NCBI GenBank assembly: GCA_030536355.1
Contig: JAUNQD010000002.1
Span: forward strand, 920-64,919
Origin: Bacillota bacterium
Lineage (GTDB): Bacteria > Bacillota > Clostridia > Peptostreptococcales > Anaerovoracaceae
Direction of reading: 5' to 3'
Length of the DNA: 64,000 bases
Shown here: positions 1-64,000 of the stretch, in pieces
Layout of the letters: each line of letters opens with the position of its first letter
Position numbering within the stretch: position 1 is the stretch's first letter
Notes under the pieces: generated by a model
Seen by the model: only the letters and a program-made list of their open reading frames with translations
What the model was told of the DNA's origin: nothing
Database searches by the model: none
Made by a program: the position numbers and the translations under genes

Positions 1-298
1 ACTCGTACATGTTGTCGCCTCTTAAAGTAACCTTAGCGCCTACAGGCATGCCCTGTCTAACTTTGAAGTTAGCGATGGACTTTCTTGCCTTAGTAACTAC
101 AGGTCTCTGACCTGTGATCAGGCTGATTTCTTCAACGGCACTTTCCATGATCTTAGCGTTTTCCTTAGCTTCGCCCAGACCCATGTTGATTGTAACTTTT
201 TCCAGCTTAGGGATTTCCATTACGTTTTCATATTTGAACTGTTCTCTCAGTGCAGGGAACACGTCGTTCTTGTAAGTTTCTCTTAATCTAGCTGCCAC
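1..298 (-). CDS. rplE: 50S ribosomal protein L5 (runs off the window edge)
   Basis: GTG start at 298 behind AGGAGG; translates [40 protein letters not shown]...; follows rplX. Confidence 0.95.
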
Positions 299-315
299 TA
301 TCGTCTCCTCCTTTC

Positions 316-621
316 TTAGTCTATTACGGCGCCGGTTTTCTTAGCTACTCTAACCTTCTTGCCGTCTTCTACTTTGTAACCGATTCTGCTCGGTGTCTTT
401 GCTTTTGTGTCATAGTACATAACGTTTGATACGTTGATCGGACCTTCCTGATGCTTGATCTCAGCAGCTTCCTTCTGAGTCTGCTTCTGGTGCTTAGTCT
501 GAACGTTAACGCCTTCTACTATTACTCTGCCTTCTTTTGGCATAGCCTTTAATACTTTACCAGTCTTTCCCTTATCTTTACCGGCAAGTACGATTACTGT
601 GTCATCTTTTTTAATACGCAT
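316..621 (-). CDS. rplX: 50S ribosomal protein L24
   Basis: [26 protein letters not shown] signature; spc operon position. Confidence 0.98.
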
Positions 622-631
622 CTGTAACCTC

Positions 632-1000
632 CTATAATACTTCCGGTGCTAAGGATACGATCTTCATGAAGCCCTTATCTCTCAGTTCTCTTGCAACTGG
701 TCCGAAGATACGAGTTCCAACCGGCTGTAAATCGTCCTTTATGATAACTGCTGCGTTCTGGTCAAACTTAACGTAGCTGCCGTCTGCTCTTCTGGCACCG
801 CTCTTTGATCTAACTACAACAGCTCTTACAACGTCGCTCTTCTTTACTACTCCGCCAGGTGTTGCGTCTTTTACTGCACATACGATGATGTCACCGATGT
901 TAGCATACTGACGGCTTGTGCCTCCCAGTATACGGATGCATAAAAGCTCTTTAGCGCCGGAGTTGTCAGCAACCTTTAATCTTGTTTCAGTCTGAATCAT
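632..1000 (-). CDS. rplN: 50S ribosomal protein L14
   Basis: [26 protein letters not shown]. Confidence 0.99.
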
Positions 1001-1015
1001 TACTAGGCGCCTCCT

Positions 1016-1276
1016 TTACTTCACTTTTTCAACGATGTTCACAAGTCTCCATCTCTTGTCCTTTGACAGAGGTCTTGTTTCCATGATTCTAACTTTATCG
1101 CCAATCTGGCATTCATTGTTTTCGTCGTGAGCCTTGACTTTCTTAGTTCTCTTTACTGCTTTTCCGTAAAGGGAATGTCTTACGAAGTCTTCAACTGCAA
1201 CAACAACAGTCTTATCCATCTTATCGCTTGTTACGATTCCGACTCTTGTCTTTCTTCTGTTTCTTTCAACTGCCAT
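1016..1276 (-). CDS. rpsQ: 30S ribosomal protein S17
   Basis: [25 protein letters not shown]. Confidence 0.98.
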
Positions 1277-1294
1277 AATACATCCTCCTTTCTT

Positions 1295-1498
1295 TTAGCC
1301 CTGAACCTTAGCCAGTTCTTTTTCTCTGATGATAGTCTTAACTCTTGCGATATCTTTCTTTGTTTCACGCATCTTAACAGGGTTTTCAAGCTGACCTGTA
1401 ACGTGCTGGAATCTGAGATTGAACAGATCTTTCTTCATCTTCATCAGTTCAGCATTCAGTTCCGCTTCTGTCATTTCTCTCATTTTCTTTAATTCCAT
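1295..1498 (-). CDS. rpmC: 50S ribosomal protein L29
   Basis: [22 protein letters not shown]; position after rplP. Confidence 0.97.
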
Positions 1499-1932
1499 TA
1501 TGCTTCACCACCCTTTGCTGTTTCTTTTTCCTTGATGGCAAATTTACACTTAACCGGCAGCTTGTGTCCAGCAAGTCTCATAGCTTCTCTAGCCTGAGCT
1601 TCTGTAACGCCTTCGATTTCGAACATTACTCTGCCTGGTTTTACTACTGCTACCCAGTACTCAGGAGCACCTTTACCGGAACCCATACGTACTTCTGCAG
1701 GCTTCTTAGTTACTGATTTATGAGGGAAGATCTTGATATAAACCTTACCGCCTCTTTTAACAGATCTTGTCATAGCAATTCTGGCTGCTTCGATCTGATT
1801 TGAAGTTATCCATCCACATTCAGTGGCTACGAGCCCGAAATCACCGTAAGTGATGTTGTTACCCTTTGTAGCCTTACCTTTCATTCTGCCTCTGTGGACT
1901 CTTCTGCGTTTAACGCGCTTTGGCATTAACAT
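1498..1932 (-). CDS. rplP: 50S ribosomal protein L16
   Basis: [20 protein letters not shown]. Confidence 0.99.
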
Positions 1933-1954
1933 GACGAGTGTCCTCCTTTGTCTA

Positions 1955-2827
1955 TTATTCAGCTGATTCTTCAGCTACTGCTTCTACTGCTTCAACCTGT
2001 GCTTCTTCTACCTGTGGTTCAACCTTTGGAGTCTTTCTTACTCTTGGGTTTACTGCCTTAGGAGCTTCAGCTCTTTCGTTTCTTCTGTCGTCTCTTCTAG
2101 GTCTTCTTTCACCATCTCTTCTAGGTCTTCTTTCGCCGTCTTTTCTACCCCTCTTATCTCTCTTCTGTTCTTCAGGAACAGCGCTCTTCAGACCCTTGTC
2201 GAGGATTTCTCCGTGGTTGATCCAAACCTTAACGCCCAGCTTACCGTAAGTTGTATCAGCTTCTGCAAAGCCGTAGTCGATGTCAGCTCTCAGAGTGTGA
2301 AGTGGAACGTTACCTTCGCTGTACTTTTCAGATCTAGCGATTTCAGCTCCGCCAAGTCTTCCGGATGTGAGAACCTTGATTCCCTTAGCGCCGGCCTTCA
2401 TTGTTCTGCCGATAGCCTGCTTCATAGCTCTTCTGAATGAAACTCTTCTTTCGAGAGCCTGAGCGATGCTTTCTGCTGTCAGCTGTGCATCCAGTTCTGC
2501 TCTTCTAACTTCTTTGATATCTATTACGATAGACTTTCCAGTCATCTTTTCCAGTTCAGCCTTCAGTGCATCGATTCCGTCTCCGGATCTTCCGATAACC
2601 ATACCAGGCTTAGCTGTCATTACGATAACCTTCAGCTTGTTTTCTGCAGTTCTTTCCAGTACTACCTTGGAAACGCCTGCAGCGTATAACTTCTTCTTTA
2701 CGAATTCTCTTACTTTATTGTCTTCGATCAGGTAGTCAGCAAACTTATTCTTGTCAGCATACCATTTTGAATCCCAATCTTTGATAACACCTACTCTAAG
2801 GCCGTGTGGACTTACTTTCTGACCCAT
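1955..2827 (-). CDS. rpsC: 30S ribosomal protein S3 with long charged C-terminal extension
   Basis: [34 protein letters not shown]. Confidence 0.98.
2091..2138. repeat. 24-bp tandem repeat (2 copies) inside rpsC tail
   Basis: tctcttctaggtcttctttcacca / tctcttctaggtcttctttcgccg; encodes the DGERRPRR repeat. Confidence 0.85.
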
Positions 2828-3165
2828 TACTTAACCTCCTTTTCTTTAAGAGTTACGCCTACGTGGCTTGATCTCTTTAAGATGATTGATGCTCTACCCT
2901 GTGATCCGGCTCTCCATCTCTTCATAGTTGGGCCCTGGTGAGCATAAACTTCGGCTACATAAAGATTGTCAGTGTTCATTTCCTTAACGTCTGCGTTAGC
3001 AGCTGCTGATTTAACAACCTTTTCTACGATTTCAGCACCCTTACCAGGTGTGAACTTTAAAATGTTCAGTGCCTCGTCCAAGTCTTTTCCTCTTACTAAA
3101 TCAGTAACAGGCTTCAGCTTGATAGGAGACATTCTTACGTATTTTGCAATTGCTTTTGCTTCCAT
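2827..3165 (-). CDS. rplV: 50S ribosomal protein L22
   Basis: [31 protein letters not shown]. Confidence 0.97.
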
Positions 3166-3184
3166 TTCTCATGTTCTCCTTTTC

Positions 3185-3460
3185 TTACTTCTTTGATTTC
3201 TTATCAGCGGCATGGCCTCTGTAGGTTCTTGTAGGAGCAAATTCTCCCAGTCTGTGTCCTACCATATCTTCTGTGATGTATACAGGCACGTGCTTTTTGC
3301 CGTCATGAACAGCGATTGTGTGTCCCACCATCTGTGGGAATATTGTTGATGGTCTTGACCATGTTTTGATGACTTTCTTTTCGTTAGCTGCGTTCATATC
3401 GATGATAGCTTTCAGCAGCTTTTCGTTTACGAAAGGTCCCTTTTTAAGTGATCTTCCCAT
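3185..3460 (-). CDS. rpsS: 30S ribosomal protein S19
   Basis: [24 protein letters not shown]. Confidence 0.99.
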
Positions 3461-3479
3461 TATAGTTGCTCCTTCCTAA

Positions 3480-4313
3480 TTATTTTTCATTTCTTCTCTT
3501 TACGATATACTTGTTGGATGCCTTCTTCTTCTTTCTTGTCTTATAACCAAGAGCAGGCTTACCCCAAGGAGTTACAGGGCTTACTCTACCGATTCCGGCC
3601 TTACCTTCACCACCACCGTGAGGGTGATCGTTAGGGTTCATTACGGAACCTCTTACTGTAGGTCTGATACCCATGTGTCTCTTTCTACCAGCTTTACCGA
3701 TCTGGATGTTCTGGTGATCGAGGTTACCAACTTCACCGATTGTAGCTCTACATTCGATTCTTACTTTTCTAACTTCGCCGGAAGGAAGTCTAACCTGTGC
3801 ATACTGGCCTTCCTTAGCCATCAGCTGAGCACCGTTACCTGCGGATCTTACCATCTGTCCACCCTTGCCAGGCTTCAGTTCCACGTTGTGGATGATTGTA
3901 CCTACAGGGATGTTTGCCAGTGGAAGCGCATTACCGATCTTGATGTCAGCTTCCGGTCCTGATACGATCACGTCACCAACGTTCAGTTTGTTAGGAGCGA
4001 TGATATATCTCTTTTCGCCGTCTGCATAGTTGATCAGAGCGATGTTAGCTGTTCTGTTTGGATCGTATTCGATAGTAGCAACTTTACCAGGAATACCGTC
4101 CTTATTTCTCTTGAAGTCTACGATTCTGTACTTAGGTCTGTATCCGCCGCCTCTGTGTCTTACAGTGATCTTACCTCTTGAGTTTCTTCCGGAATGCTTC
4201 TTCAGTGTTACTGTCAGAGACTTTTCCGGTGTAGTGCAAGTGATTTCCTCAAATGTGGAAACTGTCATTCCTCTTAAACCAGGAGTGGTCGGATTGTATT
4301 TTTTAATTCCCAT
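3480..4313 (-). CDS. rplB: 50S ribosomal protein L2
   Basis: [29 protein letters not shown]. Confidence 0.99.
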
Positions 4314-4333
4314 TTATGTCTACCTCCTGTTAT

Positions 4334-4624
4334 TTACAGACTCTGGAAGAATTCGATTTCCTTACTGTTTTCAGTAAGTGTTACGATTGCCTTCTTAGTA
4401 GCGGCAGTCATACCAACGTATCTTCCCATTCTCTTCTGCTTTCCTACAACGTTCATAATGTTTACTTTTGCAACTTCCACACCAAAGATTTCTTCAACTG
4501 CGTTCTTAACTTCTGTCTTGTTAGCGTCTACTGCAACCTTGAATGTGTATTTCTTAGCCTGTGCTGCGTCCATGCTCTTTTCTGAAATAACAGGCTTTAA
4601 TATTACATCGTAAGGCGTTTTCAT
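4334..4624 (-). CDS. rplW: 50S ribosomal protein L23
   Basis: [25 protein letters not shown]. Confidence 0.98.
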
Positions 4625-5247
4625 TATGAGTACACCTCCTCAATCTTTTCTACAGCTTCCTTAGTAACGATGAAGTTTGTATGATTGATGATGTCATATA
4701 CGTTCATTGTTGTTACCAGTGCTGTTCTTACTCCAGGAATGTTAGCTGCGGACTTAACTACGTTGTAGTCCTTTTCAGCTGTTACGATCAGTGCTTTCTT
4801 TTCAGCCTTAACTGCTTCCAGCATCTTTACCATTTCTTTTGTCTTAGGTTCTTCGAACTTGATTTCATCGATAACGATGATTTCCTTTTCTGCAACCTTT
4901 GATGAGAGAGCTGACAGCATAGCCAGTCTTCTCAGCTTCTTAGGTAATGAGTATCTGTAGCTTCTTGGCTTTGGTGCGAATACCACACCGCCTCCTACCT
5001 GTGAAGGGTCTGTGGAGCTTCCCTGTCTATGACGACCTGTTCCCTTCTGTCTGAAAGGCTTTCTTCCGCCCCCTCTGACTTCAGCTCTTGTCTTAGCAGA
5101 CTGAGTACCCTGTCTTCTGTTGGCTAAAATATTCTTAACTACCGCATGAACTGCGTTCTGGTTAGGTTCGATGCCGAAGATCGCGTCTTTTAACTCGATT
5201 GTTCCGACTTCCTGACCTGCCATGTTCAGCATTGTCACTTTTGACAT
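4624..5247 (-). CDS. rplD: 50S ribosomal protein L4
   Basis: [28 protein letters not shown]. Confidence 0.99.
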
Positions 5248-5273
5248 TTTACTTCCTCCTTTCTGAAGTCATC

Positions 5274-5903
5274 CTATTTCTGACCCTTTACTGCGTACTG
5301 GATGCGAACGATTCCGCCTTTGTTTCCCGGAACAGCACCCTTGATCAGCATCAGGTTCTTTTCTTCAATAACTTTTACCAGCTCAACGTTCTGAACTGTC
5401 ACTGTTTCTCTACCCATTCTACCAGGACCAGCATTGCCCTTGAATACTCTTGATGGGTAAGTACCTGCTGCCAGTGCACCAGCAAGTCTCTTATGCTTTG
5501 AGCCGTGGCTCATAGGGCCTCTGTGGTGGCCGTGTCTCTTGATGTTACCCTGAGTTCCCTTACCCTTGGAAGTTCCTGTTACGTCCAGCAGCTTGCCTTC
5601 TTCGAAATCAGCAACAGTGATCTGCTGTCCGAGTTCGTAAGCTTCGCCTTCTGTTCTGAATTCGATCAGGTGCTTCTTAGGAGCAACTCCTGCCTTTTCG
5701 AAGTGACCAGTCATTGGCTTGTTCACTCTCTGTGGCTTCGCATCTTCAAATCCAACCTGTACTGCTTCGTAACCGTCTGTTTCAACAGTCTTGACCTGAG
5801 TAACAGTCATTGGACCTGCTTCTACTACCGTTACAGGAACTACTGCGCCTGCTTCGGTGAAGATCTGGGTCATGCCCATCTTCTTACCTAAAATAGTTTT
5901 CAT
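5274..5903 (-). CDS. rplC: 50S ribosomal protein L3
   Basis: [25 protein letters not shown]. Confidence 0.99.
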
Positions 5904-5994
5904 GGTTTATCTTTCCTCCTTGTTTCTTACAGCGGACCGGTTCACCGGTCATACTAAGGGAGTTCCCTTCGCCTTTAAGTTTTATTTGCTGTTG

Positions 5995-6306
5995 TTACAG
6001 CTTGATTTCGATATCAACGCCTGCAGGTAAGTCCAGCTTAGTCAGTGCATCAGTTGTCTTAGCTGTAGCGCTAGTGATGTCGATCAATCTCTTGTGAGTT
6101 CTCTGTTCGAACTGTTCTCTGGAGTCCTTATACTTGTGAACAGCTCTCAGGATAGTTACTACTTCCTTTTCTGTTGGAAGTGGAATAGGACCTGATACTT
6201 CAGCTCCTGTCTTCTTAGCAGTCTCAACGATCTTAGCTGCGGACTGATCAAGAAGTGCGTGGTCATAAGCCTTTAATTTGATTCTGATTTTCTGTAATTC
6301 GCTCAT
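5995..6306 (-). CDS. rpsJ: 30S ribosomal protein S10
   Basis: [30 protein letters not shown]. Confidence 0.99.
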
Positions 6307-6546
6307 TTTTTCCTCCTAAAAGTTTTTTGTACAGATTTTCGCTATGCTCGTACAAGGGGTTCAAAGTGTTGAATTTTCAACGTGTACAGTGGTTTTGCTT
6401 GCTTCGTACACGCTTCCGTGTGTTTCTTATTGTTTTCACACAACAAAAATTCAGCGAATCCCTTCGCCCCCATCTGAGTGGGGACAATTCTCAGTGGAAA
6501 TTCTCCTATAGCAAGGTAACTTCCCACCTCATCGCCTTACACAAGC
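6307..6546 (-). ncRNA. ~240-nt S10 operon leader (probable ribosomal-protein autoregulatory RNA)
   Basis: Long non-coding stretch between a clear sigmaA promoter and rpsJ; contains GGCGAUGAGGUGGGAAGUUACC and several hairpins; S10-operon leaders are established in Firmicutes. Confidence 0.6.
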
Positions 6547-6552
6547 CTTTGT

Positions 6553-6581
6553 AGTATATAACATCCATTGCAAATATGCAA
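6553..6581 (-). promoter_or_regulatory. sigmaA promoter of S10 operon
   Basis: TTGCAT-N17-TATACT on minus strand. Confidence 0.8.
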
Positions 6582-6735
6582 GAGTTTTTTAGAAAGTTTT
6601 TTACACTTTTTTACGAAGCTAAATCCAGTGTTTTCAACGCCTTCAGGGCTTATGCCTCACACACTGTTTTCGGTGTTTCTAAAATTTGTGTTTTTAGATT
6701 TTTCGCCTTTTTAATATTTTTTCTATATATTGTTG

Positions 6736-6771
6736 AAAAAAAATAACAGCGACCACTATATATGGTCGCTG
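6736..6771 (-). terminator. Intrinsic terminator after LUD gene
   Basis: CAGCGACCA/TGGTCGCTG 9-bp stem followed by T-rich tract on minus strand. Confidence 0.75.
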
Positions 6772-6792
6772 CCCCTGCTTTATTGTGTTAAA

Positions 6793-7434
6793 TTAGTATC
6801 CCAGAACCTCATTTACCAGGACTACATGTATCCTGTCATCGATCCCCGAAAACCTTGTAGTGTTGGTCTGACAGCAGATAGTTTCCCCTCTTATGAGGCA
6901 TTCTGTACATTTGCCTGTAACCGAACAAGGTGTTTTTCTTCCCAGTCTTGTAACGTTAGGAGGACACGCATCACATCTGATCCTGTCGACTGCATCAGCT
7001 TCGCTGAGCACCAGCTTGTTGACACCTGCTACCATTATTACCTTCTTAGGACCGAACACGATCGCTGCTACTCTGTTGCCAACTCCGTCTATGTTGACGA
7101 TCTCGCCATCCATAGTTACTGCATTGACACTTGTAAGGAACACATCCGAAAGCAAAGCCTGTCTGCGTGCTTCCCTGCCTTCTGCAGGATCTGCATAAGA
7201 CATAGGATCGTTCACCTTGTAATTACTTCCCTTAAGGATCGGCTTAATACCTATCTGATCGAGAGTCAAAGATCCGCCCCATGCGACTTCCGCTCCTTCA
7301 GGAATAAGCGCCTTTACCTGTTCAACAGCTTCAGCGGCATTTTCACAGTAATACCCTGTCATATTTCTCTTCTCAAGATTCTTGATGACTGTCTTTATTC
7401 TCAGCTCATTCGCTTTTTTGATATTAGCATCCAT
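6793..7434 (-). CDS. LUD-domain (lactate utilization C-like) protein
   Basis: VAWGGSLTL, DVFLTSVNAVTMDGEIVNIDGVGNRVAA, C-terminal CPPN..PC..TGKCTEC Cys cluster. Confidence 0.8.
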   Translation of the reverse strand: MDANIKKANELRIKTVIKNLEKRNMTGYYCENAAEAVEQVKALIPEGAEVAWGGSLTLDQIGIKPILKGSNYKVNDPMSYADPAEGREARRQALLSDVFLTSVNAVTMDGEIVNIDGVGNRVAAIVFGPKKVIMVAGVNKLVLSEADAVDRIRCDACPPNVTRLGRKTPCSVTGKCTECLIRGETICCQTNTTRFSGIDDRIHVVLVNEVLGY

Positions 7435-7467
7435 ATCATTTCCTCCTTATATCTGATGTCAATACGA

Positions 7468-8430
7468 TCAATTCTTTTCATTCAATACATCTATCATGCG
7501 CTCATCGCTTTTGCCTGCAAGAAACTCAGCTGCCCTTTGCATAGCGAAGGCTCCGACTTCTTCTATAGGTTTCCCGTCCAGGTCCGCAGCCACCACAGCT
7601 GCTGACACCACATCACCTGCGCCGGATGTCATGGCGAATGATAATACCCTTTCAGGCGCCAGCACTCCTGCAGACGCACCTTCTTTGTAGTAAAGACCGC
7701 CGCCTTTTATGGTTATGATGATCCTCTTGACTCCCTTGTCCTCAAAGAACTGGCCGGCTTCCATCAGCTGATCTGCACTGAGAACAGTGTTTCTTACCAT
7801 AGCCTCTGCTTCAACTCTTCCCGGCATCACACAGTAAAAATTGCCTATCACATCTCTGGAATTGACAGCACCCACATATCCTGCAGGATCGAAGAACAGC
7901 TTCACTCCTTCCTTGCCGCCATATGTTTCAGCTATGTATTTCAGCGTTTCCTTAGGAATGGCTCCATCAAGCACGATGGCTTCCGCACCATCAAGCACCT
8001 CTGACCACCCTTGTACTCTCTCCGGTGTTATGGCTTCATAAAGCTTGCTGTTCCCAAAAACCATCTGTGGATCGTTCAATACATTGAGCAGTTCCACCTG
8101 TACAGGCGTATTGCCTTCTACTATATCTACATGTGAATATCCCACTCCGGCACGTTTTAATTGTTCTATCACAGCGAGTCCCATGGCATCGTCTGCAGTA
8201 ACGGATAAGAACGTCACATCCTTCCCCATTTCCGCCAGATAGCAAGCCATGTTGAAAGCACTTCCGTTACTTTCTATCTTGATATCGTCGCCCTGTGCGA
8301 TCTGTGCCGCCACATTCACCTGATTATAATCGTACATATCTCCCATCTGCGGCTGCTGTTCATATGCATCTTCTTTAGGTATCATCATCACCTGTACTTT
8401 GAGTCCTGCGCCACCTATAACTGCTATCAT
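7468..8430 (-). CDS. PfkB/ribokinase-family kinase, divergent
   Basis: N-terminal VIGG, FNMACYLA, IIITIKGGG, C-terminal TSGAGD anion-hole motif. Confidence 0.75.
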   Translation of the reverse strand: MIAVIGGAGLKVQVMMIPKEDAYEQQPQMGDMYDYNQVNVAAQIAQGDDIKIESNGSAFNMACYLAEMGKDVTFLSVTADDAMGLAVIEQLKRAGVGYSHVDIVEGNTPVQVELLNVLNDPQMVFGNSKLYEAITPERVQGWSEVLDGAEAIVLDGAIPKETLKYIAETYGGKEGVKLFFDPAGYVGAVNSRDVIGNFYCVMPGRVEAEAMVRNTVLSADQLMEAGQFFEDKGVKRIIITIKGGGLYYKEGASAGVLAPERVLSFAMTSGAGDVVSAAVVAADLDGKPIEEVGAFAMQRAAEFLAGKSDERMIDVLNEKN

Positions 8431-8470
8431 TTGTTTACTCCTTTATCTTCGGCAAAGATTGCTTTGCCTG

Positions 8471-9847
8471 TTATTCTACAAATATACTGCCGCCTATGAA
8501 TTCTCTCAGTATGGAATTATTGGGGATGGCTCTCTCATCTTCTATCACATCGAAACCCTTGATCAGCTCCAGCAGTCTGCAAGCCTCACTGTATTCAGGG
8601 CTGTTTTCTTCTATATCCTCGAGAAGCGGCTGGGCATATTTTTTCAGCACTGCCAGTTCATAAGTCAGCACGGTGTTGAACACCACGTCCGCCTCTCCGT
8701 TGAATGGAAATATGTTTTCATCTTCGCCTGCTCTGACCTGAGCCCATTGTCCGATGGTCCCGGCTGCGGACTTGCCTCTGTACTTATAGTCTCTAACCAT
8801 TCTCCTCAACATCCTGGCATCCGTAGTAGGCACTCTGTTATGCATATCGATGTTCAGTTGAGTAAACGGGCTGATATATATCTTGAATTTTTCTTCATCC
8901 GAAATGAATTCTGTCAGCTTCCCGTTGAGGGCATGGATACCTTCTATTATTATCGGCTGATCCTCTCTTATGGACATTATCCTCTTGCCGAACACTTTCG
9001 TTCCATTAATAAAGTCAAACTCCGGCAGGTCCACTATCTTTCCTGCCAGCAGATCATTCATGTTGCTATTGAACAGTTCTATGTCCAAAGCGCCCAGCCC
9101 CTCGTAGTCTGGGTTCCCTTCTTCGTCGAGAGGTGTCTGATGTCTTTCCACGAAATAGTCGTCTGTTCCCATATAAAGTGGATCCAGTCCATTCACCCTC
9201 AACTGTATGCTTAGACGTTTGGCTGTCGTTGTCTTGCCGGAAGATGACGGCCCCGCTATGAGTATTATCCTCTTCTTGCCTTCCGTGATCATATCAGCCA
9301 TTTCAGCGATCTTCTTCTCATGGAGCGCTTCTGACAAAATGATCAGGTCTTTGGCCTTGCCTTCCGCTATCTTCTCATTGAGATCCGGCAGGTAGTTTAC
9401 TCCTAAAAGCTGCTGCCATTTCTTCGCTTCGCTGAAAGCTATATGAAGATTTTTATCATCTATATATTCAGGAATCACATCGGGGTCTGTCGGATACGGA
9501 AATCTCAACAAGACACCCTCTGCATATTTTCTCAGTTCAAAAAGTCGCGCATATCCTGTAGAAGGCGCCATGCCTCCGCAGAAATAGTCGCAGTAATCTT
9601 CGAGTCTGTATGATGAGTCTTCTTTTATTATAGGAAGATCTGCTGCTATGATCTCTGCCATCCTGTCTGATATTGCCTTGACCTGCTGCTCAGTCACAGG
9701 TACCGATGGCAAGGTATAAAAGCCTTTATTGAGCGAATTATCTATTTCTATATCTATACCAGGCAACACATCTCTTGCAGCTTTGATATATACCATCGAT
9801 ATCGTGTTCTGATACGCTACGTAGTCGCCGTGTTTTCGTATATCCAT
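8471..9847 (-). CDS. Nucleoside (uridine-type) kinase with ThrRS-like N-terminal remnant
   Basis: AGPSSSGKTT Walker A, IIIEGIHALN, RRMVRDYKYRG; start moved to ATG 9847 on AAGGAG RBS. Confidence 0.85.
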   Translation of the reverse strand: MDIRKHGDYVAYQNTISMVYIKAARDVLPGIDIEIDNSLNKGFYTLPSVPVTEQQVKAISDRMAEIIAADLPIIKEDSSYRLEDYCDYFCGGMAPSTGYARLFELRKYAEGVLLRFPYPTDPDVIPEYIDDKNLHIAFSEAKKWQQLLGVNYLPDLNEKIAEGKAKDLIILSEALHEKKIAEMADMITEGKKRIILIAGPSSSGKTTTAKRLSIQLRVNGLDPLYMGTDDYFVERHQTPLDEEGNPDYEGLGALDIELFNSNMNDLLAGKIVDLPEFDFINGTKVFGKRIMSIREDQPIIIEGIHALNGKLTEFISDEEKFKIYISPFTQLNIDMHNRVPTTDARMLRRMVRDYKYRGKSAAGTIGQWAQVRAGEDENIFPFNGEADVVFNTVLTYELAVLKKYAQPLLEDIEENSPEYSEACRLLELIKGFDVIEDERAIPNNSILREFIGGSIFVE

Positions 9848-9945
9848 ATCCCTTCTCCTTTCAAAATCACGTTTTACCCCATACATAGATTAGTATATCA
9901 TATCTATTGTATTTTCGCACTGTATAAAAGTGTATGCCCTGACAC

Positions 9946-9975
9946 AAAAACGACCTCGGTAGTTTAACCGAGGTC
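9946..9975 (-). terminator. Intrinsic terminator after PC4-like gene
   Basis: GACCTCGGT/ACCGAGGTC stem plus TTTTT on minus strand. Confidence 0.75.
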
Positions 9976-10032
9976 ATCAAGCATATTGTGACAATCAAAC
10001 GAAATATTTGATGCTCCTGCATAGAGGCGTTC

Positions 10033-10458
10033 CTAAAACACCGCCGCCTGTTCAGCTTCCGGTTCTGCAAAAGCCTCTTCCGGTACCATCTCCTGTGGAA
10101 CAGGCTCATCAAACGATTCTTCACGCGCGGGACTCTGCACGAATCCATCATTCACTCCCGCGGGCATTGCCTGCTGAGGCAAAGGTGCCGCTGATGGTTC
10201 TTCCCTTTTGAAGCGATTCTCCATTCGACGCTTCTTCATCAAGTCAAACATTTGCCTCATCTCTTTCTCATGTAGAGTCACACCCCTGGACATGTGTTCA
10301 TGGTCAAGATCCCAGTCGCGTATATCATACTTGGGCTGTCCTCCGTTCCATCTTACGATATTCAGTTCCTTGTTCCATCCTGTAGAATGTGTAGACAGCA
10401 CTCCGATATGCTCCAAGATCTCGAAGCGCACTTCTCTGTCAAATCCACTGTTCATCAT
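10033..10458 (-). CDS. YdbC/PC4-like ssDNA-binding protein with acidic C-terminal tail
   Basis: FEILEHIGVLS..GWNKELNIVRWNGGQPKYDIRDW..HEHMSRGVTL is the PC4/YdbC signature. Confidence 0.85.
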   Translation of the reverse strand: MMNSGFDREVRFEILEHIGVLSTHSTGWNKELNIVRWNGGQPKYDIRDWDLDHEHMSRGVTLHEKEMRQMFDLMKKRRMENRFKREEPSAAPLPQQAMPAGVNDGFVQSPAREESFDEPVPQEMVPEEAFAEPEAEQAAVF

Positions 10459-10523
10459 TGTTTTAAATCTCCTTTCATCTTCAATTGTAAAATAATTGAA
10501 ACAATACCACTTATTGTAACCAT

Positions 10524-10552
10524 ATAATACTATAAAAGGAAATTTATGTCAA
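10524..10552 (-). promoter_or_regulatory. sigmaA promoter of PC4-like gene
   Basis: TTGACA-N17-TATTAT. Confidence 0.75.
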
Positions 10553-10576
10553 ATGTATTTTTTATCATTTTATAAT

Positions 10577-10608
10577 AAAAAACGCCGGCGTATTCAAACG
10601 TCGGCGTT
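10577..10608 (-). terminator. Intrinsic terminator after aminotransferase
   Basis: AACGCCGACG/CGCCGGCGTT stem (one G-U) plus T tract on minus strand. Confidence 0.7.
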
Positions 10609-10624
10609 ACTCTCATATTCATTC

Positions 10625-11860
10625 TTACTTCATTGCCGCCTTGATGATGGCCGGCAGTTTTCTGCACTTTTCTTCAGAGATGGATGCTACAGATACTCTC
10701 AGACCTTTAGCAAGCGGTACGATGAACAGTCCCTGCTTCTCAAGCTCTGCGCTTATCTCATCAGGATTATCGCATGGGATGGAGATAAAGAATCCTGCAT
10801 CAAAAGGCACTGTTTCAAGCCCTACTTCCTTAGCAGCCTCTTCGAACGCTCTTCCTCTGGCGATGAGCATATCTCTGTAATGAGCTCTTTCTTCATTTAC
10901 TCTTTCCAGAAGTCCCGGATCACCATAGATCCTTGACAGGATAACCTGTGCCACCTTGGCACTGTTTGACCATGAACCTCTTGAAGAATATTCACAAACC
11001 CTCTTGAATTCTTCTGCGATCTCAGGAGTCTTGGCTACGCAGATCATGGCACCGCATCTTGTTCCGTAGAGAGTGTAAGTCTTTGATAAGCTGTATGCTA
11101 CGATGGAAATGACATTTTCAGGAAGATTTTCGAGCTTAGGCAGGAATCTTCTGTATTCTTCTTCATCGCCTGCGAAATCGATATATGCTGCATCGACTAC
11201 CAGAGCGATAGCCTTGCCGCATTCAGCTGCTTCTGTCAGCACTGCAACAACATTATCCCAATTTTCGAGAGTCAATGAGTATCCTGTAGGGTTATGAGCA
11301 GGTGTGTTCATTATGATAACGAGACTTTCCTGTTCTCCGAGAAGTTCGTTCACCTTGTCTCTGAAAGACTCAGTATTGAACTTTCTTTCAGGAGTAAAGA
11401 ATTCAAATGTATCTATAGATCTTCCGATCTCTCCCGCGATGGTATTGTATGGAGCCCAGTGCCAGTCACTTGTCAGCACCTTATCTCCTCCGTCTGAATA
11501 GTTGGAGATAACATTTCTGAGCGATCCTGTTCCACCCGGTGTGGCTACTGCTTCAGTGAAGCCCTTTGGCTGATGCACTCCGAAGGCAGCCTTCTGTACT
11601 GCTTCCTTGAACGGTGCGATACCGCCGATAGGTGCATAGTCCGCATAATCTCTCGGGCTCAAATGCTTGAACACTTCATCTACTGACGAAAGAACCACCA
11701 AATCTCCGTTATCATCCAGCAGCGAACCAATGGTCGCATTGATAACTGCATCAGGACCCTTTTCTGCGATCATAGCTTTCGCTCTGTTGCTTATTCCGAA
11801 AATCTTATCTTCATGTGGAATGTTTCTGCCATTCCCTCTGGCTAAAATATATTCTGACAC
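10625..11860 (-). CDS. Class I/II PLP-dependent aminotransferase
   Basis: ATPGGTGSL, NTPAHNPTG, VDAAY, YSLSKTYTLYGTRCG (PLP Lys); start moved to GTG 11860 behind GAGGTG. Confidence 0.85.
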   Translation of the reverse strand: MSEYILARGNGRNIPHEDKIFGISNRAKAMIAEKGPDAVINATIGSLLDDNGDLVVLSSVDEVFKHLSPRDYADYAPIGGIAPFKEAVQKAAFGVHQPKGFTEAVATPGGTGSLRNVISNYSDGGDKVLTSDWHWAPYNTIAGEIGRSIDTFEFFTPERKFNTESFRDKVNELLGEQESLVIIMNTPAHNPTGYSLTLENWDNVVAVLTEAAECGKAIALVVDAAYIDFAGDEEEYRRFLPKLENLPENVISIVAYSLSKTYTLYGTRCGAMICVAKTPEIAEEFKRVCEYSSRGSWSNSAKVAQVILSRIYGDPGLLERVNEERAHYRDMLIARGRAFEEAAKEVGLETVPFDAGFFISIPCDNPDEISAELEKQGLFIVPLAKGLRVSVASISEEKCRKLPAIIKAAMK

Positions 11861-11894
11861 TTTTGTCACCTCTCAAAAAATTCAAATCCCAATC

Positions 11895-11923
11895 ATAATA
11901 TCACGGCAATCGGCTATTTACAA
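11895..11923 (-). promoter_or_regulatory. sigmaA promoter of aminotransferase
   Basis: TTGTAA-N17-TATTAT with TGn extension. Confidence 0.65.
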
Positions 11924-12008
11924 GTAATTAGCAGTATTAAAATTAGTTTCATGGCAGTATTAAAACTGCCGACCCTGTCGATAATAACTCCACAGGAGGT
12001 AAATATAT

Positions 12009-12659
12009 ATGAGATCAGATAAAAAAACGAGCAGTAAACCCGCTGCCGCCTTGGTGCTGTGTTTTTGTCTCATGGCACTTGTTTCTGTGCTGGTTGTCAA
12101 AGCCAGCATAGACAAGGTCAAAAACAGCATGGAAACTGCCGATGTTATAAAAAAGCAAGCAGTTGAAGAGATCAATAAAACTACGCCCGAAGTCATCGAT
12201 AGTTTAGATAGCGAAGATGTTCCTCAAAACATTACGGAAAATCCATCTGATTATATTTTCCCCGTAGATGGCGAAATAATAATGGAGTATTCCATGGATA
12301 TGCCCATATATTGGGAGACCCTAGATCAGTACATGGTCCATAAGGGGATCGACATAGCAGCAAAAAAAGAAACGCCCGTGCAGGCATGCGCAGGCGGTAC
12401 AGTTACTAAAATAGATAAAAACAGCAAGATGGGAGTTACCGTTGAAATAAACCATGGCAATGGGATCATCTCTGTATACAGCAACCTTGCCAACGACGGC
12501 CTTATCGAGCTGGGTGAAGTGGTTTCCCAAGGTACAGTCATAGGCAAGATCGGTCAAAGCACCATGTTTGAATTCAACAGTCCCGACCATCTTCATTTTG
12601 AAATGTGGAAAGGCAACGAGCCTGTAGATCCGATAGAATATCTTAAACAACTATCTTAA
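12009..12659 (+). CDS. Membrane-anchored M23 peptidase (SpoIIQ-like architecture)
   Basis: N-terminal TM, HKGID (HxxxD) and HLH (HxH) zinc motifs; AGGAGG RBS. Confidence 0.85.
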   Translation: MRSDKKTSSKPAAALVLCFCLMALVSVLVVKASIDKVKNSMETADVIKKQAVEEINKTTPEVIDSLDSEDVPQNITENPSDYIFPVDGEIIMEYSMDMPIYWETLDQYMVHKGIDIAAKKETPVQACAGGTVTKIDKNSKMGVTVEINHGNGIISVYSNLANDGLIELGEVVSQGTVIGKIGQSTMFEFNSPDHLHFEMWKGNEPVDPIEYLKQLS

Positions 12660-13353
12660 CGTAGTTGATGTTCTTGCCTTTGGCCTTGAACCTTTCTTCA
12701 TACTCGGTTGTTGTGAGTCTTGATTCATAATCGCTGTTGTGAAGGTCTCTGGTTTGTTCTGTTATAGGGAACCCTGTTGCTTCTATTTCTTCCAGCGCAG
12801 AATCATACAGCGGATCATTGTCAGTCTTGAATTCGACGAAACCACCCGGCTTGAGTGCCCATGCATAGTCACGAAGCCTTTCTCTATACGTTAAGCGACG
12901 CTTTGCATGGCGAGCCTTGGGCCAAGGATCGCTAAAGTTGAGATATATGCCTGATAACTGGTTCTCTTCGAAAAGATCGTCCATGCTGTGAACGAAATTC
13001 AACATGAACTTGAGATTGGAAAGGTCAGCTCCGCCTTCGGCCAGCTCTTTCACTTTTTCCAAAGCTCTTAGGATAACGGTCTCCTGGCCTTCTATTGCAA
13101 TGAAGTTCTTGTCCGGATCGGCAAGGGCTTTTTTTATTATGAAGTTTCCTTTACCACATCCTATCTCCAGATAGATATCATTGTTGTTATCAAAATAGTT
13201 TTTGTCCGAAACTGCTTCGCCGTTTTCTCCGTTGACGTCATTCCATTCCTTGTTAAAAGAGCTAATATTCGCGTATTTGACTTCAGGCTGGATCATATAA
13301 TCCTTGCATGCCTGCAGTCTTTCTTCCATGTTTTTCGCTTTTCTCTGTCTCAT
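12643..13353 (-). CDS. trmB: tRNA (guanine-N7)-methyltransferase
   Basis: MRQRK, LEIGCGKG, LNFSDPWPKARHAKRRLT, FKTDN, TTEYE. Confidence 0.95.
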   Translation of the reverse strand: MRQRKAKNMEERLQACKDYMIQPEVKYANISSFNKEWNDVNGENGEAVSDKNYFDNNNDIYLEIGCGKGNFIIKKALADPDKNFIAIEGQETVILRALEKVKELAEGGADLSNLKFMLNFVHSMDDLFEENQLSGIYLNFSDPWPKARHAKRRLTYRERLRDYAWALKPGGFVEFKTDNDPLYDSALEEIEATGFPITEQTRDLHNSDYESRLTTTEYEERFKAKGKNINYVKIVV

Positions 13354-13387
13354 CTATCCGGTCGGCGTTCGCCGAACTCCTTTCGTA

Positions 13388-14191
13388 TTACATAAGTATT
13401 CGCTGCAGAACTATGGCTGCTAAAAACGCCACATAAAGCAGTGATGCTGCCAGGTCTCTCTTCGCCAGTTTCATCCCGTTCATTCTTGTTCTCTTGATAT
13501 TGCCGCCATAGCATCTTGCTTCCATAGCCATGGCAAGATCTTGAGCTATCCTGAATGCACTTATGAAAAGAGGCACCAGTATAGGAATGAGAGCTTTAGC
13601 TCTACTCATCAGGTTCCCGCTTTCAAAATCTGCACCTCTGGCTTGCTGTGCTTTCATGATCTTGTCAGTCTCTTCCATGAGGGTCGGTATGAATCTCAGC
13701 GCGATGGTCATCATCATTGCCAGTTCATGCGCCGGCATGCCTATCCTCTTGAACGGCGAGAGCAATGCTTCTATACCGTCAGTCAAGCTTATCGGTTTTG
13801 TCGTCAATGTCAGAAGAGATGAACCTATTATTAAAAGGATCAATCTGATTGCCATGAATATGGCCGTTCTAAGACCTTCTCTCGTTATCTCGAATATCCA
13901 GAAAGATACCAGCACTTCTCCTTTTATCATGAACATATTGATTATCAATGTGAAGGATATTATCAGAAATACCGGCTTAAGGCCTCTGAGGATGAAGCTG
14001 AGCGGTACTTTTGAAACGATTATCACTGCTGCAAGTCCCGCTGCCGCTATGGCAAATCCGATGAAATCCTGAACCACAAAAAGGGCTACGATATAAAGTA
14101 TCGTTGCCATTATCTTGACCCTCGGATCCAGTTTATGGATCCATGAGCTTCCGGGATAGTATTGTCCAAGAGTTATGTCTCTAATTGCCAT
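13388..14191 (-). CDS. ecfT: ECF transporter transmembrane component T
   Basis: LDPRVK, IALRFIPTL, AQQARG, AMEARCY. Confidence 0.95.
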   Translation of the reverse strand: MAIRDITLGQYYPGSSWIHKLDPRVKIMATILYIVALFVVQDFIGFAIAAAGLAAVIIVSKVPLSFILRGLKPVFLIISFTLIINMFMIKGEVLVSFWIFEITREGLRTAIFMAIRLILLIIGSSLLTLTTKPISLTDGIEALLSPFKRIGMPAHELAMMMTIALRFIPTLMEETDKIMKAQQARGADFESGNLMSRAKALIPILVPLFISAFRIAQDLAMAMEARCYGGNIKRTRMNGMKLAKRDLAASLLYVAFLAAIVLQRILM

Positions 14192-14197
14192 TATCTT

Positions 14198-15052
14198 CTA
14201 ACCTTGCTTTATTATCTTCGCTATCTTATCTGCCGCCTCATCTATGGTAAGGCAAGCACCTTCTATCTTCATTCCCGCCTTGTTGAGCCTTGAAACGATT
14301 TCCATAGAGTCCGGAATATCAAGCCCCATAGCCTTCAGTTCTTCTCCCCTTGAGAAAACTTCCTGAGGAGTTCCTTCCATCACCAGTCTGCCGTGATCCA
14401 TCACCAAGACCTTATCGGACATCCTGGCGATATCATTCATGTTATGCGATACGAGGAAAACGATATTCTTCTCGTTTTCCTGTATAGTCTTTACCATCTC
14501 CAGTATATCTTCGTGGGCCTTAGGATTGAGTCCTGCCGTAGGTTCATCCAAGATCAGCACTTCAGGCTTCATTGCGATGACGCCCGCTATGGCCACTCTT
14601 CGCTTCTGGCCGCCCGACAGTTCAAAGGGCGAAACATTTTTGACGGCATCATAATCAAGTCCCACCATCTCAACAGCTTCTTCAACTCTTCTATCGATCT
14701 CTTCCTGAGAAAGGCCAAGATTGGCAGGACCGAAAGCCACATCCTTGGCAACGGTCTCTTCAAAAAGCTGATACTCAGGATACTGGAATACCAGACCTAT
14801 CTTCCTTCTGATATCTCTCATCACAACGCCGCTTGCCGTGATATCGGTATCGCCGATCACGATAGTGCCCGATTTAGGCTTAAGCAGACCATTGAGGTGC
14901 TGCATCAGAGTCGACTTGCCGGACCCTGTATGTCCGATCACACCAACAAGCTGACCGTCTTCTGCACTGAAGCTCACACCCTCTATGGCAACAGACTCAT
15001 GAGGAAGTCCTTCGCTATATATATGTGTTAATTCTCTTACTTCTATCGACAT
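14198..15052 (-). CDS. ecfA2: ECF transporter ATPase A2
   Basis: [37 protein letters not shown]. Confidence 0.95.
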
Positions 15053-15876
15053 AAGTAATCTACCATCTCATCTATAGTCAAGATGCCTTCCGGAATATCT
15101 ATATCTCTTTCTCTGAGTTTCATGGCAAGATCCACTGCAGGGGGCACTCCAAGGCTAAGTTCCTTAAGTTCTTCTGCTCTTAAAAATATCTCATCAGGAG
15201 TTCCCACCATCTTAATGACCCCATCGTCCATAACGACTATCTTGTCAGCCTGTGCTGCCTCTTCCATGAAGTGAGTTATAAGGAGGACAGTGATGCCTTT
15301 CGCATTCAGCTTTTTAATAACATCCAGGACCTCTTTCCTTCCCCTTGGGTCGAGCATCGCTGTCGGTTCATCGAACACGATGCACTCAGGTTCCATAGCA
15401 ACAGCTCCCGCAATGGCTATGCGCTGCTTCTGTCCGCCTGACAAAAGATGCGGGGCCTTCTTTCTGTGCTCATACATTTCAACGCCCATAAGCGCCTCGT
15501 CAACGCGCATCCTTATCTCATCGGGATCTACGCCCAGATTCTCGGGACCGAACGCCACATCGTCCTCTACGATGGATGATACGATCTGATTATCGGGGTT
15601 TTGGAAAACCATCGCTACCTTCTGGCGAATGTCCCAGATGTTGGCTTCATCAGATGTATCAAGACCATCCACATATATTTTCCCTGATGTCGGCATGAGA
15701 AGCCCGTTGATGTTTTTAGCAAGCGTCGACTTGCCGGAACCATTCTGCCCTATGACAGCCGTGAAGCTGCCCCTTTGCACCTCAAAGCTCACATCATCGA
15801 TTGCCCTTAATGTATGCCCGTCTTCATTCTTAATATAATCAAATACCAGATTTTCTATTTTGATGAAATCTGTCAT
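15043..15876 (-). CDS. ecfA1: ECF transporter ATPase A1
   Basis: [35 protein letters not shown]. Confidence 0.95.
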
Positions 15877-16686
15877 TTAAGCTTCCTCTCCGTAATAGCT
15901 GTCCAGCCATTTCTTCATAGTGTATGTATCTGCCTGTCCCGGCGCAGAATTGCCCTTGCCTGCTGCGAATGTCATGCATGAACCGTATTTTCCTGCAGCA
16001 ACACGAGTAGCTATGCCTGCTTCTCCCATAGCGATCATGATGATAGGGCCGATGTTATTCTTAGTAAGGAAGGCTGATGCCTTCATAACATTTTCTGCAT
16101 CTTTCTTATCTAAAGCTGTAGATGCGAACTTACATATATCCGCTCCCATCACGTACATCTTCTTGACCATATCGACTATCTTGCCGGCCTGTGGAGTTTC
16201 AGACAGTTCGTGATGAGAAAGCATGACCTTGACGCCATGCTTATGAGCCTCATCTATCTGATGTCTGAGCCACTCTGTATCGACTTCTCCGTCAGCCCCT
16301 GCAAATTCGATATCGATTATATCGACGAGCTTGATTTCAGCGGCAAGTCCGTATACGCTTTCAAGCTGACTCTTGGTAAGCTTAAGACTGCCTCCCTGAC
16401 CTTCAGATCTTACTGTAAATATCAGAGGCTTTTCACCTACTATATAATTCACATCATCCAGGATCTTGACCATGTCAAGGTATCCGTTTTTATCGCTCAA
16501 GTAGCTGTCGATATCTTCTATGGCAGAAAAGTAGTAATCTGCTCTCCATTCTACCATGTCGCAAGGCAGCTGCTTCAGATTTTCGCATTCTTCTATTATT
16601 TCCGCCGGATGCTGTGATACTAAAGGTACGACTACTTTAGGACGGCCCGGTCTTAAAACTATATCTCTGATTCTTAATTCATTCAT
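15877..16686 (-). CDS. aroD: Type I 3-dehydroquinate dehydratase
   Basis: PKVVVPL, DMVEWRAD, IFTVRSEGQGG, LSHH, GADICK (Schiff-base Lys), IAMGEAG..R, SAPGQ. Confidence 0.85.
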   Translation of the reverse strand: MNELRIRDIVLRPGRPKVVVPLVSQHPAEIIEECENLKQLPCDMVEWRADYYFSAIEDIDSYLSDKNGYLDMVKILDDVNYIVGEKPLIFTVRSEGQGGSLKLTKSQLESVYGLAAEIKLVDIIDIEFAGADGEVDTEWLRHQIDEAHKHGVKVMLSHHELSETPQAGKIVDMVKKMYVMGADICKFASTALDKKDAENVMKASAFLTKNNIGPIIMIAMGEAGIATRVAAGKYGSCMTFAAGKGNSAPGQADTYTMKKWLDSYYGEEA

Positions 16687-16757
16687 AGTAATATTCCTTC
16701 CTATATTAAAAGGCTAAAGAACATTTTATCATTCTTTAACCTTTTTGGAAAGCCATA

Positions 16758-17321
16758 TTAGTCGTTTTTTGTCGGCTGCCTATATGTAAAATATGCCTTT
16801 GCAGAAGTCTTACACAAAGCCTCCGCCAACAGCAATGCCAAAACCATTCCCACTGCAAACTGTCCGATGTTCCATGGAACGCCGAGTGCTGCCACTACCC
16901 AGTTGCCGTACATGATGCCTTCCGCCGCATAATATCCTGCCGTCATCACAGCTCCCGCCAACACCATGGCAACGATCTCCATAATGACTAAGCAAGCTCT
17001 GCCTGCATCTGTTTTCCTAAAAGCAGCTTCTATGATGAGGCCCATTATTATAGCCATTATGCCTTTGATACAGAAAGTCCACGGTGCCCACGCGGCAAAT
17101 CCCCCCAGAACATCTCCCAGCATGCCGCCAAAAGCCGCTGCCACTGCGCCGTACTTCCATCCTAGAACAAGTACTGCAAGAAAAATAAAAGCATCTCCCG
17201 GATGCACATATCCTTGAGTGAATGGTATCGGTATCCTTATAAATAATATCGCCACCATGATAAGGCACATCATCAGCGCGCACAGCACCACCTTCATTGT
17301 CGCATTAGTTCTTGTATTCAT
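16758..17321 (-). CDS. ECF S component (HmpT/PdxU2-like, probable vitamin B6 or thiamine-precursor specificity)
   Basis: IRIPIP..GYVHPGDAFIF, WAPWTFCIKG; hydrophobic ~187 aa; start moved to ATG 17321 on GAGG RBS. Confidence 0.8.
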   Translation of the reverse strand: MNTRTNATMKVVLCALMMCLIMVAILFIRIPIPFTQGYVHPGDAFIFLAVLVLGWKYGAVAAAFGGMLGDVLGGFAAWAPWTFCIKGIMAIIMGLIIEAAFRKTDAGRACLVIMEIVAMVLAGAVMTAGYYAAEGIMYGNWVVAALGVPWNIGQFAVGMVLALLLAEALCKTSAKAYFTYRQPTKND

Positions 17322-17352
17322 AATAAAACCTCTTTTCAAGCGAAATTGTTTG

Positions 17353-17397
17353 CTGTATACTATGATAAACTATAATTGTATATAAATTAATATACAG
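17353..17397. promoter_or_regulatory. Candidate MocR operator (two direct half-sites plus one inverted)
   Basis: CTGTATA 17353, TTGTATA 17376, TATACAG 17391 in the divergent intergenic gap. Confidence 0.5.
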
Positions 17398-17435
17398 AAA
17401 TAATTATTTTTATAATAACAGTTAGGAGTTATTCG

Positions 17436-18818
17436 ATGAAAGCCATACTTCCTACTCTAGATGAAAATCGAAAAAGACCATATTACCTGCAGCTATATGA
17501 CTATATCAGCAACGCGATCATCCGCGGAGATATCCTGGAAGGAGAGAAGCTCCCATCCCTTAGAAACCTTGCAAAATCAACGGGTCTGTCTATTACCACC
17601 ATAGAACAGTGCTACAACCAGCTGCTTGTGGAGGGCTACATATTCAGCAAAGCCCAGTCAGGCTACTATGTCAGCAAGGTATTCCCACACTCCGAAACAA
17701 CTGTACCTGTAGAAAAAGGCTTATCTGTTCCACAGTATTCAGATATGCAAAGCGCACTTGCCGATGAGCCGAAAGTTTTCAGGCACGACCCGGGGTGTTT
17801 TGATTTCAACAAGTGGAAGAAGTGCATGAACAAAATACTTACGGAGTATTCATCTACTCTTTTCTTCGAAGGTGACCCCCAGGGAGAATCTGTCCTTCGG
17901 CGTGAGATAGCCCGCTACCTTTACATATCAAGAGGCGTATCCTGTAGTCCGGAACAGATAATCATCGGTGCAGGTACACAACAGATCACCAATCATCTAG
18001 CAACGATTTTGAGAAAGCTGGGTATCGAGCATGTATCTCTTGAGTCTCCGGGATATCTTCCTGTAAGAAACATCTTCCGAGACAGAGGCTTCAGTATCAC
18101 AGATGTTGTCGTAGCAGACGACGGTCTAGTGATCGAAAAGCTTCCTGCCAACGTCAGGACAGCTGCGTATCTCAGCCCTTCAAACAATATGTTCACCGGT
18201 GCCGTGATGCCCGTGGGCAGAAGGTATGAGCTTTTGAACTGGGCAAAGGCAAACGATAGCTACATCATCGAAGATGACTACGACAGCGAGCTTAGATATT
18301 TCGGAAAACCGATACCTGCCCTCAAAAGTCTTGAAAACAGTGACAGAGTCATATACCTCGGGTCTTTTTCCAGTACGTTGTTTGCCGCTGTCAAAATAAG
18401 TTACATGGTCCTCCCTGCTGAAATGGCATGGCTGTTTTCTTCTATGGCTGCTGACTATTCTCAGACTTGCTCCAAGCTGGAACAGCTCACCTTGGCCCTT
18501 TTCATGGAAACCGGAAATTACAGGACCCATATCAAAAAGCTCAGAAATCTGTATTCACAAAAGCTGGATCTTGTGACCGATACCCTTGATCAGGCAGCAT
18601 CTGATTTCATCGAAGTAAGGAACACCTCTTCCGGTATGAATATCGTACTTAAAGTCACTTCGTCCAAGTCTTCGGAACAATTAAAAAAGGAAGCCGAAAG
18701 TCTCGGCCTCCCTATATCCGTCCTTGAAGACGATTTATTTATATTTTATTACAATCAGCTTCCTCTTGCTGAGATACCTGATCTTCTGAAATCCCTGGCA
18801 GCTCTATGGCACTCATAA
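17436..18818 (+). CDS. MocR/GabR-family (PdxR-like) transcription factor
   Basis: N-terminal wHTH YLQLY..GEKLPSLRNLA..LLVEGYI; AAT-like domain IIEDDYDSELRY. Confidence 0.92.
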   Translation: MKAILPTLDENRKRPYYLQLYDYISNAIIRGDILEGEKLPSLRNLAKSTGLSITTIEQCYNQLLVEGYIFSKAQSGYYVSKVFPHSETTVPVEKGLSVPQYSDMQSALADEPKVFRHDPGCFDFNKWKKCMNKILTEYSSTLFFEGDPQGESVLRREIARYLYISRGVSCSPEQIIIGAGTQQITNHLATILRKLGIEHVSLESPGYLPVRNIFRDRGFSITDVVVADDGLVIEKLPANVRTAAYLSPSNNMFTGAVMPVGRRYELLNWAKANDSYIIEDDYDSELRYFGKPIPALKSLENSDRVIYLGSFSSTLFAAVKISYMVLPAEMAWLFSSMAADYSQTCSKLEQLTLALFMETGNYRTHIKKLRNLYSQKLDLVTDTLDQAASDFIEVRNTSSGMNIVLKVTSSKSSEQLKKEAESLGLPISVLEDDLFIFYYNQLPLAEIPDLLKSLAALWHS

Positions 18819-21387
18819 GCTGCCTTTTTCTTATTGCCATGGCAGCAACCAGCACCAATATGGACAGTATAGAAATGATCATACCTGCTATAAGTCCCGG
18901 CGGTCTGAATGTAAGGCTTATATCGTGTTTACCTTCATCAAGCGGCACAGAAATGAACACGCCTCCTGTCAGTTCCTGTATTTCCTTCTGTCTTCCATCG
19001 ACTTCCAGCTTCCAGCCCTTGTCATAAGGTATGGAAGTCACCAGAACTCCGGATTCTTTGACATCTATGGTCCCTTCAAGATGGTTATCACTATGATCTG
19101 TCACCGTCAGCATATTATCTGCCAGCATTTCGTACGCCTTATCCCATGTGCCGTAGTCAAGGCTTCGAATGTGACATGTGATATCCCCCGCCTTGCCCTT
19201 AGGGTATTCGACGATGATTTTAAACTTCTGGCCTTTTTTCATGGTACCAAGGTTCACGATCGATCCGCAGTCGTTTCTTATGGATATATCATCAAGCTCA
19301 TCGCCATTGTTTGCTGTTATCGTACCTGCGTTTTGAGCTTCTATAAATACATAATATTTCTGTGTTTCTTCGGCAGTGTATTTCAGAACAACTTCAGCAG
19401 AACTTTTTTTATCCTGCACCCTTGCAGAGAACTTACCGTCTGCCACTGTTTTTATGACAGCGTTCTTGGCAGAAGTCTCAGGTGCTGCTGCGGATTCGAA
19501 AACGCCTTCGTATTTATTGGCTGTTGCCGCACGGACATAGTCGTCGAGAACTTCAAAAGGATTTTCGCTTTCGGTATTCCATGTCCTTATCTCATTGCCC
19601 GTCATATAGCCGATGGACAGAGGATACTTGCTTTCGTATAATCTCGAGTAGCCTGATCTTCTCACTTGAACAAAATCGCTGTCTTCAAGCTGTCTGTTCT
19701 TGGTTATGAGGTATCTTATATTCATCATGGCGTTGGATACGGGATCCTTCTGGTTGTAGTTGAACCTGTTCCTGCCGGGCGATCCATCCATACCGATCTT
19801 TTCCATGATCTCTGTAGTATCTGCATTTATGGATGAAGAGAACTGAGATATCCCTCTGTAATGATACATGGCAGGATTATTCAGTGTGTAGAGCTTATCC
19901 ATTTCAGCCCTGGCGAATTCTTCATTTGCCACTTCGACCAGATTCTTGACATCACTGCTGTTGGCAAAATATCCTTCTCTGTAGCTGTTGCCTATTCGGT
20001 CCATGGATGTGCATGCTCCTGTTGCCATTTCTGCCACGATGACAACCACGATAAGAAGCGAAACCGAAGAAGACATCAGCTGCCCTTTGCGTGATAAGAT
20101 CATGATGGCAGAATAAAGTATGAGCCATGCCAGACCTCCGTAGAAAAAGAGCTCTGTGCTGTAATTCTGATCTTCCATCAGTTTCTGAGTGATAAGATAA
20201 TATCCTATGCCTGCAGCCATAAGGGTCCACAGATGCTTTATCTTGAATTCATCCCTTCTCTGTATAGTTCTGTATGCAATACCTATGAGGATGAAACATA
20301 TCACGAAAGTATATCTGTATGGAAGCTGGTTAGGGAAGTGGAGTCCGTGCCATACGAAGTCCAGCTTATTGGTGTTGAGGCTGAAGAACATAAACAGTAA
20401 GAATCCGCCGTTGAGCAGTTTTTCTCTTAGTTCTATGTTCTCATTCACCACATAAAGCACCAGCATCATAACAACGATCATTCCGCAGTAAAGATTAGGA
20501 AGACCTTCTCTGAAAGTCAGTTCCGTATACGGAAGCAGTTGATTTATCACATCTAGCGCATCATTATATATATCCCAATCCTTCGGCATCTCCGATGAAA
20601 TATAGTAAGTGCTCTGCATACTGATATATGTAGGAAGCAGCATGACAGCGGCCATGGCTATCCCCAGGAATGAATAGCCCACGGCTTTTCCTGTAGTTAT
20701 CGCGCATTTTCTTATCCCGCCGTCTTTCACCTTGAGAAAGTACAGTACAGGATAGTAGAACATTATGAAGATGCATACCATTATTGCCATGTAGTAGTTG
20801 GAGAACACCACAAGTGCCAGGCTCACAACATACATGACAGCTCTGCCGTCATCGATCAGTCTGTTCAGCCCCAGTATACAAAGCGGTAGCAGCATGACAG
20901 CATCCATCCACATGATGCACCAATAGTAAGCCATAACGTATGAGCACAGTGCATAAAGAGTAGCAAATGCCACCGTTACCATGTTGCACTCTTTGCCAAG
21001 ATACTTAAGATAAATGGCCATGAAGCTTCCTGCAAGACCTATCTTGATAAGAAGTATAGCTGTGATCCCTTCCATTATGAGTTTCTTAGGGAAAAGTACC
21101 AGCAGCAGATTAAGAGGGCTTGCTCCGTAATATGCCATCAAGTTCCAGAAATTGCTGCCGCCCGCTCCATTCCATGTATAAAACAGGCTGCCGCCTTCCT
21201 GAAGCTTGTACTGAAGTTCTCCAAGGAAAGGCACATACTGATGATACATATCGATCACGGCTATCTGCGCATCTCCGAACGGATATATCCCGGTAACGGC
21301 AAAAGCCAGTACCACGAGCAGTACCGGCAGCATAAATGCGATAAATATCAATTTGTTGCTGATCAGAAATCCTTTTATCTTATTCAT
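18739..21387 (-). CDS. YfhO-family GT-C membrane glycosyltransferase
   Basis: YPFGD..IAVIDMYHQYVPF, AYYGASPLN, HGLHFPNQLPYRY, C-terminal SIPYDKGW; 882 aa polytopic. Confidence 0.88.
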   Translation of the reverse strand: MNKIKGFLISNKLIFIAFMLPVLLVVLAFAVTGIYPFGDAQIAVIDMYHQYVPFLGELQYKLQEGGSLFYTWNGAGGSNFWNLMAYYGASPLNLLLVLFPKKLIMEGITAILLIKIGLAGSFMAIYLKYLGKECNMVTVAFATLYALCSYVMAYYWCIMWMDAVMLLPLCILGLNRLIDDGRAVMYVVSLALVVFSNYYMAIMVCIFIMFYYPVLYFLKVKDGGIRKCAITTGKAVGYSFLGIAMAAVMLLPTYISMQSTYYISSEMPKDWDIYNDALDVINQLLPYTELTFREGLPNLYCGMIVVMMLVLYVVNENIELREKLLNGGFLLFMFFSLNTNKLDFVWHGLHFPNQLPYRYTFVICFILIGIAYRTIQRRDEFKIKHLWTLMAAGIGYYLITQKLMEDQNYSTELFFYGGLAWLILYSAIMILSRKGQLMSSSVSLLIVVVIVAEMATGACTSMDRIGNSYREGYFANSSDVKNLVEVANEEFARAEMDKLYTLNNPAMYHYRGISQFSSSINADTTEIMEKIGMDGSPGRNRFNYNQKDPVSNAMMNIRYLITKNRQLEDSDFVQVRRSGYSRLYESKYPLSIGYMTGNEIRTWNTESENPFEVLDDYVRAATANKYEGVFESAAAPETSAKNAVIKTVADGKFSARVQDKKSSAEVVLKYTAEETQKYYVFIEAQNAGTITANNGDELDDISIRNDCGSIVNLGTMKKGQKFKIIVEYPKGKAGDITCHIRSLDYGTWDKAYEMLADNMLTVTDHSDNHLEGTIDVKESGVLVTSIPYDKGWKLEVDGRQKEIQELTGGVFISVPLDEGKHDISLTFRPPGLIAGMIISILSILVLVAAMAIRKRQLMSAIELPGISEDQVSQQEEADCNKI

Positions 21388-22339
21388 CCAGATCGCTTTC
21401 CTTTTCTATATATATTGGTCTGCCCTTTGTTTCCATGTACATTCTGCCGATGTATTCTCCCATTATGCTTAAGACAGCAGTTACGAGTCCTCCGAAGAAG
21501 AGGATCAGGCAGATTATGGACGCATAACCGGGCACATCTTTACCGACGATCAGCGTCTTGAGGATCTCTATGATGAGATATATGGCAGAGCCCAATGTTG
21601 TAAGTCCTCCAAATACGCCTATCGCTTTGAGAGGTGATGCAGCGAAATCTATGAAGCCTGCGATGGCATATTTAGTGAGTCCCCATACGGACCACTTGCT
21701 CTCACCTGATATACGCTCAACGTTTTCGAATTCGATCCACTCTGTATGGAATCCCACCCATGCGAATATCCCCTTGGAGAAACGCTGGTTTTCAGGCATG
21801 CTTACTATTGCCTTTATCATCTTGCGATTCATGAGCCTGAAATCTACGGCACCATCTATTATCTCGATATCGCTGTAGCGGTTCATTATCTTATAAAATG
21901 CTCTGGCAAAGATGCTCCTTACTCTTGGTTCTCCTTTTCTTGTAACGCGTCTGGCCGCGCAGCTGTCACATCCGGTCTCCTCGATCTTTCTTATCATATC
22001 CTCGATAAGCTTAGGCGGATGCTGAAGGTCCGCATCTATGATCACAGCAAAATCGCTCGCGCGGTCATTGGCCGCTTTGAGGCCTGCGTACATCGCTGCC
22101 TCTTTACCGAAATTACGGCTGAATGAAATGTAATGCACGCAGTCGTTTTCTGCTGCGATCTCCTTGATATTGTCAAAGGAGCTGTCTTCACTTCCATCGT
22201 CTACAAATATATAGCTGAACTCGTAGCCTTCGATCCCGGAAACGACCGCCTGAACATCGTCAAAGAAAATATCTATATTTCTGCCTTCATTGTAACAAGG
22301 CACTATTATGTCGATCATTCTTGATTTCTTTTCTGACAT
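21380..22339 (-). CDS. GT2 polyprenol-phosphate glycosyltransferase (CsbB/GtrB-like)
   Basis: IVPCYNE, VDDGSED, SRNFGKEAA, DADLQHPP, two C-terminal TMs, GEYIGR. Confidence 0.92.
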   Translation of the reverse strand: MSEKKSRMIDIIVPCYNEGRNIDIFFDDVQAVVSGIEGYEFSYIFVDDGSEDSSFDNIKEIAAENDCVHYISFSRNFGKEAAMYAGLKAANDRASDFAVIIDADLQHPPKLIEDMIRKIEETGCDSCAARRVTRKGEPRVRSIFARAFYKIMNRYSDIEIIDGAVDFRLMNRKMIKAIVSMPENQRFSKGIFAWVGFHTEWIEFENVERISGESKWSVWGLTKYAIAGFIDFAASPLKAIGVFGGLTTLGSAIYLIIEILKTLIVGKDVPGYASIICLILFFGGLVTAVLSIMGEYIGRMYMETKGRPIYIEKESDLDE

Positions 22340-22342
22340 ACG

Positions 22343-23398
22343 TTATTCCTCTTTTATATCCATACCGTCAGTTTGCACCAGATCACCATTATTGTCAATA
22401 AATGCAGCTTCGATACCTCTATCCGGATAGTTTGTCTGCAGCTGTCTGATAAACTCTATTGCCTTGTCTTTTCCCAAGATCAAGCATGCAGTAGAAACAG
22501 CATCACAAAAACCCGAATTGCCTTTTTTCGCGATTATTGTCACTGCTTCAAGGTCTGTCTCTGCGGGATATCCTGTTTCAGGGTCCAGGATGTGATGATA
22601 TATCTTACCGTCTTCTTCGAAGTTTCTCTCATAGATCCCTGAAGTTACTACTGTAGCATCTGTCACTTCAACTGTACCGATCAGTTCCTTCCTGTCCGTG
22701 AAAGGTCTTTCTATTCCAACGGTCCAAGGAGTATCTTCATCCTTTTCACCTATCACTACCACATTGCCGCCCAGATTCACAACTGCACTCATGATACCTT
22801 TTTCTTCAAGAAAAGCAGCTGTTTTATCTGCTATATAGCCTTTAGCTACACCGCCAAGGTCTATCTCAGCTTCAGGATCTGAAACAAGGACTCTACCTCC
22901 GCCTGTAGTTATCCTCTTGTAATCCACATGTCTGAGCGCATCACTGATATCTTCGCCGGCAGGGACTTGCGGAGCCTCACTCTTGAAATCCCACAGATCC
23001 GTCACCTTGCCTATTGTGATATCAAAGACCCCTCCTGATTCATAGGCGATCATATTTGCCATTCTTATAACTTCTATAGTTTCATCGGAAACTTCTGTCC
23101 ACTGTCCCTCGGATGAGTTTATTTCAGCCACGTCACTGGTGCTTATGGTCTTGCTCAGCATCCTTTCATAATCACGCATAAGGGCAAATGAATCCTCGAT
23201 GATCTGCTCTGCATCTGCCTTTTTCATATCATCATATATAGTTATAGTGCAGCTTGTGTCCAGGCAAAAGTCTGTTTTTGATACCGGAGCCTCGCCACCG
23301 CATGCAGTATGTGTTATAATGATAAAAGCCGCTAGAGCTGTTATGAAACACGATCTTATAAATCTATTATTTAGGTTGTTTTTTCTATCAGTTTTCAA
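22343..23398 (-). CDS. apbE: FAD:protein FMN transferase (lipoprotein)
   Basis: Lipobox-like HTAC, FDITIG, DLGGVAKGY, VNLGGN, TSGIYER, HHILDP, DAVST. Confidence 0.92.
   Translation of the reverse strand: MKTDRKNNLNNRFIRSCFITALAAFIIITHTACGGEAPVSKTDFCLDTSCTITIYDDMKKADAEQIIEDSFALMRDYERMLSKTISTSDVAEINSSEGQWTEVSDETIEVIRMANMIAYESGGVFDITIGKVTDLWDFKSEAPQVPAGEDISDALRHVDYKRITTGGGRVLVSDPEAEIDLGGVAKGYIADKTAAFLEEKGIMSAVVNLGGNVVVIGEKDEDTPWTVGIERPFTDRKELIGTVEVTDATVVTSGIYERNFEEDGKIYHHILDPETGYPAETDLEAVTIIAKKGNSGFCDAVSTACLILGKDKAIEFIRQLQTNYPDRGIEAAFIDNNGDLVQTDGMDIKEE
23312..23320 (+). promoter_or_regulatory. Candidate extended -10 promoter for NusG-II gene, inside apbE
   Basis: TGtTATAAT, ~107 nt upstream of the NusG-II start. 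Confidence 0.4.
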
Positions 23399-23427
23399 TT
23401 CGTATACCCCCGGAGGTCAAAGTCCAA

Positions 23428-23790
23428 ATGATCAAAAAAGCGGATATAATACTGGCTGCCGCATTGATAATAGTCGGCCTTGCCATGTCATACATCCTAT
23501 CGTTCGGCCAAACTGCCGGCAGCGAGCTTATCATCTCCTGTAACGGTGAAAAGTTCGCTTCCTACTCTCTTGACGAAAACAGGGAAATCGTCATTGACCG
23601 TAACGACCATATAAATAAGGTTACCATAAATAATGGTGTTGTTTCAATGAGTTTTTCTGATTGCCACGGTCAGGACTGCATCCATCAGGGCGAGATCAGC
23701 AAATCAGGTGAAACCATAATCTGCCTGCCCAATAAAGTGGTCCTTGAAATCGAAGGCGAAGATGCCGAATACGATACGCTATCAAAATGA
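23428..23790 (+). CDS. NusG domain II-containing exported protein
   Basis: KKADII + TM, CHGQDCIHQG, IICLPNKVV. Confidence 0.88.
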   Translation: MIKKADIILAAALIIVGLAMSYILSFGQTAGSELIISCNGEKFASYSLDENREIVIDRNDHINKVTINNGVVSMSFSDCHGQDCIHQGEISKSGETIICLPNKVVLEIEGEDAEYDTLSK

Positions 23791-23808
23791 TCTCGACCAT
23801 CTTTTCCC

Positions 23809-23853
23809 GTTTTATGTATATATCCTTTGTTTCATCGAAAATATACATAAAAC
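23809..23853. repeat. Inverted-repeat element copy 1
   Basis: GTTTTATGTATAT-N19-ATATACATAAAAC. Confidence 0.8.
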
Positions 23854-23870
23854 TATTTTCTATAGTAAGC

Positions 23871-23907
23871 AAAACTCCCTATATTTTTAAATTATAGGGA
23901 GTTTTTT
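23871..23907. terminator. Bidirectional intrinsic terminator
   Basis: AAAACTCCCTATA/TATAGGGAGTTTT stem between convergent genes. Confidence 0.8.
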
Positions 23908-23953
23908 GTGAATATTATTGATTTTTCCTCAATTTTTTACTCTATGTGTTTGC

Positions 23954-23997
23954 AATTTATGTATATCGGTCTTCATCGTTACCTGATATACATAATT
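23954..23997. repeat. Inverted-repeat element copy 2
   Basis: TTATGTATAT-N19-ATATACATAA, same arms and span as copy 1. Confidence 0.8.
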
Positions 23998-24014
23998 CCT
24001 TATTTTATTCCATT

Positions 24015-25571
24015 CTAAACTCCCATATTGATTATTCTATCACTGATATGATTCACCATCGGCAGATCGTGAGCGATAAAAAGTATCGCCATATCGTTTT
24101 CTTTCGACAGCTTCTTGAAGAGATGAACTATCTGAGCCTGGGTCGATACGTCAAGACCGGTAAGCGGCTCGTCGGCTATTATAATGTCAGGTCGTGTTAT
24201 GATCGCTCTTGCTATGGCCACCCTCTGTCTCTGTCCGCCGGAAAGTTCATATGGTTTTCGCTCCGCGAAGCTTTCATCCAGCTCCACCTGATGCAAAGCA
24301 CACGTAACGGCTTCTCTGAGATTTTCTTTGCTTCGCAATTCGCGTGCTTCTCCGCGGCTCGCTTTATTATTGACAATTATCAGTGGCTCCGCGATTATCT
24401 CGCCTACAGTCATCCTGTCATTGAACGCGGCGCCTGTATCCTGGAATATCATCCGGATCTTTGTACCGGCTGCAATATTAATGACATCGGTTCCCCTTGT
24501 CGTTCTCTTCTCCTCGAATTTCTCAAGCCCCATTATACACCTTGCCAGTGTCGATTTGCCGCATCCTGATCTTCCCACAAGACCAACTATCTCACCTCTG
24601 TATATATCCATACTGAAATCCTTCAGCACGTGATTTACCGTCTTCTTATCTATCGCATAGCGAACATTGAGGTTCTCCACTGATATCAACGGCAGCTCGT
24701 GCACCCGTTTATCTTCCGATGTCATATCAGATGATGTGGTATCATGATTTCCGTAACCATTTCCTCTGTGATGATGCCCACGATTCTTTTTATAATCAAG
24801 ATATCCCAGAAGCTTTCTCGTATACTCGTGTTTAGGTGATTTGAACACCTCTGCAACGATGCCTTCTTCCACCAGCTTTCCATCTTTCATTATTGCCACC
24901 CTATCTGCCACATCTTCTACGATGCTGAGATCATGGGTGATAAAAAGCACGGCAACACCGGTCTTTTCCTGCACATCTTTAAGCAGGTGTATGATCTCTT
25001 CCTGAGTCTCTTCATCAAGGGCCGTAGTAGGTTCATCTGCCAGTAAGATCTTTGGCTCTGCCGCAAGAGCGATGGCGATAACTATTCTCTGACGCATACC
25101 TCCGGAAAATTGATATGGTCTCTGCCCATATCTCTTATCAGCCTCCGGTATCTTCACAAGCTCCATCAATTCGATGGCGCGCGCCTTTGCATCTGCCTTA
25201 CCGAGCCCTTTATGGACGCGAAGGACTTCGGCTATCTGCTCTCCCACGCTGAATGCCGGATCCAGGCTTGTCATCGGATCCTGAAACACCATGGTGATCT
25301 CTCCGCCGCGGCGTGTCTGCATTTCTTCTTCTGTAAGAGGAATCAGATCTTCCTCATCAAGCAATATTTCACCCTGCTTTATTCTTCCCCTTTCGCAGAG
25401 GATCTTGAGCATGCTTTTGCAAAGCACAGTTTTGCCGCAGCCAGACTCTCCCACCAATGCAAGAGTCTGCCCTTTATCTAAACTAAGGCTAACGCCTTTG
25501 ACTGCCGTCAGTTCACCTGCAGGGTTTTCGAAGGATACTATTAAGTTGTTGATCTTAAGCAACTCGCTCAT
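24015..25571 (-). CDS. Fused double ABC ATPase (Opp/Nik D+E type)
   Basis: GESGCGKT, FSGGMRQR, GRSGCGKST, LSGGQRQR; His-rich inter-domain linker. Confidence 0.92.
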   Translation of the reverse strand: MSELLKINNLIVSFENPAGELTAVKGVSLSLDKGQTLALVGESGCGKTVLCKSMLKILCERGRIKQGEILLDEEDLIPLTEEEMQTRRGGEITMVFQDPMTSLDPAFSVGEQIAEVLRVHKGLGKADAKARAIELMELVKIPEADKRYGQRPYQFSGGMRQRIVIAIALAAEPKILLADEPTTALDEETQEEIIHLLKDVQEKTGVAVLFITHDLSIVEDVADRVAIMKDGKLVEEGIVAEVFKSPKHEYTRKLLGYLDYKKNRGHHHRGNGYGNHDTTSSDMTSEDKRVHELPLISVENLNVRYAIDKKTVNHVLKDFSMDIYRGEIVGLVGRSGCGKSTLARCIMGLEKFEEKRTTRGTDVINIAAGTKIRMIFQDTGAAFNDRMTVGEIIAEPLIIVNNKASRGEARELRSKENLREAVTCALHQVELDESFAERKPYELSGGQRQRVAIARAIITRPDIIIADEPLTGLDVSTQAQIVHLFKKLSKENDMAILFIAHDLPMVNHISDRIINMGV

Positions 25572-25597
25572 TTGTCAACTCCGTTTATCGATATAAC

Positions 25598-27148
25598 TTA
25601 CTCTGTTATGGCCCATTCATGGATATTCCAGAAGATCCCCACACCGTGATGGCCGAGAACGGTGTCTTCTGTTATTCCTTTGATGTTTGATGTACCGGCA
25701 TAGATGGCATCGATGTATGCGATGAATGTATATGCAGGATCAGCCGCCAGTTCTTCCTGGAATCGATCATAAAGATCACTTCTAGTCCCTGCATCTTCGA
25801 TCTGTCTTGCTTCCATCAGCAGCCTGTCCACTTCACTGTTAGAATAACTGTTATAGTTGGCGCCCTTATCTGTGCCGAATACTTTGTATGTGTGATCGTC
25901 AGGATCGAACGGGCTTCCCCAGCCGATGAGGTATGCATCCTGTCCTGCCCAGTCCACTTCGGCAGGAACTTCCACCTTCACGTCCGCTCCCATATCATTG
26001 AGATTCTGAGCGCAGATATTCGCCATATCTATCCTCACCTGATCGCCTTGGGCGCAGTTGATGGTAAAGCTTAGAGTCTGTGTGCCCTTTTTATATATAC
26101 CATCAGCATTCTTCTTCCAGCCTTCCGCTTCAAGAAGGGCTTGAGCTTTAGCGGGATCATACTCATACTTCTCTATGTTTTCATTATTATACGATCCTGC
26201 CTGAAGCGGGGAATAAGCCGCCTTCCCATGTCCCAAAAGCACACTGTCTATTATAGCCTCTCTATCGATGGCATAACTCAGGATAGCGGGAAGTTCTCTA
26301 TGTTCTTTGAAAAGCTTGCTGTTGAAATTATACATGATGCCTCTGTAATCCGAGGTTGCCATGGAATATACGCCGAACCCTTCTTTTCCTGCAAACTTTT
26401 TCTCTGCCTTCGGCGTGATCTGTGCAAAGTTCAATTCTTCCGATTCAAGCTGCAGCGCTCTGGCATCAGTGTCTTCTACGATCTTGAAAATGACCGCATC
26501 GATATTAGGCGATCCCTGATAGTAATTGTCGAATTTCTCCATGGAGATCGCCTGCCCCATATCCCAGCTGACCAGCTTATACGGTCCTGCGCCTACAGGG
26601 TTCTGGTTGAAGTCGGATGTTGTCATGTCCTGCCCTTTCAAGATATGCTTTGGCAGTATCCCTATCGTAAGATAATCCGGCATAGCAACGTTAGGTGCAG
26701 TAAGGACTATATCAACGTGTGTATCATCTATGACTTTGACTTCTTTCACATCTTCGAAGTTGGATGCATTCTCCGACCCATTGGCAGGATCTTTTATCGC
26801 TTCGATAGTGAACTTAACATCTTCTGCAGTAAGCGGTTCTCCGTCATGGAATGTCAGTCCCTCTCTTAATGTGAAACTGTATGTATTGGTGCTTTCATCA
26901 AAATACCAGCTTTCGGCAAGTCCCGGAACCACATTGTTTTCTCCGTCATGAGCAGTAAGCCCGGCGAAAAGCAGCAGGTTTATCTCCCCATGCTCATAGA
27001 GTGCCGGATTGATGGCAGTGTAATCGGAACTGCCGTAAACCAGAGTATCGCTGTCATATACTGGTTTAGCTTTTCCGCAGCCTGTAAGCGATACCGTTGT
27101 GATCATTATGATCATCAGCACCATCGCCAAGAGTTTTTTGTTTTTCAT
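25598..27148 (-). CDS. Family 5 ABC substrate-binding lipoprotein (Nik/Opp-like)
   Basis: Lipobox LTGC, PGLAESW, FHDGEPLTAEDVKFT, NPVGAGPYK. Confidence 0.92.
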   Translation of the reverse strand: MKNKKLLAMVLMIIMITTVSLTGCGKAKPVYDSDTLVYGSSDYTAINPALYEHGEINLLLFAGLTAHDGENNVVPGLAESWYFDESTNTYSFTLREGLTFHDGEPLTAEDVKFTIEAIKDPANGSENASNFEDVKEVKVIDDTHVDIVLTAPNVAMPDYLTIGILPKHILKGQDMTTSDFNQNPVGAGPYKLVSWDMGQAISMEKFDNYYQGSPNIDAVIFKIVEDTDARALQLESEELNFAQITPKAEKKFAGKEGFGVYSMATSDYRGIMYNFNSKLFKEHRELPAILSYAIDREAIIDSVLLGHGKAAYSPLQAGSYNNENIEKYEYDPAKAQALLEAEGWKKNADGIYKKGTQTLSFTINCAQGDQVRIDMANICAQNLNDMGADVKVEVPAEVDWAGQDAYLIGWGSPFDPDDHTYKVFGTDKGANYNSYSNSEVDRLLMEARQIEDAGTRSDLYDRFQEELAADPAYTFIAYIDAIYAGTSNIKGITEDTVLGHHGVGIFWNIHEWAITE

Positions 27149-27157
27149 TTTTCCTCC

Positions 27158-28060
27158 TTACATGTGCCTTTCTCGTCTGTTTCGCACTCTCAGATACTCT
27201 CCGATATCTGTTATACAGATAAGAGTTGCTACCAGAAATACCCCCGGAATAATAAGCATCCACCAGGCTCCCGTGAGCATTGCCCTTTGGGAAAGAGACA
27301 TGAGGCTTCCCCAGGATATTATATCTGTCGGAAGGCCAAGACCCATGAAGCTAAGGGTTGCTTCCATAGCGATGGCACTTCCTATGTTTGTTACTATCAT
27401 GAACATGATGGCTGACATGAAATTAGGCATCAGGTGCTTCCTCAAGATGTATAAAAAGCTTGCACCCATAGTCTTTGCCGCCAGCACGAACCCCGCATTT
27501 CTAAGCTGCTTGACTTCACTTCTGACCATCTTAGCTACAGCCATCCAGCCGGTGATGCCGATGACTACAGATATGGATAACACTGTAGCATCTCCCCAGA
27601 TGGCCTGGATAAAGATGACCATCAGTATCTGTGGGATGCTCAAGAGGATTTCTGTGAATCTCATCATGAGATCATCCGCCTTGTTTGATGCCAGCCCTGC
27701 AGCCGTTCCGTATACGACTGCTATTATGGTCGATATCAGCGTTGCAAGAAGGCCTACTGCTATCGATATCCTACCGCCGTGCCATATGACTGAGAATAAA
27801 TCTCTGCCCAAGGTATCTGTCCCGAATATATGGCTTGCTGATGGTGCCTGACCGATCTGATCCAGCATCATCCTGCCCGGATCATACGGTATGAAAAGTT
27901 CACATATAAGACAGCCTGCTATTATCACGGTCAGGATCGAGATAGATACTACAGGAGGCTTCTCGTGAGATCGCAGAAGTCGATTCTTGTATTCTGCTGA
28001 TTTTCGAAATCTGCCGCCAGGAAATGAGTTGGCAGCCCTCTTCATTATTCTTTCTTTCAT
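27158..28060 (-). CDS. ABC permease (OppC/NikC-like)
   Basis: HIFGTDTLGRDLF, EAA-like AAKTMGAS, HLMPN, LSFMGLG. Confidence 0.92.
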   Translation of the reverse strand: MKERIMKRAANSFPGGRFRKSAEYKNRLLRSHEKPPVVSISILTVIIAGCLICELFIPYDPGRMMLDQIGQAPSASHIFGTDTLGRDLFSVIWHGGRISIAVGLLATLISTIIAVVYGTAAGLASNKADDLMMRFTEILLSIPQILMVIFIQAIWGDATVLSISVVIGITGWMAVAKMVRSEVKQLRNAGFVLAAKTMGASFLYILRKHLMPNFMSAIMFMIVTNIGSAIAMEATLSFMGLGLPTDIISWGSLMSLSQRAMLTGAWWMLIIPGVFLVATLICITDIGEYLRVRNRRERHM

Positions 28061-29076
28061 AAGAGCTGCCCCCTTTCTTCTTTTATCTCAGGGGACAATT
28101 TCTCATTTATTATTTGAGCGATGATATTTACTGTTATTACCATAGCGCCTGTGATGAGGCAGACCAGCATCAACATGTTGTAATCGTGATACTGTGCGCT
28201 TTCCACGCCCAGCTTGCCAAGACCCGGATATGAAAATACCAGCTCCACCACATATGCACCGCCCAGAAGATGCGGCAGGAATATTGCCATTATGCTTATA
28301 CATGCAGGCATGATATTCTTAAGGCAATGGCGGTATATTATCTGCTTTTCGCTGAGACCTTTGACCTTCAGCATGAGTATGTAGTCCTTAATCATTTCGT
28401 CGGAAAGCTTGTTTCGCATAAGATATGTGCAGTACCACAGGTGAGATACCACGATGGCGCTGACAGGAAGTATCAGATGTACGATACGGTCTGTCAATAC
28501 TTCAAGCCCTCCTGATGCTCCGTAACTTGCTGCTCCCATACCTACTGAATTGGCCCCGCTCTGAGGAAGTATGCCCAGTCCTGCTGCGAATATCAATATC
28601 AGTATCAAGGCCACGAAGAATTCAGGCACGCTGTTGGTGGCAACTCCTATCCTGCATATAACTTTATCTATAGCCTTGCCTTCGCGTCTTACGCAAAAAA
28701 TTGCAAGGAAAATGCCTAATATGAATATGAGAGCAAAAGATATGAATGCAAGAGCTGCAGTATTTCCAAACACCTGCCCTATAACATCTGCTGCCGGCTG
28801 CTTGTACTGATATGAGATGCCGAAATCACCTTTTATCGCATCGCCAAGCCAGCCTGTGTACTGAACTATAAGCGAATCATTAAGACCGAGACGCTCTTCT
28901 GCCGCCGCCAACTGCTCCATCGACATTCTCTCAACAGCTTCGCCGTAATATGCCTTGAGCGGATCTCCCGGTGCAAGTCTCGATACGAAGAACACTATGA
29001 TAGACAGCACTAAAAGAGACAGCACCAGTTGTGCTGCTTTTTTTAATATGTATTTGGCTGTCTGCTTCTTGTCCAT
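28057..29076 (-). CDS. ABC permease (OppB/NikB-like)
   Basis: RLAPGDP, GDFGISYQY, VKGLS..HCLKN, VELVFSYPGLG; start moved to ATG 29076 behind GGGAG. Confidence 0.92.
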   Translation of the reverse strand: MDKKQTAKYILKKAAQLVLSLLVLSIIVFFVSRLAPGDPLKAYYGEAVERMSMEQLAAAEERLGLNDSLIVQYTGWLGDAIKGDFGISYQYKQPAADVIGQVFGNTAALAFISFALIFILGIFLAIFCVRREGKAIDKVICRIGVATNSVPEFFVALILILIFAAGLGILPQSGANSVGMGAASYGASGGLEVLTDRIVHLILPVSAIVVSHLWYCTYLMRNKLSDEMIKDYILMLKVKGLSEKQIIYRHCLKNIMPACISIMAIFLPHLLGGAYVVELVFSYPGLGKLGVESAQYHDYNMLMLVCLITGAMVITVNIIAQIINEKLSPEIKEERGQLL

Positions 29077-29235
29077 GATGATCTCCCGATGCAATCCCCG
29101 GCAACGCCGAAGCCCTGCCCTTTGCATAAAAATAAAAAACACGAAAATAATGCCCTGCCCGGAGGGCCCTTATCAGGCTTCCGGAGGAACATTGACCTTC
29201 GTGGTTCTCAAAATGACGCTTCTTGCGTCTGTTCT
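29077..29235 (-). ncRNA. Structured 5' leader of the ABC operon (unassigned attenuator/riboswitch candidate)
   Basis: Long irregular hairpin CACGAA...UUCGUG followed by U tract, second hairpin AUGCAA...UUGCAU beside the RBS, duplicated GGGCAGGGC. Confidence 0.5.
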
Positions 29236-29241
29236 TTTAGT

Positions 29242-29270
29242 ATATTAACAAAAACGCTACTCTTGGTCAA
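29242..29270 (-). promoter_or_regulatory. sigmaA promoter of ABC operon
   Basis: TTGACC-N17-TAATAT with TGn extension. Confidence 0.6.
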
Positions 29271-29946
29271 GAGGTGCGAATCTTAACTCTATAGTGTCTC
29301 CCGCAACATTATAGGGATACACGCCTATGCCATTTTCACTGTATTTCACTTCAGGAATTTTGTTTGTTGCAGTTTGATCCGGAGTGTAGCTTCTGTCAAG
29401 TTCCAAGAGAAGCCTTTTATTTAGCTCATTTATTTCTTTCTTGCTCTTATCAGGGAAAACTGTTTTTAATGTATAATAACACAGCTCTTCATATATGGCA
29501 TAAGTTTCGGGGCTGTAGCTGTGATCATCATAACACATGCTTACTTGATATATACTGCTTTTAGGACTGTCTGCATATATCTTTATTTGAGGCATTGATC
29601 TAGCCTCCGGTTCTTGAGAAAAAACATACATCATCGTTTCTTTTGTATTGTCAAGCATCGGCGCAGTCGCAAACATCTTCCACTTGTAAATTTCCTCCAG
29701 GTAGTCAGAACCATTGTCCTTTGCATAATAACTGTTGAAGCTATTGATGAAATCTTCAGCACAAACATCAAATGCTTCTACGCCTGAATCAGGCTCGATG
29801 ATTTTTATATTGAGTTCGATGACATCTGAATTATTTGGTTTTAAATCTTCAACATCTTCCGCCCTCTGCATGTCACTGCATCCGGCAAACAAAAATATTG
29901 TCATAAGGCATGATAAAACAACTGTTGCCGCTGATCTTATCGTCAT
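29257..29946 (-). CDS. Hypothetical lipoprotein
   Basis: Signal peptide with LFAGC lipobox after GAGGTG RBS (start moved to 29946); AT-rich; family not recognised. Confidence 0.7.
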   Translation of the reverse strand: MTIRSAATVVLSCLMTIFLFAGCSDMQRAEDVEDLKPNNSDVIELNIKIIEPDSGVEAFDVCAEDFINSFNSYYAKDNGSDYLEEIYKWKMFATAPMLDNTKETMMYVFSQEPEARSMPQIKIYADSPKSSIYQVSMCYDDHSYSPETYAIYEELCYYTLKTVFPDKSKKEINELNKRLLLELDRSYTPDQTATNKIPEVKYSENGIGVYPYNVAGDTIELRFAPLDQE

Positions 29947-29996
29947 AAAAACCCACCTCTTTTCATTATTCACTATATCAACTCTTACCTTGGTGG

Positions 29997-30791
29997 TCAA
30001 CCAAACATCTCGTCAAGTTTATCGTCGATATCTTTAATACTGAGAGGCCTGTTTTGAGATTCATAAGTTATAAACAGATTATCACCGAGGACTATACCAC
30101 ACTCAGCATATTCTTCAAGTTTTTTCAAATTACGAAACATGTACTTTTCATCATCTACTCTGCCAAGATGCTCAAGATAGATCAAGCGCCTGCGCTTTGT
30201 ATCGAGAAACGTGAAATCGGGATAGACAGCCTTGTTATCTAGTATCACCTCTGCATCATACCTATACAGCAGCTTTCGATCATCTGCTTTTGTAGCTATC
30301 ATGGCTTCTGATTTGGATCTCGTACATAAATCATTTGATGTATAGTGTGGTTTTTTGATCGGGAATGGATTGGTTCTATACGATGCATTGATCCAGTCTT
30401 CTACATTGATGTCGCCCTCGAGAAATATGTCGACTCCTTTTAATCCCCTGTACTGTTTAGGAAGCTCTCTTTCGATGGCCTTGGGGTCGTATAGAGTATC
30501 ATTTTTTAAAAGCCTCTCAAATACGTTTATTCTCTGTTTTAATATCTTTAACCCTTTAGATATATAGCGCCGTTTTTTTAACTGCCGTAGTAGTTTCCAA
30601 TCATTATCTCTAAGCATTATCTTATATTGCTTATCGTTTTCTTTGACATACCTATAAACATTTTCATTACGATCCGTTATAAGCGTTCCCGTTGGCAAAA
30701 ACTTGTATTCAATGCTGAGTTTTCTGTACAGCCGCAGGCATCTCGCCAGTTCCTGCTGTATTTCATTATGCAAATATCTCTGCCTATCCAT
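29997..30791 (-). CDS. Hypothetical protein with C-terminal PD-(D/E)xK-like (Vsr/DUF559-like) nuclease motif
   Basis: RSKSEAMIA..YRYDAEV..YPDFT..YLEHLG..DDEKY; start moved to 30791 on GAGGTG RBS. Confidence 0.6.
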   Translation of the reverse strand: MDRQRYLHNEIQQELARCLRLYRKLSIEYKFLPTGTLITDRNENVYRYVKENDKQYKIMLRDNDWKLLRQLKKRRYISKGLKILKQRINVFERLLKNDTLYDPKAIERELPKQYRGLKGVDIFLEGDINVEDWINASYRTNPFPIKKPHYTSNDLCTRSKSEAMIATKADDRKLLYRYDAEVILDNKAVYPDFTFLDTKRRRLIYLEHLGRVDDEKYMFRNLKKLEEYAECGIVLGDNLFITYESQNRPLSIKDIDDKLDEMFG

Positions 30792-31155
30792 AATCACCTC
30801 ATTTTTGCAATAACCCTAACAACCCGCCTTTATCATTTCCATTTTATTCCATTTATTATTCTCGTGCAAGGGGCTACTTGCAAATAATTGCACTAAAATT
30901 ATTAAAAATGGTGAATATAGGCAACAATGGTGATGTCTTAGTAGAAACTCCTCATTTCTTTATGATTTTAACTCTTTTTCCAACGTTTGCATCCCCTTCA
31001 CTTAATGATCAAGCTTGTACGCTTACTGATTTTTCTTGCTGCCCCTCAATATCGTTGAAAATAAAGTTAAAAAGAATAAAAAATCTGTACTTTCTACTCC
31101 CGCCAACCATGCTCTAATAAAACCATACTCTAGTCTCCCCAATCTCCCTCAATTA

Positions 31156-31164
31156 TGTTACAAT
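31156..31164 (+). promoter_or_regulatory. Extended -10 for probable leaderless transcript
   Basis: TGtTACAAT then 6 nt then ATG; no purine-rich SD upstream. Confidence 0.5.
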
Positions 31165-31170
31165 ACACCC

Positions 31171-31680
31171 ATGAACAATTACACTAGTACAAAAAAAATG
31201 ACCATCGCTGCTCTGATGGCGGCGCTGGCTCTCATATTCTCTTATGTTGAGGTGCTGATCCCGTTTACTGTGGGCATTCCCGGCATCAAGCTGGGCGTCG
31301 CTAATATCGTAGTGATCATCGCACTATATTATTTAGGGCCTAAGTATGCCATCACCATCAATGTGGTCAGAGTCTTGATCGCAGGTCTTCTGTTCAATGG
31401 GCTGTTCGGGGCTCTTTATTCACTGGCAGGTGCCATAGTCAGTTTCGTTGTGATGGTGGTCCTGAAGAAAACCAACGTTTTCTCTGTTGTCGGGATCTCA
31501 ATGGCAGGCGGTGTCGCTCATAATCTGGGGCAAATACTTGTAGCTGCAGTCCTTGTCGCCAACATCAAGATTTTCATCTACTTCCCTGTTCTGATCATCT
31601 CGGGTGTTATCACAGGTGCGATAATCGGTGTGCTGGCGGGTTTGATATTGAAGAAACTACCGACAAAAGAGCTCATATGA
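31171..31680 (+). CDS. Gx transporter family (heptaprenyl diphosphate synthase component I-like) membrane protein
   Basis: ALALIFSYVEVLIP..IPGIKLGVANIV, AHNLGQI; start set at ATG 31171. Confidence 0.88.
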   Translation: MNNYTSTKKMTIAALMAALALIFSYVEVLIPFTVGIPGIKLGVANIVVIIALYYLGPKYAITINVVRVLIAGLLFNGLFGALYSLAGAIVSFVVMVVLKKTNVFSVVGISMAGGVAHNLGQILVAAVLVANIKIFIYFPVLIISGVITGAIIGVLAGLILKKLPTKELI

Positions 31681-31732
31681 CAATATTCGTTTCACAAACA
31701 TATAGCTGCTAAATATGTAGAATGACACAAAT

Positions 31733-31763
31733 AATGACCGCTGTCACTAAGGCAGCGGTCATT
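31733..31763. terminator. Bidirectional terminator
   Basis: AATGACCGCTG/CAGCGGTCATT stem between convergent genes. Confidence 0.75.
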
Positions 31764-31766
31764 TTA

Positions 31767-32429
31767 TTATTCGCATCTTCTTTCTTTCGCTCTATTGATA
31801 TGGACTTCCATAGCAAGCGCCCCCGCCTTCACATCCTTATCTTTGAAGGCCTTGAATATGGCACGATGTTCTTCGAGCACTGTAGTCAGGTAGTTTTCAT
31901 CATAAACCGAATCCATTCCCTTGTACTTAAGGAAATTCTGATATGATGACAGCATTTTCTGGAGCATTCGATTGTGCGATGCTTCATATATCACCTGATG
32001 GAAGCCTGTGTTGATGGTAAGCATCTTCTCTATATCGTCTCGCAGCGTATAGAATTCCATAAATTCAAAGGTTTCCTCCAGCTTATCCATCTCTTCATCT
32101 GTGATTCGCTCGATGGCCCATTTGACAGCCTGTATCTCATAAGCCTTCCTCAGTTCGAACATATCTTCATAATCCTGATCGCTCATACCAATAACGAAAG
32201 CTCCGCGGTTAAGGATGTTTTCAACAAGACCATCGGTCTCCAGCTGACGAAGAGCCTCTCTCACAGGCGTCCTGCTGACACCATAAGTCTTGCAAAGGTT
32301 CTGTTCTGTAAGCTTTTCGCCGGGCTTCAGTTTGCCCGTAAGGATGTCCTTCTGCAGTTTGCCCAGCAGGCTGTTATAAAGCGGCGCATTGTTCAGTTCC
32401 ATATCGTCGGTGAATTTATAAAGTACCAT
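31767..32429 (-). CDS. GntR/FadR-family regulator (FCD domain)
   Basis: LKPGEKLTEQ..YGVSRTPVREAL..NRGAFV; FHQVIYEASHN, EHRAI. Confidence 0.93.
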   Translation of the reverse strand: MVLYKFTDDMELNNAPLYNSLLGKLQKDILTGKLKPGEKLTEQNLCKTYGVSRTPVREALRQLETDGLVENILNRGAFVIGMSDQDYEDMFELRKAYEIQAVKWAIERITDEEMDKLEETFEFMEFYTLRDDIEKMLTINTGFHQVIYEASHNRMLQKMLSSYQNFLKYKGMDSVYDENYLTTVLEEHRAIFKAFKDKDVKAGALAMEVHINRAKERRCE

Positions 32430-32458
32430 TCTTCGTTCCTTTCTTTATCAGCAGCTCC

Positions 32459-33586
32459 TTACACTCTCTCAAGCATGAATGATGTAAAATCTGCAGCGGT
32501 ATTTCCTGTTCCGTCTCCCGGCATGTAAAGGGCACTCTGTGCCTCATCCAGGGCTTTTTCCAAAGCTTCGGCTTTCGCCGTGAATCCTATATGTCTCAGC
32601 ATCATCACTGCCGCCCTGTTTATGCTGGCAGGGTTGGCGTACTCTGCGATACCGTCGATGACCATCCTAGGCGCCGATCCGTGGATAGCTTCGAACATGG
32701 CATATCTGCCGCCGATGTTGGCACTTCCCGCAGTCCCAACACCACCCTGAAGCTGTGCAGCCTCATCGGTTATGATATCTCCATATAGATTCGGCAGGAT
32801 GAATACATTGAAGTTGCTGTTTATCTGATCATTGACCAGATTCGCAGCCATGATATCCACATACCAATCATCCGTCTTGATGTCCGGATAATCTGCCGCA
32901 ACCTCCTGGCAGAGGCTGAGGAACTTGCCGTCGGTCTTCTTCATGATGTTGGCCTTAGTAACGATGGAAACATTCTTATTGCCATTGTTCTTAGCATATT
33001 CAAAAGCCGCCTTAGCCAGACGCTTCGTTCCGAGAGTCGTAGTCACCTTGAAGTCGATAGAAATATCTTCATTGATATCTACTCCCTTGCTGCCCAGTGC
33101 ATATTCTCCTTCTGTGTTCTCTCTGTAAAAGATCCAGTCGATATTCTTCTCCGGGATCACCACAGGTCTCACATTGGCGAAAAGATCAAGTTCTCTTCTG
33201 AGAGTAACGTTGGCGCTTTCGATGTTAGGTAAATTATCACCTTTGCCCGGAGTAGTTGTCGGCCCTTTGAGCAAAAGGTCGCACTCCTTGATAGCTGCCA
33301 GTACATCCGAAGGTACTGTTTCCATCTTGGCGATACGATTTTCAAGAGTAAGCCCGTCGATCTTCCTAAGTTCGATTTTGCCTGATGCGATATCGTCAGC
33401 CAGCAGCTTTTCGAGGATGGCTCTGCATGAGTCCATGATGATAGGGCCGATACCGTCCCCATCGATAGTTCCGATTATTATTTTATCTTTAGTCGTGAAA
33501 TCTGTTATCTCAGAGGAAGCCTTGAGTCGTTCAACACGAGCTAGCTGCTCCTCGACTATTTTCGCAAAATGTTCAGTATATGTCAT
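32459..33586 (-). CDS. icd: Isocitrate/isopropylmalate dehydrogenase family (probable NAD-isocitrate dehydrogenase)
   Basis: GDGIGP, LKGPTTTP, RENTEGEY, KANIMK, PNLYGDIITD, FEAIHGSAP; follows aconitase. Confidence 0.85.
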   Translation of the reverse strand: MTYTEHFAKIVEEQLARVERLKASSEITDFTTKDKIIIGTIDGDGIGPIIMDSCRAILEKLLADDIASGKIELRKIDGLTLENRIAKMETVPSDVLAAIKECDLLLKGPTTTPGKGDNLPNIESANVTLRRELDLFANVRPVVIPEKNIDWIFYRENTEGEYALGSKGVDINEDISIDFKVTTTLGTKRLAKAAFEYAKNNGNKNVSIVTKANIMKKTDGKFLSLCQEVAADYPDIKTDDWYVDIMAANLVNDQINSNFNVFILPNLYGDIITDEAAQLQGGVGTAGSANIGGRYAMFEAIHGSAPRMVIDGIAEYANPASINRAAVMMLRHIGFTAKAEALEKALDEAQSALYMPGDGTGNTAADFTSFMLERV

Positions 33587-33614
33587 ATAATTCTCCTTGT
33601 TCCGCCTATACCTT

Positions 33615-35537
33615 TTAGCCTTCCTTTATCGCATTGATCTTGCCGCCCTTGAGGATCATGTTGATCTCAAGTTCTGAGAAGTTTGGCTTTGTCACGTATT
33701 CCTTGCCTGTCGTCTTGTTCTTGATGATGATAGTTTCTGCCTTCACCTGCTCAGGTGCGTTTTCTATCACAAGCACATCGCCCAGCTTGAAGTCATCGTA
33801 ATCAGCCGGGTCTGCAAACACCAGCGGAAGTATACCACTGTTGATCAGATTAGATCTGTGGATCCTTGCGAACGACTTAGCTGCCACGAACTTGACGCCA
33901 AGATAGAGCGGCGCCAGTGCCGCATGCTCTCTGCTGCTTCCCTGACCGTAATTGTCCCCGCCGATGATGACGCATGATCCTGCCTCTTTGCATCTTCCGG
34001 AGAATCCCGCATCGATCTTTTCGAAACAGTAGTTGGACAGGTGAGGGATGTTGGATCTGTATGGCAGCAGCCTTGAATCCGAAGGCATGATGTCATCTGT
34101 AGTGATGTTGTCGCCTGCGTGGAGAACTACTGTAGCTTCCACTGTTTCAGGAAGAGCCGTATTTCTAGGGAACGGTTTGATGTTAGGACCCATAGCTACT
34201 TCTGTATTGCATTTATCGCATCCGCATGGATATACAACGAAGTTGTCGTTAGGATCGAAGTCCACTGCATCGATGGCAGGGAGCACTTCACCGCTCTTCA
34301 TACCGTCTGTCAGCACGCCTGTGATAGCCGATATGGCTGCAGTCTCAGGGCTTACCAGATATACGTCTGCATCGAGAGTACCGCTTCTTCCCTTGAAGTT
34401 TCTGTTGAAAGTTCTGAGAGATACCGCTCCCGACTTAGGTGACTGACCCATACCTATACAAGGTCCGCAGGCGTTTTCGATGACTCTGGCACCTGCATTG
34501 ATGATAGCTGCCAGTGCACCGTTTTCGGCCATCTTCGCCATGATCTTACTTGATCCCGGGGAAATAACGAGACTCACATCAGGATGGACCTTCTTGCCCT
34601 TGAGGATGGCAGCAACTTTCATCAAGTCTGTATATGATGAATTCGTGCAGCTTCCGATGGCAACCTGATCTACTTTGATCTCACCGATATTGGAAATCGC
34701 ATCAACGTTATCAGGGCTGTGAGGCATAGCTGCCAGCGGTGTCAGCTGATCTAGATCTACGATCAGTTCTTCATCGTAAACTGCATCTTCATCTGCCGCC
34801 ATAGGAACATAATCCCCTTCGCGCCCCTGTGATTTGAGATATTCATAAGTATTTTCATCACTAGGGAATACTGATGTGGTCGCACCCAGTTCTGCTCCCA
34901 TATTCGTGATAGTAGCTCTGTCAGTTACAGAAAGACTCTTAACGCCTTCTCCTGTATACTCTATGATCTTGCCTACGCCGCCCTTTACAGTAAGCTGCTG
35001 CAGTACATAGAGGATGACGTCCTTAGCGGAAACCCAAGGTCGAAGCGCACCGTTGAGCTGCACTTTTACTACCTTAGGTGCTGTCAAACTGTATGTTCCC
35101 TTCGCCATAGCTACTGCCACATCAAGACCGCCTGCTCCGATGGCGATCATGCCGAGTCCGCCTCCTGTAGGCGTATGGCTGTCCGATCCCAGCAGAGTCT
35201 TGCCAGGCTTCCCGTAGTTCTCAAGATGTAGCTGGTGGCAGATGCCATTGCCCGGCTTACTGAAAAGCACGCCGTGTCTCTTCGCAACGCTCTTGATGAA
35301 TTCGTGGTCGTCTGCGTTTTCGAATCCTGTCTGCAGAGTGTTATGGTCTATATATGCCACAGAAAGCTCTGTCTTCACTTTATCTACTTCCATGGCTTCC
35401 AGCTGCAGGTACACCATAGTACCTGTCGAATCCTGTGTCAATGTCTGATCGATCTTGATAGTTATCTCTTCTCCAGCTGATAAAGTCCCTTCTATCAGAT
35501 GGTTTTCTAAGATCTTGTAAGCTAATGTTTTGCCCAT
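33615..35537 (-). CDS. Aconitate hydratase (short clostridial type)
   Basis: QDSTG, DHN, GICHQ, GSDSHT, IGSCTN, ACGPCIG, FNRNF, QGSSREHA; start moved to 35537. Confidence 0.93.
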   Translation of the reverse strand: MGKTLAYKILENHLIEGTLSAGEEITIKIDQTLTQDSTGTMVYLQLEAMEVDKVKTELSVAYIDHNTLQTGFENADDHEFIKSVAKRHGVLFSKPGNGICHQLHLENYGKPGKTLLGSDSHTPTGGGLGMIAIGAGGLDVAVAMAKGTYSLTAPKVVKVQLNGALRPWVSAKDVILYVLQQLTVKGGVGKIIEYTGEGVKSLSVTDRATITNMGAELGATTSVFPSDENTYEYLKSQGREGDYVPMAADEDAVYDEELIVDLDQLTPLAAMPHSPDNVDAISNIGEIKVDQVAIGSCTNSSYTDLMKVAAILKGKKVHPDVSLVISPGSSKIMAKMAENGALAAIINAGARVIENACGPCIGMGQSPKSGAVSLRTFNRNFKGRSGTLDADVYLVSPETAAISAITGVLTDGMKSGEVLPAIDAVDFDPNDNFVVYPCGCDKCNTEVAMGPNIKPFPRNTALPETVEATVVLHAGDNITTDDIMPSDSRLLPYRSNIPHLSNYCFEKIDAGFSGRCKEAGSCVIIGGDNYGQGSSREHAALAPLYLGVKFVAAKSFARIHRSNLINSGILPLVFADPADYDDFKLGDVLVIENAPEQVKAETIIIKNKTTGKEYVTKPNFSELEINMILKGGKINAIKEG

Positions 35538-35607
35538 TGTCATACCTCCTGTTGTTATGTATTTCTTCGCACTTTATGCGATTAAAGTCTTACCGCGCTA
35601 TTGCTCC

Positions 35608-35643
35608 ATTGTATAATTGTATTATCGTATACAATTATACAAT
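35608..35643. promoter_or_regulatory. 15-bp-arm palindrome, candidate GntR operator
   Basis: ATTGTATAATTGTAT-N6-ATACAATTATACAAT overlapping the aconitase -10. Confidence 0.7.
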
Positions 35644-35662
35644 TTCATCTGCGTTTGGTCAA
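35634..35662 (-). promoter_or_regulatory. sigmaA promoter of aconitase operon
   Basis: TTGACC-N17-TATAAT. Confidence 0.8.
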
Positions 35663-35686
35663 TTCATTTTTGTCACATCAACAGAA

Positions 35687-35715
35687 TCGACATCAACTTG
35701 TTTTTTTGATATACT
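35687..35715 (+). promoter_or_regulatory. sigmaA promoter of ThrE pair
   Basis: TCGACA-N17-TATACT with TGn extension. Confidence 0.65.
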
Positions 35716-35762
35716 TGTTTCATGGAGTTCGATCTTTCGAACTTCGCATCATGGAGGAACAA

Positions 35763-36548
35763 ATGGTAAACGTATTTCAGAAAAAAATACTCATAGTTGC
35801 TGTATATGCAGCAGAAATAATGATGAGAAACGGCGCAGAAATATATAGAGTTGAGGACACGGTAACTCGTATATGCAAAGCCGGTAGGATAAAACATGTT
35901 GAAGTTTTCGCTACTCCTACAGGGATATTCGTATCAATGGACAGCGGAGATGAAAATGATGATCCTCTCACATATATCAAGAGGATCCATGAGACAGGAA
36001 CTAACCTCAGCAAGATTTCTAAAGTGAATCACTTCTCAAGAGAATTTTTTGATACAGATCTCTCGGTAGAAGAGGGAATGAATATCCTTAGAGAAATCGA
36101 CAGAGAAGAAGAATATCCATATATGGTGAGAACTCTGGCAGCAGCCATCGTCTGCAGTTTCTTCGCTGTTATATTCGGCGGTACCGTCATAGATGCCCTG
36201 GTTGCTGCTATCTCCGGGATCTCATGCTATGTGCTTTCCATAATGTTCAGAAAGCTCAACATAAATTCATTTATAAGGTGTTTCTTCTGCTGCGGGCTCG
36301 CCGCACTGATAGCCCTGCTCGCAGCCTCGTCTATTCCGGACGCTTCTTATGACCCTATAATCATTGGGACCATAATGTTGTTTGTACCGGGAGCTGCTAT
36401 CACTAATGCTATCAGAGACTTTTTGTCGGGAGATATGCTGGCAGGAACAGCCAGACTTATGGAAGCCCTGCTTATAGCCGTCGGTCTCGCATGCGGAGCC
36501 GGGGTCGTCCTCAAAGTTTGGGAAATGACGGGAGGTGTTCTTGTATGA
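35763..36548 (+). CDS. ThrE-family exporter, large subunit
   Basis: NGAEIYRVEDTVTRI, FATPTGIF, VPGAAITNAIRD; start moved to ATG 35763 on GGAGG RBS. Confidence 0.9.
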   Translation: MVNVFQKKILIVAVYAAEIMMRNGAEIYRVEDTVTRICKAGRIKHVEVFATPTGIFVSMDSGDENDDPLTYIKRIHETGTNLSKISKVNHFSREFFDTDLSVEEGMNILREIDREEEYPYMVRTLAAAIVCSFFAVIFGGTVIDALVAAISGISCYVLSIMFRKLNINSFIRCFFCCGLAALIALLAASSIPDASYDPIIIGTIMLFVPGAAITNAIRDFLSGDMLAGTARLMEALLIAVGLACGAGVVLKVWEMTGGVLV

Positions 36549-37000
36549 CAACATCTCTTTTAACTCAATTCCTATATGCAGGTCTTGCCACCTTTGGCTT
36601 TACCATCATTTTCAGAGTACCGAAATCTGACATATTCGTATGTTCTCTGATAGGTGCGTTGGGCTGGCTCACTTATCAACTCGCAGCAGGCTATGAGTTC
36701 ACGGCTGTAATGGCGTGCTTCCTCGGTGCATGTACTGTTGCCCTGCTGAGCGATATATTCTCAAAACTTCTAAAAGATGCATCTACTATATTCATCATCC
36801 CAGGGATCATGCCGCTAGTTCCGGGTGCAGGCATGTACAGGATGATGCTTGAACTCATAAATAACGATATGTCAGGATTTGCTACAGAAGCAACCCAGAC
36901 ACTTCTTTCTGCCGGTGCTATAGCTGTAGGTCTTTTGGTAATGGGATCACTGCTTAAGATAATAAGGATGGCAGGTAAAAAAATAAAAGCGGCTTCTTAA
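36545..37000 (+). CDS. ThrE-family exporter, small subunit
   Basis: FTIIFRVP, IPGIMPLVPG..MY; ATGA overlap with upstream gene. Confidence 0.88.
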   Translation: MTTSLLTQFLYAGLATFGFTIIFRVPKSDIFVCSLIGALGWLTYQLAAGYEFTAVMACFLGACTVALLSDIFSKLLKDASTIFIIPGIMPLVPGAGMYRMMLELINNDMSGFATEATQTLLSAGAIAVGLLVMGSLLKIIRMAGKKIKAAS

Positions 37001-37012
37001 AGCCGCTTATTT
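36983..37012. terminator. Bidirectional terminator overlapping ThrE stop
   Basis: AAGCGGCTT/AAGCCGCTT stem. Confidence 0.65.
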
Positions 37013-37014
37013 GT

Positions 37015-37890
37015 TTACAGATTTTCCAGCTTTTCTGCAGCGCCGTCCAGCCAGTCGCCTTCGTAAAGCTCGATCATTCCCTTGTCGCATGCTGCTGCCA
37101 GTTTAGGATTGATAGGAAGTCTTCCCAGAACTTCCAGACCATATTCTGCAGCAACTTCTTCCACTTTACTTGGTCCGAATACAGGGATTTCCTTACCGCA
37201 GTCAGGGCAAGTGAAGTATGACATGTTTTCAACGAGACCCAGTACTGGGATATCCATCATTTCAGCCATCTTAACAGCCTTTCCTACGATCATTGATACC
37301 AGTTCCTGAGGTGAAGTCACTACGATGATTCCGTCTACAGGAAGTGACTGGAATACTGTCAGAGGAACGTCACCTGTTCCCGGAGGCATATCTACGAAGA
37401 GATAATCAACATCTCCCCACAGTACGTCTGTCCAGAACTGCTTAACTGTACCTGCGATAACAGGACCTCTCCATACTACAGGGTCTGTATCGTTTTCCAG
37501 CAGATTGTTTACTGACATAGTTCCGATGCCTGTTGAAGTCAGCAGTGGGAAAATACCCAGTTCGTTGGCTGAAGCCTTTTCAGTAATGCCAAAGGCCTTA
37601 GGGATAGAAGGTCCTGTGATGTCAGCGTCCAGGATAGAAGTTCTGAAACCTCTTCTCTGCATGTTTACAGCCATCAGTGAAGTTACCATTGATTTACCAA
37701 CTCCGCCCTTACCGCTCACAACAGCGATAACTTTCTTGATATCGTTAAATGAGTTTGTTTCTTCTATAAGGCTCTGTGGCTGGCTGCTGCAGTTTCCTGC
37801 ACTTGGACAGCTTGAGCAGCTTCCTGAATCACAACCTTCGCCGCAGCTTGATCCGCAGCCTTCTGCCTGCATGTTCTTTTCTTTATCCAT
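37015..37890 (-). CDS. Mrp/NBP35 (ApbC) Fe-S cluster carrier ATPase
   Basis: SGKGGVGKS, DADITGPS, VVWRGP, DMPPGTGD, ENMS..CPDC. Confidence 0.93.
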   Translation of the reverse strand: MDKEKNMQAEGCGSSCGEGCDSGSCSSCPSAGNCSSQPQSLIEETNSFNDIKKVIAVVSGKGGVGKSMVTSLMAVNMQRRGFRTSILDADITGPSIPKAFGITEKASANELGIFPLLTSTGIGTMSVNNLLENDTDPVVWRGPVIAGTVKQFWTDVLWGDVDYLFVDMPPGTGDVPLTVFQSLPVDGIIVVTSPQELVSMIVGKAVKMAEMMDIPVLGLVENMSYFTCPDCGKEIPVFGPSKVEEVAAEYGLEVLGRLPINPKLAAACDKGMIELYEGDWLDGAAEKLENL

Positions 37891-37987
37891 TTCTATGTAC
37901 CTCTTTCTTTTGTGGTCGTTTTAATACGGGCACTATGGCCCGTAATTTTTGACATATGTTTATTTAGATTATACTCCTGACATCGTT

Positions 37988-39268
37988 TTAACGCAAGGGG
38001 TGTTCATAAATCCCTTCAATATCATATCTTCTCACACGTCTCGCGATCTCCTCTGTATCAGTGGAGTAGAGCCTTCTTTCTTTCATCCTGGCAAAGTACT
38101 CTGCGCCGGCGAATGTGAACCTGGTCATAAGACCTTCTTCTTTTTTAAGGCTGCTATTTGCAAAGGCTATCAGATCTCCTATAGCAAGACTTGCCGGAAG
38201 TTCCAGAAGCTTCATGCCCATAATGAATCTTACAGCATTATGTCCCGCAAGGCTTCCCGTGGATATCGCCTCCGTATGCCCTACGAACAGCCCCGCCTTT
38301 TCACCTCCGCAAAAGAGGTTTCCTACGCCCGAAACTTTCATAGCATTATCTCTCTCTGCAACCGAAAGATACCTTATGGAGTTGCCCTTTCCACCGGCAT
38401 AAGGATCCACGTATCTGGCATTTTCGAATCCCGGTATACGCCTGAGGCTCTCAAGATCGAAAAACGGTGTCATTATCTTGGCATACCCGGTATCCAGAAG
38501 CACGATATTCTCCGCGTATTCGTCCAATGCATACTGCTTGCACACCTTCATGTCTAATTTTTCTTTTTTCACAGCTTCCTTTGGAAGAGGTATCACTGCT
38601 ACGCCTTTTTCATTCAAAGTCTGCCGGATCTCTTCACTGAGTGAGTTTTTCTCCAGTTTGCCGCTGCCGCTGAATGCTCCAAAGGATCCGTCTTTTCTCC
38701 TTCCCATTATATCGCTGCCTCCGGCCTTAGCACTGATGCTTACTCTGGGGCCGAACGCCGGACACCTTAATATGCACATACAGCAGCCGTTGCCATATGT
38801 AAGACAATTGCCCGGTCCTCCGGTAGAACCGGTAGTCTCTATGAAAGCGTCTGCTTCGATTTCTTCGCCGCCGGCAAGAATCAATTTTTCTATATCATCT
38901 CCACGCATTATGACATCTATAGCACGAGACATGAACCTGATATCTATATCTCGCTCCTTCAGAAGTTTCCTGACTTCCGGTTCGACCCGTGTAACATCAT
39001 AGAGACTTGCATGTCTATGTCCCGGAAAGTTCACATTGATATGACGAGAGCACTTGTCTGTTATGCCAAACAGCTCACCTGCGCCCAGTGCTATATTTTC
39101 TTCGGCGGCTGTGAACCGGCCGTTGTTTCTCATAATGCCGCCCACATTACCAAGGCCAAGGAGCATATCTGTCTTCTCAAGAAGCGTGACTTCAGCTCCG
39201 GCTTTTCTCGCTGTGAGTGCCGCTGCACATCCGGCCCATCCTCCACCGATAACTGCTACTTTATACAA
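37988..39268 (-). CDS. GidA/TrmFO-like FAD-dependent oxidoreductase with Cys cluster
   Basis: VIGGGWAGCAAA Rossmann, NC..YGNGCCMCILRC, GEKAG..VGHTEA; start set at TTG 39268. Confidence 0.8.
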   Translation of the reverse strand: MYKVAVIGGGWAGCAAALTARKAGAEVTLLEKTDMLLGLGNVGGIMRNNGRFTAAEENIALGAGELFGITDKCSRHINVNFPGHRHASLYDVTRVEPEVRKLLKERDIDIRFMSRAIDVIMRGDDIEKLILAGGEEIEADAFIETTGSTGGPGNCLTYGNGCCMCILRCPAFGPRVSISAKAGGSDIMGRRKDGSFGAFSGSGKLEKNSLSEEIRQTLNEKGVAVIPLPKEAVKKEKLDMKVCKQYALDEYAENIVLLDTGYAKIMTPFFDLESLRRIPGFENARYVDPYAGGKGNSIRYLSVAERDNAMKVSGVGNLFCGGEKAGLFVGHTEAISTGSLAGHNAVRFIMGMKLLELPASLAIGDLIAFANSSLKKEEGLMTRFTFAGAEYFARMKERRLYSTDTEEIARRVRRYDIEGIYEHPLR

Positions 39269-39332
39269 AACCAATCCCTCCCAACTGTTGTTTGATTATA
39301 ATATGCGGCGTGAGGTCAAACAGTGCACAACG

Positions 39333-39361
39333 AAAGACACCGTATCATACGATACGGTGTC
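39333..39361 (-). terminator. Terminator after NhaC-family gene
   Basis: GACACCGTATC/GATACGGTGTC 11-bp stem. Confidence 0.7.
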
Positions 39362-39414
39362 CCAACTATTGTTTAGTATGTTTTATTTTTCACCAATGAA
39401 GGTTTTGACGATCA

Positions 39415-40902
39415 TCATGCCATCACGAAGCCGAATACAAGGAAGAGTATCGCTGAGATAACTCCTGCTAAAAGTCCGAACGGCATCTGAGTGATAGCGT
39501 GTCTGAAGTTATCGCATCCGCATGCTGCTGAAGTCAGGATAGTAGCATCGGAGTAGAAGCAAACGTGGCTTCCCAGTACGCCTGCAGAAAGAACTGCTGC
39601 TACTGCCAGCGGCATGTGTACTCCCATCTGCATTGCCAGAGGGATAACGATAGGAAGTGCGATTATGTACATTCCCCAGTTAGTTCCTGTGATAAATTCT
39701 GTGATAGCCAGTGCAACGAAGATCACGAACGGAAGCATTGCTACACTTACATTTGATGATACTGTATCGATAACATACTGAGTAAATCCGATCTGATCGT
39801 TTACTGCTGCGAAGCACCATGCCAGTACCATCAGCATCAGCGGAAGAACCATGTTGCAGATACCCTTGATGCAGAGGTCTGCGAATTCCACCGCAGTCAT
39901 CAGACCTTGTGCCAGATATATTACGAACAGCAGAGCCACTGTGCAGATAACGCCCATCTGCATGTCAACGTCGAAAATGATAGTAAATACTACCAGGCTG
40001 ACGATAGGGATGATCAGGTTGATGATCCTAGGATTATCAGGGATCTCAATGTCGTCACCGCTGTGGATGTCGATCTTTTCTGATCCTTCAGGTGCGATAG
40101 GACCGCCTGCCTGAACTCTTTCATAAGCCTTCTTCATAGGTCCGAATACAGGTATGATCTTCAGCGCTACCAACGGAACGATGATAGCTGCGATCCATCC
40201 GTAGAAGTTGAACGGGATGGTCTTGATAAAGTAAATAAGTCCGTCGCCTTCAGGCGCCCATCCGTTAGTTTCGAGGAGTCCTCCTGCGAATACTGCCCAT
40301 GTTGAGATAGGGATAAGTACGCAGAGCGGAGCTGCAGTTGAGTCTACTACGTATGACAGCATTTCTCTAGGAACCTTATGCTTGTCAGTCAGTGAAGTCA
40401 TACATGATCCTACTGTCAGTGAGTTGAGATAGTCATCGATGAATACTACGATACCAAGGATCCATGTCCAGATGAGAGCTGACTTGTCGCTCTTAGCCTT
40501 TGTTGCCGCCCACTGTCCGAATGCGAATGCACCGCCGGATTTTTCGATGAGGGCGATGATGCTTCCCATGAGGCCGCATACGATGATCAGCCATGCCATG
40601 TCAGGGTCCAGCATAGTATCTGTCAAGATGGTACTGAAGTCCCCTATTACATTGACTGTTCCCAATAGCATGATAAGCCCCATGATGCATGCCAGTACCA
40701 ATGACTCAAGTATCCTCTTAGTAATAAAGATATACACGATGAGGAAAATCGCAGGGATAAGTGACCATGGACCGAAATCAGCCGGATCGTCCGGCATAAC
40801 GAAAGACAAAAGATAAGTAACGATAATTATTACCGCTGCAGCTATAACAGCACGAAGCGGTTCAAAATTATTCGCTTCCGATCTTAATGATTTTAAAATC
40901 AT
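39415..40902 (-). CDS. NhaC-family (Na+/H+ antiporter / amino-acid-type) transporter
   Basis: FIDDYLN, YVVDSTAAP..PISTWA, FITGTNWG, GSHVCFYSD. Confidence 0.85.
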   Translation of the reverse strand: MILKSLRSEANNFEPLRAVIAAAVIIIVTYLLSFVMPDDPADFGPWSLIPAIFLIVYIFITKRILESLVLACIMGLIMLLGTVNVIGDFSTILTDTMLDPDMAWLIIVCGLMGSIIALIEKSGGAFAFGQWAATKAKSDKSALIWTWILGIVVFIDDYLNSLTVGSCMTSLTDKHKVPREMLSYVVDSTAAPLCVLIPISTWAVFAGGLLETNGWAPEGDGLIYFIKTIPFNFYGWIAAIIVPLVALKIIPVFGPMKKAYERVQAGGPIAPEGSEKIDIHSGDDIEIPDNPRIINLIIPIVSLVVFTIIFDVDMQMGVICTVALLFVIYLAQGLMTAVEFADLCIKGICNMVLPLMLMVLAWCFAAVNDQIGFTQYVIDTVSSNVSVAMLPFVIFVALAITEFITGTNWGMYIIALPIVIPLAMQMGVHMPLAVAAVLSAGVLGSHVCFYSDATILTSAACGCDNFRHAITQMPFGLLAGVISAILFLVFGFVMA

Positions 40903-40956
40903 ATTTTGCCTCCTTTCTTGCTCGAATAATAATAAAAAGAAAATTGCTATAGGTGA

Positions 40957-40984
40957 ATTATAGCAATTTTCAGATAATTGTCAA
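40957..40984 (-). promoter_or_regulatory. Near-consensus sigmaA promoter of NhaC gene, overlapped by a 12-bp inverted repeat (40940-40970)
   Basis: TTGACA-N16-TATAAT with TGn; AAAATTGCTATA/TATAGCAATTTT. Confidence 0.75.
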
Positions 40985-40992
40985 TAGAATCT

Positions 40993-41931
40993 TTACTCTT
41001 TTTGTCTGCATTTGCACATTTTTTTCACGACGCCATTTTCATCCACATGACAGCAAGCCCCGCAGATACCTTCTCCGCAGCACATATGGAAGTTGTTCGA
41101 GTATATGAGCTTATGTTCAGGCACGTTTATCTTGGCTGTCAGAAGATCGATGTAATGATCAGATGCAAGGATAAATACTTTATCGTAGTCTTCCGCATGA
41201 TATACAGGAAGCTCGTTGAGCGGCATAACGATCACCTCCGAAATCTTCTCCTTACTCACAACTTCATCTACAAACTCCTTTGTCAGTTTTTCAGGATCTA
41301 TAACAAGCTCAATATTTGCTTTTGTTTCGGCATGATCCAATATGTTGACTGCGGGCGCCAGTCCTATTCCTTTAGTCACCATGAGCCATCGTTCTTTTTT
41401 TCTTGTCCCATGACCATTGTTTTGTTTTAAGACTGACTCCAATCCGCCTCCCAAAAGACCGCTCCTGTATATCCCTCTGACCATAAGGAAATCATCTGCT
41501 TCGGCTATATTCTTTGACTTGGCTGAGATCACCTTCAGCGCCAGATGAAGCTGTGCCCTTTGGATATCGACCTTCATAACAGATATGGGCAGGTTATAAA
41601 ATGCTCTCTCCCCACACTTATTCAAAAAAACGAAAGAGCCGGCTGCTGCTGCTTTTAATGCAGTCCCTCTTGGTACATCCAGCACAAGTATCAACAGGTC
41701 TTCCCCATACCATTTCTTTTCTGCTATCCTGCATTTTATATCGTTCCGCAGATTTGAAACCTTTTTATCGTTCTGTATGAATTCATTATATATACAAAGC
41801 CCACACCAGCTGCAATCGCACTTGTCGCTTCCTGACAGCCTGCTGCAGATAAGGCAGTCTCCTGTCTCGGCAAGAGGACATGGACAATTGACAGTTCCGG
41901 CATCGACACAAGTTTTATTCATGCGTTTCAT
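40993..41931 (-). CDS. PyrK-like (dihydroorotate/sulfide dehydrogenase electron-transfer subunit-like) Fe-S flavoprotein
   Basis: N-terminal C..CPC..C..C..CDC..C..C, GSFVFL..PIS, KGIGLAP, C-terminal MCCGEGICGAC..CKC. Confidence 0.8.
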   Translation of the reverse strand: MKRMNKTCVDAGTVNCPCPLAETGDCLICSRLSGSDKCDCSWCGLCIYNEFIQNDKKVSNLRNDIKCRIAEKKWYGEDLLILVLDVPRGTALKAAAAGSFVFLNKCGERAFYNLPISVMKVDIQRAQLHLALKVISAKSKNIAEADDFLMVRGIYRSGLLGGGLESVLKQNNGHGTRKKERWLMVTKGIGLAPAVNILDHAETKANIELVIDPEKLTKEFVDEVVSKEKISEVIVMPLNELPVYHAEDYDKVFILASDHYIDLLTAKINVPEHKLIYSNNFHMCCGEGICGACCHVDENGVVKKMCKCRQKE

Positions 41932-41989
41932 TATCATCCTCCCGAAAGTTTCATATATATCATTGATATGCCTTCGGAAGGAAAATTGT

Positions 41990-42835
41990 TTATTTCATCA
42001 GCACATATCCATAGTCCATCAGGCGATATGCGTCTTCGAACCAGTCCGGTGCGCTCATGACTACACATATCATAGAGTCATCCCCTCGCTTCGACGATGC
42101 CACCAATGTCCTGCCCGAGTTTTGAGTATAACCGATTTTTATCCCTGTGCCTCCTTCATATTCAAATACCGTTTTATTCTTATTATGAAAAGTGCAGTAA
42201 TCGCTGTTTTCACGAGCTGCTTGGCGGCTTGTTGAGCCAACGATCTTTCTGAAGGTCGGGTCTTTCATGGCTTCCATGCTTATGATGGCCATATCTCTTG
42301 CCGTAGTGTAATGCTCTTCGTCGAACAACCCACTGGGATTTGCAAAATGCGTATTTTTGCAGCCCAGGCTTTTTGCCTTTTCATTCATCATTTCGACAAA
42401 GTTTTCCTGTGTCCCTCCTATGATTTCTGCCAGTGCGGTGGCGGCATCGTTGCCTGAAACAAGCATGAGCCCATAAAGAAGATCTTCGATGGATATTTTT
42501 TCACCGGATTTCAGGTATATCGAAGACCCTTCCACTCCTTGCGCACATTCAGGGACTTCTATATCCTGATCCATGGGACTGTCGTTTTCTCTGAGGACTT
42601 CCAATGTTATCAGCGCTGTCATTATCTTGGTCGTGCTGGCAGGATATGCCTTTTCGTCGGCACACTTCTCATACATGACTTTGCCGTTTTCTCCGTTTAT
42701 CAATATAGCCTGACCTGCCGAAACGCCGATATCTTCCCCTGACGTTCTGATAACACCATGCTTGTCGGCATAAATAACAAAGGCGGCTGCCACCACAAGA
42801 ACGACCAGTGCAATAAAAACATATTTCTTGACCAT
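41990..42835 (-). CDS. D-alanyl-D-alanine carboxypeptidase (peptidase S11, DacB/DacF-like)
   Basis: PASTTK (SxxK), SGND (SxN), KIG (KTG-like), FANPSGL. Confidence 0.9.
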   Translation of the reverse strand: MVKKYVFIALVVLVVAAAFVIYADKHGVIRTSGEDIGVSAGQAILINGENGKVMYEKCADEKAYPASTTKIMTALITLEVLRENDSPMDQDIEVPECAQGVEGSSIYLKSGEKISIEDLLYGLMLVSGNDAATALAEIIGGTQENFVEMMNEKAKSLGCKNTHFANPSGLFDEEHYTTARDMAIISMEAMKDPTFRKIVGSTSRQAARENSDYCTFHNKNKTVFEYEGGTGIKIGYTQNSGRTLVASSKRGDDSMICVVMSAPDWFEDAYRLMDYGYVLMK

Positions 42836-42876
42836 AAAAAATCCCCCTTGCCAATTTACGTGGCAAAGGGGTTTTT
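42836..42876 (-). terminator. Hairpin after scpB that also contains the SD of the carboxypeptidase gene
   Basis: CCCCTTTGCCA/TGGCAAGGGGG stem then TTTTTT then ATG. Confidence 0.6.
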
Positions 42877-42903
42877 ATTCATTGTTATATGGTCATAGCC
42901 TGC

Positions 42904-43509
42904 CTATTTTTTCTCAGGAAGTTCCAGTGATATCTGCTGCATGTACACATCATCCATTGCTGCAGCATCATTGTCATCATCAGCCAAAACACCTTCTATA
43001 TCTTCTATGCTAGGCAGTTCCTTGAGGGTTTCGAAACCAAACTGCTTGAGGAATTCATCTGTAGTTCCGTATAATATCGGTCTTCCGACAGCATCCGATC
43101 TGCCGACTTCAGCCACAAGGTTTTTCTTGGTCAGTCCTTCTATTACTCTGTCGCATTTGATCCCTCTGATGGCTTCGATCTCGCCCTTTGTCACCGGCTG
43201 CTTATAAGCAACTATGGCAAGGACTTCAAGGGCTGATTGGGATAATCTCTTATGCTTGACAGGTGTACAGAGTCTTTCGATATAATCAAGGTTTTCTTTT
43301 CTTGTAACGAACTGGAAACTCTTATTCACTTCTCTGATAACTATGCCGCGTCCTTCCTGCTCGTATTCTTCCTGCAGTTCCTTGAAGTAGCTGTATATTT
43401 CTTTTTTATCTATGTTGAATATTTCTGCAACATCTTTGATGTCGAGAGGCTTGCCCCATACGAACATCATTGACTCTATTGCTGATTTTATCGTTTTCTT
43501 ACTTGCCAT
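42904..43509 (-). CDS. scpB: SMC-ScpAB complex subunit ScpB
   Basis: AIESMMF, LSQSALEVLAIVAYKQPVT, GRPILYGTT..FL; start moved to 43509. Confidence 0.95.
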   Translation of the reverse strand: MASKKTIKSAIESMMFVWGKPLDIKDVAEIFNIDKKEIYSYFKELQEEYEQEGRGIVIREVNKSFQFVTRKENLDYIERLCTPVKHKRLSQSALEVLAIVAYKQPVTKGEIEAIRGIKCDRVIEGLTKKNLVAEVGRSDAVGRPILYGTTDEFLKQFGFETLKELPSIEDIEGVLADDDNDAAAMDDVYMQQISLELPEKK

Positions 43510-44266
43510 CTTCCTTCTCCTCAAAAAGGTGTTCAGTCGCCTTGACTGTTATATCTCCGAACAAATACTTCTGCTTGGCATCCAATTTTCTTTCTTTCAT
43601 CATCTCAAGGACCGATGAGAATGTGACAGCCACATCATACATATCGGACTTGTCTTCTATCAGTTCTCTGAAATCTGCTTCTTTATCCATCTGCTCCTTG
43701 AAGAAATCCTTGATGCTCTCCATCCTAAGCTCATTGGTAATTCGCTGTTTCTCACTTCTCTTGTGATGTACTCTGATTTCTTCCAGCTTTTTCTTCCTTA
43801 AGAGGAAGGCTTCAAATGCAGCTTTGAACTTATCTATATCAAGGCTCAAATATTCATCCGGCTCTCCTGTATATTCGGTCAGATCTTCCTGCGGCTTTTC
43901 CAGACACATGGCAGTTTCTTCTCCTCGCATTTCCAGCATTTCGGAGATCGCCTTGAATCTCTTATACTCTACCAGCTTGGCTACCAGTTCAGTTCTCGGG
44001 TCTTCCATTATATCTGAAACACCATCTTCAGAAACTGTTCTCGGTAGGAGCATCTTTGATTTTATCTCAAGCAGAGCTGCAGCCAGCACCATGAATTCCG
44101 AAGAAAGATTGATGTCAGCACTTTTCAGCTCTTCCACATAGCTTATATATTGATTTGTTATCTCCGAGACCTTGATGTCATATATGCTCATCTCAGCATG
44201 TTCGATCAGATAAACGAGAAGATCGAAAGGTCCTTCGAAGACATTGAGTTTAACTCTGTAACTCAT
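43499..44266 (-). CDS. scpA: SMC-ScpAB complex subunit ScpA (kleisin)
   Basis: FEGPFDLLVYLI, SEFMVLAAALLEIKSKMLLP, DPRTELV. Confidence 0.95.
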   Translation of the reverse strand: MSYRVKLNVFEGPFDLLVYLIEHAEMSIYDIKVSEITNQYISYVEELKSADINLSSEFMVLAAALLEIKSKMLLPRTVSEDGVSDIMEDPRTELVAKLVEYKRFKAISEMLEMRGEETAMCLEKPQEDLTEYTGEPDEYLSLDIDKFKAAFEAFLLRKKKLEEIRVHHKRSEKQRITNELRMESIKDFFKEQMDKEADFRELIEDKSDMYDVAVTFSSVLEMMKERKLDAKQKYLFGDITVKATEHLFEEKEDGK

Positions 44267-44400
44267 AGATCCCTCCTAGTGCCAAAACATTATACCACAT
44301 TTCAACCAAAAAATGCAGAAGAATTGCATTACAACTAAAGCTGTGGAATTCTGGCATTTGATCTGCGCGCCAAATCAGAGATTTGGGCAGGTCATAAAAT

Positions 44401-44432
44401 TAAAGACCCCACCGTATTTGGTGGGGTCTTTA
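44401..44432 (-). terminator. Terminator after putrescine aminotransferase
   Basis: TAAAGACCCCACC/GGTGGGGTCTTTA 13-bp stem. Confidence 0.8.
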
Positions 44433-44485
44433 GGTATTAGATGAATATTACACCGATATTCCTTATCTACCTTGTTATGTAAGAC

Positions 44486-45868
44486 TTACAGGTTGAATTC
44501 AGCCTTAGTTGCAGCCAGTGCTTCGTCCAGAACTGCCAGTACTCTGTCGATTGATTCATATGACTGAGTTGCAGGTGGTTCGATTCTTACTGTCTTCGCA
44601 TTTACTAATGTTCCGGCAACCATAACCTTTCTGTCGAACATTTCCTTAGTTACGTTGTAACCAACTTCTGCTTCTGGGAATTCCATGCAGATCAGCAGAC
44701 CAGCGCCTCTGAATGTCTTCAGAACTGTAGGGTATTTTTCCTGCAGCTTAGCCAGTCCAGCCAGGTAGTAATCTCCCTTTTCCTTCATCTGTCCAGGGAT
44801 ATCGTTTTCGATCATGTACTTGATAGTAGCGATCATTGCTGAGCAAGCCAGAGGGTTTCCGCCGAATGTAGGTGATCCCAGGATCCAAGGATTTGAGAAC
44901 ATCTTACCAGTTTCGCCAGTTCCGATTCCGGACTGTTCATAAGTCCAAGGTCTAGCAACGATACCAGTGATAGGAACTACACCACCTGATGTAGCCTTAC
45001 CAAATGTCATGATGTCAGGAGTTACTCCGTCGTGGTTAACTCTGAACCATTCGCCAGTTCTTCCGAATCCAGTCTGGATTTCGTCAGCGATCAGGCAGCA
45101 ACCATATTCGTCACAGATTGCTCTCAGTTCAGCCATGTATCCATCCGGTGGAATGATAACTCCGCCTTCACCCTGGATAGGTTCTACGATGATTCCGGCA
45201 ACCTTTTCGCCTACAGCTGTCAGGTTCTTAACTGCAGCTCTTGCAGCTTCAGCGTTACCATATTCAACGTGCTGTACCTGCTGGATCATAGGAATGAAGT
45301 CTTCTCTGTAAGCAGCCTTACCGCCCATTGAGATAGCGCCCATTGACTTTCCGTGGAAAGCGTTAACTGTTGAGATGAACCACTTACCGCCTGTAGCCAG
45401 TCTAGCCAGCTTCAGAGCCATTTCTACAGCTTCAGCACCACCGTTAGTCAGGAATGAGTACTGCATATCTCCAGGAGTTACTTCTGCGATCAGGTTGCAG
45501 AGGTATCCTCTCAGTGGGTCAACCAGTTCCTGTGAGTGCAGGCAGTATCTGTCCAGCTGAGCAGCTACTGTCTTCTTGATCTGTCTGTTGTTGTGTCCGC
45601 AAGCATAGATACCGAATCCGCCTAAGCAGTCGATAAATTCAACGCCGTTCAGATCTCTGAATACGTCGCCATCATCTTCCCATTCTACGAATGCAGCGTC
45701 AGTTGATACTGACTTTCTGTATTCTAACCAACCAGGGTTATAGAACTTATTAAAGTTTTCGATTGAATCGTCATGGATAGCTTTCTTATCTTCTGCAGTC
45801 AGCTCTTCCTTTTCGATGTACTCACAAACACGTGTTGCAAGCTCTAATGCTTTCTTTAAATCCGCCAT
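44486..45868 (-). CDS. patA: Putrescine aminotransferase (class III PLP)
   Basis: FNKFYNPGWLEYRKSV, DCLGGFG, SQELVDPLR, FHGKSMGA, EPIQGEGG, DEIQTG, FGK, RIEPP; start moved to 45868. Confidence 0.85.
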   Translation of the reverse strand: MADLKKALELATRVCEYIEKEELTAEDKKAIHDDSIENFNKFYNPGWLEYRKSVSTDAAFVEWEDDGDVFRDLNGVEFIDCLGGFGIYACGHNNRQIKKTVAAQLDRYCLHSQELVDPLRGYLCNLIAEVTPGDMQYSFLTNGGAEAVEMALKLARLATGGKWFISTVNAFHGKSMGAISMGGKAAYREDFIPMIQQVQHVEYGNAEAARAAVKNLTAVGEKVAGIIVEPIQGEGGVIIPPDGYMAELRAICDEYGCCLIADEIQTGFGRTGEWFRVNHDGVTPDIMTFGKATSGGVVPITGIVARPWTYEQSGIGTGETGKMFSNPWILGSPTFGGNPLACSAMIATIKYMIENDIPGQMKEKGDYYLAGLAKLQEKYPTVLKTFRGAGLLICMEFPEAEVGYNVTKEMFDRKVMVAGTLVNAKTVRIEPPATQSYESIDRVLAVLDEALAATKAEFNL

Positions 45869-46170
45869 TTTAAACATCTCCTTTTAAAAATAAAATCAGT
45901 GTTAATTTGCGTGCCGCCTAGAGTTAGCGGCTATCGGTATAACTTCTTAATATAATTATATTAAAATAACATACTAATTCAAGTACGAAGTCCATATTTT
46001 TATGTTACAAACATGCTATAATACACCATTAATATAGCACTTTTTGCTTATTTAGCCCTTTATTAACATGCTTTTATGGACTTTTTAACTTGTTCCGTGT
46101 AGAATACTTCTTGTGCTGATATACTATTTATCAAATCATTAAAAGGAGTATTAATTAAGGAGCATTGATT

Positions 46171-46983
46171 ATGGAATACATCAAAACATTGATACACGGA
46201 ATGCTGCTCGGCATCGCCAACGCCATACCCGGCGTAAGCGGCGGCACAATGGCAGTTGTTCTCAATATATATGACAAAATAATGTACGCCTTGAGCCTGA
46301 AGAATATCAAAGGAAACCTCAAATTTCTCATACCTCTGGGCATAGGTGCGGTCCTCGGTGTTTTTCTTCTCAGCAACGTTATAGTTTCTGCCATGGAAAA
46401 CTACCCTATGGTCCTCAACTTTTGCTTCATAGGTCTGGTACTGGGAAGTCTTCCTGCCATTTATAGAAGAGCCAAAGGCGACGAAATGCATAACCGCAAC
46501 TGGATATTTTTCGTTCTTGGCCTAGGTGTTATGATATTGCTTACTTTTGTAAGCCCTGACGCCACCACCAACAAGACCATCGCTGAATTCGGCGGTGAAA
46601 GCATCGGTTTATGCGCATGGTTTTTCTTCACAGGCGCCATCGGCTGTGTAGCAATGATCCTGCCGGGGCTTTCCGGTTCATTGGTGCTGCTCCTCTTCGG
46701 AACTTACGGCGCCATCATGGAATCCATCGCCACATTCAACTTCATTCTTATCGGCGCAGCAGGCCTGGGTATCCTCACAGGGGGTATCGTAGGCATCAAA
46801 GTGATCAAAAAGATGTTAAGATTCCATCCGCAGGCCCTTTACTTCGCCATCCTCGGTCTGATGGTGGGTTCTATGATAATCATATGGCCGGGATTTGCCA
46901 TGAATACTCAAGGCATAATAGCCTTGGCAGGTTTTGTGGGGTTCACACTCATCGCCTACTTCATGTCTAGAGACAGTGAGTAA
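46171..46983 (+). CDS. DUF368 membrane protein (undecaprenyl-phosphate recycling family)
   Basis: GIANAIPGVSGGTMA and AMILPGLSGS repeats; start set at ATG 46171. Confidence 0.9.
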   Translation: MEYIKTLIHGMLLGIANAIPGVSGGTMAVVLNIYDKIMYALSLKNIKGNLKFLIPLGIGAVLGVFLLSNVIVSAMENYPMVLNFCFIGLVLGSLPAIYRRAKGDEMHNRNWIFFVLGLGVMILLTFVSPDATTNKTIAEFGGESIGLCAWFFFTGAIGCVAMILPGLSGSLVLLLFGTYGAIMESIATFNFILIGAAGLGILTGGIVGIKVIKKMLRFHPQALYFAILGLMVGSMIIIWPGFAMNTQGIIALAGFVGFTLIAYFMSRDSE

Positions 46984-47019
46984 GCCGACGAACCATTCTG
47001 AAGCATACAAAAAATATCG

Positions 47020-47043
47020 AAGGGAGGCATTGCCTCCCTTTTA
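47020..47043. terminator. Bidirectional terminator
   Basis: AAGGGAGGC/GCCTCCCTT stem between convergent genes. Confidence 0.75.
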
Positions 47044-47075
47044 TCATGTCTTTTTCCTGCTTCGTGCCATACGTA

Positions 47076-48224
47076 TCAGATATATCTTCCTGCCAGCTCA
47101 TTCATCTTGATCTCCCATTCATAAGGATCACTATATGTTGCCACCAGCTGGTCCACCGTCTTTTTATGATATGGTGACAGTCTATCCATATCCTCAGGTC
47201 TTCCTACAACAGCAAGTCTTCTTGCTGCCTGATATCGTCTCTTTTCTTCCTCAGGACGCGCCAGATAATCATCTATCATTCCCAACATCTTATCCTTATC
47301 GTGCTTGAGACTTCCCTCAACATCCTGCAAAAGATTTATCATATGATCGCTCACTAGTCTTGTGTCTATGCCATCCGCTTTCTCGATAACAGTTCTGATC
47401 TCGATCAACTTCTCATCATCGCTGCACAAAGTAAGCTCTCCATTCAAGAAATCATCATAAAGACCTGTCCCTGGCTTGATAAATGCAGTCCTGACCCTGA
47501 AAAAGTCAGGATTCACGGCGTTTATCACTTCTGCTGTCCCAAGGGCATTTTCAACCGTAAGTTCTTTGCCTCCCACACCTGGCATGAAGTATACAGAAAG
47601 CTCGATGCCTCCCGCCTTGACATTTCGTCCTGCGATGATTTCCTGCTCAGCAGTAACCCCCTTGTTTATCTTCTTCAGCACGGCATCGGATCCCGTCTCA
47701 AAGCCTGAATGTATCCTGTCCAAACCTGCTGCCTTCAACTCTGCGAATTCTTCCGGACTAACCTTGGCAAGATTTTCTGCACGACCGTAAGAAGTTATCC
47801 TCTTGATCGAAGGAAATGCCTGTTTGAGATAAATGAGCACATCTGTAAGTCTGCCGCTTGACAACGCTGTAGTGTTCCCGTCCTGCAGGAAAACATTTTC
47901 TCCACCGCCGACAAGCCAGTTTGCTATCATATAGAAACACTGCAGTTCGTCTCCGTCGTAGATCTGCAGCTGCCTGTTGAGTCCCGCAATATCCCAGCTG
48001 CCGTCCGGTGCTTGGAATTTTCTTACTCTATCGGCGATGATCACCATATTATCGATGTCTTCTCTGATGCTGTCGGCGCTGTAAGCCTTGAATTTCGTTC
48101 CTCTGTAAAGCTGGCAGAACTTACATTTGTTCCATGTGCAGCCGTTGGTCACCTGCAGCAGCAAACTCTCTGCCTCACTGGGCGGCCTGATAGGTCCTAT
48201 TCTAAAAGTTGCTTGATCTTTCAT
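47076..48224 (-). CDS. Radical SAM protein of unknown function
   Basis: IRPPSEA, CTWNKCKFC (CxxxCxxC), VFLQDGN, HSGFETGSD. Confidence 0.9.
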   Translation of the reverse strand: MKDQATFRIGPIRPPSEAESLLLQVTNGCTWNKCKFCQLYRGTKFKAYSADSIREDIDNMVIIADRVRKFQAPDGSWDIAGLNRQLQIYDGDELQCFYMIANWLVGGGENVFLQDGNTTALSSGRLTDVLIYLKQAFPSIKRITSYGRAENLAKVSPEEFAELKAAGLDRIHSGFETGSDAVLKKINKGVTAEQEIIAGRNVKAGGIELSVYFMPGVGGKELTVENALGTAEVINAVNPDFFRVRTAFIKPGTGLYDDFLNGELTLCSDDEKLIEIRTVIEKADGIDTRLVSDHMINLLQDVEGSLKHDKDKMLGMIDDYLARPEEEKRRYQAARRLAVVGRPEDMDRLSPYHKKTVDQLVATYSDPYEWEIKMNELAGRYI

Positions 48225-48340
48225 ATATAAAACACCCCTTTCCGGTTAATATCACGTGTCATATTTTTGCTGTTTTGATCTTATTGTCTATAATATACAC
48301 CTATTATACCATGTTTGTCCACTTAAAAGGAGATCCGTCC

Positions 48341-49330
48341 ATGTCTTTTAATGAAATCATTTATCGCATCCTTACGGAAGCCGTCATTCCGGGAGTCGGC
48401 AGCATACTCTCATTCATACCGACCATCGCTCTCATGATTTTCGTTTTCGCTTTGCTTCGTGAGTCCGGTATTGTGCGCGGAGAACTGATGCCATTTCTCA
48501 TGGGTTTCAGCTGCTCCGTCCCCGCCATCTTGTCGTGCAGCACCATCCCCGATAAATCTCGCCGCCTTCTGACCGTTTTCCTCATCCCCTATATCTCCTG
48601 CAGTGCCAAACTCCCCGTATACTTACTTCTCTGCTCGGTCTTTTTCCCTGTCTATCCCGCAGCCGTCATCGCAAGTGTTTACCTCATCGGCATACTTATG
48701 ATCATCACAATAAAATGTCTTGTCAAAACGCTTTCAGCTCATCCTTTCATGCAAAGGGCAGATCACATGCAAAAGCCAGTCGTTCCATTCATCCAAAGGC
48801 TCAGGATGCCTTCGGCAAGGGCCATATTTGATGCCGTCAGGGATGTTTGTCTGGGTTTTCTCAAGAAGGCTTTCACCGTGATCCTTCTGGGTTCCATGGT
48901 CATATGGTTTCTTCAAAACTTCGACAGTTCTTTTTCTTTCACAACTGATATCGATGACAGTCTGTTGACCGGTATCGGTGATTTCCTGTCGCCGCTATTC
49001 CGGCCTGTGGGCCTGGGCGACCCGAGAGCCGTCGCGGCTCTCTTAAGCGGCCTGGCTGCCAAAGAGGCCGCTGCCGGCACCCTTGCGGTGCTGGCAGGGT
49101 CGCCCGGGGGCTCCGCCCTTTGCATGATGCTCACAGACATCTTCACCCCTGCATCAGCCTTCAGCTTCATGGTCTTCTGCTTGCTTTATGCCCCATGTGC
49201 AGCTACCCTTGGTGCCATAAAAACCGTCACAGGCAAGTGGAGATATGCCGCCATAGCGCTGGTAGGTCAGACCCTTTTGGCATGGTTCGTTTCATTTCTT
49301 GCTTATAATATTGCTGATATGTTTTTATAA
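48341..49330 (+). CDS. FeoB-like membrane domain only (no GTPase domain)
   Basis: GVGSILSFIP, GFSCSVPA, PYISCSAKLPVY, FLKKAFTVILLGS, LLYAPC; AAGGAG RBS before ATG 48341. Confidence 0.8.
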   Translation: MSFNEIIYRILTEAVIPGVGSILSFIPTIALMIFVFALLRESGIVRGELMPFLMGFSCSVPAILSCSTIPDKSRRLLTVFLIPYISCSAKLPVYLLLCSVFFPVYPAAVIASVYLIGILMIITIKCLVKTLSAHPFMQRADHMQKPVVPFIQRLRMPSARAIFDAVRDVCLGFLKKAFTVILLGSMVIWFLQNFDSSFSFTTDIDDSLLTGIGDFLSPLFRPVGLGDPRAVAALLSGLAAKEAAAGTLAVLAGSPGGSALCMMLTDIFTPASAFSFMVFCLLYAPCAATLGAIKTVTGKWRYAAIALVGQTLLAWFVSFLAYNIADMFL

Positions 49331-49406
49331 TCTTTTTTCCATGAAAACAATGCCAGTTTTTTTGAGTTATTTTATTGTTGTTTTAGTGTAATAAAGCCTC
49401 ATTTTA

Positions 49407-49435
49407 TTGACATGAGAAAGTAGAAAATGTATTCT
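49407..49435 (+). promoter_or_regulatory. sigmaA promoter of hydrogenase operon
   Basis: TTGACA-N17-TATTCT. Confidence 0.7.
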
Positions 49436-49445
49436 ATAACTATGA

Positions 49446-49463
49446 ATGTTAAAGGTTTAACAT
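49446..49463. promoter_or_regulatory. Rex-like operator
   Basis: ATGTTAA-AGGT-TTAACAT, 7-4-7 palindrome close to clostridial Rex consensus TTGTTAA-N4-TTAACAA, just downstream of the -10. Confidence 0.7.
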
Positions 49464-49513
49464 CTGTTAAGGAATTTATGCAGCAACGTTATAACAAAAG
49501 AAAGGAGTTACTC

Positions 49514-50008
49514 ATGAGTAACACATGCACTAACTGTGCAGATGCGCAGGCAAAAGCGCAAAAACTGGATGAAATAGTAGCTAAGTATAAAGATACTCGC
49601 GGCGCTTTGATCCCTGTTCTTCATGAAGCTCAGGAAGTTTATGGCTATCTTCCACTCGAAGTACAGAGAGTTATTGCCGAAAAGCTCAACATCCCACTGG
49701 CTGAAGTATATGGAGTAGTAAGCTTCTATACTCAGTTCTCCATTTATCCTAAAGGACAGTACCAGATCAATGTATGTATGGGTACTGCATGCTACGTTAA
49801 AGGTGCTAATGAAGTTCTCGACAAGTTCAGAACAAGACTTAGTATCGACGTTGGTGAATGCACTGAAGACGGCAAGTTCTCACTTGAAGCTTGCAGATGT
49901 ATCGGCGCCTGCGGACTGGCTCCGGTAGTTACCATCAACGATGAAGTTTACGGTAAGCTGACCGCCGACGATGTTGACGGCATCCTCGACGATTACGAAG
50001 CAAGATAG
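49514..50008 (+). CDS. hydC: [FeFe]-hydrogenase NuoE-like [2Fe-2S] subunit (HydC/HndA)
   Basis: LIPVLHEAQ, VCMGTAC, RCIGACGLAP; start moved to ATG 49514 on AAGGAG RBS. Confidence 0.92.
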   Translation: MSNTCTNCADAQAKAQKLDEIVAKYKDTRGALIPVLHEAQEVYGYLPLEVQRVIAEKLNIPLAEVYGVVSFYTQFSIYPKGQYQINVCMGTACYVKGANEVLDKFRTRLSIDVGECTEDGKFSLEACRCIGACGLAPVVTINDEVYGKLTADDVDGILDDYEAR

Positions 50009-50023
50009 GAAAAGGAGTACAAC

Positions 50024-51910
50024 ATGATCAAAAATTCAAAAGAACTCACTGCACTGAGGGATCATGCGCGTCAGTCCATGGAGATCCGTCTCGACAGACT
50101 GGTAGATCCTTCTCCTGAGAAACACAAAATAGACATCCTCGTATGCGGCGTTGCAGGATGTGCATCTTCCGGATCACTTAAAGTAGCTGATGCGATCGAA
50201 GAGCAGATCAAGGCTAACGGACTTGGCGAAGAAGTAAAAGTCATCAAGACAGGCTGCTTCGGCCTGTGTGCTGAAGGTCCAATCATGATGGTTTGTCCTG
50301 AACACGTTATGTACACTAAGGTAACACCTGAAGATGTTGAGGAGATCTTCGAAGAACACATCAAGGGCGGCAAGATCGTTAAGCGCCTTCTGGCAGGCGA
50401 AAACGAATATGAAGAAATCAAGGACCGTCTCCCTCAGATCCCATTCTTCTCAATGCAGAAGAGGATCGCTCTCAACAACTGCGGCATCATCGATCCCGAA
50501 AACATTGAAGAATACATCGCTCTCGACGGTTATCAGGCTCTGGCTAAGGTTCTCAATGAATATGAGCCGGACGATGTAATAGACGAAATCAAGAAATCAG
50601 GCCTCAGAGGAAGAGGCGGCGGCGGCTTCCCTACAGGTCGTAAATGGGAATCATCCGCAGTAGTACAGGATCACGAAAAATACGTTATCTGTAATGCTGA
50701 CGAAGGTGACCCGGGCGCATTCATGGATAGATCCATCCTGGAAGGAGACCCTCATTCAGTAATCGAAGCTATGATCATCAACGGTTATGCTGTTGGTTCA
50801 CATCAGGGCTACATATACGTAAGAGCTGAGTACCCTGTAGCTGTACAGAGACTCAATGTTGCTATCAAGCAGGCTAAAGAATATGGCTTAATGGTCAAGA
50901 ACATCCTTGGCAAGATCTTCGACTTCGATCTGGAAGTAAGACTTGGCGCCGGCGCATTCGTATGCGGTGAAGGTTCTGCTCTTATGACTTCCATCGAAGG
51001 TAAGAGAGGTGAACCAAGACCTAAACCTCCTAGATCAGCAGAAAAGGGACTTTGGAAGAAGCCTACAGTTCTCAACAACGTAGAAACTTATGCCAATGTG
51101 CCTCAGATCATCAGAAACGGCGCTGACTGGTTCAAGGGTATCGGTACAGAAGGTTCCAAGGGAACTAAGGTATTCGCTCTCGGCGGCAAAATCAACAACA
51201 TCGGTCTCGTTGAAGTTCCTATGGGAACTACACTGAGAGAAATCATCTACGATATCGGCGGCGGTATCCCGGGCGGCAAGGCATTCAAGGCTGCTCAGAC
51301 CGGTGGTCCGTCAGGCGGATGTCTGCCTGCAGACTGTCTCGATACTCCTATCGACTACGATTCGCTGACTAAACTGGGCTCTATGATGGGTTCCGGCGGT
51401 CTGATCGTAATGGACGAAGATACTTGTATGGTCGACCTGGCAAGATTCTTCCTGGACTTCACAGTTGATGAATCATGCGGTAAGTGTCCTCCATGCCGTA
51501 TCGGTACCAAGAGAATGCACGAGATCCTCGTAAGGATCACAGAAGGTAAGGGCGAACCTGAAGACCTGGAAAGACTCGAAGTTCTGGCTAAGAACATCAA
51601 GGCATCTGCTCTTTGCGGACTGGGACAGAGTGCTCCTAACCCTGTACTCTCAACAATGAAATATTTCAGAGACGAATATATGGCTCACGTTGTAGACAAG
51701 AAATGTCCTGCAGGCGTGTGCAAGTCCATGGTTAAGTTCATCATCGATACAGATGTCTGCAGAAACTGCGGTATCTGTAAGAAAAATTGTCCTACAGGAG
51801 CTATCTCCGGAGACAAGAACACTCCATTCGTTATCGATCAGGATAAGTGCGTCAAGTGCGGAGTTTGTATGGAAAAATGTCCATTCAAGTCCATCTACAA
51901 GAACGCGTAG
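50024..51910 (+). CDS. hydB: [FeFe]-hydrogenase NuoF-like NADH/FMN subunit (HydB)
   Basis: GLRGRGGGGFP, NADEGDPGAFMDR, GGPSGG, ESCGKCPPCR, two C-terminal [4Fe-4S] motifs, N-terminal thioredoxin-like Fe-S domain. Confidence 0.95.
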   Translation: MIKNSKELTALRDHARQSMEIRLDRLVDPSPEKHKIDILVCGVAGCASSGSLKVADAIEEQIKANGLGEEVKVIKTGCFGLCAEGPIMMVCPEHVMYTKVTPEDVEEIFEEHIKGGKIVKRLLAGENEYEEIKDRLPQIPFFSMQKRIALNNCGIIDPENIEEYIALDGYQALAKVLNEYEPDDVIDEIKKSGLRGRGGGGFPTGRKWESSAVVQDHEKYVICNADEGDPGAFMDRSILEGDPHSVIEAMIINGYAVGSHQGYIYVRAEYPVAVQRLNVAIKQAKEYGLMVKNILGKIFDFDLEVRLGAGAFVCGEGSALMTSIEGKRGEPRPKPPRSAEKGLWKKPTVLNNVETYANVPQIIRNGADWFKGIGTEGSKGTKVFALGGKINNIGLVEVPMGTTLREIIYDIGGGIPGGKAFKAAQTGGPSGGCLPADCLDTPIDYDSLTKLGSMMGSGGLIVMDEDTCMVDLARFFLDFTVDESCGKCPPCRIGTKRMHEILVRITEGKGEPEDLERLEVLAKNIKASALCGLGQSAPNPVLSTMKYFRDEYMAHVVDKKCPAGVCKSMVKFIIDTDVCRNCGICKKNCPTGAISGDKNTPFVIDQDKCVKCGVCMEKCPFKSIYKNA

Positions 51911-51928
51911 TAAGGAGGCTGCTTAGAT

Positions 51929-53677
51929 ATGAACAAAGTAAATATAACCATAGACGGCATCAAATTATACGTGCCGGAAGATTATACTATCCTGGAAGCT
52001 GCCAAGGAAGTAAGCATCAACATCCCTACTCTTTGCTTCTTGAAAGATGTCAATGAGATCGGCTGCTGCCGTATGTGTCTCGTTGAAGTCAAAGGCTCAA
52101 GCGCACTCCAGGCTGCATGCGTACATCCTGTAAAGGAAGGTATGGAAGTATTCACACATACACCAAAAGTTATGGAAGCCAGAAAGGTAAATCTGGAACT
52201 TATCCTTTCAAATCATAATGCAAGCTGCCAGACTTGTACAAGAAGCTGGATGGACTGCGAACTGCAGGCTCTGGCCAACAAGCTGTCAGTAGATATGGTA
52301 AGATTCGAAGGCGAAAGCAAGAAGCTTCCTCTGGATGTTGGCGTATCCATAGTAAGAGACCCTAACAAGTGCATACTTTGCAGAAGATGCGTAAGTGCTT
52401 GTAAGAACATCCAGACAGTAGGCGTTATCGACATGGTAAACAGAGGATTCAACACTCAGGTAGGTTCACCGTTCGGAATGCCTCTTTCGGAAACTCCATG
52501 TGTCAACTGCGGACAGTGCATCAACTACTGCCCTGTAGGCGCGCTTCATGAAAAAGATGATATCGATAAGGTTTGGGAAGCCATCTACGATCCAACTAAG
52601 CATGTAGTAGTTCAGACTGCTCCTGCTGTAAGAGTTGCTCTCGGAGAAGACTTCGGAATGCCTATCGGTACTCCTGTAACAGGCAAGATGGTAACTGCCC
52701 TCAGAATGCTGGGCGTTGACAAGGTATTCGATACAGATACAGGTGCTGACCTGACTATCATGGAAGAAGTTGCCGAACTTATCGACAGAGTTAGAGGCGG
52801 AGGTAAACTCCCTCTGATCACATCCTGCTCACCAGGATGGATCAAGTTCTGCGAACACAACTTCCCTAACATGCTGGATCACCTGTCTTCATGTAAGTCA
52901 CCTCAGCAGATGTTCGGTTCAGTCCTCAAGTCATACTACGCAGAAAAGAACGGTCTCGATCCTAAGGACGTAGTTGTAGTATCCATAATGCCATGTACAG
53001 CTAAGAAATTCGAAGCTGCAAGACCTGAAATGGAAGTAAACGGCATCAGAGATGTTGACGTAGTTCTGACAACAAGAGAGCTGGGTAAGATGATCTATGA
53101 CATCGGTATCGACTTCCCTGACCTGGGAGATTCAACATTCGATAATCCATTTGGCAATGCTACAGGTGCCGGCGTTATCTTCGGTGCTACAGGCGGTGTT
53201 ATGGAAGCGGCTCTCAGAACAGCAGCTGACCTGTTGACAGGAATCTCAGCTGACAACATCGAATATGAGCCTGTAAGAGGACTTGAAGGCGTTAAAGCTG
53301 CTACAGTACAGGCAGGAGATCTGACCCTCAGAGCTGCTGTCGCTCACGGACTGGGCAACGCAAGAAAACTGATGGAAAAGATCGAAAGCGGCGAAGAAGA
53401 GTTCCACTTCGTAGAAATCATGGCATGCTCCGGCGGATGTGTAAACGGCGGCGGACAGCCTCTGCAGCTGTCCAACGTAAGAAGCTGGACAGACGTAAGA
53501 GCAGAAAGAGCAAAGGGCCTCTACACAGAAGACAGAGGAACTTTCATCAGAAAGTCTCATAACAATCCTGCAGTCAAGAAGCTGTACAAGGAATACCTCG
53601 GTATGGCAGGCGGCAGCAGAGCTCACCAGCTGCTCCACACTCACTACGAAGCAAGAGGAAATTACGAAGACAAATAA
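51929..53677 (+). CDS. hydA: [FeFe]-hydrogenase catalytic subunit, group A3 type (HydA)
   Basis: H-cluster motifs TSCSPGW, MPCTAKKFE, EIMACSGGCVNGGGQP; N-terminal [2Fe-2S], His-ligated and 2x[4Fe-4S] domains. Confidence 0.96.
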   Translation: MNKVNITIDGIKLYVPEDYTILEAAKEVSINIPTLCFLKDVNEIGCCRMCLVEVKGSSALQAACVHPVKEGMEVFTHTPKVMEARKVNLELILSNHNASCQTCTRSWMDCELQALANKLSVDMVRFEGESKKLPLDVGVSIVRDPNKCILCRRCVSACKNIQTVGVIDMVNRGFNTQVGSPFGMPLSETPCVNCGQCINYCPVGALHEKDDIDKVWEAIYDPTKHVVVQTAPAVRVALGEDFGMPIGTPVTGKMVTALRMLGVDKVFDTDTGADLTIMEEVAELIDRVRGGGKLPLITSCSPGWIKFCEHNFPNMLDHLSSCKSPQQMFGSVLKSYYAEKNGLDPKDVVVVSIMPCTAKKFEAARPEMEVNGIRDVDVVLTTRELGKMIYDIGIDFPDLGDSTFDNPFGNATGAGVIFGATGGVMEAALRTAADLLTGISADNIEYEPVRGLEGVKAATVQAGDLTLRAAVAHGLGNARKLMEKIESGEEEFHFVEIMACSGGCVNGGGQPLQLSNVRSWTDVRAERAKGLYTEDRGTFIRKSHNNPAVKKLYKEYLGMAGGSRAHQLLHTHYEARGNYEDK

Positions 53678-53705
53678 ACTGCTCTTTGCATAAAATCAAA
53701 AACTC

Positions 53706-53738
53706 AAAAAGACGTCAACTGATGTTGGCGTCTTTTTT
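53706..53738. terminator. Bidirectional terminator between hyd and atp-extended operons
   Basis: AAAAAGACGTCAAC/GTTGGCGTCTTTTT. Confidence 0.8.
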
Positions 53739-53769
53739 ATGCTATAAACTTGATTTACCTGTTTTGAAT

Positions 53770-54717
53770 TTATATGTACTGCAGCAGTATAGCGAATATC
53801 GGGATGGTTATGATACACATTACTGTTGTGAGCATAACGCCCTTTACAGCGAAGTTGACATCTGCCTTGTACTGTTCAGAGAAAATAACGGAACACATAG
53901 CTACAGGCATCGCTGCTTCTATTATGATGGCTGATGCCAGAAGGCTTCCTGTGCCGATTATCAGCTTGACGAACACCAGACCGATGAGCGGTGTCACTAT
54001 CAGTTTCAGCAGACATACTATGTATGCATGTTTTGCTCTGAATAATTCACGGAAATCCATGTCTGCAAGGTGAGAGCCTATAACTATCATAGCCAGCGGA
54101 CTTGTTATATTCCCTATGGAGTTAAGCGGTCCTGCTATGATATCAGGCAACGTTACCTGACCGATAAATAATGCCAGACCTATGATAAGTCCGAAGAAAC
54201 AAGGATTGAGACTTTCCTTGACAGTCTGCCTTATTATCTCCTGCTTCGTTCTCTTCTCATCTCCCGGTTTGATGATGGCTATGCCGATGGTAAACATGAA
54301 CACGTTATATACAGCATCGCAAAGCGCACCGTATAGGACTGCTTCCTGCCCAAACAGACCGCTGAGTACAGGGAATCCTATGAATCCTGTATTACCGAAC
54401 ATCAGCATGAATGTAAATATTCCTGACTGGGTCGGCGGCAGATTTGCTTTCTTGCTGGCAATACGAGCGATCAACATGGTGAATGCGATTATGATCGAAA
54501 AAATTATGATCGCATATTTACAGTTGTTGAGTATCTCCATGGAGAATTCCATCTGCATGGATACTATGATCAGACAAGGGAATGTTACATTGGTGATAAG
54601 CGATGACATGCCTTCTGCATGCTGTTTAGTAAGGATCCCCATCTTTTTCATTATGTATCCCGGCAGCATTATTATGAATATTTTTGCCAGTGCTATGATT
54701 ATGTCTAATGTTCCCAT
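53770..54717 (-). CDS. AEC (auxin efflux carrier) family transporter
   Basis: NVTFPCLI, FGNTGFIGFP, PLAMIVIG, AAMPVA..S. Confidence 0.9.
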   Translation of the reverse strand: MGTLDIIIALAKIFIIMLPGYIMKKMGILTKQHAEGMSSLITNVTFPCLIIVSMQMEFSMEILNNCKYAIIIFSIIIAFTMLIARIASKKANLPPTQSGIFTFMLMFGNTGFIGFPVLSGLFGQEAVLYGALCDAVYNVFMFTIGIAIIKPGDEKRTKQEIIRQTVKESLNPCFFGLIIGLALFIGQVTLPDIIAGPLNSIGNITSPLAMIVIGSHLADMDFRELFRAKHAYIVCLLKLIVTPLIGLVFVKLIIGTGSLLASAIIIEAAMPVAMCSVIFSEQYKADVNFAVKGVMLTTVMCIITIPIFAILLQYI

Positions 54718-54725
54718 CTATTCTC

Positions 54726-54977
54726 CTAATTCTTCGAGTATATCGTTTTGGTGCTCACACCTTCCAAGGCTCCCAGTTTGCCGGAAAGTGCACTTATGAC
54801 AGTTTGTTCTGCCTCTAAGGCTATGCTGATGATGGACATTTCCTTTTGAGGGTGAGGAACACCCATGCGACCTATTATATACTTTCTGTAATCATGAAGC
54901 AAGGCATTCAGTTTCTCAACCGATGCCTCGTTTTCAACAATTATTCCTATTAAAGCTGTTCTTGTTACGCTATCCAT
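54726..54977 (-). CDS. TM1266-family iron-only hydrogenase system putative regulator
   Basis: TRTALIGIIVEN..LNALLH....IIGRMGVP....SIISI..ALSGKLGAL.GV..K; start moved to 54977. Confidence 0.85.
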   Translation of the reverse strand: MDSVTRTALIGIIVENEASVEKLNALLHDYRKYIIGRMGVPHPQKEMSIISIALEAEQTVISALSGKLGALEGVSTKTIYSKN

Positions 54978-54990
54978 TATAAACTCCCGT

Positions 54991-55428
54991 TTATTTACCG
55001 TGCCTATGGCTGCCTTCCGCCACTTGACCTCTGACATTGGCCTTGGTTATGGCAAGCCTTGCCGCTTCAATATCTCTTGGATCCCCATCATTCTTATGCT
55101 CAGCGAGCCATGCTTCAGCCGCCTCTTTCTCATGCTGAGATCTTTCCTTATCGATATCCTCGGCCCATTCGACTGCATCAGTATAGATGATTATGCTGTC
55201 TTTGACATCAATGAATCCGCCGGCTATGGCTGCAATACGAAAATCATCCTTATTGGCGCCTTCTTCCTGTATCCACAGTTCCCCGATATCCAACAGCTTA
55301 CAGGCCCATGAGTGACCGTACATAAAGCCTTCATCGCCTTCCAGTGTAGTAACGATCACCAGCTCTACGAAGCCGCGGTAAAACATCTTAGAAGGAGTTA
55401 TTATTTCTAATTTGATACTGTTAGCCAT
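54991..55428 (-). CDS. atpC: F1 epsilon subunit
   Basis: KLEIITPS, GGFIDV, DAVEW..DID..R; position after atpD. Confidence 0.9.
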   Translation of the reverse strand: MANSIKLEIITPSKMFYRGFVELVIVTTLEGDEGFMYGHSWACKLLDIGELWIQEEGANKDDFRIAAIAGGFIDVKDSIIIYTDAVEWAEDIDKERSQHEKEAAEAWLAEHKNDGDPRDIEAARLAITKANVRGQVAEGSHRHGK

Positions 55429-55443
55429 AATGATCTCCTCCGG

Positions 55444-56841
<1,398 letters not shown>

Positions 56842-57711
56842 CTATTTTTGTGCCTCTGCTCCGGCAACGATTTCTATTATTTCATCTGTGATGGCCGCCT
56901 GACGTGCTCTATTGTAATTAAGTGAAAGCTTATCAAGCATTTCTCTGGCATTATCAGTGGCGTTTTCCATGGCCATCCTTCGTGCAGCATGTTCGCATGT
57001 GGCTGATTCTACAACTGCTGCATGTATCATCATCTCAACGTATTTTGGTATCAAGTAGTTGAACACCTCTTTGACCGATGGTTCATATTCCACTTGTTTA
57101 TTGTGCTTCAGGATCTCAGGGTCGTGTTCCACTTCAAATGGAAGAAGGGTGATATTTCTCACTTCCTGTTCCATCGAACTTATGAAAGCAGTATATATCA
57201 AAACCACTTCATCGATCTCGCCCTTGTTATACATTTCGATGATAGGCCTGCTCATCTCTCTTGTCTCTAGGAAGGATATATTTTCCGGAGGGGCCAAGTA
57301 ATCGTCAAATACGTTATATCCTCTCTTCTCGAAATATTCCTTGCCTTTGGTCCCTATCGCCAGAATGACCGGTTCTTCCCAGTCAGAGTCGATTTCTCTC
57401 TGAGCCTCCTTGAGTACATTGCTATTGAATCCTCCGCAAAGGCCTCTGCAGCTGGTTACCACTATATAACATGTAGTCTTGATCTCTCTGTTCCCCTCAA
57501 GATATTCCGAAGGGACATCATCAGGATGGCTGTTGAATATTTCAGCTATTGTATGAGTGATGTAGTGTGAGTTTTCATTTGTTTTTTCAAATATGGCTTT
57601 AGCTTTTCTGAGCTTCCCTGCTGACACAAGCTTCATAGCATTTGTTATATGCTCAGTACTGGTTACACTTTTTATTCGACGTTTTATGTCTTGCATGCTT
57701 TCTACTGCCAA
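56842..57711 (-). CDS. atpG: F1 gamma subunit
   Basis: ITNAMKLVS, GLCGGFN, NRARQAAITDEI. Confidence 0.97.
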   Translation of the reverse strand: MAVESMQDIKRRIKSVTSTEHITNAMKLVSAGKLRKAKAIFEKTNENSHYITHTIAEIFNSHPDDVPSEYLEGNREIKTTCYIVVTSCRGLCGGFNSNVLKEAQREIDSDWEEPVILAIGTKGKEYFEKRGYNVFDDYLAPPENISFLETREMSRPIIEMYNKGEIDEVVLIYTAFISSMEQEVRNITLLPFEVEHDPEILKHNKQVEYEPSVKEVFNYLIPKYVEMMIHAAVVESATCEHAARRMAMENATDNAREMLDKLSLNYNRARQAAITDEIIEIVAGAEAQK

Positions 57712-57752
57712 AACTCACACCTCCTTTCTTCCTTTCTTGATCTGTGAGCTGA

Positions 57753-59811
<2,059 letters not shown>

Positions 59812-59824
<13 letters not shown>

Positions 59825-60318
59825 CCTGTACTCCTCGCCTGTTTGATAACTTCATCAACGATAGCTTCCTGACCCACTCTCTGGATTTCCTGCTCTACGA
59901 TTTTCTCAGCAGCCATCATAGCAAGAACTGCTATTTCCTGACGCATATCTTCCATAGCCTTTTCTTTTTCACGCTCTATAGTACGCTCTGCCTTAGCAAT
60001 GATATCGGAAGCCTTTTGCTGTGCTTCGGCAACAATATCCGCAGCCTGGGCATCAGCCCTTTGCTTAGCTTCTCTGATGATTTCACGGCCTTCTTCCTCA
60101 ACTCTGGCTATGCGTTTATTATAGTTATGCATCTTTTCATCTGCTCTTCTATTGGTCATTTCAGCATTATCAAGTGCGTCCTTGATGGACTGTTTTCTGT
60201 TATCCATCATTTCGATGAACGGTTTATACAGGAACTTAGCCAGTGCACCTACCAAGATGAGAAAGTTGATCAGATAAAATATGAATTCTGTCAAGCTTAT
60301 TCCTAATGCTTCAACCAT
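59812..60318 (-). CDS. atpF: Fo b subunit
   Basis: N-terminal TM INFLIL..KFLYKP then coiled coil. Confidence 0.93.
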
Positions 60319-60367
60319 TTTCCCGCCTTCCTTCCATTAACGATCTGTTAGCAACTCTCCCGAAACT

Positions 60368-60619
<252 letters not shown>

Positions 60620-60651
60620 TTATCGTAATAAGATTTGATATTAATACTTTA

Positions 60652-61326
60652 TTAAAGATGGTCCTCTTCAGGGCAGGCCTCTTTGATATAAATGGCTGCC
60701 AAAAGAGAAAACACCAACGCCTGTACAAGACCCATCAGCACGCTGAGTGCCTGCATGACTACCGGAAGACCTATCGGCACCAGGTCAAAGAATGAAGCCG
60801 TTACCGTATGTTCTCCGAATATATTTCCATAAAGCCTCAATGTCAATGAGACAGGTCTTACAATTTCTTCTATGATCATCAAAGGCAGCAGAAATGCGAA
60901 CGGCTGTAGCAAATGTTTAAAATAGCTTACGCCGTGATGTTCCTTGATGCCTATGATCTGTGTTGCAAAGAACACTATTATCGCCATCGCCGCAGTACAG
61001 TTTATGGATCCGGTCGGCGCGTCAAGCCCATTGACGTGTCCGGCTCCGGGCAGCAGCCCCGAATAATTGGCTATCAAAATGTAAATGAACAATGTAGCTA
61101 TCAAAGGGAAATACTGTCTGCACGTCTTGCTTCCCATGATGCCGGAAAAGAAATTCAGCAAGCTCTCTATTGCCCATTCAAGGAAATTCTGAAGTCCTGC
61201 CGGTATAGTCTGCATGCGCTTACCGGCATAAATAGATATTCCACACAACAGTACCGTGATGCCCAGGCTTGTAATCATTCCATTGGTTATTCCTATGGAA
61301 TTCAATGCCTCTATCACTGCATTCAT
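60652..61326 (-). CDS. atpB: Fo a subunit
   Basis: RPVSLTLRLYGNIFG, VQALVFSLLAAIYI; start moved to 61326 on AGGAGG RBS. Confidence 0.95.
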   Translation of the reverse strand: MNAVIEALNSIGITNGMITSLGITVLLCGISIYAGKRMQTIPAGLQNFLEWAIESLLNFFSGIMGSKTCRQYFPLIATLFIYILIANYSGLLPGAGHVNGLDAPTGSINCTAAMAIIVFFATQIIGIKEHHGVSYFKHLLQPFAFLLPLMIIEEIVRPVSLTLRLYGNIFGEHTVTASFFDLVPIGLPVVMQALSVLMGLVQALVFSLLAAIYIKEACPEEDHL

Positions 61327-61334
61327 ACCTCCTT

Positions 61335-61634
61335 TCACCTGTCTTCCTTCTTCTTTTGCCCCACTGACAGAACTTTATTCATCAGCGTCAAAGCAACGGC
61401 CGTTCCTATAAGAAATGCTATGCCGTCAAAAGGAACGATATTTCTGAGAAAGAAAACTATGATCAATGTAACAATGTTTGTTATATTGCTGGCGAGCATT
61501 CTCCCGTAGAGGGCACCTGCTTCTCCATCGAAGTTTTCTTTAAGCAAATAATTTCCCCATATGAAACGATTTTTAAGAGCTCCTACCAAGGCGCCCAATA
61601 CGAGGCCCGCGACCGCTCCTATAACATAAGTCAT
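61335..61634 (-). CDS. AtpI-like small membrane protein
   Basis: 99-aa hydrophobic ORF first in the atp operon; call is from position. Confidence 0.6.
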   Translation of the reverse strand: MTYVIGAVAGLVLGALVGALKNRFIWGNYLLKENFDGEAGALYGRMLASNITNIVTLIIVFFLRNIVPFDGIAFLIGTAVALTLMNKVLSVGQKKKEDR

Positions 61635-61720
61635 TTCAAAATTTCTCCTCTCGCCTATTGTTACTATTATACACCCAATTTAATTTAATTGCGAATAATT
61701 TTACGAAAATTTAGTAAATT

Positions 61721-61763
61721 AAAAGCGACTATTTACCTATATATAAGCATAGCCGCCTTTTTT
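61721..61763 (-). terminator. Probable terminator after MATE gene
   Basis: AAAGGCGGCUAU/AUAGUCGCUUUU imperfect stem on minus strand. Confidence 0.5.
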
Positions 61764-61790
61764 GATTATCAATACAATTTTGCTGTATAT

Positions 61791-63164
61791 TTATATGCCT
61801 TTTATCACATTGTTGAGCCATTTTTTACTCAAATATCGTTTAGTGAGGATAATCCCCTTTACCAGTTCTTCAGATTTTACCGCCAGAAGCGCGAAATATA
61901 CCGGCCAGCCGAAATACAAAGATGTTATGAAGGCTGCAGGAACTCCGATCAGCCACACAGTGCCCACTTCTGTGAACATGGCAAACCTAGTATCGCCACC
62001 ACATCTAAGTGTACCTGTGATATGGATACCATTATAGAGATTGAGCCACATCAGCGCTCCATAGATGATCAGGATCTTCATGGCTGCATCCGCACCTTCT
62101 TCGGTAAACTCAAATAACGAAAGAAGCGGTTCCCCTGCAGCGATAAGGCCTACGCCTGCGATGGCACCTATGATAAGCCCTGCTACGACCATTTTCTTCG
62201 ACATCTCATAAGCAAGTTCCGGCTTGCCTTCGCCCAGTTTCTGACCGACCAGGATCAGCACGGCATCGCCCACGCTGAATGCCGCCAAAGAGAACATATT
62301 ACTTATAGTATTACATGCCTGTATCGCTGCTCCTGCAGTTATGCCTATTCTTGCAAAAGCCGCCACATACAGAGACGTTCCAAGCCCCCACATCGTTTCA
62401 TTTATTGTGGTAGGCAGGGCATTCTTAACGATCCTCATAGCCAACTCTTTACCGTAGCTGAAGTATTCCGAAAGCTTGCCTGCCACGATATTTTTTCGTC
62501 CGAATACGATAAACAGTATTATAGACATTTCAACGAATCTAGCTATTGATGTGGCCAACGCAGCACCCTGAACTCCGAGTGCCGGGGCGCCGAACTTTCC
62601 GAATATGAAAACGTAATTGAGAAATGTATTGAGTACCAAAGCCGTAACACTGGCATACAGCGGTAGTTTCGTCTGCTGCGTAGCTCTAAGTGCGACTGTA
62701 AACGGCTGCGTTATGGCCAGAAACAAGAAGCATGGAGCACCTGTCCTGATATACACTACACCCAACTCGATGACTTCAGGGAATCTTGTGAATATGCGCA
62801 GCACATATTCCGGAAACACCATTCCCACAAAGAAAAACATCAGGCCTATCCCGCCTGCAACAGTGAGGCCGAAGCCTGTTGTTTTCTTTATGCTCTTCAT
62901 ATCGCCTACTCCATAGAACTGCGATATGAATGTGGCTGTTCCGCTGGTAAACCCAAACAGTAGCATCCAGTTGATGAAAAACAACTGAACTGAAACCCCT
63001 ACGGCATTCAGTTCAAGTTCTCCCAAACTTCCTACCATCAAGTTATCTATAAGGCTCAAGCTGGAAGCAATAAGGCTCTGCGCAGCAATAGGCAGAGCCA
63101 ATTTTCCCATCATTCTCATCAGATCTCTATTTTTAATTGTATTGAGATTTTCTGAAGATGACAT
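61791..63164 (-). CDS. MATE family efflux transporter
   Basis: LALPIAAQ, DNLMVGSLG, FGAPALGVQGAALAT, LRCGGDT. Confidence 0.92.
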   Translation of the reverse strand: MSSSENLNTIKNRDLMRMMGKLALPIAAQSLIASSLSLIDNLMVGSLGELELNAVGVSVQLFFINWMLLFGFTSGTATFISQFYGVGDMKSIKKTTGFGLTVAGGIGLMFFFVGMVFPEYVLRIFTRFPEVIELGVVYIRTGAPCFLFLAITQPFTVALRATQQTKLPLYASVTALVLNTFLNYVFIFGKFGAPALGVQGAALATSIARFVEMSIILFIVFGRKNIVAGKLSEYFSYGKELAMRIVKNALPTTINETMWGLGTSLYVAAFARIGITAGAAIQACNTISNMFSLAAFSVGDAVLILVGQKLGEGKPELAYEMSKKMVVAGLIIGAIAGVGLIAAGEPLLSLFEFTEEGADAAMKILIIYGALMWLNLYNGIHITGTLRCGGDTRFAMFTEVGTVWLIGVPAAFITSLYFGWPVYFALLAVKSEELVKGIILTKRYLSKKWLNNVIKGI

Positions 63165-63190
63165 TTATATCTACTCTTTTCATTGATTTA

Positions 63191-64000
63191 TTATTTTCCG
63201 TTTTTGCTTTCTTTCTCTTTTAGCTCTTTTTTCTCGTTAGGGATCTTAACGCCCCTGACATTAACACTTCGATTGCTTGTATCAGAGAGCAGCACATATA
63301 TCAGCATTGCAGCTACAGCAAGGAGACCAATATACTCAACGGTAAACCCTCTGCTGTAAAGCACTGCAACTATCCCCATGATACCACTGATGCAATACAT
63401 CAGCATAACAGCTCTTCTCTGTCCGTAACCTGCCCTCATGATCCTATGATGTAAATGCTCCTTATCGGCAGTCCCTATTGACTGGCGTCTCAAAGTTCTT
63501 CTGATTATAGCCATCAAAGTATCAAAAATCGGAAGACCAAGTACAAGCGCCGGTATGATAACAACTACTATAGTTGTGCTCTTGACTGTTCCAAGTATTG
63601 AAAACGCAGCGATAGAAAATCCCAGAAGCTGCGATCCGCCGTCACCCATAAATGTCTTGGCCGGGTGGAAATTGTAAGGCAAAAATCCTAATGCCGCTCC
63701 CGCAACGACCATCATCGCCAAAGTTGGAATATACTGCCCATGGATATATGCCACATATCCTATACATAACGCTGATATCGCTCCTATACCTGCAGCTAGG
63801 CCATCAAGACCATCGATCAGATTCACAGCATTGGTGATAGCTACTATCCATAATACTGTAATAAGGAAACATGCGATATCTCCGAAAACCATGCTTCCTT
63901 CGCCAAAATAATTGGTGATAAATTCGATGCGTATGCCCTGCACAAACAAAGCAATAGCACATACCATCTGGCCGCCAAACTTGACTATCGGCTTAAGGTT
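63191..64000 (-). CDS. TagO/WecA-type undecaprenyl-phosphate GlcNAc-1-P transferase (MraY family; 5' end beyond window)
   Basis: NAVNLIDGLDGLAAG, YNFHPAKTFMGDGGS, PIFDT, DKEHLHH; frame stays open to 64000. Confidence 0.9.
   Translation of the reverse strand, partial: NLKPIVKFGGQMVCAIALFVQGIRIEFITNYFGEGSMVFGDIACFLITVLWIVAITNAVNLIDGLDGLAAGIGAISALCIGYVAYIHGQYIPTLAMMVVAGAALGFLPYNFHPAKTFMGDGGSQLLGFSIAAFSILGTVKSTTIVVVIIPALVLGLPIFDTLMAIIRRTLRRQSIGTADKEHLHHRIMRAGYGQRRAVMLMYCISGIMGIVAVLYSRGFTVEYIGLLAVAAMLIYVLLSDTSNRSVNVRGVKIPNEKKELKEKESKNGK

Follow-up and report, generated by a model that had tools for sequence, protein, structure and literature searches.

The DNA analysed here, referred to as the window, is a stretch of 64,000 nucleotides from a member of the Anaerovoracaceae whose genome (1.83 Mb, 97.8% complete) has Lentihominibacter, Emergencia, and Aminipila as its nearest named relatives. 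It encodes a regulator of 460 amino acids at 17436..18818 (+) and, divergently from it at 16758..17321 (-, ATG at 17321), a 187-amino-acid ECF transporter S component of the PF07155/COG4720 (PdxU/PdxU2-HmpT) family, the predicted target of the regulator. Between the two genes lie a predicted operator of 47 bp (17376..17422) and the predicted promoter of the S gene. Beyond the S gene and co-directional with it, an aroD-like gene (15877-16686; PF01487) precedes a general ECF module, ecfA-ecfA'-ecfT (13388..15876, -), recognized from ORF translations and probably the energizer of the S component. No terminator-like site was found in the 71-bp gap 3' of the S gene, and the regulon predicted for this host comprises the S gene alone, possibly continuing through aroD to ecfA-ecfA'-ecfT. 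The pairing of regulator and divergent PF07155 S component recurs in 69 of 89 loci from the family.

The regulator was assigned by Pfam (PF00392 and PF00155), NCBIfam, and structure comparison. It shows the layout of MocR proteins, with an N-terminal GntR winged helix-turn-helix domain (residues 17-79), a disordered linker (residues 83-112), and a fold-type-I aminotransferase (AAT)-like sensor domain. It scored 424.5 bits against the PdxR equivalog model NF052282 (cut-off, 320) and 342 against the GabR model (cut-off, 600); in addition, the position of GabR R207 is occupied by Pro, and gab genes are absent. Bacillus clausii PdxR was the best sequence match in the PDB (E 3e-77), and GabR and PdxR were the best structural matches of the AlphaFold model (pLDDT 84), which superimposes on the PdxR AAT domain at 2.5-2.6 Å rmsd. 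We are highly confident that the gene at 17436-18818 encodes a PdxR-type regulator of vitamin B6 salvage. The host also encodes a distant second MocR (24% identity; G000:C27:22849-24150), in which a simple pattern search did not find the canonical lysine motif.

The active-site lysine was reported to be conserved across all MocR clusters (PMC6677901). In ungapped alignments with B. clausii PdxR (7PQ9) and Bacillus subtilis GabR (4N0B), with residue numbering according to PMC10450172, and by conservation, the corresponding position (GabR K312, PdxR K309) is Ser313 in the window regulator, encoded by AGT at 18372..18374 (+). The bases from which the original prediction had concluded that the Schiff-base lysine is missing are present at 18360-18395, in frame within the ORF. 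Site 313 is Ser in 117 and Thr in 4 of 121 aligned homologues, and Lys is absent from all 107 loci of the clade (S100, T4, A2, M1), which are mostly from Anaerovoracaceae, include about 4 duplicates, and were compared with 55 Lys-bearing outgroup loci; as with all our counts over related genomes, these are non-independent samples. Lys was likewise absent from all 89 loci fetched from the host family, in which 204 of 301 genomes contain a match to the regulator at E<=1e-60, mostly a strong one. All six Ser codons are in use at this site among the clade loci, which, together with the conservation, rules out a sequencing error or a private mutation. A conserved Lys-less MocR subfamily therefore exists, as had been proposed. 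In one genome, a frameshift near residue 300 interrupts the gene of the orthologous regulator (L253/L256; G027:C1:17176-18523), reflecting either an assembly error or a pseudogene.

In trees calculated without the motif columns, the window regulator falls inside a Ser clade (SH-aLRT 96-100), and the basal Thr group and the Ser group are compatible with a single lysine loss (AU 0.88). Ser-clade regulators were also found outside Anaerovoracaceae, in Coprobacillaceae (L017, L018), possibly via transfer. For the Gln group of Brevibacillus, a single origin shared with the other Lys-less MocRs was marginally rejected (AU 0.036), and the Brevibacillus/Paenibacillus group probably represents an independent loss. 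Its members (L036, L050, L052, L059, L066, L076) carry Gln at the site and have lost the phosphate-binding Arg too; the gene divergent from them is conserved and appears, by eye, GNAT acetyltransferase-like. The nearest Lys-bearing relatives (L029, L233) already carry a divergent S gene, which makes loss of the lysine within a pre-existing PdxR-PdxU divergon the most likely course.

In GabR, the phosphate of PLP is contacted by T181, T309, S311, R319, and S321, the ring nitrogen by D279, and the ring is sandwiched by Y205/Y281, while the carboxylate of GABA is bound by H114, R207, and R430 (PMC11669113). The Lys-less regulators conserve the phosphate and ring contacts. Asp280-Asp281-Tyr282, encoded at 18273..18281 (+), supplies the equivalents of D279 (D280) and Y281 (Y282); both are invariant across the 107 clade loci, as are Y207 and S312, while S310 and S322 are each retained in 106 and T181 in 99 of them, with V or I at position 181 in basal members. 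The pocket residues are invariant down to about 44% overall identity. The phosphate-binding Arg (GabR R319, PdxR R316) was originally described as replaced by Lys, and this change is real (Lys320, 18393..18395, +; Lys in 95 of 107 clade loci). The site is always Lys or Arg in the clade, and since Arg is kept by 12 of the 107 clade loci and by 27 of 58 proteins in the wider Lys-less set, the replacement is secondary and was rejected as a defining co-change. In GabR, R319A loses its affinity for PLP (PMC11669113), and the exchange to Lys should weaken phosphate binding. Further changes specific to the clade are H250N, F286L, V345C, and G438Y. Judged from its residues, the pocket still looks suited to a 5'-phosphorylated pyridine, although formation of the canonical internal aldimine would be impossible.

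A relocated lysine might still hold PLP covalently, and Lys347 (18474..18476, +) was considered as a candidate: it is present in 106 of the 107 clade loci and lies within the cross-subunit loop that PdxR lends to the pocket of the partner subunit (residues 335-342 region). However, Lys347 was rejected as a substitute, being present in 14 of 25 Lys-bearing sisters and missing from some Lys-less members, and Lys320, the other conceivable position, is the one so often occupied by Arg in the wider Lys-less set. Conservation analysis found no lysine column that is fixed in the Lys-less proteins yet missing from their Lys-bearing sisters, and covalent capture by a displaced residue appears extremely improbable. 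Because no substitute aldimine lysine is evident by conservation, non-covalent binding of the effector is to be expected, in agreement with the original prediction. The regulator behaves like a PdxR yet lacks the canonical residue for covalent PLP binding and is classified here as a non-canonical PdxR variant.

The operator comprises an inverted box (17376-17381) and two direct-repeat boxes (17392-17397 and 17417-17422) at a 25-bp interval; an A/T tract lies between boxes, and the box spacing is rigid. This corresponds to the two direct repeats and one inverted repeat in a divergon known for PdxR; the B. clausii site has 48 bp and three motifs (PMC10450172). With a position weight matrix trained without the window and scored by leave-one-out, the window operator reached 27.7, and no other site of the host genome exceeded 18. 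Scores above 18 were obtained for 79 of 81 S-linked loci, scores below 4 for 18 of 26 regulator loci without an S gene, and a single one of 1,672 control upstream regions exceeded 12, necessarily the window site or its like. A predicted -10 hexamer of the S-component promoter, TATCAT (17362..17367, -), was identified, its promoter function being deduced from a TAnnnT hexamer that begins exactly 9 nt beyond the operator on the S strand in 82 of 84 sites. The middle box is directly adjacent to a weak -35 position (17385-17390), and the inverted box sits in the -35/-10 spacer, a geometry consistent with apo-activation and holo-shutoff. The operator is not exclusive to the Lys-less regulator: a Lys-bearing clostridial PdxR locus (L058, pdxK-pdxU) has a similar site scoring 17.7, implying that the DNA motif was inherited. 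At six loci of close relatives (L001-L004, L008, L089), the adjacent S gene was lost but the operator and the -10 element were retained before aroD-ecfA-ecfA'-ecfT, with shifted spacing in L008, which suggests that the regulator governs its own gene or the ECF module.

This operator architecture bears on the possibility that the protein is a dead sensor, an effector-blind activator locked in the apo form that keeps B6 uptake switched on in auxotrophs. In EnuR, loss of the lysine abolished PLP incorporation and produced an effector-blind protein, and the K302H variant was constitutive (PMC8739950); moreover, the family is mostly auxotrophic, and one of its regulators, in G027, is frameshifted. 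But the invariance of the pocket at such sequence distance speaks against a protein released from ligand binding, as does the inverted box, bound by holo-PdxR, which is conserved to the same degree as the direct repeats. We therefore regard a blind regulator as very improbable.

The S component scored 118 bits against PF07155 (cut-off, 26.7). Its sole PDB match was 4HZU chain S (E 5e-7, low identity), which we take to be HmpT/PdxU2. Of the HmpT pocket residues, Y120, N140, and Q143 are identical in the window protein and E41 is conserved as Asp, whereas H84 is replaced by Lys and Q87 by Met. HmpT/PdxU2 was reported to carry pyridoxamine (PMC4860826), but on sequence grounds this substrate is not automatically transferable to the window S component. 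The pocket motif of the latter is common to pdxK-linked PdxU proteins; these also have K85, which was consequently rejected as a phosphate contact. Eight loci (L019, L029, L096, L140, L151, L227, L228, L233) have divergent S components of 250-270 amino acids, in which an internal insertion of about 70 residues adds hydrophobic segments.

The operator also marks genes away from the regulator. In genomes in which the S gene is not adjacent, 15 of 18 S-family genes elsewhere carry it upstream in the correct orientation (score above 15), and six of the genomes with detached S genes (G028, G096, G107, G206, G283, G068) have a single PdxR-like gene each. Many of these operator-bearing S genes are followed by a gene for a class V aminotransferase with 2Z9U as the best PDB match (E 1e-51) and pyridoxamine-pyruvate transaminase (PPAT) as the best NCBIfam match, at a score of 254 that lies below the equivalog cut-off of 600. 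The enzyme retains a Gly-Glu motif aligned to that of the Mesorhizobium loti enzyme, the Glu of which (Glu68) presumably excludes phosphorylated vitamers. Among 16 PPAT-like loci gathered by enzyme search, four of which overlap the detached-S-gene set, the operator (score above 11) was present in 12 of 14 from regulator-bearing genomes versus 0 of 2 from regulator-less genomes. An S component and a PPAT-like gene occur together under the operator in about 13% of the family genomes (L222:1477-3162, L236-L250). Pyridoxamine and PMP transaminases are enzymes of B6 metabolism, one of them from a Clostridium (PMC9309667), and this gene pair may represent an operon by which anaerobes salvage pyridoxamine.

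Further operator-associated genes point in the same direction. A pdxK gene lies immediately 3' of the S gene in L163, and a regulator-less pdxST operon bears the operator in L182 (score, 21.4), in a genome (G102) with a second PdxR-like gene; the fit at the pdxST operon of L185 is weak (8.5). As a general target, pdxST was rejected, since 11 of 13 pdxST operons of the family have their own adjacent Lys-retaining MocR and only L182 and, weakly, L185 fit. Matches at the pdxK promoters of L191 and L205 were likewise dismissed because the Lys-less protein was not found in those genomes. In the two Coprobacillaceae loci (L017, 2834-3388; L018), a gene for DUF436/YwlG, a probable PLP binder (PMC6522883), follows 3 bp after the S gene. 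A third type of S component bears the operator (scores 12-31) in L226 (740-2022), L220, and L215; in L220 and L226 it is followed by an Amidohydro_2 gene, possibly for salvage of acylated or conjugated B6. The original prediction had left room for a different vitamin. This part was not supported: only genes of B6-salvage type (PdxU-like S components, the PPAT homologue, pdxK, and pdxST) make up the operator-defined regulon, no thiamine (thi) genes were present among the operator-bearing loci, and no Rfam riboswitch match was obtained in window positions 12000-22000. Since the operator-bearing genes are B6-type, the predicted regulon is one of vitamin B6 salvage, and the Lys-less regulator appears to control B6 uptake and salvage genes across a largely gut-dwelling anaerobic family.

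Although the host has YggS and PLP enzymes, no PdxS, PdxK, ThiD-type kinase, or PPAT-like orthologue was found in its nearly complete genome. Its sole PfkB-family match (7468-8430, -) lies next to a uridine-kinase-like gene and is itself divergent and pseudouridine-kinase-like, and a weak PF08543 match was discarded as a B6 kinase because it is an Nnr-like dehydratase. PdxS, PdxK, and ThiD are all missing from 25 of 60 regulator-bearing family genomes that are at least 90% complete, and PdxS is present in only 13 of 121 family genomes, so that most of the family are auxotrophs. The occurrence of pdxK in 15 of 71 regulator-bearing versus 21 of 50 other genomes (Fisher p 0.016) carries no weight because the genomes are related. 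The missing routes to PLP imply either an unrecognized kinase or import of a phosphorylated vitamer. A kinase-free salvage route, with a dedicated PMP sensor and an S component that imports PMP or PLP, seems rather doubtful; the sharing of the S-component pocket motif with pdxK-linked PdxU proteins does not favour import of a phosphorylated vitamer. PMC9997740 lists B6 transporters and missing kinases among the open questions; such a route, if true, would explain the absence of PdxS, PdxK, and ThiD from the host and the 25 other genomes and fill a recognized hole in the PLP salvage pathway.

Taken by itself, the sequence is compatible with PMP, PNP, non-covalently held PLP, or a PLP adduct as the effector. 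A phosphorylated B6 species bound non-covalently is what we would expect with good confidence. As to its nature, we lean toward an amine or alcohol, PMP first and PNP second, rather than PLP or its adducts, because the aldehyde-selecting lysine is lost and the regulon is pyridoxamine-biased, although the host genome lacks the PPAT-like aminotransferase. Our overall reading, to which we assign a probability of roughly 60%, is that the gene encodes the B6 homeostasis regulator of Anaerovoracaceae, the equivalent of PdxR in a lineage without the aldimine lysine, with a PMP-type effector. For ligand, direction of regulation, and transported substrate we infer the following course. At low B6, the ligand-free dimer would, by analogy to PdxR, occupy the two direct-repeat boxes beside the weak -35 element and activate the divergent S gene while repressing the regulator's own gene. 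The S component would bring a B6 vitamer in through the shared EcfAA'T module, and the rising intracellular phosphorylated vitamer would bind non-covalently in the AAT-like pocket between the pyridine-N Asp, the tyrosine sandwich, and the phosphate cup. The liganded dimer would then move to the outer pair of inverted boxes, of which one lies in the -35/-10 spacer, and uptake would be switched off.

The same regulon could be governed by PLP after all, either as the non-covalently bound aldehyde or hydrate or as an external aldimine or adduct that it had formed beforehand with an amino acid or amine. Every non-covalent PLP contact is retained, apart from the Arg that is mostly Lys. The K258A variant of AAT has very high affinity for external aldimines. 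Active GabR contains an external aldimine released from the lysine (PMC11669113), and YggS without its lysine still binds PLP (PMC13689441). Even so, discarding the residue behind tight PLP capture brings no obvious gain, and alignments of homologues revealed no conserved equivalent of the carboxylate-binding GabR residues H114, R207, and R430; we consider PLP an unlikely effector. Less likely still is sensing of an unphosphorylated vitamer (pyridoxamine, pyridoxine, or pyridoxal) or of a heterocycle outside the B6 group, for example HMP, the first supposed cargo of the HmpT family. The Arg-to-Lys change at the phosphate site, the clade-specific H250N, F286L, and G438Y, and the lack of a recognizable B6 kinase in the host would fit such a ligand, but the conserved phosphate-cup hydroxyls and basic residue, the B6 salvage and synthesis operons bearing the operator, and the failure to find a TPP riboswitch nearby make it improbable. 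A PMP-type effector remains our preferred reading.

Among characterized systems, B. clausii PdxR (7PQ9, 7ZLA; PMC10450172) resembles the window regulator in domain layout, fold, pyridine Asp, tyrosines, phosphate serines, and a divergon whose operator holds three motifs and an A/T tract within 47-48 bp. It differs in having Lys309 and Arg316, in two histidines (equivalent to GabR H248/H400) that are Asn in the window regulator, and in its target, adjacent pdxST, whereas the window operator has a TGTA-like core and serves salvage genes. B. subtilis GabR (4N0B, 5T4J) shares the fold and the PLP phosphate and ring contacts, but its Lys312 and carboxylate triad have no equivalents here. Closest in regulatory logic are the PdxR (Clostridia) regulog (PMC5320631) and Streptococcus pyogenes PdxR-PdxKU (PMC11619246), in which MocR proteins control COG4720 S components, pdxK, and pdxST; for S. 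pyogenes PdxR, activation in the absence of B6 was shown (PMC11619246). The Clostridia regulog does not include Anaerovoracaceae among its members, Lachnospiraceae-type PdxRs (L058, L070, L077) keep the lysine, neither publication mentions a missing lysine, and the regulon described here adds the PPAT-like transaminase and the amidohydrolase-linked S gene. The suggestion of a distinct vitamer-sensing circuit is borne out in part: the Lys-less subfamily is real, but the layout is that of known PdxR-PdxU regulons, and the divergon also occurs with Lys-bearing regulators (L029, L233). A full-text literature search of partial coverage did not turn up any natural PdxR reported to lack the lysine, and scattered earlier mentions are possible.

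The characterized B6-sensing MocR regulators in the literature covered rely on the Schiff-base lysine. If this residue was lost under selection across the whole family while the B6 regulon stayed intact, the fold would prove capable of recognizing a different vitamer without a covalent bond. It would then provide a natural PMP or PNP sensor, on which a biosensor selective for one vitamer could be built. The operator, in turn, allows substrate predictions for the PPAT-like enzyme and for three types of S component that lack annotation. It also points to gut anaerobes with B6 uptake but no known kinase, for which Emergencia timonensis and Aminipila are cultured representatives.

Follow-up and report, generated by a model that had tools for sequence, protein, structure and literature searches.

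A candidate antitermination leader of the nickel and nickel-pincer-nucleotide genes of anaerobic bacteria

The importer operon and its leader

The DNA analysed here, called the window below, is a stretch of 64,000 nucleotides from a Bacillota bacterium of the family Anaerovoracaceae. Its minus strand carries an ABC importer operon (24015-29076) encoding permease B (28057-29076), permease C (27158-28060), a family-5 binding protein (SBP_bac_5, 25598-27148) and a fused double ATPase (24015-25571). NCBIfam and Pfam place the operon in the Nik/Opp family, the best match being the nickel permease Opp2B, below its cut-off. The operon is colinear with the ABC genes of a larE-larB-larC-ABC operon (L118), with 43-62% identity, and is orthologous to the ABC part of such a lar operon. 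On the upstream side, a lipoprotein gene (29257-30000) ends about 55 nt before the terminator stem described below.

The operon is preceded on the same strand by a leader of ~160 nt, which runs to the start codon at 29076 (ATG, 29076-29074, frame checked). The promoter scores 9/12 and consists of a -35 hexamer, TTGACC (29270-29265), and a -10 hexamer with an upstream TG extension, TAATAT (29247-29242), separated by a 17-nt spacer; TTGAC(A/C)-17-TAnAAT lies at an equal distance from the first hairpin in about 20 related leaders. The transcript is predicted to begin at AGAA (29232-29235), which is invariant in alignment A1 and reads AGAA or AGGA in 18 of the 19 rows of the family-level alignment A3. 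Next comes a 5' hairpin, H1, GACGC-AAGAA-GCGUC (29229-29215; -6.2 kcal/mol, z -7), with the loop C-(A)NGAA-G. An intrinsic terminator hairpin follows (29203-29140; -29.8 kcal/mol, z -3.9, none of 200 shuffles being as stable), and the U-run UUUUUUAUUUUU (29139-29128) stands directly 3' of its stem. A further hairpin, AUGCAA...UUGCAU (29127-29089), separates the terminator from the ribosome-binding site, a GGGAG Shine-Dalgarno sequence (29087-29083). The complete leader has a minimum free energy of -58.6 kcal/mol (z -3.4; 1 of 200 shuffles as stable). A sequence-only reading of the same region had listed a promoter, a 5' hairpin, an irregular stem with a U-run, a third hairpin and GGGAG, and all of these were found in place on the minus strand.

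Not all of these parts are conserved. The irregular stem of 75 nt proposed in that reading is real and stable, and most of it is a private insertion of 31 nt that forms a sub-hairpin on the terminator tip (about 29185-29155) and is missing in G004, G036, G026 and every other relative. The AUGCAA/UUGCAU hairpin is likewise present and genus-specific: its inner CGGCGUUGCCG is common to G004 and G036 only, and the hairpin was not found in other genera. The same reading had seen a switch in the two copies of GGGCAGGGC (29160-29152 and 29120-29112), taken as alternative partners of one 5' strand. This design does not hold, as neither copy is conserved: the first lies inside the private insertion, and the second is downstream of the U-run and so cannot prevent termination. 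A 9-mer repeated within 170 nt has an estimated p of about 0.05, which is near chance.

From the sequence, the real alternative structure is predicted to be a small antiterminator-type hairpin at the 5' base of the terminator, H2, ACC-ACGAA-GGU (29205-29195; -0.8 to -1.5 kcal/mol), whose sequence is that of the terminator 5' strand CACGAAGG. In the window an A.C mismatch (29206/29194) limits H2 to 3 bp. H1 and H2 together form a pair of GAA-loop hairpins. A leader peptide starting at ATG 29192 was considered and rejected: the frame is open in three close relatives, and G026 has neither an ATG there nor a properly spaced Shine-Dalgarno sequence.

Conserved core, distribution and gene context

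The conserved core consists of H1, H2 and a terminator that shares the H2 sequence. H1 is a covarying stem of variable sequence, whose loop is conserved as C-(A)NGAA-G. H2 has the consensus NNN-ACC-AYGAA-GGU-NNN, with an invariant core CCAYGAAGG and covarying flanks, and lies 5-103 nt from H1. Because the terminator 5' strand is the same CCAYGAAGG, H2 and the terminator are mutually exclusive. Every instance has a U-run 3' of the stem because the search was built to require one. Very little sequence is conserved, about 7 nt in each loop, and a strict H1 occurs in only about half of the copies.

Compensatory changes among homologous leaders were found in H1, H2 and the terminator. In alignment A3, four of the five H1 pairs change on both sides; for H1 and the terminator together, 96% of cells are paired, 13 of 21 pairs show two-sided changes, and covariation is 0.488 against 0.214, with 0 of 500 shuffles as high. 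The H2 helix, analysed on 67 distinct 25-mers, has 78% of cells paired (67.6% when shuffled) and a covariation of 0.323 against 0.156, again with 0 of 500 shuffles as high and with slid controls at 0.118 or below; some of these counts are inflated, since either the alignments behind the pair counts had been fitted to the model or the pattern that picked the copies required GAAG. H1-type hairpins occur in 34 of 72 upstream regions (0.2 expected) and in 74 of 156 (0.5 expected), the latter with 50 distinct inner stems and with loops that are all 4-5 nt long and carry G at position 2 or 3. H2 loops are almost evenly divided between ACGAA (79 copies) and AUGAA (77). At least one GAA-loop hairpin in addition to H2 is present in 129 of 156 copies, against 42 of 156 after shuffling.

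Covariance models built from the leader were used to search genomes of the bacterial family, order and class. They detected the leader family in 27 of 401 genomes of the family, spread over 17 of 121 genera, in 44 of 401 genomes of the order and in 24 of 399 genomes of the class. A DNA pattern adds at least 120 loci, including some in Desulfobacterales, Nitrospirota, Spirochaetia and Anaerolineae. The total exceeds 150 copies, in Clostridia, Desulfobacterota, Nitrospirota, Spirochaetia and Anaerolineae. The related loci are not one recently transferred cassette, because their downstream proteins share 55-85% identity and belong to operons of different types. In the genome of the window, no second copy was found before the larB, FmdE-DUF3842 and larC-like genes.

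About 80% of the copies precede a nickel importer, a lar gene or a recurring associated gene. The importers are of several types (Nik-type ABC, NikM/CbiM, DUF4198 and TonB receptors), and the other recurring genes are larB, larC and larE, an ECF S-component, FmdE, a methyltransferase and DUF3842. The first gene downstream of 152 copies encodes a Nik-type permease (18), a family-5 binding protein (17), NikM/CbiM (17), an ECF S-component (17), FmdE (14), a SAM methyltransferase (9), DUF4198 (7), DUF3842 (6), a TonB receptor (6), LarE (5), Peripla_BP_2 (4), LarB (2), LarC (2) or a CobN/ChlI chelatase (2). Several of these genes are joined in operons, for instance larE-larB-larC-ABC and FmdE-MTase-ABC. 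About 25 of the 152 are unrelated singletons, which are probably false positives of the loose pattern. One of the 152, in a single genome (L170), is a cation-efflux gene (CDF), which fits no simple regulatory logic behind this leader. The sequence-only reading had guessed at a metal or metallocofactor signal, and the gene context indeed points to nickel and a nickel cofactor.

Comparison with known RNA families

The whole window gave no Rfam match at the gathering score, and the four matches obtained at E<=10 are irrelevant and lie outside the leader. Moreover, a scan of 27 related loci (19 from Clostridia and 8 from other phyla) at E<=1 returned nothing relevant. Neither the leader nor these loci matched the covariance models of cobalamin, Moco, Mn (yybP), T-box or other cis-regulators of Rfam. 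The leader thus appears to be a real and conserved regulatory leader not yet described, and its structure is backed by covariation. A literature search, which covered sources other than subscription journals, found no work joining a riboswitch with larB, larC or larE or with nickel uptake. In generic terms the leader is built as an attenuator, with a G+C-rich hairpin, an immediate U-run and a conserved alternative, H2, that uses the terminator 5' strand.

Among described systems, the targets of ANTAR proteins are similar in architecture. These dual-hairpin leaders, known for eutP, nasF and amiE, carry six-nucleotide loops in which position 1 is A and position 4 is G (Ramesh et al. 2012, PMC3369931). 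As here, two tandem hairpins bear the same loop, and the second occupies the 5' base of an intrinsic terminator stem, so that only one of these two structures can form; in the window, H1 (29229-29215) is followed by H2 (29205-29195), which overlaps the terminator (29203-29140). In ANTAR targets termination is the default and the bound state gives read-through, the logic that we infer for the present leader. The loops, however, are not hexaloops but 4-5 nt (A)NGAA loops closed by C-G, the linker extends to 103 nt, many terminators have a third loop at their tip, and the regulon is one of nickel and the nickel-pincer nucleotide (NPN) rather than of nitrogen or ethanolamine. The leader was not retained as an ANTAR target: AAGAA and ACGAA break the loop rule, and a phmmer search of limited sensitivity, with a single query (a Pfam-validated ANTAR domain, 73 bits) against the 13152 six-frame ORFs of this genome, detected no ANTAR protein at E<=10. 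In a genome search with PF03861 the control was silent.

The guanidine-II riboswitch (mini-ykkC, RF01068) also consists of two minimal, loop-conserved hairpins that act together across a variable linker. It differs from the present motif in its ACGR loop, in place of (A)NGAA; the loops here have no C-G self-pairing, and half of the H2 loops are AUGAA. Its output is access to the ribosome-binding site instead of a terminator, and its context is guanidine, not nickel. Assignment to this class was rejected, as neither the H1 loop (AAGAA) nor the H2 loops (ACGAA/AUGAA) are ACGR tetraloops and RF01068 has no match in the leader or the 27 loci.

The NiCo riboswitch (czcD, RF02683) is, like the present leader, an RNA of nickel and cobalt homeostasis that acts on transcription termination in anaerobic Firmicutes. 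It folds into a four-way junction, spans about 90 nt, precedes efflux genes and is switched on by the metal, whereas the motif described here has no junction and precedes uptake and cofactor genes. The leader is not a member, with no RF02683 match at E<=10 (or at E<=1 in the 27 related loci) and an efflux context in only the CDF case mentioned above. The HMP-PP (thiS) riboswitch is equally small, with one upstream hairpin and conserved nucleotides inside the terminator 5' strand. Its sequence and its thiamine gene context are different, Rfam gave no match here, and the conserved terminator strand of the present motif can form its own covarying hairpin. NikR operators control similar targets (nik ABC importers, NikMNQO and TonB receptors), but through a DNA-binding repressor and not an RNA structure.

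Candidate mechanisms and their rivals

Taken together, these data suggest that the leader belongs to a conserved transcription-attenuation family, apparently not described before, that controls the nickel and NPN (Lar) regulon, a reading to which we give a probability of about 0.75. The most likely form of this control is effector-dependent antitermination. Median energies are -4 kcal/mol for H2 and -17 kcal/mol for the terminator, which always dominates; because H2 is far weaker (about -1 against -30 kcal/mol in the window), termination before the permease gene would be the default. An effector that recognises H1 and H2 jointly, through their GAA loops, would hold H2 and let the polymerase read through. 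This polarity, from effector to read-through, is inferred; the logic would be that of ANTAR targets and the architecture that of guanidine-II. With the least stable H2 and the most stable terminator of all copies seen, the window copy may be poorly inducible.

As to the nature of the effector, the chances are roughly even that the RNA itself is the sensor, which would make it a new riboswitch class. More specifically, the two or three GAA-loop hairpins could tentatively be seen as a guanidine-II-like riboswitch for nickel demand, with NPN, the nickel-free P2TMN or a nickel species as ligand, a proposal that we hold at somewhat less than even odds. If the RNA is the sensor, a ligand that reports nickel or NPN demand, such as a nickel-free pincer precursor, is more likely than free Ni2+, a surprising signal for import genes were the effector to promote read-through. 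An RNA-binding protein as effector has a clearly smaller share of the probability, and something else again a smaller one.

In the protein alternative, a less likely one, H2 would be stabilised by an RNA-binding protein that forms oligomers, reports nickel or NPN status and binds the repeated GAA loops. Such recognition has analogues in ANTAR dimers on dual hexaloops, CsrA on two GGA loops and apo-aconitase on IRE loops. Indeed, two or three copies of one short loop on free hairpins, spaced by 5-103 nt, are what binding sites of dimeric or oligomeric proteins typically look like; the second hairpin at the terminator 5' base recalls ANTAR targets, and the absence of a strict H1 in about half of the copies would be better tolerated by a protein than by an aptamer. 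Against this stands the lack of a consistently adjacent regulator gene, as well as the distribution over five or more phyla with no linked protein, which is more typical of riboswitches. In this genome no ANTAR domain was detected (one-query phmmer), and NikR is absent. DUF3842, the only small uncharacterised protein that recurs in the regulon, was rejected as a trans-acting factor: its AlphaFold model (pLDDT 94) shows a small Rossmann-like fold whose weak PDB matches are to nucleotide-binding domains and which has no resemblance to RNA-binding folds, and the protein is encoded in 23 of 24 motif genomes and also in 7 of 12 genomes without the motif.

A riboswitch of opposite polarity is improbable. 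In this case Ni2+ or finished NPN would stabilise a terminator-compatible fold, for example through a contact of the H1 loop with the terminator tip or with the conserved tandem G.U pairs, and in the ligand-free state H2 would form and transcription continue. For importers and biosynthesis genes one would expect repression by the metal or the end product. The same GAA loop is often present at the terminator tip (H3; strict form in 17 of 156 copies against 1.8 expected, GAA in the tip loop of 71 of 156), and the tandem G.U pairs at the terminator base are kept (GU in 18 and 16 of the 19 rows of A3). However, H3 is present in only about a third of the copies and missing in the other two thirds, including that of the window, and ligand-free read-through is hard to explain because H2 alone, at the median energies given above, cannot outcompete the terminator.

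That there is no regulation at all, the terminator being leaky or serving the upstream lipoprotein gene and the small hairpins arising by chance, is very improbable. The upstream ORF does end at 29257, close to the terminator, and the motif occurs just once in the window. Yet promoter, H1 and H2 keep a fixed spacing in relatives that have different upstream genes, the motif tracks nickel and NPN genes across phyla, and H1 and H2 show compensatory changes; the conserved promoter beside differing upstream genes rules out a terminator of the upstream gene.

Least credible of all is a DNA operator, with the inverted repeats acting as a roadblock site for NikR or another transcription factor: CCAYGAAGG...CYUYRUGG is palindromic as DNA and NikR operators are the classical control of nickel uptake, but the H1 and H2 arms covary around a conserved centre, the reverse of what a protein operator would show, the element is specific to one strand and has a U-run after it in every case, and NikR is largely missing. 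NikR (PF08753) has no match in this genome, and among 24 motif-bearing genomes, a sample drawn from Clostridia, NikR_C was detected in one and missing from the other 23, in a search whose control was positive in 5 of 14 genomes, including E. coli. Weak NikR-type matches occur in 28 of 399 genomes of the class (about 7%), among them 3 of the 24 motif genomes; no anticorrelation of NikR with the motif was found across the class, NikR being simply rare.

To our knowledge, the regulation of nickel uptake in most Clostridia and many sulfate reducers has not been described, and we know of no nickel-related RNA other than NiCo, which controls efflux. A conserved leader before Nik-type ABC importers, NikMNQO, TonB/DUF4198 genes and larB/larC/larE would fill this gap. 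The motif regulon would also tie several uncharacterised families, namely an ECF S-component with a PRK-like kinase, FmdE, a SAM methyltransferase, DUF3842 and DUF4198 to nickel and NPN metabolism. For annotation, the motif can mark an 'oligopeptide' ABC transporter as an importer of nickel or a nickel complex, as in the window. If the RNA senses directly, it would represent a new and unusually small riboswitch class, and the sensing of nickel demand by anaerobes would become testable with an RNA of 60 nt. If true, anaerobes of at least five phyla would share the first RNA sensor that controls nickel uptake, which would also be the first riboswitch of the NPN cofactor.

Architecture of the leader in the window

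Re-read on the minus strand, the leader elements are those described by the sequence-only reading, both copies of GGGCAGGGC (29160-29152 and 29120-29112) included. A sigma-70-type promoter (TTGACC, 29270-29265; 17-nt spacer; TAATAT, 29247-29242; upstream TG) precedes AGAA (29235-29232), located at about the predicted transcript start, and a 5' hairpin, H1 (GACGC-AAGAA-GCGUC, 29229-29215, -6.2 kcal/mol). After a 10-nt linker comes a long irregular hairpin (29203-29140, -29.8 kcal/mol; 0 of 200 shuffles equally stable), followed by UUUUUUAUUUUU (29139-29128). Between this terminator and the ribosome-binding site lies a hairpin AUGCAA...UUGCAU (29127-29089), and GGGAG (29087-29083) and the ATG at 29076 complete the region. 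The genome of the window holds a single copy of the motif.

When related genomes were searched at the nucleotide level, three leaders homologous to this one emerged within the genus, each before the orthologous permease gene. They have in common with the window the promoter, H1 and CCACGAAGGUYAAU...AUURUUUUUCGUGG plus the U-run. All three lack the outermost 31 nt of the long stem as it stands in the window (about 29185-29155), which makes this tip a private insertion. The two GGGCAGGGC copies had been proposed as alternative partners in a switch design, which is not supported, since one lies inside this insertion and the other 3' of the U-run, where no effect on termination is possible. The AUGCAA/UUGCAU hairpin is shared within the genus only; its conserved inner CGGCG(U/A)UGCCG is common only to the two closest species (G004 and G036), and the hairpin may serve to stabilise the 5' end of the mRNA or to tune access to the ribosome-binding site. 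In spirit the interpretation is right, namely a regulatory leader not described before and linked to a metal or cofactor, although these structural details were wrong.

Two ORFs just upstream of the leader on the minus strand (29257-30797), encoding a lipoprotein-like protein of 247 aa and a protein of 266 aa, have no Pfam or NCBIfam match and are missing at the same position in relatives. In one of these (G026, locus L027) the Gx-transporter gene directly and divergently adjoins the leader, so that the two genes look like a later insertion between leader and Gx-transporter gene. An exact 13-bp direct repeat, ATTTTATTCCATT (24002-24014 and 30841-30853; 0 expected by chance), brackets the ABC operon plus these two unknown genes.

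A leader family with GAA-loop hairpins

The Rfam scan that had been proposed to judge novelty gave no match to the leader or to 27 related loci. Rfam 15 yielded nothing at gathering score across the whole 64-kb window, only four irrelevant matches at E<=10 in 28900-29450, all outside the leader, and nothing relevant at E<=1 in 19 related Clostridia loci or 8 loci from other phyla. The leader is, as judged from sequence, not a known RNA. A full-text literature search found no paper linking a riboswitch or leader RNA to larB, larC or larE of the nickel-pincer nucleotide (NPN) pathway or to nickel uptake; the NiCo riboswitch is the sole nickel entry in a 2024 review on how bacteria sense metals, and nickel is unmentioned in reviews of RNA-binding antiterminators and in two recent large ncRNA surveys.

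Two covariance models were used, R1 (H1 plus terminator) and R2, built from 19 matches. Matches were present in 27/401 genomes (17/121 genera) of the family sample, 44/401 (29/160) of the order sample and 24/399 (18/217) of the class sample. A DNA pattern (GAAG, 8-38 nt, CCAYGAAGG, 12-42 nt, UUYRUGGNUUUU), applied to one genome per species, matched at least 120 loci, about a sixth of the matches looking spurious. Carriers within Clostridia include Anaerovorax odorimutans, Alkaliphilus hydrothermalis, Tepidibacter, Thermovorax, Syntrophomonas, Faecalispora, Lachnospiraceae and Christensenellaceae; outside this phylum they include many Desulfobacterales, Nitrospirota, Spirochaetia, Anaerolineae and NC10. 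The Anaerovorax leader has the same sequence as one found in the family of the window's genome, from which we infer that this genome belongs to the Anaerovoracaceae (Peptostreptococcales).

The H1 stem varies between genomes (50 different inner stems) around a constant loop, C-(A)NGAA-G, which in 74 strict copies reads AUGAA (18), AGAA (13), AAGAA (12), AGGAA (10), UGAA (8), ACGAA (8) or CGAA (4). An H1-type hairpin is present in 34/72 model-derived upstream regions (0.2 in shuffles) and in 74/156 overall (0.5 in shuffles), frequencies biased upwards because pattern loci were chosen for an upstream GAAG and the models contained H1, a selection that the strict shuffles ignore. After a linker of 5-103 nt (median 30) comes H2, an invariant nonamer CCAYGAAGG that folds as NNN-ACC-AYGAA-GGU-NNN and is also the 5' strand of the terminator. 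Among 67 distinct 25-mers, 78% of H2 flank cells are paired against 67.6% when shuffled, 5 of 7 pairs change on both sides (for example AACC/GGUU, UACC/GGUA, GACC/GGUC and UGCC/GGCA), and covariation reaches 0.323 against 0.156, with 0/500 shuffles as high and slid controls at or below 0.118. For H1 plus terminator, a 19-sequence alignment is 96% paired, with 13/21 pairs changing on both sides and covariation of 0.488 against 0.214; fitting to the model biases this alignment towards the structure, whereas no such fitting entered the H2 test. The terminator tip repeats the loop in strict form in 17/156 copies (1.8 expected) and holds GAA in 71/156, and at least one GAA-loop hairpin besides H2 is found in 129/156 copies against 42/156 in shuffles.

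Possible mechanism and reader of the loops

Median folding energies over 156 copies are -4.2 kcal/mol for H2 and -16.8 kcal/mol for the terminator; in the window, where H2 has 3 bp and an A.C mismatch (29206/29194), they are -0.8 to -1.5 and -29.8 kcal/mol. Because one strand is common to both, the two structures are mutually exclusive. Without assistance the transcript would terminate, and read-through would need something holding H2. Since nearly every copy has another hairpin with the loop of H2, the most economical model is an effector recognising two GAA loops together, whose binding would cause read-through, a polarity suggested by the energies.

We favour the RNA itself as the sensor, that is a riboswitch, with a probability of roughly one half, because the family spans at least five phyla, has no linked protein and resembles in design guanidine-II, which also has a two-hairpin architecture. 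The first two points speak against a protein reading the loops, which we hold to be less probable, even though the very low information content of the motif, the repetition of identical loops, their variable spacing and the frequent lack of a strict H1 would suit it. Some other explanation is the least likely.

No regulator gene is consistently adjacent to the motif. The two-loop logic is like that demonstrated for ANTAR regulators (PMC3369931); as an ANTAR target the leader fails the loop rule (hexaloop, A1, G4), and a search with one Pfam-validated ANTAR domain as query found no relative among all six-frame ORFs of the window's genome. The C-terminal domain family of NikR, the usual nickel repressor, is absent from this genome and turned up in just one of the 24 genomes with the motif that were tested, the positive control being recovered in E. 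coli and four others. In the class sample 28/399 genomes had matches, at 20-29 bits and mostly in ORFs of about 90 aa; being rare and weak, these give no informative anticorrelation with the motif, and they leave nickel uptake in most Clostridia without an assigned regulator.

Among small uncharacterised proteins, only DUF3842 (about 137 aa) recurs in the regulon. Its conservation is high, with an invariant DGQGGGIG loop, and AlphaFold predicts (pLDDT 94) a small Rossmann-like fold without close PDB relative, only weakly similar to nucleotide-binding domains. DUF3842 is also present in many genomes without the motif, and looks like a cofactor-binding regulon member rather than the regulator. 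It has at least 7984 homologues, with 60-74% identity among those listed, and adjoins larB in other genomes; the copy in the window's genome lies outside the window (contig C28:1857-2270), beside FmdE, and others are at loci L127 (2307-2717), L138 and L125. We regard it as a candidate accessory protein that would bind nickel-pincer nucleotide or NaAD.

Free Ni2+ would be an unlikely signal for importers if the effector promotes read-through; an apo-protein would suit this polarity better, as would a metabolite piling up under nickel shortage, such as a nickel-free pincer precursor. In an OFF design Ni2+ or NPN would stabilise a fold compatible with the terminator, which is possible but harder to reconcile with the energies.

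A proposed nickel and nickel-pincer regulon

The first ORFs after 152 copies were clustered and representatives annotated. They encode Nik-type permeases (18), family-5 binding proteins, NikM/CbiM and ECF S-components (PF12822) (17 each), FmdE (14), SAM methyltransferases (9), DUF4198 (7), DUF3842 and TonB-dependent receptors (6 each), LarE (TIGR00268, above cut-off; 5), Peripla_BP_2 (4), LarB (NF033503, above cut-off), LarC (PF01969) and CobN/ChlI chelatases (2 each), one CDF and about 25 unrelated singletons. This nickel and nickel-pincer context bears out the earlier guess of a metal or metallocofactor. Operon maps join the families: larE-larB-larC followed by Nik-type ABC genes, or by FecB-type ABC and then FmdE; FmdE and methyltransferase followed by Nik-type ABC or ECF-S; NikM-N-Q-O; and ECF-S followed by a PRK-like kinase.

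Regular members are FmdE-family proteins (HGHECPG motif, C-terminal Cys4 ribbon) and class-I SAM methyltransferases (L109, L124, L123, L122 and others), often sharing an operon with Nik-type ABC genes. At L111 (genome G737), L121 (G983), L112 and L120 the motif heads operons that pair an ECF S-component with a PRK/uridine-kinase-like P-loop protein; G737 and G983 lack LarB above the family cut-off, which suggests that a precursor of the pincer cofactor, or a nucleoside, is salvaged rather than synthesised. The leader also precedes a His-rich cation-diffusion-facilitator (efflux-type) gene in a Desulfosarcinaceae (L170), and CDF-like genes end two ECF-S operons (L112_3, L121_3), which is at odds with a simple regulon of importers alone. 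Elsewhere the motif is followed by genes for ChlI-type and CobN-type chelatases (L151, Desulfovirgula thermocuniculi; L201), a hint that a chelatase for nickel (or cobalt) is controlled in the same way.

The window's operon comprises two permeases, a family-5 solute-binding lipoprotein and a fused double ATPase of Nik/Opp/Dpp type, whose best NCBIfam matches are nickel and oligopeptide permeases, all under curated cut-offs. The genome holds larB, larE-like and larC-like genes and an FmdE-DUF3842 pair elsewhere, all without the motif. The four ABC genes match those of a lar operon in the same order and at 43-62% identity, and the importer is thus best read as a nickel (or nickel-complex) supply line for the nickel-pincer cofactor pathway, not as a peptide transporter. 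From sequence comparison, we propose the element as a new, terminator-based class of leader whose hallmark is its GAA-loop hairpins, and whose nickel/nickel-pincer regulon is coherent and phylogenetic range broad.
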